Shown here: one piece after another, positions 1 to 32,000 of the stretch | Layout of the letters: each line of letters opens with the position of its first letter | Numbering within the stretch: position 1 is the first letter of the stretch | Origin: Promethearchaeia archaeon | GTDB lineage: Archaea; Asgardarchaeota; Lokiarchaeia; Sigyniarchaeales; SOKP01 | Direction of reading: 5' to 3' | NCBI GenBank assembly: GCA_046497275.1 | Contig: JAWOFX010000001.1 | Location: forward strand, 1-32,000 | Length of the DNA: 32,000 nt | Notes under the pieces: model-generated | Database searches by the model: none | What the model saw: only the letters and a program-made list of their open reading frames with translations | What the model was told of the DNA's origin: nothing | Position numbers and translations under genes: made by a program

Positions 1-54
1 TAATTCTGAGATTAACATTATTAATTTTCTCAATGACTCTTTTTCTTCACTCAT
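1..54 (-). CDS. Possible 5' end of a gene running off the left edge (MSEEKESLRKLIMLISEL...)
   Basis: ATG at 54 on the minus strand, open to position 1. The frame stays open upstream to a TTG at 102. Only 18 codons are visible; divergent from the 217 gene. Confidence 0.35.
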   Translation of the reverse strand, partial: MSEEKESLRKLIMLISEL

Positions 55-216
55 TTCGAAATCACTATTTTCTGTAATTATTTTTCTATTTAATAATAAC
101 AATTATGATTTTTATATCTGACTCATTAAATTAGAAAATATCTTGTGAATCATTCTGGATTTTATATTTTATATAAAATATTTTTAAATTAGATTACTCC
201 CTTATGATTTTCAGTC

Positions 217-2568
217 ATGGTAAAATTTTTGGGATATCTTAAAAAAAAATTCAAAATTCATGTTTTTGTCATATTTTTAGTTTTTCTGCTTGGAATCTTA
301 AATCTCCATTTTTTTACCAACTTCAGAAACTATAACCAAATCTTTTTTAATGATCCATCTGAAATAAGAGATGATTTAATTGGTTTAAATAATGGAGAGA
401 ATAATTCTTTAAATTCCTCTTCTGATTTTGAAATGTGTGAATTTGCCAATATTAGTTCTAGTAAAACTAATATCAGTTCTATCAATATAGATATCCCCTC
501 CTCAGGATGGAATCTTACAAGTATAGAATTTAATTTTACTGATATTAGTTTAAAACAAGAGACTATCACTTTAGCCTCTGAAAATGATGTTTCAGATGTT
601 TGGGTTCTACAAAATAACAATATCGAACGGTTATCAATGCAAATAAAAGTAACGGAACAAGTCAAGATTAATTCGATTGAAATTTATGGATTTTCGTCTC
701 AAATTCCTGAAGATGAAGAAGTTTATGTAGGTATAACCGATTGGAATTCAGCTGATAATGTTCCAGATTTAAATACTATTTATGGAGATCCCATTCCAAT
801 AAATATTTCAAACATACCAACATGGTATGTCCAAAAGTTTTCAAATCCAATTAATTTAGATCCAGGCGATTATGCGTTCGTATTAGATGGATATGGGCGA
901 ATTGGAAATGACATCCAATATTATTGGTTTATGAATGAAAGCAATCCGAATCCATTATATATGGGTTATTATTATAGATTTTTAGGCTGGCGCTGGGGGA
1001 AAAACCAGTATGATGTTTTTTGCCATAAGATTAACCAATGGGTTAATCGCTCCTATAAACCATCTGAAATTAATATGACAGCATCTATTAATGAAATTCC
1101 TTATGAAATTTTAGAAGGGTTAAATGTAGGAACGGGATATTTGAATATTTATAATCTAAATTATATCATTCCAGATAATATTCTACATATTACAATTTCT
1201 ACGAATGGATCTATTCAGATAAACTTCAACCTGAATTATACAATCAGTATTAACAATCTCAGGAATGTAGATTTATTACTCCATATTAAGGAGGGTAAAG
1301 AAAATGACTGGAAAATTTTCCCTAATTTAGAGCGTTATCCTTTTTATTATTCAGTTAGTTTTCAAATTCCAACTAATTGGTTTAATTTGTCACTGTATAA
1401 AGATGATATAGAAATTTCATCAGATCCAGAAATAATTTATCAAAATTATACTCTTACCATTAAAAATGATACTATAACAGCTAATAGCGATTGGTTAATT
1501 GCTGCCCAAAGCGATCGACAAAACTTCGCAATAAATATTCAAAAAACGAGTTATAATCCTGCAGATGAGATAGAAATTGAGATAGGGAGTTCTTTTTTAA
1601 ATGGAGAATTTAATTTCATCCTACTTGATAGCATTGGTCAAGAAAAATCTAGCCAAACTAAATCTGTGAATGCTCCAACAGAGATTTTTTCTTATATTGT
1701 TCGTTCTAATGATAGAAGGGGAACTTGGAATGCTTTGATCTTTTGGAATAACCAAACTGATGCTGGAGTTGAAAATGTTTCCTTTATAGTGGAAATTCCC
1801 TTTGTTATAACTCCATTTTTGATATTTTTAATCTCTATTATAAGTATTGGCGCTGTAAGTTCTGTTTATGGGACTTATAAAATTATCAAAAGGAGGAAAC
1901 GCATTCAACAGAAGAGAAAACAAAAAATTATAGATAAATGTATGGATATTGTCAATTTGAATCATATTCTGGTTACTGATAAAAAAAGCTCCTTAACCCT
2001 CTTTGATCAAAAATACGTGGAAAAAGCACTTGAAGCAAACTTAATTTCTGGATTTTTACAAGCCATTCGTTCTTTTGGAATAGAATTAACGGACACTAAG
2101 GAAAGTTCTCAAATAATAAAGCTCGAATATAAAAATTTAAAGGTTATCATGGATGAATACAGTAATTTCAGAATAATAGCTATTATGAAAGAAATACCCT
2201 CAAACGAATTTTTAAATTCTATAAAAGATCTTTCCTATGAACTTGAAGAGAAATTTGGTAAATACTTGGAAAATTTTAATGGAGATATAAGACCGTTCAA
2301 ATATATCGACAGATTAATAATAAAGCATCTCAATGGAGAGTTATTACACCCGCTTAAACTCGAGAAAGTTGATGAATCCAAATTTAATCAAGAAGAAAGA
2401 ACTTTGATATCAAAAATTTCAAAGCTTAGAAAAATAAAAGAATCAGAATATGTATTTTTTCGAGATTTAGTTCATGAGAGAGCTTGTGACCCAGAAGAAA
2501 TCATTATTATAAATAAATTAATTGAACAGAGAATTTTAAAACCGATTTTAAATCTAAATGAAGATTAA
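217..2568 (+). CDS. Large membrane protein: N-terminal hydrophobic segment, extracellular sequon-rich region, TM helix, cytosolic longin-like domain
   Basis: Hydrophobic aa ~14-33. About 17 N-x-S/T sequons, all before the TM at aa ~529-553, which is followed by KRRKRIQQKRKQK. C-terminal LNHILVTDKKSSLTLF...LISGFLQAIRSFG...IKLEYKNLKVIM pattern is typical of Asgard longin-like domains. Confidence 0.8.
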   Translation: MVKFLGYLKKKFKIHVFVIFLVFLLGILNLHFFTNFRNYNQIFFNDPSEIRDDLIGLNNGENNSLNSSSDFEMCEFANISSSKTNISSINIDIPSSGWNLTSIEFNFTDISLKQETITLASENDVSDVWVLQNNNIERLSMQIKVTEQVKINSIEIYGFSSQIPEDEEVYVGITDWNSADNVPDLNTIYGDPIPINISNIPTWYVQKFSNPINLDPGDYAFVLDGYGRIGNDIQYYWFMNESNPNPLYMGYYYRFLGWRWGKNQYDVFCHKINQWVNRSYKPSEINMTASINEIPYEILEGLNVGTGYLNIYNLNYIIPDNILHITISTNGSIQINFNLNYTISINNLRNVDLLLHIKEGKENDWKIFPNLERYPFYYSVSFQIPTNWFNLSLYKDDIEISSDPEIIYQNYTLTIKNDTITANSDWLIAAQSDRQNFAINIQKTSYNPADEIEIEIGSSFLNGEFNFILLDSIGQEKSSQTKSVNAPTEIFSYIVRSNDRRGTWNALIFWNNQTDAGVENVSFIVEIPFVITPFLIFLISIISIGAVSSVYGTYKIIKRRKRIQQKRKQKIIDKCMDIVNLNHILVTDKKSSLTLFDQKYVEKALEANLISGFLQAIRSFGIELTDTKESSQIIKLEYKNLKVIMDEYSNFRIIAIMKEIPSNEFLNSIKDLSYELEEKFGKYLENFNGDIRPFKYIDRLIIKHLNGELLHPLKLEKVDESKFNQEERTLISKISKLRKIKESEYVFFRDLVHERACDPEEIIIINKLIEQRILKPILNLNED

Positions 2569-2779
2569 ATTTATTTTATAACTAAAATTCAATAAATGAT
2601 ATTTAAGTACTGCCTTTTTCTTTAATTATTAATATTATAATTCTTATAGCTTTTTAATTAATTTTTAAGTATCATTATAAATATCTACAATTATCAAACA
2701 AATATTTTTAAATCTAATATTAATAATAGAAGTTATATTTGGAAGATAAAATAATATTCAATAGAGAGGGAAAAAAATA

Positions 2780-4267
2780 ATGAATGAATTAAAAAATACA
2801 TGGAAAACCCATCCAAATTTATATGAGATAAACACTTGGCCATGGTTAACAGAATTATCTGAAATATACAATGAAGAGATTAAACTAGATAACATCCCAG
2901 AGGAGATTTTCGAGAAATATATCAAATATTTTGATGCAGTTTGGCTTATGGGAGTCTGGGAGAGGAGCCCGGCAAGCAAACGAATAGCACATGATCATCC
3001 AGATCTTCAAAACGAATATAAAAAAGCCATAGATCATGTAAAAGAGGAGGAAATTATTGGGTCTCCTTATGCTGTTTATTATTATCATGTTGATAAAGGA
3101 TTAGGAGGTAAAGAAGAGTTAAATAAATTTAGAGAGAGATTAAATGATAAAAATGTCAATTTAATCTTAGATTATGTCCCGAATCATATAGCGAGAGATC
3201 ATCTGTGGACTCTAGAAAAATCTGATATGTTCATAGAAGGAACATGGGAAGATATGAATAATCATCCTGATGGTTATTTTTCCTCATATGGAAAAGTACG
3301 GGCGCATGGAAAAGACCCATATTTTCCAGCATGGACAGATACGGTTCAAATCAACGCGTTTTCCGAAGATGCAAGACATAAAGCGATCCACACCCTCCTA
3401 ACGATTGCAGAAATTTGCGATGGAGTTCGCTGTGATATGGCAATGCTCGTAACAAATGAGATCTTCAAGAAAACATGGGGGGATAAAGTTGGAAATCCAC
3501 CTGAAAAAGATTTCTGGGAAGAAATTATCCCTAGAATCAAAAATAAACATCGGAATTTCAAATTTATCGCGGAAGTTTATTGGGATATGGAGTGGAAGTT
3601 GCAACAACAAGGTTTTGATTATACCTATGATGAAAAATTATACAATTATATTATGAACGAAAGTCCTCAATCAATTCGAAATCATATTACAGCAGAATGG
3701 GAATACAATAAAAAATCATTAAGATATATAGAAAACCACGATGAACAGAGAACAGTAAAACAGATGGGTATTTTAAAATCAAAAGCGGCTGCAATTTTAG
3801 CATTGAGTCTTCCAGGGATGGGCTTAGTGCACGAAGGTCAGATGAAAGGTTATGAAATTAAAATCCCCGTTCAATTGAAAAGAAGAACGAATGAAATGAT
3901 AAAAAATAATGTGCTAGAATTTTATCGAACACTTTTAGCAATAATTAAGGATAATGATATTAAAAAAAATAATTGGGAATTATGTAATGTCACCCAAACA
4001 AGCCAAGATGATCAATCAAATAAATATATCATTTCTTATCATTGGTGGAACGCCCAAGAACATTATTTATTTATTATCAATTTTAGCGAGAATTTTTCAA
4101 ATGGAAAAATAAAAATTCCTACACTTAATTTAACATCGGGAAAATTAAAGTTCAAAAATCTATTTACTGATGAAATTTTAAGATACGACGCTTCTGAAAT
4201 TCAAAATAATGGCTTTAAAGTTGAGTTAGCTAGTTGGAAATATAATATATTCCATATAAATTCTTAA
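2780..4267 (+). CDS. Alpha-amylase family glycoside hydrolase (GH13)
   Basis: GH13 conserved regions LDYVPNH, DGVRCDMAM (nucleophile), FIAEVY (acid/base), YIENHDE; C-terminal beta-sandwich-like tail. Confidence 0.9.
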   Translation: MNELKNTWKTHPNLYEINTWPWLTELSEIYNEEIKLDNIPEEIFEKYIKYFDAVWLMGVWERSPASKRIAHDHPDLQNEYKKAIDHVKEEEIIGSPYAVYYYHVDKGLGGKEELNKFRERLNDKNVNLILDYVPNHIARDHLWTLEKSDMFIEGTWEDMNNHPDGYFSSYGKVRAHGKDPYFPAWTDTVQINAFSEDARHKAIHTLLTIAEICDGVRCDMAMLVTNEIFKKTWGDKVGNPPEKDFWEEIIPRIKNKHRNFKFIAEVYWDMEWKLQQQGFDYTYDEKLYNYIMNESPQSIRNHITAEWEYNKKSLRYIENHDEQRTVKQMGILKSKAAAILALSLPGMGLVHEGQMKGYEIKIPVQLKRRTNEMIKNNVLEFYRTLLAIIKDNDIKKNNWELCNVTQTSQDDQSNKYIISYHWWNAQEHYLFIINFSENFSNGKIKIPTLNLTSGKLKFKNLFTDEILRYDASEIQNNGFKVELASWKYNIFHINS

Positions 4268-4414
4268 TTATATTTTTTAAATATTTTTTTTTCCAAAATC
4301 GTTCTAAAGAAAGAAGTAGAAGATATATTATTAAAGATTGAAGTCTTGAAATAATTTTTAAAAATGAATATAAATTAAGAAAATAATTAAGAAACAGAAA
4401 AAATTGTAAATTAT

Positions 4415-5653
4415 ATGACATCTACTAATAGAAGATTAGTTGAAGCATTAATTAAAAAAGGAGTTAATATTCCTAATCCATCTACTATTGAGATCGGAGA
4501 AGAAGTTGATTTAAATTTTATCTCAGCTGAAGGAGTTATTATACACTCAGGTTGTAAAATATTTGGAGAAAAGACTCTTATTATGTCAAATGTGGAATTA
4601 GGAGCTAGATCTCCGGTCACTATTAATAATTGTCAATTAGGTAGGAATGTTGAGTTAAAAGGGGGTTACTTTGAAGAATCTACTTTCTTAGATTCTGCGA
4701 ATATGGGAGATGGTGCAGAAGTTAGAAAAGGGTGTTTATTAGAAGAAAAAACAAATGGAGCTCATACTGTTGGGCTTAAACAAACAATACTCTTTCCATT
4801 TGTTACATTAGGCAGTATAATTAATTTTTGTGATATTTTAATGGCTGGGGGAACAAGTAGGAAAAATCATAGTGAGGTGGGGAGTTCCTATATTCATTTT
4901 AATTATACTCCTAATCAAGATAAAGCAACTGCCTCTTTGATCGGTGATGTTGCTCACGGAGTTATGTTTAATAAGCCTCCTATCTTTTTAGGTGGTCAAG
5001 GTGGTTTAGTAGGACCAGCTATTATTGGATATAATACAGTTATTGCGGCAGGTGTCATTTATCGAGATGATTGTCCCCAAGGGAATAAGCTACTAAGGAA
5101 TAAGGAAGAAATCAAGGAAGATTTAGAATTCTATCCTGGTATATATTGGAATATAAAAAGAAAAGTACTCAATTGTGTTCAATATATAGCAAACATAATA
5201 GCCCTTAAACAATGGTATCTTTTTGTGCGTCAGAGATTTTTTCAAGGAAATAAGTTGGATAATAAGCTTTTTGAAGGAGCCATGGAAAAAATAGAGATTA
5301 TTTTGGAGGAGAGATTAAAAAGATTTATCGATCTAGCTAATAATATGGAGCAATCAATTAAATTATATGAATCGATTATGGGTGATCAAGCTTCAAAAAC
5401 ACTCTTAACTCAAAAAAAAGAACTTTTTGAAAATATTGAAGCTATAGAAAATATTTTTAATGAATACATTTCATATAGGGGAGATATTGAAAAGAGAGAT
5501 GAGTTTTTAAAAAGGATTGATACAAATCTAGATTACATCAAAGCAATAAAAACATTAGATAAAGATTCTTCAGAAATTGGAATTAAATGGCTCTTGAGCA
5601 TTATTAATGAGATAAGAGAAAAAGTAATTCAGAATTTACCTTCTTTTGTATAA
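4415..5653 (+). CDS. GlmU C-terminal-like left-handed beta-helix acetyltransferase, lacking the uridylyltransferase domain, with an extra helical C-terminal domain
   Basis: Starts at the GlmU linker-like LIKKGVNIPNP. Hexapeptide repeats; FNYTPNQDK ~ CNYDGANK; IFLGGQGGLVGPAIIGYNTVIAAG ~ [24 protein letters not shown]. Adjacent to glmS, nagB and glmM. Confidence 0.75.
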   Translation: MTSTNRRLVEALIKKGVNIPNPSTIEIGEEVDLNFISAEGVIIHSGCKIFGEKTLIMSNVELGARSPVTINNCQLGRNVELKGGYFEESTFLDSANMGDGAEVRKGCLLEEKTNGAHTVGLKQTILFPFVTLGSIINFCDILMAGGTSRKNHSEVGSSYIHFNYTPNQDKATASLIGDVAHGVMFNKPPIFLGGQGGLVGPAIIGYNTVIAAGVIYRDDCPQGNKLLRNKEEIKEDLEFYPGIYWNIKRKVLNCVQYIANIIALKQWYLFVRQRFFQGNKLDNKLFEGAMEKIEIILEERLKRFIDLANNMEQSIKLYESIMGDQASKTLLTQKKELFENIEAIENIFNEYISYRGDIEKRDEFLKRIDTNLDYIKAIKTLDKDSSEIGIKWLLSIINEIREKVIQNLPSFV

Positions 5654-5660
5654 ATTTCTT

Positions 5661-7514
5661 TTAGTGAACAGTAACAGTTTTACTAAGATTTAATGGTTTG
5701 TCAGGGTCTAATTTTGAGCTGATAGAAGCATAATAAGCTAATAATTGTAAGGCTGGGGTAAATGTAATAGGACTGAAAATATTATGATATTTATCACCGG
5801 GTTGTGGGATTCTTATTACCATATCACTTAAATTAGCGATTTTTTTATCATTCTCAACAACTAGTGAAATTATTTTACCTCCTCGTGATTTAAACTCCAT
5901 TACATTACCGATTAATCGCTGATATGTTTCGTCCGGGGGAGCTACAAATATAATCGGGAAACCTTCTCTAACTAAAGAAATTGGTCCATGCTTCGCATGA
6001 GCTGCTGAATAACCCTCTATAAATCGACATGCCACTTCTTTTAACTTTAAACCTCCCTCTTTCGCAGTTGCGATAGATATACCTCTTGCTAAAAAGAAAA
6101 AGTTTTTACTTTTTTGTAAGGTCTCCACAATCTCTTTGATTAAATCTACATTATTTTCTAAAAAATTCTTAATAATTTCAGGAGTGGAGTATAAAGCTTC
6201 ATAATATTTTTCAATTTCCTCTCGAGGTTCAATTTTTCTAAACTTGGCAATTTCTAAAGCAAGCAAAGCTAGCGTAAGAACTTGTGTACAATATGTTTTA
6301 GTTGCTGCGACTCCAATTTCTGGTCCTGCTTGGGTCAAAATAACTCTATCAGAATATCTTGTAATTGAAGATCCAACAACATTAGTAATAGATAATATTT
6401 TGATGTCTTTTCTTTGTTTTTTTGCCCATCTTATCGCTTCAATAGTATCAATAGTTTCTCCCGATTGGGAGACAGCAATAATAACAGAATTTTCTTTTAA
6501 AGAATTGCCTAATTGATTTTGAAATTCGGAACATTCAATCGCATGAATATATTTATCTAAAAAACGAGTTATTACATATTTACCTGCTAAAGATGCATAA
6601 AACGAAGTACCAGCTGCAGTAATATAAATATTATCTGCAGACCAAATATCATGTGCGAAGAGTCTTAAATTCCTCTCAGAAATTTTTAATGTTCGATTCA
6701 AAGCGGTTGGCTCCTCGTATATTTCTTTGAGCATAAAATGTTCAAAACCTCCTTTTTCTGCAGCATCGATACTCCAGTCTATTTTCTGCATTTCTTTTTC
6801 AATTTTTTGATCATTTTCAAGATCAAAAAATAGTACCTCGTTCGCTTTTAATATAGCAATCTCATTATCTTCCATAAGATAACAATTTCGTGTCAAAGGT
6901 AAAAACGCAGGAATATCAGAGGCACAATAAGTAGTTTTACCCTCTTCTATTCCAATTACTAAAGGAGACTCATAACGAGCAACAATAATCGAATCAGGAG
7001 TGTATACGGAACACACTGCAATTGCATATGACCCCTTACATTTATCTAACGCTTCTTTTACCGCTTGTTTTAAATTTGAGGTTTTTTGCATTGATTCTTC
7101 AATTAAATGAGCAATAACTTCTGTATCTGTTTCTGACTTAAATTTATGTCCTCTTGATAAGAGTTCTTCCTTTAAATCTAAGAAATTTTCAATAATTCCA
7201 TTATGAACAACAGCAATTTTTCCTGAACAATCTGTATGGGGATGACTATTTAATTTAGTAGGTGCTCCATGCGTTGCCCATCTAGTGTGTGCAAGAGCAA
7301 TTTTAGATCCTTCTGGAAAATCAGTTAGGTCAATTTTTTTATGAATATCGTCGATTTTTCCTGCTCCTTTTTTAATGCATAATTTAGAATCATACTGAGC
7401 CACTATGCCACAAGAATCATATCCTCGATATTCTAACCTCTTAATTCCTTCGTAAGCAAGTTTTCCTATCGAAGTATTTGCTTGTTCAGTAATAATGCCA
7501 AAGATTCCACACAT
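5661..7514 (-). CDS. glmS: Glutamine--fructose-6-phosphate transaminase (isomerizing)
   Basis: N-terminal MCGIFG, RGYDS, HTRWATHG, HNGIIEN, SQSGET, LKLKE, KHGP, C-terminal NLSKTVTV. Confidence 0.97.
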   Translation of the reverse strand: MCGIFGIITEQANTSIGKLAYEGIKRLEYRGYDSCGIVAQYDSKLCIKKGAGKIDDIHKKIDLTDFPEGSKIALAHTRWATHGAPTKLNSHPHTDCSGKIAVVHNGIIENFLDLKEELLSRGHKFKSETDTEVIAHLIEESMQKTSNLKQAVKEALDKCKGSYAIAVCSVYTPDSIIVARYESPLVIGIEEGKTTYCASDIPAFLPLTRNCYLMEDNEIAILKANEVLFFDLENDQKIEKEMQKIDWSIDAAEKGGFEHFMLKEIYEEPTALNRTLKISERNLRLFAHDIWSADNIYITAAGTSFYASLAGKYVITRFLDKYIHAIECSEFQNQLGNSLKENSVIIAVSQSGETIDTIEAIRWAKKQRKDIKILSITNVVGSSITRYSDRVILTQAGPEIGVAATKTYCTQVLTLALLALEIAKFRKIEPREEIEKYYEALYSTPEIIKNFLENNVDLIKEIVETLQKSKNFFFLARGISIATAKEGGLKLKEVACRFIEGYSAAHAKHGPISLVREGFPIIFVAPPDETYQRLIGNVMEFKSRGGKIISLVVENDKKIANLSDMVIRIPQPGDKYHNIFSPITFTPALQLLAYYASISSKLDPDKPLNLSKTVTVH

Positions 7515-7709
7515 AACAAAATTAAGTTATCGTTTCTTAGAATTTAAAATATATCAAAATTTTTTAAGATTATCCTATATTTCTTAATATATTCAATTTA
7601 AACGAATCTATATTTGAAAAGTTCAATATCTTATATTAAAAAATTAAATTTTTAAAATATTTAGATTTAATTTAAAAAAATTTGTATAAAATTAATTTAG
7701 GAATTTATT

Positions 7710-8669
7710 ATGACAATAAAAGTTATTATTACTAGAGATTTTGACGATATGAGTGAGGTCGCAGCCGAAATTGTAAAGGATTTAATTCTTAAAATATTAA
7801 AGGAAAAGGAAAAATTAGTTTTTGGATTAGCAACTGGACATTCACCCACAGGGCTATATAAAAATTTAGCACATTTTCTTAATTCGAATGAAATTAACAA
7901 TCAACGCTTCTGCAGTTTTAATCTTGATGAATATATAGGTTTACCTGGAGAAAATTCACAACAAAGAGTTCTACATCCTGAAAGTTATTGCTATTTTATG
8001 ATTCAAGAGTTTTTTGGACTCCTTAATAAAAAATTTAGAGAGACATATGTTCCTTTTGGAAATTTGATTGATCAAAAAATCCTCAAACAAGAACTTGATA
8101 CTCATCCTAATGATTATACAGAGTTGGGTAAGGATGCTGGAAAATCTATTGTGATAAAAGAAAATACAGAATCAAAATATTTAGCGTGGATACGTGAGTC
8201 CGTTTTAAATGCTTATTTAAAAAAGATTGAAGACAAGGGAGGTATAGATTTACAGGTTATTGGAGTAGGAGGTAGAGGTCATGTAGCCTTCCATGAATCA
8301 GGAATTCCTTTTGAAGGCAGTGATATGCTGTTAATTAAGCTTGATGAAAATACTATCAATAATGCGATTAAAGATGGTCATTTTTCAAATAGAGAAAATT
8401 CTCCCCATTATGCCATCAGTATGGGGGCAGAACTGGTTTATAAGGCTAGAAACATAATATTATTAGCAAATGGAAGACGAAAAACAGATCCTGTCGCAGA
8501 ATCATTATTAAACATACCAACTCCAGAAATACCGATTTCCTATGGTCAGAAATATTCTGAAAAGGGAGGGAATCTGATTTATATCCTTGATAAGATTGCA
8601 GCTCAAAAACTTATGACTAATGGAAGAGTCTTGGAAAAGAAAGGAATAGAACTTAAACTTATAGAATAA
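7710..8669 (+). CDS. nagB: Glucosamine-6-phosphate deaminase/isomerase family (atypical NagB)
   Basis: GLATGHSP, FNLDEY, GIDLQVIGVGGRGHVAFHE, AISMG, LLANG..K. Has an internal insertion of roughly 35-40 aa relative to the E. coli enzyme. Confidence 0.85.
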   Translation: MTIKVIITRDFDDMSEVAAEIVKDLILKILKEKEKLVFGLATGHSPTGLYKNLAHFLNSNEINNQRFCSFNLDEYIGLPGENSQQRVLHPESYCYFMIQEFFGLLNKKFRETYVPFGNLIDQKILKQELDTHPNDYTELGKDAGKSIVIKENTESKYLAWIRESVLNAYLKKIEDKGGIDLQVIGVGGRGHVAFHESGIPFEGSDMLLIKLDENTINNAIKDGHFSNRENSPHYAISMGAELVYKARNIILLANGRRKTDPVAESLLNIPTPEIPISYGQKYSEKGGNLIYILDKIAAQKLMTNGRVLEKKGIELKLIE

Positions 8670-8689
8670 TACTTTCGATAGAATTTAGC

Positions 8690-10117
8690 TTATATTAAAT
8701 CTAGTTTTAACATTTTCTCTTCAGCCATTTTATTCATCCTTTTTGAGGCTTCTAAATTCTCGGTTGATTCTCCTGAAATTCTTAAATATGGACTGGTCCC
8801 AGAACGTCTTATTAAAATCCAACCATCATTATAATCAATCCTTACTCCATCCCTCTTATTAATATTCTTAATTTCTTTTCCTTCAGAATTAAGAATCTCT
8901 TTCATTTCATCGATAATTTTATTGTTTATTTCTTCAGTAAAGGGGATGTCTTCCTTTAATTTGAAGGCGTCACGATAATAAGGATACTCTGGAATGTCAC
9001 TAAGTAATTTTCGTAAACTCATATTTGAGTCACTAATCATTTTTAAAACATTAGCGATTGTAAATATTGAATCTGGTCCAAGATGCGATTCAGGCCATAT
9101 ATAAGTTCCCGACGTTTCTCCACCTAAAAATCCCCCTTGCTCTTCTAATGCTTGAGCAACCTTAATATCTCCAACTTCAGTTCTAATTACCTCACAACCT
9201 AAAGGATTTAAAACGTCTTCTATTAGACTTGAGGAATTAATAGGTGTAGCAACTTTCATATTCTCATTTGATATTTGATCTTTATTTCTCTTCAAATAAT
9301 CAACTGCCATTAATGTTAAGAGACGAATTGGATCTACTATTGTTCCATTTTCGTCAAGAAATATTACTCGATCAGCATCACCGTCAAGAGCAATTCCAAT
9401 ATCATCCGTATCTGATGTTCTAAGAAATTTAGCTATTTGAACTAAATTTTCTTTACTTGGTTCAGAATTGCGACCTGGAAATTTTCCATCCATTTGAGCA
9501 TTAATAGTCATTAAATTTACATCATATTCACTTAATAATTGTGGAACAATATTACATCCTGCTCCATTTCCAGGATCAACTATAGCATGTAATTTACTTC
9601 CATTGAATTTTATTTGATGGGTAATTTGTGCAATATGTGCATCATTTATATCATTTATATGCGATACAGTCCCTACTCCATCCCATTCTATATTAAGAAA
9701 AGCTTTATCAGTATAGATCTTTTCAATTTCTTCTTCCTGTTCTTCAATATATCCCATTCCTGTGGGATTCCAGAATTTTAGACCAATATATTCAGGTGTA
9801 TTATGTGAGGCAGTGATAACAACTCCACAATCTGCACCCAAATAACGTAGAGACATTGCTAAGGTGGGTGTGGTGACAATTCCTAATGTTTTAACAATAC
9901 ACCCAGTACTAACGAGGCCTGATATAAATGCATATTCAATTGGTAAGGCACTCGTTCTTATATCTTTTCCGATTACAACAGTGGCGTCTCCATTCAAATA
10001 GGTTCCTAGAGCTAACCCAACTTCTAAAGCCATCTGAGGAGTTAACATAACATCTGTGTTGTCATAATTGCTAAAAATTCTCCTAATACCGCTTGTACCA
10101 AAAATTGTTCTTGACAT
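8690..10117 (-). CDS. glmM: Phosphoglucosamine mutase / phosphohexomutase
   Basis: IFGTSGIR, ITASHNT (catalytic Ser loop), DGDADR (metal loop), GGETSG, IRRSGTSP; clustered with glmS. Confidence 0.85.
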   Translation of the reverse strand: MSRTIFGTSGIRRIFSNYDNTDVMLTPQMALEVGLALGTYLNGDATVVIGKDIRTSALPIEYAFISGLVSTGCIVKTLGIVTTPTLAMSLRYLGADCGVVITASHNTPEYIGLKFWNPTGMGYIEEQEEEIEKIYTDKAFLNIEWDGVGTVSHINDINDAHIAQITHQIKFNGSKLHAIVDPGNGAGCNIVPQLLSEYDVNLMTINAQMDGKFPGRNSEPSKENLVQIAKFLRTSDTDDIGIALDGDADRVIFLDENGTIVDPIRLLTLMAVDYLKRNKDQISNENMKVATPINSSSLIEDVLNPLGCEVIRTEVGDIKVAQALEEQGGFLGGETSGTYIWPESHLGPDSIFTIANVLKMISDSNMSLRKLLSDIPEYPYYRDAFKLKEDIPFTEEINNKIIDEMKEILNSEGKEIKNINKRDGVRIDYNDGWILIRRSGTSPYLRISGESTENLEASKRMNKMAEEKMLKLDLI

Positions 10118-10486
10118 TATTGTCTTCCTTTTAATTTAATAATAATATTTGATATTTTTAGTAATATTAAAAAACTATTTAATTTAAATTTTTAAGTTCT
10201 TGATTTGAGAACTCTTAAAAGTATCTAAGATTGATTTTAACAATTTTAATTGTTGATTATCTAATATATTATAGGATTAAGGCAGGATTATGAGTTTCAA
10301 TTTAAACTTGCATAGATTTGAAATCAAGATGTCCTAAAAACATGGGAGATTTTCAATACTTAAAAATTGGTTTGATTAGATAAAGGAAAATCTTAACTTT
10401 TAAAACAGTAAAATATTAAATTTTAAAATAATTCACTTATAAGAGAATATGCTTTTTATTAAAGAGTATGAAGTTGAAACTTAGCT

Positions 10487-11959
10487 ATGATTTTCCAAGG
10501 TTTATACAATATATTAGATCTATACTTAAATGAAAGTGGAATATTTTATCAAAATGTAGACCAATATATTAAAAAAAATATAGATGATATTCCATTCGAT
10601 ATGAAGGATATAGATGAATCTTTAGAATTTATTCTAGAAAATTTAAAAGATCAACTAATTGAATTGGGTTTTTCTAAGGTAGAAATAGAAAATAAATTCT
10701 CTGACCCATTTCTTACTTTCGAGGAAATAGAGAAAAATAAGATAAGATCTGCCTTTGATTTATATAAAGAGAAAATAGCTCCGATATTTTATGAAATTTT
10801 GTTGGAAAAAATTGTTGATTATCTTGTTAATTCTGAAGTTGCTCCACTTATGTTGAATCTAAAATCCCAGGGTTTATTACCTCTTGAATTTATAATGGAA
10901 CTTAGAAAATTAAAAACAAAATTGGAGAATAATCCTGAAAAGATGGAAAATCTAAAAAAATATGTTAATATTAAAAATAAGCTCATACAAAAATTTAGGC
11001 AGAATAAGTGTGAAATTGAAAGGTTAGAAGATATCAGAGACCCAGGAGATAAGCTTCAATTAGTTTATATGATTTATAGAATTATTAATTTTTTTCATTT
11101 AGAGAGATTATTTGATTTTTCGCATATAGAAATTTACTTAGAAAATAATATAGATGAATGGCTTACTTCAGTTCCATTAATTACTTTAAAAAACCCAGAT
11201 ATTTACTTCTGCGGTCTTTATTTAGCAACTAATTTGGGAGTTGAAATTGATAAAGAAGAAGTAAAACGCTTCTTATTAGAGTTATACAATGAGTTTATCG
11301 ATGAATTTGACGCACCAATTATAGAAGCGACTGATCAGATTTATTATTTTTACAAATCCATTAAAATGATTAATTTGGATCTTTACGAAGAAGAAATTGA
11401 AAATTTAATGAGAGCTGATTCTTCTTTTTTCGAAAAAGATTACTTAAGAAGTTTAGAAACTTCACAACTCGTAGTTATTTTAAAATTATATAAATTATTA
11501 AGATTTTATGAAAAAATTGACAATTTAAAGATTAAAGCGATTTTAGATGAGATAAATAAACGAATTACACCAGAGGGAATTCTTCAATATAGAGATGGCA
11601 TAATATCATCTGAGGCATCCTATTATGTATTATTTAATGCATATATGAGAGATGAATTAGAATACCTTAAGAATTTTAAAATTTTAAATAGTGTTGTTGA
11701 GAGAATTTATAGGAATCTAGAAATTATCGATTTTTGTAGGAATACTAATTTTGATTTAGTGAGTGAAATTTTTTATTCTTGTGAAAGCTTAAAACTCTTT
11801 AATTGTATTGAAACAAAAGAAATGATATTCCATTTAGCACGGTATCTTTTTCCTGAGGGGATTCTTGAGAATGGATTGTTTAAGAGGGGGATTGACAGAA
11901 AAGCAGCAAAGTTTCGTCATCTAAAAGTAAATAAGTTGACAGGGCAGACTATCTACTAA
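10487..11959 (+). CDS. Hypothetical all-alpha protein; C-terminal half weakly resembles alpha/alpha-toroid repeats
   Basis: 490-aa ORF with normal composition. Helical repeats ending in motifs such as SSEASYYVL, EATDQIYY and VSEIFYS. No catalytic motif recognised. Confidence 0.7.
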   Translation: MIFQGLYNILDLYLNESGIFYQNVDQYIKKNIDDIPFDMKDIDESLEFILENLKDQLIELGFSKVEIENKFSDPFLTFEEIEKNKIRSAFDLYKEKIAPIFYEILLEKIVDYLVNSEVAPLMLNLKSQGLLPLEFIMELRKLKTKLENNPEKMENLKKYVNIKNKLIQKFRQNKCEIERLEDIRDPGDKLQLVYMIYRIINFFHLERLFDFSHIEIYLENNIDEWLTSVPLITLKNPDIYFCGLYLATNLGVEIDKEEVKRFLLELYNEFIDEFDAPIIEATDQIYYFYKSIKMINLDLYEEEIENLMRADSSFFEKDYLRSLETSQLVVILKLYKLLRFYEKIDNLKIKAILDEINKRITPEGILQYRDGIISSEASYYVLFNAYMRDELEYLKNFKILNSVVERIYRNLEIIDFCRNTNFDLVSEIFYSCESLKLFNCIETKEMIFHLARYLFPEGILENGLFKRGIDRKAAKFRHLKVNKLTGQTIY

Positions 11960-12072
11960 ATCGTATTAGTTTTTCTTCTAAATTTTTCCCGGTTATTAAA
12001 TTCTATAAACAAAATCTTAATTTAATTAAAATAATTTTATAAATCACTTAAATTGAAAGAAGATGTGGTATA

Positions 12073-13563
12073 GTGAAGTTTGAAGATTTTGAACTAATTT
12101 ATAAAGAGAATCGGGCTGAGATCAAAAATAAAGAAGAGATTCTAAAAGATTTAAAAGAAAAGATTGGAAAGAAAAATGTTTCAACTAATGAAATAGATCG
12201 AATGGCATACACCAGAGATTCATCGCTTATTTCATTAAATTGGACCATAGAAGGAAAAATTGCGGGACTACCTGATATTATTACATGGCCAGAAAATTCG
12301 AATCAAATTAGTGAAATATTAAAAATAGCAAATAGAGAAAAAATTCCTGTAGTTCCTTTTGCTGAAGGTTCTGGGGTTGTTGGAGGAGCGATTCCCATTA
12401 GAGGTGGAATAATAATCGATATGAAAAGATTAAATAAAATTATTGAAATAAATGATAAAAATCTATCTGTAACTGTTCAAACGGGAATGAATGGTATGAA
12501 TTTAGAGAGATATTTAAACTCTAAGGGATATACGGGAGGACATATCCCCCAGTCATTATATACATCATCAGTAGGGGGGTGGATCGCTCATAAAGCAGCA
12601 GGACAATTCTCTACTAAATATGGTAAAATCGAGGATATTATTTTAGGCATGCAAGTTATTTTATCAACTGGAGAGATTATAAATTTTGATCCTATAGCGA
12701 GATCCGCAACGGGTCCTCAACTTGATAAATATTTTATTGGTAGTGAAGGTACTTTAGGAATCGTTACGCAGGCGACCCTTAAAATTTGGCCCTATCCAGA
12801 AAAGAGAACCCTTATTTCATATGTTTTTCCAAAAATAGAGGATGCTTTAGACGCAGTCCGTTTAACTTTACGAGAGAATGTTTATCCTGCTGTAGTGAGA
12901 ATTTATGACGCTGATGAAACAGCAAGACATTTTAAACATATAGAAAAAGCCACAGATAAAGTGATGACCGTTTTTGTTTGCGAAGGTAATAAAGAATTAG
13001 TTGATTTAGAAGAAAAAATTACACGGGAAAAATGTAACGAACGATCTGGTGTGGATTGTGGAGAAGAACCAGTAGAACATTGGTTTGAAACACGATTCAA
13101 AGTAACTGAAACTTCTATGTTTCCACCATATAAAATCGTTGCTGATACCATTGAAGTCTCAATAATGTGGGATAAAGCTTCTGAATTATATCATTCTGTA
13201 ATTGGATCCACAAGTAAGGTGGAAGGTAATTTATTAATTACTGCTCATGTCTCTCATTTTTATCCAAATGGAGCTGGTTTTTACTTTACTTTTGGAGGTG
13301 TTCCCGGTAAAGGAAAATCTGAATTTGATTTCTATAAAGAATGTTGGGATGCTACAATTAAAGCAGTTTTGGATTCTGGTGGTTCTATTGCACATCATCA
13401 TGGAATAGGAGTCAATCGTTCTCACTGGATGGAAAGGGAATGGGATAATGGGTATGAAGTAATGAAAGAGTTTAAGAAAGTTCTTGATCCAAATAACATT
13501 CTTAATCCAGGAAAAATATATGAAAAAACATGGAAAAAATCAACAGATGGAGGTGGTGATTAA
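12073..13563 (+). CDS. FAD-linked oxidoreductase, alkyldihydroxyacetonephosphate synthase (AGPS)-like, VAO/PCMH family
   Basis: GHIPQSLYTSSVGGWIA..AAGQFSTKYGKIEDI, GSEGTLGIVT, PAVVRIYD, HVSHFYPNGAGFYFTF, AHHHGIG, DPNNILNPGK. GTG start. Confidence 0.9.
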   Translation: MKFEDFELIYKENRAEIKNKEEILKDLKEKIGKKNVSTNEIDRMAYTRDSSLISLNWTIEGKIAGLPDIITWPENSNQISEILKIANREKIPVVPFAEGSGVVGGAIPIRGGIIIDMKRLNKIIEINDKNLSVTVQTGMNGMNLERYLNSKGYTGGHIPQSLYTSSVGGWIAHKAAGQFSTKYGKIEDIILGMQVILSTGEIINFDPIARSATGPQLDKYFIGSEGTLGIVTQATLKIWPYPEKRTLISYVFPKIEDALDAVRLTLRENVYPAVVRIYDADETARHFKHIEKATDKVMTVFVCEGNKELVDLEEKITREKCNERSGVDCGEEPVEHWFETRFKVTETSMFPPYKIVADTIEVSIMWDKASELYHSVIGSTSKVEGNLLITAHVSHFYPNGAGFYFTFGGVPGKGKSEFDFYKECWDATIKAVLDSGGSIAHHHGIGVNRSHWMEREWDNGYEVMKEFKKVLDPNNILNPGKIYEKTWKKSTDGGGD

Positions 13564-13565
13564 AA

Positions 13566-14921
13566 ATGGGGATATTTGATACTTTAAAAAAATATAAATG
13601 GATGCTTCCACTAATTCAAGACGCTGAAAGAAATGTGAGACGTAAGTTATTAAAAAATGTAAGAAAGAAAAAAGAAAATTTTTATCCCGAAGGCGAGTTT
13701 CATGCTGATATTAAGAATCTGATAAATTGCATGCTTTGCCCTAATATGTGTCGTTTTGATTGTGGAGTATTACAAGCTTCGGAAAATGAAGCACTATCTC
13801 CGGCTTATAAATCAAGAATAGGTTACTTTCTGACAACAAATAAAATAGATCCCTCTGATCCAAAAAATAAAGAATTTGTTGATTTGATGTACAAATGTTC
13901 AAATGAAGAAAATTGTAAAATATGGTGTCCATTTGAATTTTCCGTTGTATCTCTGCTTGAGACGGTAAGAGATGATCTTAATGATAAAGGATTAATGCCC
14001 GAATATTGTAAAAAACAAATCAAAAAACTCCAAGATACAGGCACTATTGAGGATTATAATATTTTTAAAACCTATAAGGAAAAAGGTATCGAAAATATTG
14101 AAACGGAAGGAGATGATGATGTTTTTTATTATATTGGGTGCCAAACTATGAAGTTTCCGGAAGTTGTAAAGGCGAACATAGAGTTTCTAAAGAAAGCAGG
14201 GATAAAATTCTCAACAAATTTAGATCAGAGAGTGTGCTGTGGGGCTCCAGCTCTTAACATTAGAGATTTTGAAACTAGTAAAAATCTTGCAGAAAATAAT
14301 CTTGACCTCATTAAAAAAAGCGGTGCAGAAATTGTTGTTTCTGACTGTCCCGGATGCGTGAATTCACTCAAAAATCGATATCAAAAATTTGGCATTGGAA
14401 TTGAAATTGAAAAACAAAAACAAGGAGAGAATGAAGAAGAAGCTGAGGAGAAAACTGAAAAAGTGATTAAAAGTTATTTTGAGGAGGGACCCAAGATAAT
14501 TCATATCGTAGAATATATAAAAATATTAGTTGAAGAGGGCAAGTTAACGTTTGAAGAACTTCCAGAGAAATATCAGAAAGTCACAATTCACGATCCTTGT
14601 CTTTTAGCGAGAAATTTAAATGATATCACGTCCATTAGAACAATTTTGGAACATATTCCTAACTTAGAAATTGTGGAACCAATTTATACTAAGGATTACA
14701 CACACTGCTGTGGATGGAGTGGTACGGTTCATTGGGCAGATAAAGAGATTTCTATAAAAGAAGCGGAGAATAGAATAGACGAGCTAAAAGAGACTGGTGC
14801 AAAAATTATAGTTACCGCTTGTCCAACTTGTGAACTCGGCTTGGCTTATGGCATTAAGGATGAGGATAAAAAAGAGATTGAAATAAAAGATCTATCCGAA
14901 TTGATTAGCAAAGCAATTTAA
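13566..14921 (+). CDS. Fe-S oxidoreductase with two CCG domains (GlpC/GlcF/HdrD-like)
   Basis: CMLCPNMCRFDC, degenerate CSNEENCKIWCP, YIGC, CCGAP, DCPGC, HDPC, CCGW, ACPTC. Lies 2 nt after the flavoprotein stop, with SD GGAGGTGG. Confidence 0.9.
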   Translation: MGIFDTLKKYKWMLPLIQDAERNVRRKLLKNVRKKKENFYPEGEFHADIKNLINCMLCPNMCRFDCGVLQASENEALSPAYKSRIGYFLTTNKIDPSDPKNKEFVDLMYKCSNEENCKIWCPFEFSVVSLLETVRDDLNDKGLMPEYCKKQIKKLQDTGTIEDYNIFKTYKEKGIENIETEGDDDVFYYIGCQTMKFPEVVKANIEFLKKAGIKFSTNLDQRVCCGAPALNIRDFETSKNLAENNLDLIKKSGAEIVVSDCPGCVNSLKNRYQKFGIGIEIEKQKQGENEEEAEEKTEKVIKSYFEEGPKIIHIVEYIKILVEEGKLTFEELPEKYQKVTIHDPCLLARNLNDITSIRTILEHIPNLEIVEPIYTKDYTHCCGWSGTVHWADKEISIKEAENRIDELKETGAKIIVTACPTCELGLAYGIKDEDKKEIEIKDLSELISKAI

Positions 14922-15104
14922 TTCTTAATTTTTTTATAATACTTCCTTTTTAATTTAATTTTATTAGAAAATAATCCAAATTAATTCAACTCTTTCCAAA
15001 TTGGTTAATTTTATAAATTCTTAAACCATTTTTTTGAATGATAAATTTTATTATAATATATAACTTCTTTCAAGTATTATACAATTCAATTAATTTAAGA
15101 ATGC

Positions 15105-16658
15105 TTGGCGAAAATGGAACAAAAAATATTAATATTAGATATTGGAACTACCAATATAAAAGCTCTCTTATTTAATAAAAAAGGAGAGATTGTTGGTGAA
15201 GCTCGTCGTCGTCCAGATTATATTATGAAAGAAAAAGGGCAAGTAGAGCAAGATCCCAATCAAATTTGGCAGTATAGTAAAGAAGCTATCGAAGAAGTCA
15301 TCGATAAGAATAATTTGAGCGCCTCAGATATAAAGTGTATGGGGATTACCACTCAAAGAGCATCTTTTTGTATATGGGACAGAAGAAATGGAAAATTATA
15401 TTCTAATATAATTACTTGGCAAGATAAAAGAGCTGCAAAATATGCTCAAGAAATGTCAAATAGTTTCTTTTTTAAATTCTTGAGAGGGTTTGCAAAAGTT
15501 GCACATATGTTGACTAAAAGTACAAAAATGCTTACAGCTTCAATGTTACAATTCAATTCAGATTACGCATCTATAAGAACTTCTTATTTTCTAAAAAATA
15601 ATCCCAAATTGAATGAATTAATTCAAGATCCAAAAACTACTATTAGTTGGGGTACAATTGATACGTGGGTACTATGGAATCTTACAGAAGGAAGAGTTTT
15701 TGCAACTGATTACTCCAACTGCTCCTCAACAGGTATGTTGGATCCTTTTACATTAGATTGGAATTCTATTGTTATCGATAAATTAAAAATACCTCTATAC
15801 ATTTTACCAGAAATAAAAGATACTAATGGTGATTTTGGAGAGACTAAACTCTTTGGCAGTGGCGAGATCCCTATTCGAAGTGTAGTGGCAGATCAACAAG
15901 CATCTCTATTCGGTCAATGTTGCTTTGATTATGGAGATATGAAAGTCACTAATGGGACGGGTTCGTTTGTAGATTTAAATACTGGAGATGAACCTTTCGC
16001 ATCTAAAAGGAAATTATATCCCTTAGTGGCATGGAGATTAAATGGAGAGGTTTCTTATATCTTGGAAGGGCTAAGTCATAACTCAGGAAACATAATAGAT
16101 TGGATAAAAGAGGAACTCGAGCTATATGATGATCCGAGCGAAACTGAAGAGATGGCAAAAAGCGTTGAATCAACTGAAGGAGTATTTTTCCTACCAACAT
16201 TCACTAGTGGACTTTCATTCCCCTACTGGGATCCTTCGGCAAGAGGGAACATTTTTGGAATAAGCTTAAAAACTAAGAAAGAACATATAATAAGAGCTGT
16301 TTTAAATGGTATTTGCTTTAGAATAAAAGATTTTGTTGAAGGTATTATTGCAGATACAGGTATATCAGTCGATAGAATAAAAGCTGATGGAGGTGTGTCC
16401 CAAAATACCTATGTTCTCCAATTCCTAGCAGATATACTTGATATGGAAGTAGAACATTCTCAGAATCCAGAGACAACAGCTCTTGGAGCTGCTTTTATCG
16501 CAGGATTAGCAACTAACTTCTGGAATTCTAGAGAAGAGTTAAGGGAAATCAGAAAAATCGATAAAATTTATGAACCACGAATGAGTAAGGAGAGAAGAGA
16601 AAAACTTTATAACAATTGGAAAGATATCATTCGGCGTTCCCTCAATTATAATTTCTAA
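15105..16658 (+). CDS. FGGY-family glycerol kinase-like protein, GK5-type
   Basis: LDIGTT, EQDP, GITTQRAS, WQD, GTIDTW, TDYSNCSSTG, ADQQASLFG, GTGSF, ADGG, ETTALGAAFIAG. Likely true start is ATG at 15114. Confidence 0.9.
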   Translation: MAKMEQKILILDIGTTNIKALLFNKKGEIVGEARRRPDYIMKEKGQVEQDPNQIWQYSKEAIEEVIDKNNLSASDIKCMGITTQRASFCIWDRRNGKLYSNIITWQDKRAAKYAQEMSNSFFFKFLRGFAKVAHMLTKSTKMLTASMLQFNSDYASIRTSYFLKNNPKLNELIQDPKTTISWGTIDTWVLWNLTEGRVFATDYSNCSSTGMLDPFTLDWNSIVIDKLKIPLYILPEIKDTNGDFGETKLFGSGEIPIRSVVADQQASLFGQCCFDYGDMKVTNGTGSFVDLNTGDEPFASKRKLYPLVAWRLNGEVSYILEGLSHNSGNIIDWIKEELELYDDPSETEEMAKSVESTEGVFFLPTFTSGLSFPYWDPSARGNIFGISLKTKKEHIIRAVLNGICFRIKDFVEGIIADTGISVDRIKADGGVSQNTYVLQFLADILDMEVEHSQNPETTALGAAFIAGLATNFWNSREELREIRKIDKIYEPRMSKERREKLYNNWKDIIRRSLNYNF

Positions 16659-16841
16659 AAATCACTTTTTCCTAATTTTTTTATTATTTAATAATAACAC
16701 TTCCAAAATTTTGGATTTTAATATTATTGAATGGTTAGTTTTTTATTGGTATTAAAAGGTTAATTAAAAAATCACAAAATATTTTTTAAATACCATATTT
16801 CAAGAATTATAAGATAATATACATGCTGCAATTCAAAAACG

Positions 16842-17669
16842 ATGCCTTACTTCAAAAATCAAGAGGGTTACAATCTATATTATGAAGAATTCAACCCTCA
16901 ATCGAAACGGTGTACAGTAATATTACTCCACGGATTTGCCTCATCTGTATCTTTCTTTAAAGAACAAATAAAAATATTAAAGGAATATTATCGTATCATT
17001 TGTTTTGATGCTTTAGGGCATGGGCGCAGCGATCATACCAAAGAGATTAATTTATCTGGCAATATACGACATCAAATTATTCGAGATCTTGAAGATTTAT
17101 TAGAATATCTGGGGATTAAAGGTCCTTATGGAATTATAGGACATTCATTGGTAGGGGGAATGATTGCTCAACTGATATGTCAAAAACATATGGATGATGT
17201 AAAGTTTCTTATTCTCCTCAATTCAGGTTACATTAACACAGATAATGTTATTCGAAATATTTTCTACAATCTCCTTCCTTATATGGTGAGAATGAATTTT
17301 TTAGATGTTGTAAATAATTCAATAGGAAACATTTTAGATAAAACAACACCTTATATAGTTCAAGCATTATCAAACTCCTTGTATAATGTGAAAATGTCTA
17401 AAGAAAAATTATTAATGCATATAGAAGATCAGATTTTTGGAATGATAAATGAGATTAAGGAATATGATCCCTCATATATCAAATGTCCGACCCTTATTAT
17501 CGGAGGTAGGTTAGATAATTTTGCACCAGAACAAATGTCAGAGAGTTTAGCGGAAAGAATTCCAAATTCGAGATTAGAAATAATTGATATGGCTGGGCAT
17601 TTTGGACCTGCCCAGAGAGAAGAAACTTATAATAAAATAATTTGCGATTTTATTCGATCCATTAAGTAA
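16842..17669 (+). CDS. Alpha/beta-fold hydrolase
   Basis: LLHGF oxyanion motif, FDALGHGRS, GHSLVGG (Ser), GRLD (Asp), AGH (His). Confidence 0.88.
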   Translation: MPYFKNQEGYNLYYEEFNPQSKRCTVILLHGFASSVSFFKEQIKILKEYYRIICFDALGHGRSDHTKEINLSGNIRHQIIRDLEDLLEYLGIKGPYGIIGHSLVGGMIAQLICQKHMDDVKFLILLNSGYINTDNVIRNIFYNLLPYMVRMNFLDVVNNSIGNILDKTTPYIVQALSNSLYNVKMSKEKLLMHIEDQIFGMINEIKEYDPSYIKCPTLIIGGRLDNFAPEQMSESLAERIPNSRLEIIDMAGHFGPAQREETYNKIICDFIRSIK

Positions 17670-17711
17670 GATCATAACTATTTATGGTTTAAATTATATT
17701 TATAGATCATT

Positions 17712-18083
17712 ATGACTTCAGAAACTCATAATGATTCAAATACAGAATTTTATTTTTTTAAGGATGAAGTTAAAAAATTTGTAGAAGAACGAGGATGGGC
17801 AAAGTATCATACTCCCAAAAATGTGATTCAAGCTATGGGGGTAGAATTGGCGGAATTATCGGAACTCTTTCTATTTAAGGATTTCAAAAAAAAAGAGATA
17901 ATAGAAAATCCAGAATTATTTGCTAATATTAAAGAAGAAGTAGCTGATATTTTCATTTATTTAGTAAGTTTTATTAATAGACTTGATTTTGATCTTACTT
18001 CAATATTTATAAAGAAAATGCTGAAAAATGAGAAAAAATATCCTATAAATGAGTTCAATGATGGAAAATATTACAAAAAATAA
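17712..18083 (+). CDS. MazG-like nucleotide pyrophosphohydrolase (DCTPP1-like)
   Basis: FVEERGWAKYHTPKN, ELAELSELF, EEVADIFIY, KNEKKYP. Confidence 0.9.
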   Translation: MTSETHNDSNTEFYFFKDEVKKFVEERGWAKYHTPKNVIQAMGVELAELSELFLFKDFKKKEIIENPELFANIKEEVADIFIYLVSFINRLDFDLTSIFIKKMLKNEKKYPINEFNDGKYYKK

Positions 18084-18179
18084 ATCGGAGAGGTTTCTTC
18101 TTAGAGAATAGTAAATAATCATTCATTTAATAGACTATTATTAAAAGATTTTTAATTAATAATACTATTATTTTAAATT

Positions 18180-19157
18180 ATGGTAGCGGATAATATTGAT
18201 GAAATTATCAAAAAACAATTTCATTACACTTTAAATGAGACACATTTTTCTGACTTGGGTGAATTATACAAAGGAAAAGTAAGAGATAACTATATTTTGG
18301 ATGATAAAAGAATTATTATTGCCTCTGATCGTCTTTCCGCATTCGATCGCGTAATTACCACCATCCCTTTCAAGGGACAGATGCTTAACCAAGTATCATC
18401 ATTTTGGTTTGAAAAAACGAATAATTTAGTTAAAAATCATCTTATAGAAGTTCCAGACCCGAATGTCTCAGTGGTCCACCAATGCGAAACAATTCCAGTT
18501 GAAATCATTGTTAGAGCTTATTTAACTGGCACTGCATGGCGAAATTATAAAAAGGGGAAAGCAACTTCTGGTTATATTCTTCCTGAAGGGTTAAGAAAAA
18601 ATCAAAAATTAGATACGATTCTTATAACTCCATCTACAAAAGAAGAATCTGGGCATGATATCTATTTACCAGCGCAAGAAATAATTGAAAGGGGAATGGT
18701 AGATAAAGAAATTTACGACCAGATGGAAGATGCCGCTATGAAGTTGTTTAAATTTGGTCAAGAATATTGTAGCAAAAATGGCTTAATCCTAGTTGATACA
18801 AAATATGAATTTGGAATTAAGGATGGAGAACTTATGGTAATTGATGAAATTCACACTCAAGATTCTTCACGATTTTGGATTAAAGATACATATGAAAAAA
18901 GATTTGAAAATGAAAAGGAACCTGAAATTTTAGATAAAGAAATTTTCCGAGGGTGGCTTATGGAAACTTACCCAGAAATATTTCCAAATATTGCACCCGA
19001 TCAAGAAATACCCCCTATATCTGACGATATAAAGATTGAACTAGCTAAAAGGTATATGAGGAGCTATGAAAGAATAACTGGTATGCAATTTACTCCCAAA
19101 ATTGGGGACGTGGAATCAAGAATCGAATCAAATCTCAAAAAAAATAAATATCTATAA
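18180..19157 (+). CDS. purC: SAICAR synthetase (long type)
   Basis: YKGKVRD, SDRLSAFD, KGQMLNQVSSFWF, TPSTK, LVDTKYEFG, DSSRFW, DKEIFR. Confidence 0.95.
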   Translation: MVADNIDEIIKKQFHYTLNETHFSDLGELYKGKVRDNYILDDKRIIIASDRLSAFDRVITTIPFKGQMLNQVSSFWFEKTNNLVKNHLIEVPDPNVSVVHQCETIPVEIIVRAYLTGTAWRNYKKGKATSGYILPEGLRKNQKLDTILITPSTKEESGHDIYLPAQEIIERGMVDKEIYDQMEDAAMKLFKFGQEYCSKNGLILVDTKYEFGIKDGELMVIDEIHTQDSSRFWIKDTYEKRFENEKEPEILDKEIFRGWLMETYPEIFPNIAPDQEIPPISDDIKIELAKRYMRSYERITGMQFTPKIGDVESRIESNLKKNKYL

Positions 19158-19208
19158 AGCCTTAAAAAACGAAAAATTATATTAGTCATTAAATTGTAAT
19201 TTTTAATA

Positions 19209-19424
19209 ATGATTGAATTAATTCTCTTGATTCTTGCTGTCGTATTTACAGTTCTTGGTTTTTATTATTTTATAAATAATTTCAGGAAGATTAGCAAAAA
19301 TAAAGTAGAATCTACTGAAGAGAATGAATTCCCTAGAGACATTAAAAGAAGTTTTGGCTTTCTTCTAGGAGGATTTCTTTTTATCACATTTTTAAGTATC
19401 ATCATTGTATTAACACGCTTTTGA
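19209..19424 (+). CDS. Small two-TM membrane protein of unknown function
   Basis: 71 aa; two hydrophobic segments separated by a charged loop; co-oriented between purC and purS. Confidence 0.6.
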   Translation: MIELILLILAVVFTVLGFYYFINNFRKISKNKVESTEENEFPRDIKRSFGFLLGGFLFITFLSIIIVLTRF

Positions 19425-19567
19425 AATAAGAATTTCATGATATAAACTTATTTAAGATTGATGGTTTTAATAAGGAAGAGACTTCTTATTTAGGCTTTTT
19501 AGATGAGTAGCCATTATTTTTAAGTTAATAAGAATTATTTTAAGTATAAACACTTTTTTTTCATAAA

Positions 19568-19846
19568 ATGGGATTAGAATTAAAAGATTTTGTGGTCGAA
19601 GTTGTATTAACTAACAAGGAAAAAGCCAGAGATCCAACGGGTGAGACAATTCAACGAGATCTCTTAGCTAAAAAGGGATATTCTGCGATTTCGAATGTAA
19701 GAAGCGGACAATATTTAAAAATATCAATTAAAGCAAAAGATAGCGATGATGCGAAACAAATTATAATTAATATGTGTAATGAATTAAGAATTTTTAACCC
19801 TGTAACCCAAGATCTTCACATTATAAATGTAACTGAACAAAATTAA
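19568..19846 (+). CDS. purS: Phosphoribosylformylglycinamidine synthase subunit PurS
   Basis: DPTGETI, VRSGQY, LRIFNPV; directly upstream of purQ and purL. Confidence 0.9.
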   Translation: MGLELKDFVVEVVLTNKEKARDPTGETIQRDLLAKKGYSAISNVRSGQYLKISIKAKDSDDAKQIIINMCNELRIFNPVTQDLHIINVTEQN

Positions 19847-19852
19847 AATAAA

Positions 19853-20563
19853 ATGAGTTTAAAAGTTGCAGTTATTCAATTTCCAGGGTCTAATTGTGAT
19901 TTAGATACACTCCATGTATTGAATAACGTAATGAATTTAGATGCCGAATTAATATGGCATAATGAGTTTAAGGGTGCTAGGTTTGATGCTGCAGTCTTAC
20001 CAGGAGGGTTTTCTTTTGGAGATTATCTAAGATCTGGTATTATCGCTGCTCACAGCCCAGCTATTGATGAAGCTAAGGAAATGTTAAAAGAGGATAAACC
20101 TATACTTGGAATTTGTAATGGATTTCAAATTCTTACAGAGGCACAGATGCTCCCGGGAGCGTTATTGCAAAATGAATCATTGAAATTTATTTGTAAATGG
20201 ATTAATATTAAAGTGGAGAATATCCAAACCGCATTTACAAATCAAATGGGTAAAGGAAAAGTTTTAGATATCCCAATAGCTCACGGAGAGGGAAGATATT
20301 TTACAGATAACATTAAGGAACTTAGAGACAATGACCAAATCATTTTTAGATATACCAATCACGATGGAATTATCGATCAGGATTCAAATCCTAATGGTTC
20401 ACTGGATAGTATAGCTGGAGTATGTAATTTAGAAAGAAATTGTCTTGGACTAATGCCACATCCAGAACGAGCTTCCGAAGAAATATTAAGTCCTAATAAG
20501 ACCACACACGGGAGGTTATTTTTTCATTCAATGATTAGTTTCATAAAAAAAGGAGGGATCTGA
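19853..20563 (+). CDS. purQ: FGAM synthase glutaminase subunit PurQ
   Basis: [44 protein letters not shown]. Confidence 0.97.
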
Positions 20564-22810
20564 GTGACTAAAGTAAATGTGGGAGAAGATGAGTTAGACG
20601 TTGATTTAACAGAGGATGAAATAGATTATATAAAAAACACGTTAGAACATCCACCGTCTATTACAGAATTAGGTATGTTTGATGTCATGTGGTCAGAACA
20701 TTGTTCCTATAAATCCTCAAGACCCAAATTGAAATTATTTGAAGATGCTGAAAAAAATTATGATTATGTCCTTGCTGGACCTGGACAGGATGCTGGAGTA
20801 ATAGATATTGGGGATGGATATTGTTTAGCATTTCGGATCGAATCACATAATCACCCCTCAGCAATAGAACCTTATCATGGAGCAGCTACGGGAATCGGAG
20901 GGATTATCCGGGATATTTTATGCATGGGAGTTCGCCCGATTGCTTTATTAGATCCTCTTCGTTTTGGTCCACTTAAAAATGATCCTCATTCTCAATGGCT
21001 ATTTAAATACGTTGTTAAGGGAATTGCTGACTATGGTAATTGCACAGGTATCCCAACGATTGGAGGTGAAGTTGAATTTGATAAAAGTTTCAGAAACAAT
21101 TGCCTGGTTAATGTAGCATGTATTGGTTTAGGGACTGTAGAAGATTTTAAGCATGCCCCAAGCAGGGCATATAATCCAGGAGATTATATTATTTTAATGG
21201 GGGGGTCCACTGGGAGAGATGGTATCCATGGTGTTACTTTTGCTTCAAGAACGTTAACTGAACAATCAGAAGAAGATCGACCTGCTGTTCAAATTGGGGA
21301 TCCTTTTACTAAAAAATTAATTATAGAGGCAACTTTAGAAGCAATTAAATCCGGGTACGTGAGAGGTTTGAAGGATTTAGGAGGGGGAGGTTTATCATGT
21401 GCGTTAAGCGAATTAACTGGAGATGGAGGAACTGGGGCTAAAGTTGATTTAGAAAAAATATTTATCCGCGAGCCCGGAATGAATTCTTTTGAAATTATGC
21501 TTTCAGAATCACAAGAAAGAATGGCATTCATTGTAAAACCAGAAGGACTTAATGAAATTTTAAGAATATTTAGAAAGTATGAAATGGCGCACGAAGTTAT
21601 TGGTAGAACAGATGATTCCCAGATATTGAAAGTATATGAGAATGATAATTTAGTTGTGAGTTTACCAGCTGTCGCCCTTTCAGAATCACCCGTTAAAGAG
21701 AGAGAAGAAAAGCGTCCAGAATATCTTGACAAATTACTTTCCCAAAAAACCCCCGAAACTAATTTATCTCCTGAAGAAATTCTCTATACATTAATTTCTT
21801 CTGAAAATATTTGTAATAAAGAATGGATTTATCGTCAATATGATCACGAAGTTGGAATTAGATCGGTTGTAAAATGTGGTAGGGGGGATTCAGGAGTATT
21901 AAGGATCAAAGAAACTAATAAATTCATCGCTACCAGTGTGGGCTCAAATTCAAAGCACTGCTTTCTCGATCCATATAATGGTGCTAAAGGAAATCTAGTT
22001 GAAATTTGTGGAAATATTATAGCTAATGGAGCAAAACCGATGGCAATGGTGAATTGCTGTAATTTCGGCAATCCTGAAAAACCAGAATCTTATTGGTATT
22101 TCTTTAAATCAGTACAAGGGATGGCCGATTTTTGCAGAAATCTTAGAATACCGGTGGTGGGGGGAAATGTATCCTTTTATAATGAAGATGAGGTAACGAA
22201 AACAGCCATAAAACCCACTCCACAAATTATGATCGTTGGATTAATTGAAGGAGAAGAGAATATTATTACTATGCCTTTTAAGAAATCTGGAAATGAGATT
22301 TTATTAATCGGAGAAATAAAAGCAGAATTGGGAGGATCTGAATATCATTCAATTATCCATAATATTCAGGGCGGAAACCCTCCAAAAGTAGATGAAAACC
22401 GAGTAAAAAAAATATGGGGCTTAATTGGTGAATTATATAAAAGAAAAATAATTGAAGCAAATCATGATATTAACAAAGGGGGGTTTATAATAACTATTGC
22501 TGAGATGTGCTTTGATAATCAATATGGTGCGGATTTGGATTTAGGTGAATTACTTAACGGAGAACTTTCAGAAGAGGAATTATTATATAGTGAGAGCGTG
22601 GGAAGATTTGTGATTGAGACAAATCCTAACAATACCGAGTCAATAAAAAAATTAGCCGATAAATTTAATGTTCCAGTGTATCATATTGGTAATATTTCGT
22701 CCGAACCTCAAATACACATTAATGGACTTAGCTCAGGAGAAATAATACTAGATGTTCTAAAAATGAAAAAATTGTATGATTCTACCATTCCAAATTTAAT
22801 GGAAATTTAA
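20564..22810 (+). CDS. purL: FGAM synthase subunit PurL
   Basis: WSEHCSYKSS, ESHNHPS, TGRDGIHG, DLGGGG, SESQERM, QYDHEV, NFGNPE, GGNVSFYN. GTG start abuts the purQ TGA. Confidence 0.97.
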   Translation: MTKVNVGEDELDVDLTEDEIDYIKNTLEHPPSITELGMFDVMWSEHCSYKSSRPKLKLFEDAEKNYDYVLAGPGQDAGVIDIGDGYCLAFRIESHNHPSAIEPYHGAATGIGGIIRDILCMGVRPIALLDPLRFGPLKNDPHSQWLFKYVVKGIADYGNCTGIPTIGGEVEFDKSFRNNCLVNVACIGLGTVEDFKHAPSRAYNPGDYIILMGGSTGRDGIHGVTFASRTLTEQSEEDRPAVQIGDPFTKKLIIEATLEAIKSGYVRGLKDLGGGGLSCALSELTGDGGTGAKVDLEKIFIREPGMNSFEIMLSESQERMAFIVKPEGLNEILRIFRKYEMAHEVIGRTDDSQILKVYENDNLVVSLPAVALSESPVKEREEKRPEYLDKLLSQKTPETNLSPEEILYTLISSENICNKEWIYRQYDHEVGIRSVVKCGRGDSGVLRIKETNKFIATSVGSNSKHCFLDPYNGAKGNLVEICGNIIANGAKPMAMVNCCNFGNPEKPESYWYFFKSVQGMADFCRNLRIPVVGGNVSFYNEDEVTKTAIKPTPQIMIVGLIEGEENIITMPFKKSGNEILLIGEIKAELGGSEYHSIIHNIQGGNPPKVDENRVKKIWGLIGELYKRKIIEANHDINKGGFIITIAEMCFDNQYGADLDLGELLNGELSEEELLYSESVGRFVIETNPNNTESIKKLADKFNVPVYHIGNISSEPQIHINGLSSGEIILDVLKMKKLYDSTIPNLMEI

Positions 22811-23076
22811 CTTTTAAAGATTGCGAGCAAATATTTAATCCTATAAAGAAATAGACTTCTCAAAATCCAATTGAATTTCTTAGATCAGAGAAAAAAATTT
22901 ATCACTTACTTTTTTTAAAATGAAAATTCAAAAAGATAAAGAGGATTTAATTCCCACATTCACTAATTTAAAAGGAAGATTTAGAGATTATAGGAAAAAA
23001 AGTTAAATATTCAGCGACACTTATTTAAATAGGATATTTGGATATAAATTAATACATAAAAGTTGATATAAATTTG

Positions 23077-23271
23077 ATGGCTCGAGCATGCTTGAAGTGT
23101 AAGGAGTACGTCTTAATTTTTCCTGAGAATCCAAGCAACATCGTGCTTATTAACGAGTTTGAGGCAAAACACCGGGGGCATACTTTGATCACTCTAAACT
23201 TTGAGGAAATAAAAGGTACATTCAAAAAATACTCTAAAAATGAAAAATCTTCCGAAGAGCAAGAAAATTAA
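23077..23271 (+). CDS. Small putative zinc-binding protein (CxxC...HxxH)
   Basis: MARACLKCKEY...FEAKHRGHTL. ATG at 23077 (TTG at 23074); TATA-like TATAAA at 23043-23048. Confidence 0.7.
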   Translation: MARACLKCKEYVLIFPENPSNIVLINEFEAKHRGHTLITLNFEEIKGTFKKYSKNEKSSEEQEN

Positions 23272-23285
23272 ATCATAAATAATTT

Positions 23286-23402
23286 CTAAATTCCTTCTCT
23301 GTATGATTTTCCAATTTTAAATAATTCAATTTTTTCTTGTTCCAACGCTTTTATGGATAATTGGTACCTTAACTCAAGATTTTTGGAATCATGTAATTCC
23401 AT
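23286..23402 (-). CDS. Candidate 38-aa small protein (MELHDSKNLELRYQLSIKALEQEKIELFKIGKSYREGI)
   Basis: Translated by hand and below the ORF-track cutoff. ATG at 23402, TAG at 23286-23288. Upstream on the minus strand: TATATAAGGAG about 15-25 nt before the ATG. Confidence 0.4.
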   Translation of the reverse strand: MELHDSKNLELRYQLSIKALEQEKIELFKIGKSYREGI

Positions 23403-23511
23403 GGTTTGGGTTTTTTGCTCCTTATATAGGTGCTACGTTAGCTGTTATTAGCCTTTTTCTACAAAAGGAATATTAAAATATTATAGAATCTTTTTCTATT
23501 CTTTTTTTTAT

Positions 23512-23706
23512 TTATAGATTTTTATTTTTAGAATTAAGAAATGCCACTGACTTCATTTTTAATATTTTAACCCTATATTGAAATTCCGGACAGATTTTGC
23601 AAGCAAGATAATTACAAATAGTACCTATTTTTGGGAGAGGGCAACTATGTTCAAAAGGGCAAATTTGAGCTTCAATAATAGGAATGGATTCAATTTTTAC
23701 AGTCAT
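23512..23706 (-). CDS. Small Cys-rich putative metal-binding protein
   Basis: Six Cys in CPFEHSCPLPKIGTICNYLACKICPEF. ATG at 23706 preferred over TTG at 23721. Confidence 0.65.
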   Translation of the reverse strand: MTVKIESIPIIEAQICPFEHSCPLPKIGTICNYLACKICPEFQYRVKILKMKSVAFLNSKNKNL

Positions 23707-23961
23707 AATTTCTCTTCTCAAATCTGTTTTTGATTTAAAGAGTACTAATAGAATTATTAATCGAAGAGAGAGTTGAAGTTTTATAATTTTTACACTAAAC
23801 TAAAAAATGTATTAATAATTTTTTCACGAAAATCTTCTTACTATACTCAATTTCATAGGATAAATCTATTTTTATATAATTATTGTATGGAAAGCCTTCC
23901 AGTTCTTATTAATCGTTATAAATCTCAGATATAATGCTTTATATAAGAATTTTATTAATTG

Positions 23962-24036
23962 TTCGATTTACGATATATTTATAAATGGGATTTCATAATA
24001 TATTATAAATCGAATATAATATATCGAAATCGAATA
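23962..24036. promoter_or_regulatory. Candidate operator array and TATA box upstream of padR-hsp20
   Basis: TTCGATTTACGATATAT (23962-23978) is a near-perfect inverted repeat of ATATATCGAAATCGAA (24019-24034), with one indel. AAATCGAATA occurs at 24007 and 24027. TTTATAAA at 23978-23985. Confidence 0.55.
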
Positions 24037-24064
24037 AGAAAATGAAAAATAGAGGAGAGTAGAA

Positions 24065-24715
24065 TTGTTCTTTGGTAAGAGGTTTAGCGGATATCATGAG
24101 GGATCAGTTTCTGGTTTGGAAATTTTGGTGATGACTTTAATAAAAGGTCAGCCTAATTTAACCGGATATGATATCATTCAAGAGATTAATAGAAAATTCA
24201 AGCCTATGTGGAAGGCATCACCTGGAACGATTTATCCGTTGTTGAAGCGGCTTTTGAGAAAAGAATTAGTTAATGTTGAGGAAATTGTCGATGAAAATAA
24301 CAGAGAAAAACGAATTTATACTATAAGTGAAAAAGGAATTGAGGAATTAAAGAAGGTATTGAAAGGAAATCTTGAACCTAGTATCCACACTTTAGGAAAA
24401 TTTATACGTACAATTTCAAAAGGCATAAATTTTGATGGAGATATTGAAAAGATATTTAGTTGCTTTCCCTTCAGCGATCCAGGGTATGAGAGGGAAATTG
24501 ATGTGAAAGATATTTCAAGAGAAAACATAGAGAGGATCATAAGACGAGTTAAGGGTTTAAAGAGGCATAGGAGGAGATTGAAAAAGAGAATGGAAGATAT
24601 CAATAATCAAATCAATCACTATGAAGAGATATTGGAAAATCTTAAAAATAAACGTGAAAAAGAAGCTAAACCAATACCTATTGTAGAAGACGATGACGAA
24701 TTCGAAGATTTTTAA
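24065..24715 (+). CDS. PadR-family winged-helix transcriptional regulator with C-terminal coiled coil
   Basis: LTGYDIIQEI, WKASPGTIYPLLKRL, KRIYTISEKG. TTG start with SD GGAG at 24054-24057. Confidence 0.92.
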   Translation: MFFGKRFSGYHEGSVSGLEILVMTLIKGQPNLTGYDIIQEINRKFKPMWKASPGTIYPLLKRLLRKELVNVEEIVDENNREKRIYTISEKGIEELKKVLKGNLEPSIHTLGKFIRTISKGINFDGDIEKIFSCFPFSDPGYEREIDVKDISRENIERIIRRVKGLKRHRRRLKKRMEDINNQINHYEEILENLKNKREKEAKPIPIVEDDDEFEDF

Positions 24716-24758
24716 AACTAAAATTAAAAAAAATTAAAAAATGAGGTAATTAAAGAAA

Positions 24759-25253
24759 ATGTGTCATGAAACTGAATGGAATGTACACTCAAGAAGAGGA
24801 CATCCCGATTTTTTTGGAGAAGAATTTCCTTATATGTTAAAAGATATGCTTGGGTATATGAAACATCATATGAAAAGATTTGAAGGATGGGTTCCATATG
24901 ATATTGAAGACTCTGAATCAGATTATATGATTTCAGTACCACTACCCGGTCTCTCAAGGGAAGATTTAGAAGTATCATTAATTAGCAGTAATTTGAATAT
25001 AAAAGCACAAAGAAAAGGAAATAAAGAAGATGTGAAAAAAAATCATTTTAGACATCCAGAATTTCGAAGAGGAGATTTTTTAAAAGATATTTTTACATCT
25101 ATTTGGAAAAGGGATGTGAATTTAGACATTCCTCTACCATCAAACGCAGATGAGGATTCAATAAAATCAAAAATGAAAGACGGATTACTCAGAATAAAGA
25201 TAGGAAAGAAACCACCAAAAAAAGTGGATATTAATACTGAGGAAAACGAATAA
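24759..25253 (+). CDS. Small heat-shock protein (Hsp20/alpha-crystallin family)
   Basis: VPYDIEDS, VPLPGLSREDLEV, IPLPSNAD, SKMKDGLLRIKIGK, C-terminal V-D-I (IxI-like) motif; SD GAGGT. Confidence 0.9.
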   Translation: MCHETEWNVHSRRGHPDFFGEEFPYMLKDMLGYMKHHMKRFEGWVPYDIEDSESDYMISVPLPGLSREDLEVSLISSNLNIKAQRKGNKEDVKKNHFRHPEFRRGDFLKDIFTSIWKRDVNLDIPLPSNADEDSIKSKMKDGLLRIKIGKKPPKKVDINTEENE

Positions 25254-25277
25254 TCCGATTTAATTCTAAATAAAAAG

Positions 25278-25358
25278 GGGAGACTTTAGATTTTAAATGA
25301 AAATGGTAGCCGGGAAGCATACATTTTCTCTAAAGTTCCCAATATTATAATTTTTTTT
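25278..25358 (+). terminator. Long bulged hairpin followed by a U-tract after hsp20 (terminator or structured RNA)
   Basis: GGGA/TCCC, ACTTTAGA/TCTAAAGT and GAAAATG/CATTTTC pairings; T8 at 25351-25358. Confidence 0.5.
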
Positions 25359-25591
25359 ATTTCTTATATTTTTATTATATTTTTTATCTACTATTGAATA
25401 TTTTTATATTTATGAATTTTTAAAATTAAGATTACAAAAGGCTTAATAGATTTTCATCCGTTGTCTCTAATTATACATATCGCTCTTGAAATTAAGCAAT
25501 TTGTAAATCTTATTAAAGAATATTTCAAGATTTATTAAGTGAAAGACCAAAATATCATATGATAATTTTGAAAAAACTAAGGTGAAATAAA

Positions 25592-27394
25592 ATGGAAAAA
25601 ATTGTGAGGATAAATTTAACAACAAAGGACATTAACACAGAAGAGATTTCAGAGGAGAAAGAAGGAAAATATATCGGAGGTTCGGGAGTTGCGGCTTCGC
25701 TATTTGTGAAGGAGGTTCCAGCAGATATTAATGCTTTTGATGAAGAGAATCTATTAATATTTTCAGTAGGTCCTTTTTGTGGAACTGCAATACCATTCTG
25801 TGGAAGACATTTTGTAATGGCAAAATCTCCCCTGACTAATATATTAGGTGAATCTTCAGCTGGGGGATTTTTTGGAAGAGAATTAAGAGCGGCAGGATAT
25901 AATCACATAATATTTGAGGGCAAAAGTGAAAACCCCGTATACCTATATATTGATGATGGAAATGTAGAAATTAAGGATGCCTCAAGCTTATGGGGAAAGG
26001 GCATTCATCAAACCGAATCTCTAATCAAGAAAGAACTTAATGAAGAACAATTGAAAATAGCTTTAATCGGTCTTGCGGGAGAAAACTTGGTACGATATGC
26101 GTCTATAATTAGTGAGGGTGATCATGCGGCGGGAAGATGCGGTTTAGGAGCAGTGATGGGCAGTAAGAATTTAAAGGCAATAGCAATTAAGGGGAATAAC
26201 AAAATTGAGACTGCTAATAGGGAGGGTGTTTTAAATGCAGCTAAAGAATTGCAGCAACTAACAAAAGCAAGTCCATTAGCCAATATCATGAAAGATTCTG
26301 GGACCGTTATTCATATGGATAATTACACGAGATTTGGAGATGTCCCAATTAAGAATTATTCAGAGAGTAGGTGGAAAGGCACAAAAAATATTGGATATTA
26401 TGCTATGCAAGAAAGAGGAGAAATAAAAACAACAGCTTGTTTCAACTGCCCTGTAGGCTGTAGAGGTGAACTACAATATGAGGGAGAATGGGTAGCATGG
26501 CCTGAATATGAAACATGTGCGATGTTAGGAGCAAATTTATTGGTTGACGATTTAGAAACACTCATAAAATGGAATGAGTTAATAAATGATCTAGGAATTG
26601 ATGCGATTTCGTTAGGAGCGAATTTGGGTTGTTTTCTCGAAGCTGCTGAAAAGGGATTGCTAGATGTTGATTTAGATGTTTTAGGTTTTGAAAAAGATCC
26701 TGAAAATGAAAATCACTATCAAATTTGGGGAGCAACAAAACCAATAGAAAAACTCATAAAAATGACAGCAAATAAAGAAGGAATTGGGAAAGACTTAGCT
26801 GAAGGAGTAGAGAGGTTTATAAAAATCAAAAATCTTCCTGAAGAATTTAATACTACTGGTAAAGGATTAGAAGTTCCCGCACATGAACCGAGATCAAATA
26901 ATCTAACCGCACTAGATTATGCAACAACTAGTAGAGGTGCATATCATTGTTATGAACCAATGCATTTATCATTTCAAATGAATTTAAAAGAAGAGATTGG
27001 ATTAACAGAAAAAATAGATCGATTTAGTGAGGACGAGGAAGTTATAAAGGCTGTGATAAAATTACAAAATTCCAGTGAAGCCTATTCTGCCAGTGGAGGA
27101 TGCATTTTTGGATTCTGGTTTATTCATAAAATTACACCATGGGTAGAAGGTCTTAATGCGATAACAGGCCGAGACTATTCTGTTGATTCTTGGGTAAAAG
27201 CAGGTGAAGATATATTCAATTTAAAGCGTCAATATAATTTGGAATGTGGAATATCCAGTGATGATGATACTGTAGGAAAAAGATTTTTTATACCAATTAA
27301 AAAAGGCGGCACTAAAGGTTACACGCCACCACTTCATGAGTTAGTTCCAAAATACTATGAAAAGCGGGGCTGGAATGAAAAAGGAGTTCCTTAA
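25592..27394 (+). CDS. aor: Aldehyde:ferredoxin oxidoreductase family (tungsten-pterin)
   Basis: KSPLT, GRCGLGAVMGSKNLKAIA, CFNCPVGC, PEYET, LGIDAIS, EVPAHEPR, SRGAYH, YYEKRGW; SD AAGGTGA. Confidence 0.93.
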   Translation: MEKIVRINLTTKDINTEEISEEKEGKYIGGSGVAASLFVKEVPADINAFDEENLLIFSVGPFCGTAIPFCGRHFVMAKSPLTNILGESSAGGFFGRELRAAGYNHIIFEGKSENPVYLYIDDGNVEIKDASSLWGKGIHQTESLIKKELNEEQLKIALIGLAGENLVRYASIISEGDHAAGRCGLGAVMGSKNLKAIAIKGNNKIETANREGVLNAAKELQQLTKASPLANIMKDSGTVIHMDNYTRFGDVPIKNYSESRWKGTKNIGYYAMQERGEIKTTACFNCPVGCRGELQYEGEWVAWPEYETCAMLGANLLVDDLETLIKWNELINDLGIDAISLGANLGCFLEAAEKGLLDVDLDVLGFEKDPENENHYQIWGATKPIEKLIKMTANKEGIGKDLAEGVERFIKIKNLPEEFNTTGKGLEVPAHEPRSNNLTALDYATTSRGAYHCYEPMHLSFQMNLKEEIGLTEKIDRFSEDEEVIKAVIKLQNSSEAYSASGGCIFGFWFIHKITPWVEGLNAITGRDYSVDSWVKAGEDIFNLKRQYNLECGISSDDDTVGKRFFIPIKKGGTKGYTPPLHELVPKYYEKRGWNEKGVP

Positions 27395-27504
27395 TAATTA
27401 AAAATAATTGAGTTTTTTACTTTTTTTTCTCAAGTTTATTCAATATTTTATGAGTTGTATTATCAAAATATAATCACAATATTATACGAAGGAATACAAA
27501 TTGG

Positions 27505-27539
27505 CAGTAATATTGTTATATTATATTAATATATTACTG
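27505..27539. promoter_or_regulatory. 9-bp perfect inverted repeat upstream of the RHH gene
   Basis: CAGTAATAT (27505-27513), 17-nt spacer, ATATTACTG (27531-27539). Confidence 0.35.
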
Positions 27540-27544
27540 ATAAA

Positions 27545-27748
27545 TTGCTGCTTAATATTAACATAATTAATAAAAACAAAGGTGCTCGTATTAAGCTTAT
27601 AACTTGCCATATCCCCGAACAATATGTAAAAGGCATTGAGGAGCTGGTAGATGCAAACTATTACCCTAATAGATCTGAAGCAATTAGAGTAGCCATTCGG
27701 GATTTATTAAAGACCGAACTCAGCTCCCTTATTAGAAGAGAGGATTAA
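27545..27748 (+). CDS. Ribbon-helix-helix (CopG/MetJ/Arc) regulator, CdrS-like; true start possibly ATT at 27590
   Basis: KLITCHIPEQYVKGIEELV...YPNRSEAIRVAIRDLL. No in-frame ATG; SD AAAGGTG lies 5 nt before ATT at 27590. Confidence 0.85.
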   Translation: MLLNINIINKNKGARIKLITCHIPEQYVKGIEELVDANYYPNRSEAIRVAIRDLLKTELSSLIRRED

Positions 27749-27770
27749 TTCTTTTTTTTCATTTTTTTCT
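27749..27770 (+). terminator. Archaeal-type oligo-U terminator after the RHH gene
   Basis: TTCTTTTTTTTCATTTTTTTCT immediately after the stop codon. Confidence 0.45.
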
Positions 27771-27831
27771 ATCTTATTGTTTATTTTTATTCTATCAACT
27801 AAGCATAATTTTTTATTTAGAATAATAATTA

Positions 27832-28701
27832 GTGAATCCTATGAGCTATGGACATATGGATTTTGAGTATATAGATTCACATGTTCACCTTTTTCCACCT
27901 AAAATTTTCAAGGCAATTTGGGAATTTTTTGAACGTAGAGATGTGGATGGAAAGATTAGAGGGTGGCCAGTTAAATATAAACTTCCGATAAAAAACTTGG
28001 TGGAATTTATAGCGGAGCAAAATGTAAAGTATTTTACAACATATAATTATGCCCATAAGAGAGGGTTTGCTGAATATATAAATGAGTGGATTCATGAATT
28101 TGCTCTTAGTCATAAAAATGCAATTCCTTTTGGATGTGTGTGGCCAGAAGATAAAAATCGTTTTGATTATATTAAAAAAATATTTGATGTTTATGGATTC
28201 CAAGGGATTAAAATACAACCATTAGTTCAGAAATTCTATCCATTTGATGAACGATTAGATAAAATTTACAAATTAATAGTAGATAGAGGGAAATGGGTTA
28301 CTATTCACGCAGGTACAGCTCCATATAGAAATAAATACGTGGGATACAAGAATTTTGTAAAATTAATCAAACGTTATCCCAATATGAACATCATTGTAGC
28401 TCATATGGGGGCATTTGAATACCAGAAATTTTTACAAATTTTAAACAAATATGAGAATCTCTATTTAGATACGACCATGATATTTATACCAGATAATATT
28501 TTTCCCGAAAGAAAAGTAAAGCAGCCAACAAAAGAGCAGTTAATATCTTATCAAGATAGAATACTGTTCGGGAGCGATTTCCCTAATATTCCATATGAGT
28601 ACAAATACTCCACCCAAGGATTATTAGAGTTTGATTTATCTCGCAATTTTTATGAGAATATTTTTTTCAATAATGCAAAAAAAATCTTTCAAATAAGTTA
28701 A
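27832..28701 (+). CDS. Amidohydrolase family (TIM-barrel metal-dependent hydrolase)
   Basis: DSHVH, GIKIQP, IHAG, AHMG, YLDT, FGSDFP. Alternative ATG starts at 27841 and 27856. Confidence 0.9.
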   Translation: MNPMSYGHMDFEYIDSHVHLFPPKIFKAIWEFFERRDVDGKIRGWPVKYKLPIKNLVEFIAEQNVKYFTTYNYAHKRGFAEYINEWIHEFALSHKNAIPFGCVWPEDKNRFDYIKKIFDVYGFQGIKIQPLVQKFYPFDERLDKIYKLIVDRGKWVTIHAGTAPYRNKYVGYKNFVKLIKRYPNMNIIVAHMGAFEYQKFLQILNKYENLYLDTTMIFIPDNIFPERKVKQPTKEQLISYQDRILFGSDFPNIPYEYKYSTQGLLEFDLSRNFYENIFFNNAKKIFQIS

Positions 28702-28727
28702 ATAATAGAGAAAATATTATTAGAAGT

Positions 28728-29312
28728 TCATGTACTACTTTTTAAGTTCTTTTTTATTCGTACCGCCAACAAATAAAATAATATACTCGCAAATATCCAA
28801 ATTAATTGTGGTAATAAGGTGAAATTATGACCTTGAATCGAGAAGAGACTCGGATTCCACCAATAGGGTATATATTCCCACCCTCCACCTACTATGCTAC
28901 TTAATTCGATGATGAAAGATTGTACTTGTCCCCAGACTTCCAAAATAAGTAGTTCTTTAATATTAAATTTGGAAAAAAAATCATTTTTTGAATATAACCT
29001 TATGAATCCAACACCTATTAGAAATAATCCTCCATCCCAAAGAGAATGAATAATTGAATGAATAGGAAAGGGAGTGAGAGGCTTTGAGTCTGAAAATGTC
29101 GCAATTGGGATTTCTAATTCTCTAGCAAGTCCTAAGGGGATTTCCCATAGTAATCCAATAAGAAACCCAAGAATAAAAAGATAGAAGATGAACTTAGTTA
29201 TCTTTTTTGAAAAATAGAGAATTAGAACAACCACAATAATAAGCCCTGCAATTATGTAATCTATTAAAAAGAAATTTTCACTGAAAAAATTTAAAATATT
29301 TGAAGAGAGCAT
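28728..29312 (-). CDS. Multi-pass membrane protein of unknown function
   Basis: About five hydrophobic segments with polar motifs WEIP, HSLWDGG, GQ..S..IE and WEY..YWWNP; SD GGGGA. Confidence 0.8.
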   Translation of the reverse strand: MLSSNILNFFSENFFLIDYIIAGLIIVVVLILYFSKKITKFIFYLFILGFLIGLLWEIPLGLARELEIPIATFSDSKPLTPFPIHSIIHSLWDGGLFLIGVGFIRLYSKNDFFSKFNIKELLILEVWGQVQSFIIELSSIVGGGWEYIPYWWNPSLFSIQGHNFTLLPQLIWIFASILFYLLAVRIKKNLKSST

Positions 29313-29471
29313 TAAATCCCCTTGTATCTTATAGAATGTTATGTATATCAGTTGTTTAATTGGATAATACTTTCGGTTTTTTAAATATTTTCAATTGGTC
29401 TTAATTAGAATTACTAACCTCTATTAGACACAGTAAGTACTCTAAAAATTAAAAAAGAAAAAAAAGGAAAA

Positions 29472-30245
29472 TTAAACCTCCAGAATAGCCAAACTTAATG
29501 CCATAACAAACATTCCTGCCACAATCCCAATTATTGACCATCTTTCGTTCCCAAAACACTGAGACACGGGTAATAGTTCATCAATCGAAACGTAAACCAT
29601 AATCCCAGCAACAACGGCTAAAAGAGCAGATAATATTAGAGCATTAATGAATGGAAGTAAAATCAATCCAAATATAATTGCTCCCAGAGGCTCGGACATT
29701 CCACTTAGAAAAGCCCAAAAAAATCCTTTCTTTTTACTTTGTGTGGCTTCACATGTTGGAATGGCAACTGCGATTCCTTCTGGGATATTATGAAGAGCTA
29801 TAGCGACGGCAAGGATGATTCCAATCTCAATATTATCGATTGTTCCAACTACGGTTGCCAATCCTTCTGGGAGATTATGAATAAAAATTCCTAAGAAGAC
29901 AAATATGGAAGCTTTCGTTAATCTTTCATCAATAGTACACTCTTTTTTGAAATAATCTTCTTGGAAATGATATTTATGAGTTATTAATATGTCGATCACA
30001 AACATAATTCCCATCCCTACAAAGAAAAAAAGTGATCCAATGAAAATACTGTTAAAAGTAATGATGGCTTCTTGTAGGAGTTCAGTAAACGAGATAAATA
30101 ACATCACTCCCGCAGATAACCCCATAACCATTGATAAAAATTTTGGACCGGGATCTTTATAGAAAAAGGCGATAAGCCCTCCAACTGAGGTGGAAAGCCC
30201 AGCTAAAAAACTTAAAAAAACACCGAATAAAAATGCTCCAATCAT
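29472..30245 (-). CDS. zupT: ZIP-family zinc/divalent metal transporter
   Basis: GLSAGVMLFISF, HNLPEG, HNIPEG, SEPLGA, AGIMVYVSIDELLP. Confidence 0.93.
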   Translation of the reverse strand: MIGAFLFGVFLSFLAGLSTSVGGLIAFFYKDPGPKFLSMVMGLSAGVMLFISFTELLQEAIITFNSIFIGSLFFFVGMGIMFVIDILITHKYHFQEDYFKKECTIDERLTKASIFVFLGIFIHNLPEGLATVVGTIDNIEIGIILAVAIALHNIPEGIAVAIPTCEATQSKKKGFFWAFLSGMSEPLGAIIFGLILLPFINALILSALLAVVAGIMVYVSIDELLPVSQCFGNERWSIIGIVAGMFVMALSLAILEV

Positions 30246-30360
30246 AATGTTTGATTTGTATTATTATAAACTATTTAATCTTTCCTTTATGATCTATTAT
30301 ATATTAATTGTATCAAGACTAATTAAAACAGATCTCATAAAAAATTAAGGAGATTCTCAT

Positions 30361-31380
30361 ATGAATTCTGTGACCGAAAGAGACAAATTATTCTTTTTTG
30401 AGAGACATTTCTTTACTCTGGATGGACTTTGGATGATCGAAGCAGAAAAGAAGCTAGGGTGGGATCTTGCTTTAAAAATAGATACTATTGTGTGGGAAAA
30501 ATTACTTAAAATAATAATTAGAAGATTAAGTGAATATTTGGGTCTAAAAGATAAAACAATTAGCACTATTGTGAAGATTTTAACGTTTCGTTGGACAGTT
30601 GAAGGATGGAAATTTGACTATAATATTAAAAACAAGGAAATTGAATTTCGAATCTCGAAATGTCCTTATAAATCTGCTATGGATAGAAACCCCAAGAGAC
30701 ATGATAGAATACCTTTAATCTGTAGAGATATGTGTATCCCATTTTATAAACATATAATAAACGAATTCAATCCAGATATAAAGATTCAAAGAGAAAAATA
30801 TATGGGGTTGGGAGATAATTTTTGTAATTTTGTTTTAAGTTATAAATCTAATAATTATGATCTAAGTGGCGAAAATATTGAACCAATTAAGAAAATGAAC
30901 GAAAAGGATAAACTTTTCTACTTTGAACGGAATTTTAAGACTATGGATGGACTTTGGATTATTGAGGTCGAGAATCAAACAGATTTCAAAACATCCATAG
31001 AAATGGATACCTTGGTTTGGCAGAGACTGTATCAAATTATTTTCAGAAGAGTTAAAAGGTATTTGAAGATAAAATCTAATGATTTGAATGCTTTGGTTAA
31101 GTTACTTTCATTTATTTGGAGTTGTGAAGGCTATAGCTATGAGATTCGAGAAAAAAAAGAAAAAGAAATTATAATGGAAATACAAAATTGTCCTTATGAG
31201 GAGGCTATGAGAAATAATCCAGAACGTCAAGATAAAATTGATTCTATATGTAAAAATATGTGTGTTCATCTCTACGAGCCAGCATTGAACGACTTTAATC
31301 AACAGATCGAGTTAGAGAGGAAAAAATTCTTAGGAGTTGGAGATGAAATATGCGATTTTCATTTTAGATTGGAAGTATAA
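30361..31380 (+). CDS. Tandem-duplicated DUF6125-like (V4R-like, four-Cys) domain protein
   Basis: Two ~165-aa repeats, each with DGLW..E, W..EG, CPY, IC..MC and G...C.F; SD AAGGAG. Confidence 0.8.
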   Translation: MNSVTERDKLFFFERHFFTLDGLWMIEAEKKLGWDLALKIDTIVWEKLLKIIIRRLSEYLGLKDKTISTIVKILTFRWTVEGWKFDYNIKNKEIEFRISKCPYKSAMDRNPKRHDRIPLICRDMCIPFYKHIINEFNPDIKIQREKYMGLGDNFCNFVLSYKSNNYDLSGENIEPIKKMNEKDKLFYFERNFKTMDGLWIIEVENQTDFKTSIEMDTLVWQRLYQIIFRRVKRYLKIKSNDLNALVKLLSFIWSCEGYSYEIREKKEKEIIMEIQNCPYEEAMRNNPERQDKIDSICKNMCVHLYEPALNDFNQQIELERKKFLGVGDEICDFHFRLEV

Positions 31381-31409
31381 GATCCCTTAAATATAATATA
31401 AGATAAAAA

Positions 31410-31916
31410 TTAATTTAGATTTATAATTTGAACGAATAATGAGTTTTCATAGAGCGTTGTGGCGACATCACCAACAGCAACCCAGATCGATATATTATAT
31501 GTACCAGGTGGAATTGATTGATTATAAAACTGCAAAGTTGCTGATGTTCTAATCGGACTAGTTGATTGTGTGGTCACTCTCGTACGAGCTTCATCTTCTC
31601 CATTAATATGTAATTCTGCAATAATCACGTCAGGATTACTAGTAAATACGTAACAATTGAATAGAACATAAAGGGATGATATCTTCTCAATTGTAGTTTC
31701 AATTGACATAGTATTAATAATATTATATTCTGCTACGGAGGGGGGAACAAATGCACTATCATATTCATAATAATTTATAATTTCTTGACCCGGATCTGTA
31801 GGTTTCAGCCCAAATAATGGAGCCAATGTAGTATCATAAAACACATATCCTCCCAGCCCAAGCCCTAATAGCCCAAAAATCAAACCCAAAATCGTAATTC
31901 CTTTTCCATTTGACAT
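31410..31916 (-). CDS. N-terminally membrane-anchored protein with a beta-rich extracellular domain
   Basis: GKGITILGLIFGLLGLGLGGYVF anchor. The ORF-track GTG at 31925 lies inside the SD AAGGTGA, so ATG at 31916 is preferred. Sequons NQS and NIS. Confidence 0.75.
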   Translation of the reverse strand: MSNGKGITILGLIFGLLGLGLGGYVFYDTTLAPLFGLKPTDPGQEIINYYEYDSAFVPPSVAEYNIINTMSIETTIEKISSLYVLFNCYVFTSNPDVIIAELHINGEDEARTRVTTQSTSPIRTSATLQFYNQSIPPGTYNISIWVAVGDVATTLYENSLFVQIINLN

Positions 31917-32000
31917 TTTTTTCACCTTTATATTTTAAATTGAAATTCATTAAATCTATAAAGAGCTCTTCTAAATAATCTTGTTTTAATAATTTGAAAA

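Follow-up and report, generated by a model that had tools for sequence, protein, structure and literature searches.

The published counterpart of the gene module considered here is PA3026-PA3024 of Pseudomonas aeruginosa. The PA3026-PA3025-PA3024(-PA3023) operon belongs to the regulon of GliR (PA3027), of which a YegS-type lipid kinase and a phospholipase C are also members; a PA3026-PA3024 deletion strain grows normally on glycerol (PMC8151288). As described in that study, the operon resembles the present locus in bringing together a FAD oxidoreductase predicted to be AGPS-like, a GlpD homologue, an FGGY kinase and a YegS/DAGK-type lipid kinase. Three other described systems share features with the locus. 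AGPS (ADPS, EC 2.5.1.26; PDB 2UUU and 4BBY) has the same PCMH/VAO fold; GlcDEF, Dld-II and YdiJ likewise have a FAD_binding_4/FAD-oxidase_C flavoprotein beside, or fused with, a protein carrying 2x4Fe-4S and CCG domains; and the GlpK-GlpABC and GlpK-FngABC glycerol operons of E. coli, Haloferax and Pyrococcus combine a GlpK-lineage kinase with a GlpA/FngA-type dehydrogenase (PMC13689815).

The window, a 32,000-nt stretch of contig JAWOFX010000001.1 (assembly GCA_046497275.1), has its best matches in Promethearchaeota/Lokiarchaeota MAGs, which bears out the Asgard origin suspected in an initial annotation made from the letters alone. The four co-oriented genes on which that annotation was centered were recovered from the ORF listing, the first two separated by 2 nt (Table 1). 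The locus differs from the P. aeruginosa operon in that its flavoprotein (FLAV) has a CCG Fe-S partner, its G3P dehydrogenase homologue is of the GlpAB(C)/FngABC type and non-adjacent, its kinase is of the GK5 type with an amphipathic insertion, and its host is an anaerobic Asgard archaeon.

Table 1. Features of the locus, with window coordinates and the evidence for each.
Feature	Position	Strand	Evidence
FLAV, AGPS-like VAO/PCMH flavoprotein, 496 aa	12073..13563	+	Pfam FAD_binding_4 + FAD-oxidase_C
CCG soluble Fe-S subunit, 451 aa	13566..14921	+	Pfam two CCG domains + weak Fer4_8; NCBIfam
GK5-type FGGY kinase, ORF 517 aa	15105..16658	+	Pfam FGGY_N + FGGY_C; NCBIfam, PDB
Alpha/beta hydrolase, 275 aa, GHSLVGG nucleophile elbow	16842..17669	+	Pfam, NCBIfam
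U490, all-helical, upstream of FLAV	10487..11959	+	AF2 model; VIA-align
TATA-like box	12035..12044	+	Sequence; ~25-30 nt 5' of RNA-library contig starts (12064-12071)
T-run directly after CCG stop codon, possible archaeal terminator	14929..14935	+	Sequence

The description of FLAV as AGPS-like held for both sequence and fold. AGPS was the best solved relative in a PDB search (5e-60, as against 9e-41 for D-lactate dehydrogenase), and an AF2 model of FLAV (pLDDT 92.5) had AGPS as its best fold match, with a TM of 0.86 as against 0.80 and 27% identity. Residue alignment and a motif survey, scored over 150 representative clusters and 61 Asgard loci, showed conservation of the AGPS-type residues: FLAV retains the Tyr578/Tyr508 base, the His615-617 loop and Arg419/Arg352, and carries R276, R341, H395, Y397, Y404 and H441-H442-H443-G. 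Almost every one of the 150 nearest clusters has R276, R341, Y397, Y404 and the HHH loop, and the seven VAO-family paralogues of the same genome lack them. Unlike AGPS, FLAV has no N-terminal gating-helix domain (the role of which is taken from PMC3509576), the alignment starting at about residue 92 of the Dictyostelium and 163 of the guinea-pig enzyme; the equivalent of Dictyostelium R447 is Ser, at a position that varies across the family; and FLAV is coupled to an Fe-S subunit, outside any FAR/GNPAT context. Since FLAV has neither the gating domain nor a hydrophobic segment, room for a long lipid chain is not obvious. A special link between Asgard and eukaryotic AGPS was not supported: eukaryotic AGPS scored only ~200 bits against FLAV, whereas more than 150 prokaryotic clusters at 50% identity scored above 280 bits, and a preprint traces the eukaryotic enzyme to Myxobacteria (10.1101/2025.10.10.681575).

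The adjacent subunit, CCG, carries two 4Fe-4S motifs and two CCG domains of the HdrB/HdrD/GlpC type; its best solved relative is HdrB and it, too, has no hydrophobic segment. CCG is presumed to be the electron outlet of FLAV, and the two are fused in one Bacillota cluster. Some FLAV relatives are accompanied by a second, GlcE-like flavoprotein copy. In aerobic bacteria FLAV occurs with no CCG partner, so net redox turnover may not be family-wide. The pair is distinguished from GlcDEF, Dld-II and YdiJ by motifs of the AGPS type rather than GEHG, and by its genomic partners, which are G3P dehydrogenase homologues and kinases and not genes for lactate or glycolate.

The proposed tie between the kinase and the flavoprotein/CCG pair was found to extend to 50 of 61 Asgard loci, to other archaeal phyla and to bacteria. 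CCG adjoins FLAV at all but one of the Asgard loci (60/61), and the FGGY kinases found within 8 kb comprise 42 XylB/LsrK-like and 8 GK5-like proteins, which inside the window's own family fill the same slot. GlpA-like genes lie within 8 kb at 28 of the 61, mostly as full GlpABC sets, and Asgard GlpB exceeds its NCBIfam cut-off. In Thermoplasmatota, Bathyarchaeia and a third archaeon, all reached from the kinase side, kinase and FngA share one operon with FLAV-CCG, with overlapping genes in the order FLAV>CCG>FngA>FngB>FngC>kinase. Bacterial operons, seen across many phyla, take the form glpD-FLAV-kinase or have a DAGK-type lipid kinase in the kinase's place. Within 5 kb of 68 bacterial AGPS-type loci there were GlpD/A-like genes at 38, FGGY kinases at 17 and DAGK_cat kinases at 24, and a GlpA or kinase neighbor at 49; nine GEHG-type (D-lactate-dehydrogenase-like) loci, put through the same scan as an internal control, had none of these (0/9).

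The same survey contradicts one of the two models first offered, in which the pair replaces GlpK-GlpABC. The pair sits with GlpABC or FngABC in most lineages, and the genome retains GlpA and GlpB on another contig (C59). In the window no G3P dehydrogenase homologue adjoins the pair. FLAV and CCG thus accompany G3P dehydrogenases rather than replace them. Canonical glycerol operons, for their part, contain no AGPS-like flavoprotein.

The kinase had been called GK5-type, and annotation and embedding both uphold the name: orthologues 62-67% identical to it are named 'glycerol kinase 5' at NCBI, and its nearest ESM-Atlas clusters (0.98) are 'Glycerol kinase 5' from Spirochaetota, Chordata and Arthropoda. 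The likeness to animal GK5 is one of names and Atlas clusters. In animals, it is ACAD10 rather than GK5 that has been credited with alkylglycerol kinase activity (10.1101/2025.09.10.675409). Translation of the window's kinase probably begins at residue 4 of the ORF, the ATG at 15114, and the protein is a GK5-type, non-canonical relative of GlpK. Its NCBIfam score of 474.6 bits lies under the GlpK cut-off of 498; unlike the kinases of glycerol operons it has Ala at Glu84, and QRAS stands where GlpK has QRET; and an insertion at about residues 117-150 contains the most amphipathic 18-mer of the protein, as judged by hydrophobic moment. A motif table showed QR[AGST][ST] instead of QRET in all FLAV-linked GlpK-like kinases, and loss of the Tyr135 equivalent in most. 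These GlpK-like kinases and the adjacent GlpD-like proteins fall under the NCBIfam curated cut-offs.

On the best reading of these data, FLAV and CCG would form a soluble two-subunit FAD/Fe-S oxidoreductase and, with the GK5-type kinase, a local copy of a prokaryote-wide module. The module is widespread but biochemically unsolved, and its Asgard version is wired to an Fe-S subunit. It would have three parts: a non-canonical kinase (GlpK/GK5-like FGGY, XylB/LsrK-like FGGY or DAGK-type lipid kinase); a protein homologous to the catalytic subunit of G3P dehydrogenase (GlpD, GlpABC or FngABC), which in this genome lies on contig C59; and the AGPS-like flavoprotein. It is likely, in our judgement, that the pair is the redox enzyme of this kinase/G3P dehydrogenase-like/AGPS-like module, and neither an AGPS nor a substitute for GlpABC.

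The pair probably acts on a DHAP/G3P-type compound substituted on the C1 side. The preferred reading is a generalized form of the other initial model, salvage of alkyl- or acyl-glycerol. The genes and their families, the conserved residues and gene neighborhoods, and the RNA-library contigs are direct observations; we infer in what order the steps run, which compound is the substrate, that turnover is redox and where the electrons go, and the specific route through a C1-substituted substrate is put forward tentatively, as having rather less than an even chance of being correct. The kinase would phosphorylate a glycerol-like alcohol bearing a C1-side substituent, either O-linked (alkyl, acyl or glycosyl) or a longer polyol chain, and the G3P dehydrogenase homologue would convert C2 to a DHAP-type ketone. 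The AGPS-type Tyr/His/Arg site of FLAV would then deprotonate C1 of the ketone and move the ketone onto the flavin. With four Fe-S clusters connected to it, FLAV is expected to turn over oxidatively, which would release the substituent and leave a C3 phosphate for central metabolism, while the electrons would exit through CCG to an acceptor. A substrate other than plain glycerol is suggested by the QR[AGST][ST] kinases, by the sub-cut-off scores of the kinases and GlpD-like proteins, by the exchange of XylB/LsrK-like for GK5-like kinases in one slot, by the normal growth on glycerol of the P. aeruginosa deletion strain, by the lipid kinase and phospholipase C of the GliR regulon, and by the view of Schut et al. 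that FngA/GlpA homologues near sugar kinases probably take other polyol phosphates (PMC13689815). Ordinary glycerol operons, however, likewise combine a kinase with GlpABC or FngABC (PMC13689815), and Asgard GlpB scores above its cut-off, so that the substrate may yet be plain G3P.

sn-Glycerol-1-phosphate is the backbone in archaea, and in bacteria it is the form present in the head groups of phosphatidylglycerol and lipoteichoic acid. A somewhat unlikely alternative is that FLAV-CCG serves as a second dehydrogenase whose substrate is unsubstituted glycerol phosphate and whose product is DHAP, oxidizing either sn-G1P, to complement the sn-G3P-specific GlpA/GlpD/FngA, or sn-G3P with a different electron acceptor. 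Such a division of labor would account for the constant company of a G3P dehydrogenase homologue, and FLAV is soluble and free of the lipid-gating domain, with an AGPS-type site that binds the DHAP moiety, here the product. Alternative acceptors are plausible, since anaerobic G3P oxidation is thermodynamically awkward. The P. aeruginosa regulon, with its phospholipase C and DAG-type kinase, also fits; we suppose that phospholipase C acting on phosphatidylglycerol would yield glycerol-1-phosphate and diacylglycerol. A second dehydrogenase leaves unexplained, however, the loss of the glycerol-site residues Glu84 and Tyr135 in the linked kinases or their XylB/LsrK-like type, the low scores of the linked GlpD-like proteins and the lack of a glycerol phenotype in P. 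aeruginosa; oxidation of G1P or G3P is known for no enzyme of this fold; and, by reasoning alone, it is sn-G3P rather than sn-G1P that would fit the D-2-hydroxyacid geometry of the superfamily, with the phosphate arm replacing the carboxylate.

A sub-case of the preferred C1-substituted route, considered unlikely, gives the locus no glycerol or lipid role: the kinase would make a polyol phosphate, the GlpA/FngA homologue would convert it to a ketose phosphate, and FLAV would oxidize the next carbon of this tetritol- or pentitol-derived keto-phosphate. The majority of Asgard loci (42/61) have the XylB/LsrK-like kinase, many FngA homologues have sugar kinases, but not glycerol genes, as neighbors (Schut et al., PMC13689815), and an MFS sugar transporter adjoins the GlpD-like gene at one mycobacterial locus. 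The GK5/GlpK-like and DAGK-type partner kinases suggest instead a glycerol-sized or lipid acceptor, and no conserved isomerase, aldolase or transketolase-type follow-up genes were found nearby.

It is very unlikely that FLAV works as a true alkyl-DHAP synthase, which would make an ether-lipid precursor by replacing an acyl chain with a fatty or isoprenoid alcohol. This is the biosynthetic form of the alkyl-/acyl-glycerol model, and the KEGG annotation K00803 agrees with it. AGPS is the top solved relative in sequence and fold, the catalytic Tyr, HHH loop and Arg419 equivalent are retained, JGI annotates FLAV orthologues as AGPS, and the authors of the P. aeruginosa study proposed the same route (PMC8151288). 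The AGPS reaction, however, involves no net redox change, yet at 60 of the 61 Asgard loci FLAV is coupled to an Fe-S electron-transfer subunit; the AGPS-only gating domain and the R447 equivalent are gone; and hundreds of prokaryotic relatives outscore eukaryotic AGPS by a wide margin. The scanned neighbors included neither a fatty-acyl reductase nor a DHAP acyltransferase, whereas the proven Myxococcus AGPS has a FAR-GNPAT gene beside it, and a dedicated survey did not find the plasmalogen pathway in Archaea. Least probable of all is that the pair simply dehydrogenates D-lactate, glycolate or a D-2-hydroxyacid, as GlcD/GlcF or Dld-II does, with a kinase merely nearby. This would suit the identical Pfam domains, the rank of TIGR00387 glcD as top NCBIfam match (221 bits), the at least six further VAO-flavoprotein plus CCG pairs in the genome and a conceivable flow from DHAP through methylglyoxal to D-lactate. 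It is opposed by the glcD score being far under its cut-off of 568, by HHHG and Tyr standing where D-2-hydroxyacid enzymes have GEHG and paired His, and by the contrast in GlpA and kinase neighbors between the GEHG-type and AGPS-type loci.

The hydrolase, which had been counted as a fourth member, lies beside the pair only in the window's own family (16 of 61 Asgard loci), where its frequency equals that of the unrelated neighbors purC/purQ and phosphoglucomutase; outside this family the Asgard and bacterial surveys found it beside no pair. It is a family-level syntenic neighbor, not a conserved part of the module, and over its full length it weakly resembles ABHD6 monoacylglycerol lipase and esterases. 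U490, likewise upstream of FLAV only in this family, has no Pfam or NCBIfam match. In its AF2 model (pLDDT 77) residues ~155-490 form an alpha/alpha toroid for which a Foldseek search gave no match and VIA-align gave protein prenyltransferase beta subunits as the closest resemblance (seven, Z 12.3-14.8; next family 10.4). The lipid hints in this fold and in the ABHD6-like hydrolase may reflect mere synteny.

The gaps before the kinase and before the hydrolase are 183 nt each and contain T-runs and TATA-like boxes, so the four genes are not necessarily one transcript here. In relatives, 10-50 nt separate CCG from the kinase; the window's kinase, preceded on inspection by a TATA-like stretch at ~15046-15062, seems to be served by a promoter of its own. 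The FLAV-CCG junction is spanned by RNA-library contigs, which come from two studies. Contig ends carrying adapter remnants fall at 12064 (run X6), and a contig of run X4 begins at 12071, a weak hint that the FLAV-CCG transcript may be near-leaderless and driven from the TATA-like box upstream of FLAV.

The four plus-strand open reading frames proposed in the initial annotation were found at exactly the coordinates reported there. Only 2 nt separate the gene for the AGPS-like flavoprotein (FLAV) from that for its Fe-S subunit (the CCG protein), and these are followed by genes for a GK5-type kinase and a hydrolase (HYD). A phosphoglucomutase gene and U490, an ORF of 490 codons without a family, lie upstream of FLAV, and downstream of HYD a MazG-like gene is followed by purC/purQ/purL. 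The MazG-like gene begins 42 nt past HYD and is conserved with it across the window's family of loci. G+C content of the window is ~30%, and completeness of the assembly is 98.9%. Since FLAV has its nearest relatives, up to 92% identical, in Promethearchaeota/Lokiarchaeota MAGs, the host is an Asgard archaeon, as had been thought likely.

Coordinates of the features discussed, with family assignments from Pfam/NCBIfam for U490, FLAV, CCG, kinase and HYD
Feature	Sequence	Position	Strand	Assignment
U490	window	10487-11959	+	no family
FLAV	window	12073-13563	+	FAD_binding_4, FAD-oxidase_C
CCG	window	13566-14921	+	two CCG domains, ferredoxin-like 4Fe-4S part
Kinase	window	15105-16658	+	FGGY_N, FGGY_C
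HYD	window	16842-17669	+	alpha/beta hydrolase
MazG-like gene	window	17712-18083	+	MazG-like/dUTPase_2-like, 123 aa
U490 paralogue	contig C172	22701-24176		
GlpB/GlpA and flavoprotein/CCG region	contig C59	15446-22438	- (GlpB, GlpA)	
Second flavoprotein	contig C59	19397-20884		VAO type
Second CCG protein	contig C59	20906-22438		510 aa
Tandem flavoprotein fusion (example)	locus L108	8001-10844		
Region downstream of FLAV-CCG in family f7 (example)	locus L090	11558-13238		

FLAV, CCG and the kinase were covered at ~100% identity by salt-lake metatranscriptome contigs from three studies, and RNA-library contigs from two studies spanned the FLAV/CCG junction, again at ~100% identity. The starts of RNA contigs fell at 12064-12071 and 15109-15125, shortly after TATA-like boxes, and the stop codon of CCG is followed by a T-run. 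This pattern suggests that FLAV-CCG forms a near-leaderless transcript here and the kinase a separate one, contig ends being no proof of transcript ends and DNA carry-over being possible. Since the runs are stored as contigs and may contain such carry-over, uncovered stretches (14769-15025 and 17082-17852) and differences in depth were left out of the evidence. The kinase ORF as listed begins with TTG (15105); an alternative ATG at 15114 is the likelier start, since GlpK homology, the Atlas record and RNA-library contigs all set in at this codon or slightly upstream of it.

By sequence, the best solved relative of FLAV is the ether-lipid synthase AGPS (phmmer against the PDB, 5e-60 for 2UUU versus 9e-41 for mitochondrial LDHD). 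An AF2 model of FLAV (pLDDT 92.5) superimposed on guinea-pig AGPS (5AE3/4BBY) with a TM score of 0.86, versus 0.80 for LDHD, and FLAV shares with AGPS the PCMH/VAO FAD-binding and cap domains. In the alignment, Y404 of FLAV stands opposite Tyr578 of the guinea-pig and Tyr508 of the Dictyostelium enzyme, H441-H443 opposite the His615-617 loop, and R276 opposite Arg419/Arg352, all of which are named as catalytic in a review (PMC3509576). Nearly all of the 150 nearest FLAV relatives share this set of Tyr, His and Arg residues; the relatives are 50%-identity clusters from a library of 1.8 billion proteins and score more than 280 bits each. Gln takes the place of the central His in the HHH loop (H-Q-H) in 25 of the 60 other Asgard FLAV orthologues (loci L073-L105), and the loop reads D-H-H or E-H-H in some bacterial relatives; if the loop is catalytic, such variants would mark sub-specificities. 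Eukaryotic AGPS scores ~200 bits against FLAV and is outscored by all 150 prokaryotic clusters, which places FLAV in a large prokaryotic sister group of AGPS and argues against the special eukaryotic link envisaged in the initial annotation. A recent preprint derives eukaryotic AGPS from Myxobacteria and reports that the plasmalogen pathway was not found in Archaea (10.1101/2025.10.10.681575).

That FLAV is itself a true AGPS is unlikely, given its coupling to an Fe-S protein, the missing gating domain and the lack of FAR and GNPAT neighbours. At 496 aa FLAV is shorter than AGPS (584-658 aa), and since its alignment begins only at residue ~92 of the Dictyostelium and ~163 of the guinea-pig protein, the AGPS-only N-terminal domain, whose gate-keeping helix controls the fatty-chain channel (PMC3509576), is absent. 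Arg447 of Dictyostelium, reported to be important for catalysis in AGPS, stands opposite S348 of FLAV, in a column that varies (K, P, R, A, E) and a loop where the alignment is less certain. No fatty-acyl reductase or acyltransferase gene was present among the ten genes scanned (8690-22810) or in the cluster typical of f7, an Asgard FLAV family. The AGPS reaction proceeds without net electron flow (PMC3509576), whereas the four-Fe-S-cluster chain joined to FLAV is sensible only with such flow.

The CCG protein matched PF02754 in two stretches (1e-32) and, weakly, Fer4_8, with the Cys motifs visible; it consists of two CCG domains and a ferredoxin-like 2x[4Fe-4S] part, as in proteins of the HdrB/HdrD/GlpC/GlcF type. 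Its best solved relative is the heterodisulfide reductase subunit HdrB (residues 185-440), and a search for a hydrophobic segment in the CCG protein gave none. Scores against the GlpC equivalogs were low (NF008369, 77.6 versus a cut-off of 278; TIGR03379, 43.8 versus 280), and the protein also fell far under the NCBIfam cut-off for GlcF. The CCG gene adjoins FLAV in 60 of 61 Asgard loci, and the two are fused in one Bacillota cluster. An hmmsearch of the 150 nearest relatives refuted the idea that the long members (750-1000 aa) are FLAV-CCG fusions, the sole true fusion cluster being P0126. Thirty-five of the 150 are tandem flavoprotein fusions of an AGPS-type and a degenerate FAD-binding copy, in a GlcD-GlcE-like manner; these include P0125, P0131-P0133 and ~30 others. 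In the example from loci L108/L109 the fusion is followed by a CCG gene, which a DAGK-type kinase gene adjoins.

The kinase aligned with its bacterial glycerol kinase relatives over the full length (3e-114 to S. aureus GlpK), fell just under the GlpK cut-offs (NF000756, 474.6 versus 498; TIGR01311, 461 versus 590) and is the sole GlpK-like kinase of its genome. The glycerol site of GlpK, which comprises Arg83, Glu84, Trp103, Tyr135, Asp245 and Phe270 (E. coli numbering), is kept at the Arg, Trp, Tyr, Asp and Phe positions. Since the kinase has QRAS at the GlpK QRET position, Glu84, which binds glycerol in the E. coli enzyme, is replaced by Ala. All FLAV-linked GlpK-like kinases have QR[AGST][ST] here, and most lose the Tyr135 equivalent. 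The window's kinase also has 26-36 residues inserted in comparison with bacterial GlpK, and these contain its most amphipathic 18-mer (muH 0.65). Several kinase orthologues are named 'glycerol kinase 5' by NCBI, and the top three ESM-Atlas clusters, from Spirochaetota, Chordata and Arthropoda, bear the same name (0.98; 220-229 of 256 features shared); database names and Atlas clusters thus point, indirectly, to a GK5-type relative of GlpK. To our knowledge the physiological substrate of animal GK5 is poorly defined, and the kinase clade links this protein to a conserved, testable prokaryotic gene context. The idea that GK5 is the orphan alkylglycerol kinase of animals was dropped as support, since that activity has been assigned to ACAD10 (preprint 10.1101/2025.09.10.675409).

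Of the 201 genomes of the phylum that were sampled, 107 contain a FLAV orthologue. Regions of ~19 kb around 60 of these orthologues were fetched and their ORFs clustered, giving 61 loci with the window included. An FGGY kinase gene lies within 8 kb of FLAV in 50 of these and a GlpA-like gene in 28. Loci of the window's family are arranged as U490 > FLAV > CCG > kinase > HYD > MazG-like > pur genes, and the kinase slot is occupied in 13 genomes by KINB, a 487-aa XylB/LsrK-like FGGY kinase with 22-26% identity to that of the window, and in four by a GK5-like kinase; the FLAV tree within this family is a polytomy, in which a GK5-like and a XylB-like ancestor at the slot are indistinguishable. Most other Asgard families have KINB > GlpA > GlpB > GlpC > FLAV > CCG, and some have FLAV > CCG > FngA > FngB > FngC > GK5-like kinase. 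HYD and U490 were each present in 16 of the 61 loci, every one in the window's family, and since the pur and phosphoglucomutase neighbours are equally conserved there, this adjacency reflects family-level synteny and is no evidence of shared function. Of the module originally proposed, the association of flavoprotein, CCG protein and kinase is therefore upheld, but HYD is not a member. In 19 f7 loci (L081-L105) genes for a radical-SAM protein (377 aa) and a family-less 199-aa protein lie downstream of FLAV-CCG, in most cases with a 568-aa aldehyde dehydrogenase next; these genes may belong to the same pathway as FLAV-CCG there.

In the window, flavoprotein and kinase are adjacent and the GlpA and GlpB orthologues of the genome lie elsewhere, on contig C59; a KINB orthologue is present on contig C156. 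Seven further VAO-family paralogues are encoded in the genome, none with AGPS-type motifs, and at least six VAO paralogues have a CCG gene directly after them (contigs C172, C156, C167, C148, C92 and C59), an unusually large set for one 3.85-Mb genome. On C59 the glpB and glpA genes are divergent to a flavoprotein gene of the non-AGPS type and its CCG gene, which make up a further flavoprotein/CCG pair, distinct from FLAV-CCG, located close to a G3P dehydrogenase. A GlpC orthologue was not observed next to GlpAB on C59.

A scan of species-representative genomes yielded 80 named loci, of which 68 have AGPS-type motifs and nine are GEHG-type. Within 5 kb of the AGPS-type loci a GlpD/GlpA-like gene was found in 38, an FGGY kinase gene in 17, a DAGK_cat/YegS-type lipid kinase gene in 24, and at least one of the three in 49, as against none of the nine GEHG-type loci. 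This neighbourhood control and the motifs both make it unlikely that FLAV is a plain 2-hydroxyacid dehydrogenase. D-2-hydroxyacid dehydrogenases such as LDHD and D2HGDH are marked in their structures by a GEHG motif and a His/His/Glu metal site; FLAV has HHHG instead of GEHG and Tyr404 instead of the second His, genuine GEHG-type proteins form a clearly separate set, and FLAV scores 221 bits against TIGR00387, the cut-off being 568.

A CCG partner accompanied only 11 of the 68 AGPS-type loci outside the Asgard survey, those inspected being from Clostridia, Spirochaetota and Thermoguttaceae. A glpD > FLAV > glpK-like layout was seen in Acidimicrobiia, Binatia, Caulobacterales and Myxococcota, and a divergent GlpD-like gene with FLAV > DAGK in Mycobacterium (the Rv2249c-Rv2252-type layout), Streptomyces, Nocardia and Rhodococcus. 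Of the four GK5-like kinases studied at greater distance, those of Thermoplasmatota, Bathyarchaeia and an archaeon that bears CdvA end a tight FLAV > CCG > FngA > FngB > FngC > kinase operon; the exception is a Spirochaetales copy, 59% identical to the window's kinase, beside which FLAV is absent. On Bacillota and other contigs FLAV, with or without CCG, stands beside GlpABC or FngABC. FLAV-linked kinases and GlpD-like proteins score under the curated NCBIfam cut-offs. Neighbour clustering, in which antisense ORFs of high-GC genomes polluted the clusters, gave no further conserved bacterial partner.

The P. aeruginosa genes PA3026, PA3025, PA3024 and PA3023 encode, respectively, an FAD oxidoreductase, a homologue of GlpD, a kinase of the FGGY family and a YegS lipid kinase; PA3026-PA3023 and a phospholipase C are strongly induced by the AraC-type regulator GliR, deletion of PA3026-PA3024 gave no phenotype on glycerol or Biolog plates, and conversion of glycerol to alkyl-DHAP was proposed by the authors as a hypothesis (PMC8151288). 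No other experimental study of the module was found in the literature on AGPS/glycerol kinase operons, GK5 phylogeny, Rv2251/glpD1, PA3024-3026 and benthic-archaeal lipid recycling. FngABC is an electron-bifurcating G3P dehydrogenase, and FngA/GlpA homologues beside sugar kinases probably act on other polyol phosphates (Schut et al., PMC13689815). The PA3026-PA3024-type module keeps an HHH-type flavoprotein, a kinase and a GlpD/GlpA/FngA homologue together, whereas in the window's genome the dehydrogenase is on C59; overall, FLAV has a dehydrogenase homologue as neighbour at 28 of the 61 Asgard loci and at 38 of the 68 others.

The most coherent reading places all three conserved parts in one route, with the substrate chemistry as a proposal. 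The altered kinase would phosphorylate a glycerol-like alcohol, and the G3PDH homologue would convert the product to a DHAP-type ketone, the substrate class for AGPS-type carbanion chemistry at C1, which would take place on FLAV; the Fe-S chain coupled to FLAV implies that this chemistry would end in oxidation. Four observations suggest that the glycerol unit of the substrate is substituted on its C1 side: the kinase is altered at its glycerol site, XylB-like and DAGK-type kinases can take its place, the GlpD-like proteins score under their cut-offs, and the P. aeruginosa deletion gave no glycerol phenotype. The main rival to such a substituted substrate is plain glycerol phosphate, for which FLAV-CCG could be a second dehydrogenase; sn-G1P is attractive here, as it would account for the presence of an sn-G3P enzyme alongside the pair. 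Salvage of lipid-type alkyl- or acylglycerols, as first suggested, is possible. A more specific version, oxygen-independent cleavage or exchange of glyceryl ethers, including archaeal isoprenoid glyceryl ethers, is improbable: the GK5-type kinase, by means of its amphipathic insertion, would phosphorylate a glycerol mono-ether, the GlpA/FngA homologue would oxidise C2 to give alkyl-DHAP, achiral at C2, and FLAV with its Fe-S subunit would oxidatively release the chain or swap it onto a new backbone. Were this true, it would provide a molecular basis for anaerobic ether-lipid turnover and recycling in sediments, suggest an ancestral lipid-linked substrate for GK5, and turn the K00803 'AGPS' genes of deep-ancestor reconstructions into catabolic or salvage dehydrogenases. 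The proposal that FLAV/CCG replaces GlpK-GlpABC fails, since the pair accompanies G3P dehydrogenase homologues and does not substitute for them.

FLAV belongs to a very large prokaryotic family annotated as AGPS (KEGG K00803; JGI names), and a reconstruction of LUCA lists AGPS among its lipid enzymes, counted toward ether-lipid synthesis (PMC11383801). Three features speak against this family being AGPS: its Fe-S coupling, the lack of the gating domain, and its constant association with G3PDH homologues and kinases. This would weaken both the ether-lipid inferences for LUCA and claims of AGPS in Asgard archaea. Of the evidence available to date, the FLAV-CCG pair points most strongly to an oxidoreductase behind these 'AGPS' annotations; the archaeal CCG-coupled version is the clearest sign of net redox by the flavoprotein and constrains bacterial hypotheses as well. 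The module was known as an uncharacterised bacterial operon, and what is new is the archaeal, Fe-S-coupled version with a GK5-type kinase. It is widespread: the majority of the Asgard genomes sampled have it, as do archaea of other phyla and bacteria of many phyla, Mycobacterium and Pseudomonas among them. Its reaction, once solved, would close a considerable gap in what is understood of glycerol and glycerolipid metabolism.

A possible connection with isoprenoids came from U490, which has a 54% identical paralogue in its own genome. The C-terminal ~330 residues were modelled as an alpha/alpha toroid, and each of the seven best structural matches was the beta subunit of a protein geranylgeranyl- or farnesyl-transferase (Z 12.3-14.8), a Z of ~14 being within reach of helical proteins through arrangement alone. 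These matches came from the exhaustive aligner only, Foldseek against the PDB giving none. On the basis of this model, U490 may be an Asgard-specific isoprenoid-binding protein.

Follow-up and report, generated by a model that had tools for sequence, protein, structure and literature searches.

The analyzed window, by which we mean the whole stretch of 32,000 nucleotides, carries on its forward strand an intact gene for an FGGY kinase, which is preceded by genes for a flavoprotein and an iron-sulfur protein and followed by a gene for a hydrolase-like protein. The genes and the relevant sites within the kinase are listed below with coordinates, strand, and the basis of each assignment.

12073–13563, + strand: AGPS-like FAD-linked oxidoreductase, neighbor of the kinase (Pfam; best PDB matches AGPS 2uuu and 4bby)
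13566–14921, + strand: CCG-domain iron-sulfur protein, GlpC/LdhH/HdrD-like (domain search; always adjoins the flavoprotein in related loci)
15105–16658, + strand: GK5-type FGGY kinase gene (open reading frame; Pfam; below both GlpK cut-offs; GK5 clade in the tree)
15357–15362, + strand: Arg85-Ala86, equivalents of GlpK Arg83-Glu84 (alignment)
15417–15419, + strand: Trp105, conserved equivalent of the glycerol-stacking GlpK Trp103 (alignment)
15432–15560, + strand: GK5-specific remodelled segment, residues 110–152 (AF2 helices 111–118, 121–137, and 140–146; region-only search)
15468–15515, + strand: insertion of 16 residues, F122–T137, core of the amphipathic helix 121–137 and lacking in canonical GlpK (alignments, length counts, muH, AF2)
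15561–15566, + strand: Asp153-Tyr154, at the position of GlpK Tyr135-Phe136 (alignment)
15891–15893, + strand: Asp263, invariant equivalent of the GlpK catalytic base Asp245 (alignment)
15966–15968, + strand: Phe288, invariant equivalent of GlpK Phe270 (alignment)
16842–17669, + strand: alpha/beta-fold hydrolase, esterase/lipase-like, downstream of the kinase (Pfam; syntenic within Lokiarchaeia only)

Counted from its TTG start codon, the kinase comprises 517 amino acids. An in-frame ATG at 15114 is likely the true start, because this is where homologues begin and because the Atlas record has residue 4 as its first. Pfam assigned the protein to FGGY_N (E = 3.6e-45) and FGGY_C (E = 2.2e-37), i.e., the two-domain FGGY architecture, as well as to the related family BcrAD_BadFG, and to nothing else. 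Among the curated prokaryotic families the GlpK models were the best match, solved GlpK structures were matched too, and the next NCBIfam match after the glycerol kinases was xylulokinase with just 177 bits. The scores against the two GlpK models (TIGR01311 and NF000756) were below both cut-offs (461.1 bits versus a cut-off of 590.35, and 474.6 versus 498), and GK5 of frog and of Polysphondylium scored about as high as the Lokiarchaeial kinase (452 and 464 bits for TIGR01311, respectively). With home-made HMMs of 16 sequences each, the kinase reached 613 bits for eukaryote-only GK5 versus 482 bits for canonical GlpK, and 541 versus 468 bits when the insertion was left out. A reciprocal search with Cavostelium GK5 as query scored prokaryotic GK5-like sequences (325 bits) above canonical GlpK (~257 bits). 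Raw identity of the kinase to canonical GlpK (38–40%) is no lower than that to eukaryotic GK5 (34–40%). The Atlas clusters nearest to the kinase all bear the name “Glycerol kinase 5”.

The stretch between Trp105 and Asp153 spans 47 residues in the kinase versus 30–31 in canonical GlpK, which amounts to a 16-residue insertion located between the equivalents of GlpK Trp103 and Tyr135. It aligns without internal gaps to GK5 from frog, tuatara, fish, insect, sponge, and amoebozoans, as the earlier note had stated for the human protein. Within the remodelled segment, the positions K/R124, T/S137, K/R141, S146, and F150 are conserved across prokaryotic and eukaryotic members. A phmmer search with this region only (residues 96–181, against 1.84 billion representatives) returned 32 matches at E ≤ 1e-3, and, one artefact aside, every named match was a eukaryotic “glycerol kinase 5” and the rest were FGGY fragments. 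The best full-length match was GK5 of a mite (E = 4.7e-8), and no canonical GlpK was among the matches at this threshold. The artefact, which ranked second, is a 52-residue tandem-repeat open reading frame (P0122) whose score sums weak matches, and it was discarded. The likeness of the insertion to GK5 is more than chance. Helix 121–137 is strongly amphipathic (muH 0.59), so that the amphipathic character ascribed to the insertion in the earlier note was borne out. The structure prediction proposed there as a check yielded confidently ordered AF2 helices for the insertion, which that note had put forward as a candidate membrane- or lipid-binding element (pLDDT ≥92; 94.9 for the model of the whole kinase) and not a disordered segment.

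The residues required for catalysis are intact. Asp263 and the glycine motifs for ATP binding (D12, G14, D263, G284, G286, G429, and G430) are invariant, and the catalytic and ATP-binding residues, including Arg85, Trp105, Asp263, and Phe288, do not vary across 62 GK5-like sequences. The kinase is thus predicted to be catalytically competent and ATP-dependent. The substrate pocket differs from that of GlpK, whose signature and specificity residues are Arg83, Glu84, Tyr135, Asp245, and Phe270, and it is via exactly these positions that FGGY families change their substrate (PMC3245297). The corresponding residues of the kinase are R85, A86, D153, D263, and F288, a match at three of the five positions, as compared to all five in each of 16 canonical GlpK sequences. 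The arginine of the Arg83-Glu84 pair is kept, but Glu84 is replaced by a small residue in all 60 GK5-like sequences with a residue at this site (two are gapped there). Nor is Tyr135 conserved among GK5-like proteins, and the position that follows it is mostly H, Q, or Y. With two of the five signature residues replaced, the kinase would not classify as GlpK under the published scheme (PMC3245297), and its substrate may differ. The 16-residue amphipathic helix is placed between Trp105 and the Tyr135 position, both part of the substrate pocket, and accompanies the family-wide loss of Glu84 and Tyr135; relative to GlpK, the pocket is thus rebuilt. The motifs quoted in the earlier note are all present, and two of them, QCCF and LYPLVAW, are indeed common to GK5-like sequences and not found in canonical GlpK.

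Phylogenetic analysis with IQ-TREE, for which the insertion columns were excluded and eukaryotic GK1/Gut1 sequences were not part of the sample, placed the kinase inside a GK5-like clade (support 100/99) apart from canonical GlpK. Eukaryotic GK5 from Amoebozoa and Metazoa was monophyletic (99/91) on much longer branches, and the eukaryotes, the Asgard copies, and a nested group of Spirochaetota together formed a clade with support of 100/99. Eukaryotic GK5 thus forms a single clade, and the proteins closest to it are those of Asgard archaea. An AU test rejected the alternative in which the eukaryotes were made to group with the Thermoplasmatota/Bathyarchaeia/Actinobacteria groups (p-AU = 0.007), the grouping having been named after the tree was seen. 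Horizontal gene transfer may be the source of the eukaryote–Asgard grouping. GK5 with the insertion occurs in the Amoebozoa Polysphondylium, Cavostelium, Nematostelium, and Soliformovum, and GK5-like proteins were also found in Thermoplasmatota, Bathyarchaeia, Theionarchaea, Spirochaetota, and MAGs labelled as Actinobacteria. Some Asgard genomes, e.g., G259, contain both canonical GlpK and GK5-like genes. The GK5 family is old and mainly archaeal. Homologues in public MAG annotations already carry the label “glycerol kinase 5”; a literature search for GK5 together with Asgard or archaea found nothing.

Taken together, it is highly probable that the kinase belongs to the GK5 subfamily of FGGY kinases and corresponds, on the prokaryotic side, to eukaryotic glycerol kinase 5. 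The assignment to the GK5 branch made in the earlier note therefore stands, since the protein scores better with the GK5 than with the GlpK HMM, falls into the GK5-like clade in a tree with eukaryotic GK5 and canonical GlpK, and has an insertion that aligns with GK5. The insertion had also been called animal-specific, which is contradicted by its presence in Amoebozoa and many prokaryotes. The suggestion of a eukaryotic-signature protein holds insofar as eukaryotic GK5 groups with the Asgard copies, but not with regard to the wide distribution of the family among other archaea and bacteria.

The genomic neighborhood offers further clues to function. In Bathyarchaeia, Thermoplasmatota, and further families of Asgard archaea, orthologues of the AGPS-like flavoprotein adjoin GK5-like kinases, and the CCG protein is presumed to be the electron-transfer partner of the flavoprotein. 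A tight operon of genes for flavoprotein, CCG protein, GlpA-like, NOX-like, and DUF1667 proteins, and GK5-like kinase was found at one locus in Bathyarchaeia (L116), two in Thermoplasmatota (L119 and L120), and one in the Asgard family f22 (L134). That the kinases beside AGPS-like genes in f22 are canonical GlpK, owing to paralogous displacement, was considered and dropped, as the alignment shows them to be GK5-like. In the host genome of the window, the GlpA-like, NOX-like, and DUF1667 genes lie on another contig (C51), unlinked to the kinase. Glycerol-3-phosphate (G3P) dehydrogenase genes are located outside the kinase cluster in Lokiarchaeia, where the junction between the CCG and kinase genes is variable. 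Inserts of 1.8–2.6 kb at this junction in some Lokiarchaeial loci were searched for G3P dehydrogenase genes and contained none; they carry an opposite-strand sulfatase gene and an open reading frame of 768 amino acids without a Pfam match. Copies without the gene module are those of the Spirochaetota type (L024 and L122), a second Promethearchaeota copy (L121), and an Actinobacteria-labelled copy (L118). Among 68 sampled genomes of the family, the AGPS-like/CCG pair was present in 52 and the kinase in 10; hence, most relatives use the pair in the absence of the kinase.

Our preferred explanation, to which we assign a probability of roughly 0.58, is that the protein is a catalytically competent, ATP-dependent kinase of the GK5 subfamily that most likely converts glycerol to sn-glycerol 3-phosphate. 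The GK5-type kinase would form sn-glycerol 3-phosphate from glycerol and ATP, and the archaeal-type GlpA/NOX/DUF1667 glycerol-3-phosphate dehydrogenase encoded on the other contig would then oxidize this product to dihydroxyacetone phosphate (DHAP). We favor glycerol breakdown over a role in ether lipid metabolism because several lineages of archaea combine the kinase with this dehydrogenase in one operon. Most likely, the protein is a catabolic kinase of the ordinary kind. Mouse GK5 is reportedly annotated with glycerol kinase activity (Zhang et al. 2017, PNAS). Several observations speak against our explanation: the recurrent AGPS-like partner with its intact Arg/Tyr/HHH residues suggests a C3-phosphate lipid precursor and not free glycerol, the family-wide replacement of Glu84 and Tyr135 suggests that the substrate may differ, the G3P dehydrogenase genes of Lokiarchaeia lie outside the cluster, whose junction between CCG and kinase genes varies, and the raw identity to eukaryotic GK5 does not exceed that to canonical GlpK.

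A rather unlikely alternative is that the kinase acts on a substituted glycerol such as 1-O-alkyl-, 1-acyl-, or isoprenyl-glycerol and helps, together with the flavoprotein/CCG pair and with the G3P dehydrogenase where present, to salvage or break down glycerolipids of the ether or ester type. The insertion would then serve either as an interfacial helix or as a hydrophobic channel. The two residues lost from the pocket hydrogen-bond the glycerol hydroxyls in GlpK, an amphipathic, aromatic, and basic helix is placed between two pocket residues, and the recurrent flavoprotein retains the conserved AGPS residues. An alpha/beta hydrolase gene lies downstream in Lokiarchaeia, a PAP2 phosphatase gene adjoins the Bathyarchaeial copy, and acyl-CoA ligases and dehydrogenases surround the Actinobacteria-labelled one. 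However, the operon with a GlpA-type dehydrogenase suits free G3P, the pairing with a CCG protein implies net dehydrogenase activity of the flavoprotein, unlike AGPS, the insertion is predicted to form ordered helices with high confidence, and the AGPS-like pair is far more widespread than the kinase (52 versus 10 of the 68 genomes). In a survey, moreover, the plasmalogen pathway was not found in Archaea. According to a preprint, the animal 1-O-alkylglycerol kinase (EC 2.7.1.93) has recently been identified as ACAD10, a protein outside the FGGY family and the only enzyme assigned to this activity, and the Pfam families matched by our kinase (FGGY_N, FGGY_C, and the related BcrAD_BadFG) gave no sign of homology to the ACAD10 kinase domain. 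The alkylglycerol or alkylglycerone kinase activity considered in the earlier note thus has no more than circumstantial support from the AGPS-like neighbor and the two altered pocket residues, and is opposed by the operon link to the G3P dehydrogenase and by the ACAD10 assignment. More doubtful still is the extension of this idea to a hitherto undescribed pathway of archaea for glycerol lipids with ether or ester linkages, in which the GK5-like kinase, the AGPS-like/CCG pair, and the GlpA-type dehydrogenase where present might take alkylglycerol via alkyl-G3P and alkyl-DHAP to DHAP and alcohol. If it were true, eukaryotic GK5 and AGPS-type chemistry would both trace to an archaeal lipid-salvage module, and the true substrate of animal GK5 would also be a substituted glycerol.

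Equally improbable in our estimation is a kinase for another small C3–C5 polyol or ketose (e.g., dihydroxyacetone, glyceraldehyde, or erythritol), the phosphorylated product of which, or a related 2-hydroxy compound, would be oxidized by the flavoprotein/CCG pair. This proposal draws on the specificity positions, which are unlike those of GlpK and at which FGGY families switch substrates (PMC3245297), and on the membership of the flavoprotein in the VAO/GlcD superfamily of hydroxy-compound dehydrogenases, but the sequence resembles glycerol kinases far more than any other FGGY specificity group (177 bits for xylulokinase) and the family is linked to G3P dehydrogenase in operons. Mammalian GK5 reportedly binds the regulatory domains of SREBP, and by analogy the archaeal protein might be mainly a non-catalytic binding or regulatory protein with the insertion as an interaction surface. 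This is very improbable given the invariant catalytic and ATP-binding residues in the 62 GK5-like sequences and the metabolic operon context; SREBP is not known from archaea. The chance is smaller again that we are dealing with an ordinary GlpK whose lineage-specific insertion resembles GK5 by convergence. GlpK models are the best matches among the curated prokaryotic families, solved GlpK structures match as well, and raw identity to GlpK is ~38–40%, yet the GK5-like clade (100/99) emerges from a tree without the insertion, the HMM comparison favors GK5 even when the insertion is removed, GK5 likewise lacks Glu84 and Tyr135 and has the QCCF and YPL motifs, and the search with the insertion region picks out GK5 specifically. 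Within the sampling used, the tree, HMMs, shared residues, and region search refute convergence, and phosphorylation of free glycerol remains the reading that we prefer.

GK5 is a poorly characterized animal enzyme tied to skin lipid and sterol regulation. The placement of eukaryotic GK5 beside the Asgard copies provides a testable evolutionary origin for it, and the operon contexts with G3P dehydrogenase, AGPS-like flavoprotein, and CCG protein supply concrete hypotheses for its substrate. The two lost GlpK specificity residues and the conserved helical insertion at the pocket are a defined structural difference that is open to assay. The results also bear on Asgard glycerol and glycerolipid metabolism, which is relevant to the “lipid divide” question.

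Compared with known systems, the neighboring flavoprotein most resembles AGPS (2uuu and 4bby), its best PDB match with 206 bits versus 143 bits for D-lactate dehydrogenase, and the equivalents of Arg419, Tyr578, and His615–617 are conserved. In contrast to AGPS, it is devoid of the N-terminal extension, and its partner is an iron-sulfur subunit of the CCG type, as is typical of dehydrogenases; neither FAR nor GNPAT was found as a partner. Thermococcus kodakarensis has an archaeal glycerol catabolic cluster that encodes a glycerol kinase and a GlpA/NOX/DUF1667 G3P dehydrogenase. Similarly, the GK5-like kinase ends an operon with the GlpA-like, NOX-like, and DUF1667 genes in Bathyarchaeia, Thermoplasmatota, and Asgard family f22, and these three dehydrogenase genes also exist in the host genome; the GK5-like operons differ in that they start with the AGPS-like flavoprotein and CCG genes, and in the window the dehydrogenase is unlinked. 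With canonical GlpK (TIGR01311/NF000756; 3g25 and 1bu6) the kinase shares the fold, the domain order, the catalytic Asp, the equivalents of Arg83, Trp103, and Phe270, the ATP motifs, and probably the reaction, whereas it has the insertion, lacks Glu84 and Tyr135, scores below the cut-offs, and belongs to a separate clade (100/99). What eukaryotic GK5 does biochemically is itself poorly defined. The archaeal kinase differs from GK5 of human and mouse and from the “putative glycerol kinase 5” of invertebrates, sponges, and Amoebozoa in sequence (34–40% identity) and in its setting beside an AGPS-like/CCG pair and without an SREBP system, but has in common with them the FGGY architecture, the 16-residue insertion at the same site, the loss of Glu84 and Tyr135, the QCCF and (L/F)YP(L/V) motifs, and sub-threshold GlpK scores, and its position in the tree is sister or near-sister to theirs.

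The window is AT-rich, with a G+C content of about 30%, and the closest relatives of its proteins are found in Promethearchaeota/Lokiarchaeia MAGs. The FGGY kinase and its domains were located as follows:

15105-16658, + strand, kinase ORF of 517 residues counted from TTG
residues 8-270 of the kinase, Pfam FGGY_N
residues 280-469 of the kinase, Pfam FGGY_C

The ATG at position 15114, in frame with the TTG ORF, is probably the real start of the gene, because both homologues and the Atlas record begin there and an AT-rich, TATA-like sequence precedes it. Both models of canonical glycerol kinase (GlpK) were the top curated prokaryotic models, and both cut-offs were missed (474.6 versus 498 and 461.1 versus 590.35). 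The best-matching solved structures were also glycerol kinases (e.g., 3g25, 385 bits), and the 3g25 alignment revealed extra residues past the WQD motif of the window kinase.

In MAFFT alignments with bacterial and Asgard canonical GlpKs, the segment from Trp105 to Asp153 comprised 47 residues in the window kinase versus 30-31 in GlpK, the 16 extra residues being F122-T137. Eukaryotic glycerol kinase 5 (GK5) sequences from frog, tuatara, fish, tunicate, insects, mite, molluscs, sponges, Polysphondylium, and protosteloid amoebae aligned to this segment without internal gaps, and the prokaryotic and eukaryotic sequences had several polar positions in common, namely K/R124, T/S137, K/R141, S146, F150, and R158. 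Residues 96-181 alone, run exhaustively with phmmer against 1.84 billion representatives, gave 32 matches at E ≤ 1e-3, among which canonical GlpK was absent. All named matches were eukaryotic “glycerol kinase 5”, and the other scanned matches were FGGY_N fragments except for one tandem-repeat artefact. The match of the insertion region to P0122, an ENA metagenome protein of 1233 aa, was rejected as spurious, as it summed weak matches over tandem repeats of ~52 residues; this protein is probably a translated DNA repeat. In an AlphaFold2 model based on a 53-sequence alignment (pLDDT 94.9), the insertion region formed three ordered helices (residues 111-118, 121-137, and 140-146; pLDDT at least 92 for each). 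Helix 121-137 was strongly amphipathic (muH 0.59), with one aromatic and one basic face. Hence, the earlier note's description of the insertion as GK5-like and amphipathic was borne out: the insertion genuinely exists and shares its origin with the one in GK5.

The assignment to GK5 rather than GlpK, also proposed in that note, was supported by independent tests. The window kinase scored 613 bits against a eukaryote-only GK5 HMM versus 482 bits against a canonical GlpK HMM, and 541 versus 468 bits after deletion of residues 109-160. Its TIGR01311 score (461 bits) resembled those of the GK5s from frog (452) and Polysphondylium (464), and its nearest Atlas clusters (one Spirochaetota-rich, one chordate, and one arthropod) were all auto-named Glycerol kinase 5. 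Cavostelium GK5 as reciprocal query matched a Promethearchaeota GK5-like protein with 325 bits, far above canonical GlpKs (about 257 bits). Raw identity was non-discriminating (34-40% to eukaryotic GK5, 38-40% to canonical GlpK). A second FGGY kinase of the same genome (L002, G000:C156:31764-33308, 514 aa) has all GlpK signature residues and no insertion, scores just 365 bits with TIGR01311, and has a very long branch.

In an IQ-TREE phylogeny (LG+C20+F+G4 PMSF, 79 sequences, 463 columns, insertion columns left out), the window kinase belonged to a GK5-like clade (100/99) apart from the bacterial and Asgard canonical GlpKs. The first branches in this clade were a Bathyarchaeia/Actinobacteria-labelled and a Thermoplasmatota/Theionarchaea group, in which the insertion is longer (about +26 residues). 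Monophyletic eukaryotic GK5 (99/91), one Promethearchaeota sequence, and an Asgard clade (96/89) were united in a subclade supported at 100/99. The eukaryotic branches were long, with Metazoa beside Amoebozoa and sponges basal. Forcing the eukaryotes into the Thermoplasmatota/Bathyarchaeia/Actinobacteria groups, a constraint picked post hoc after the tree, cost 33.9 log-likelihood units (p-AU 0.007). Inside the Asgard clade, the Lokiarchaeial group containing the window kinase was sister (100/100) to a Spirochaetota group. These Spirochaetota copies (L023-L025 and L122, from MAGs) were 53-59% identical. Their nesting among Asgard kinases, in truly bacterial surroundings with PilZN3, SpoIIE, and HisKA genes, suggests inter-domain transfer in either direction.

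Contrary to the earlier note's reading, GK5 is not specific to animals, since it also occurs in one Polysphondylium genome and three amoebozoan transcriptomes. The family likewise reaches beyond Asgard archaea and eukaryotes, so that it is not a strict eukaryotic-signature protein, although eukaryotic and Asgard copies do share a subclade. In the Asgard phylum sample, close orthologues of the window kinase were patchy (present in 10 of the 68 genomes sampled from its own family, versus 52 of 68 for the AGPS-like flavoprotein), and other Asgard families possess more distant GK5-like copies, often alongside canonical GlpK.

The Lokiarchaeial gene order (unknown ORF, AGPS-like flavoprotein, CCG Fe-S protein, kinase, alpha/beta hydrolase, MazG-like protein, SAICAR synthase) holds down to about 62% kinase identity. 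On its own this order is weak evidence, given that unrelated housekeeping genes show the same degree of synteny. The CCG-kinase junction varies among related Lokiarchaeia, with an opposite-strand sulfatase inserted in one genome and a 768-aa ORF lacking a Pfam match in another (L008:4309-5802 and L022:3583-5889, respectively). Large ORFs lacking Pfam matches also occur in the window at 10487-11959 (490 aa) and 217-2568 (783 aa); many Lokiarchaeial loci keep the former (51-81% identity) immediately upstream of the AGPS-like gene. The hydrolase downstream of the kinase (16842-17669), syntenic with it in Lokiarchaeia only, matched no particular family, its top models (enol-lactonase, RutD, and esterase) all being far under cut-off.

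Stronger context evidence is provided by operons in distant lineages. Bathyarchaeia (L116), Thermoplasmatota (L119, L120), and the Asgard family f22 (L134) carry a tight, often overlapping six-gene operon of flavoprotein (52% identical to that of the window), CCG protein, GlpA-like protein (DAO plus Fer2_BFD), NOX-like protein, DUF1667 protein, and GK5-like kinase. Other f22 genomes have a three-gene version, and in a genome of the Asgard family f2 the pair lies within about 5 kb. Altogether, the pair of FAD flavoprotein and CCG protein (12073-14921 in the window; L116, L119, L120, L131-L134) was observed beside GK5-like kinases in five archaeal lineages, often as part of the six-gene operon. 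GlpA/NOX/DUF1667 is the archaeal-type G3P dehydrogenase known from Thermococcus work, and the window's genome encodes this trio on contig C51. Considering the distant operons together with this trio, the most economical reading is that the kinase would convert glycerol to G3P, which the dehydrogenase would convert to DHAP. Beside the C51 operon (L130, G000:C51:33000-48000) are genes for a heliorhodopsin, a 778-aa Ras/Roc-type GTPase, and a longin-domain protein, as well as for a GlcD-like flavoprotein that carries fused 4Fe-4S domains and adjoins a LarA lactate racemase, a candidate separate lactate-utilisation system.

A role of the kinase in ether-lipid metabolism appears unlikely, and the alkylglycerol/alkylglycerone kinase activity that the earlier note had suggested as a possibility was not supported. 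The flavoprotein does match AGPS best among PDB entries (206 bits versus 143 for D-lactate dehydrogenase) and keeps the equivalents of AGPS Arg419, Tyr578, and HHH, and lipid-related neighbours (alpha/beta hydrolase, PAP2 phosphatase, acyl-CoA enzymes) recur. However, net dehydrogenases are the enzymes that typically have a CCG partner, the operons include the G3P dehydrogenase, a recent survey did not find the plasmalogen pathway in Archaea, and the orphan animal alkylglycerol kinase has been attributed to ACAD10.

The specificity of GlpK is determined by Arg83, Glu84, Tyr135, Asp245, and Phe270 (PMC3245297; glycerol contacts also in PMC2680290), and all five were present in 16 of 16 canonical sequences aligned. 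GK5-like sequences retained the equivalents of Arg83, Asp245, and Phe270 wherever the column was filled, and that of Trp103 in 61 of 62 cases, whereas none of the 60 rows with a residue at the Glu84 column kept Glu, showing A, S, G, N, T, or C instead (Ala86 in the window kinase). The Tyr135 position was variable (Asp153 in the window kinase), followed mostly by H, Q, or Y; the insertion falls between Trp105 and this position in the sequence. This pattern of retained and replaced residues points to an intact catalytic machinery and a substrate pocket whose far side is rebuilt. The window kinase is a further member of a known, already auto-annotated subfamily. What our analysis adds is the adjacency of eukaryotic GK5 to Asgard sequences, the conserved flavoprotein/CCG/G3P-dehydrogenase module, and the family-wide nature of the pocket changes, which the window kinase has in common with the GK5 of animals.
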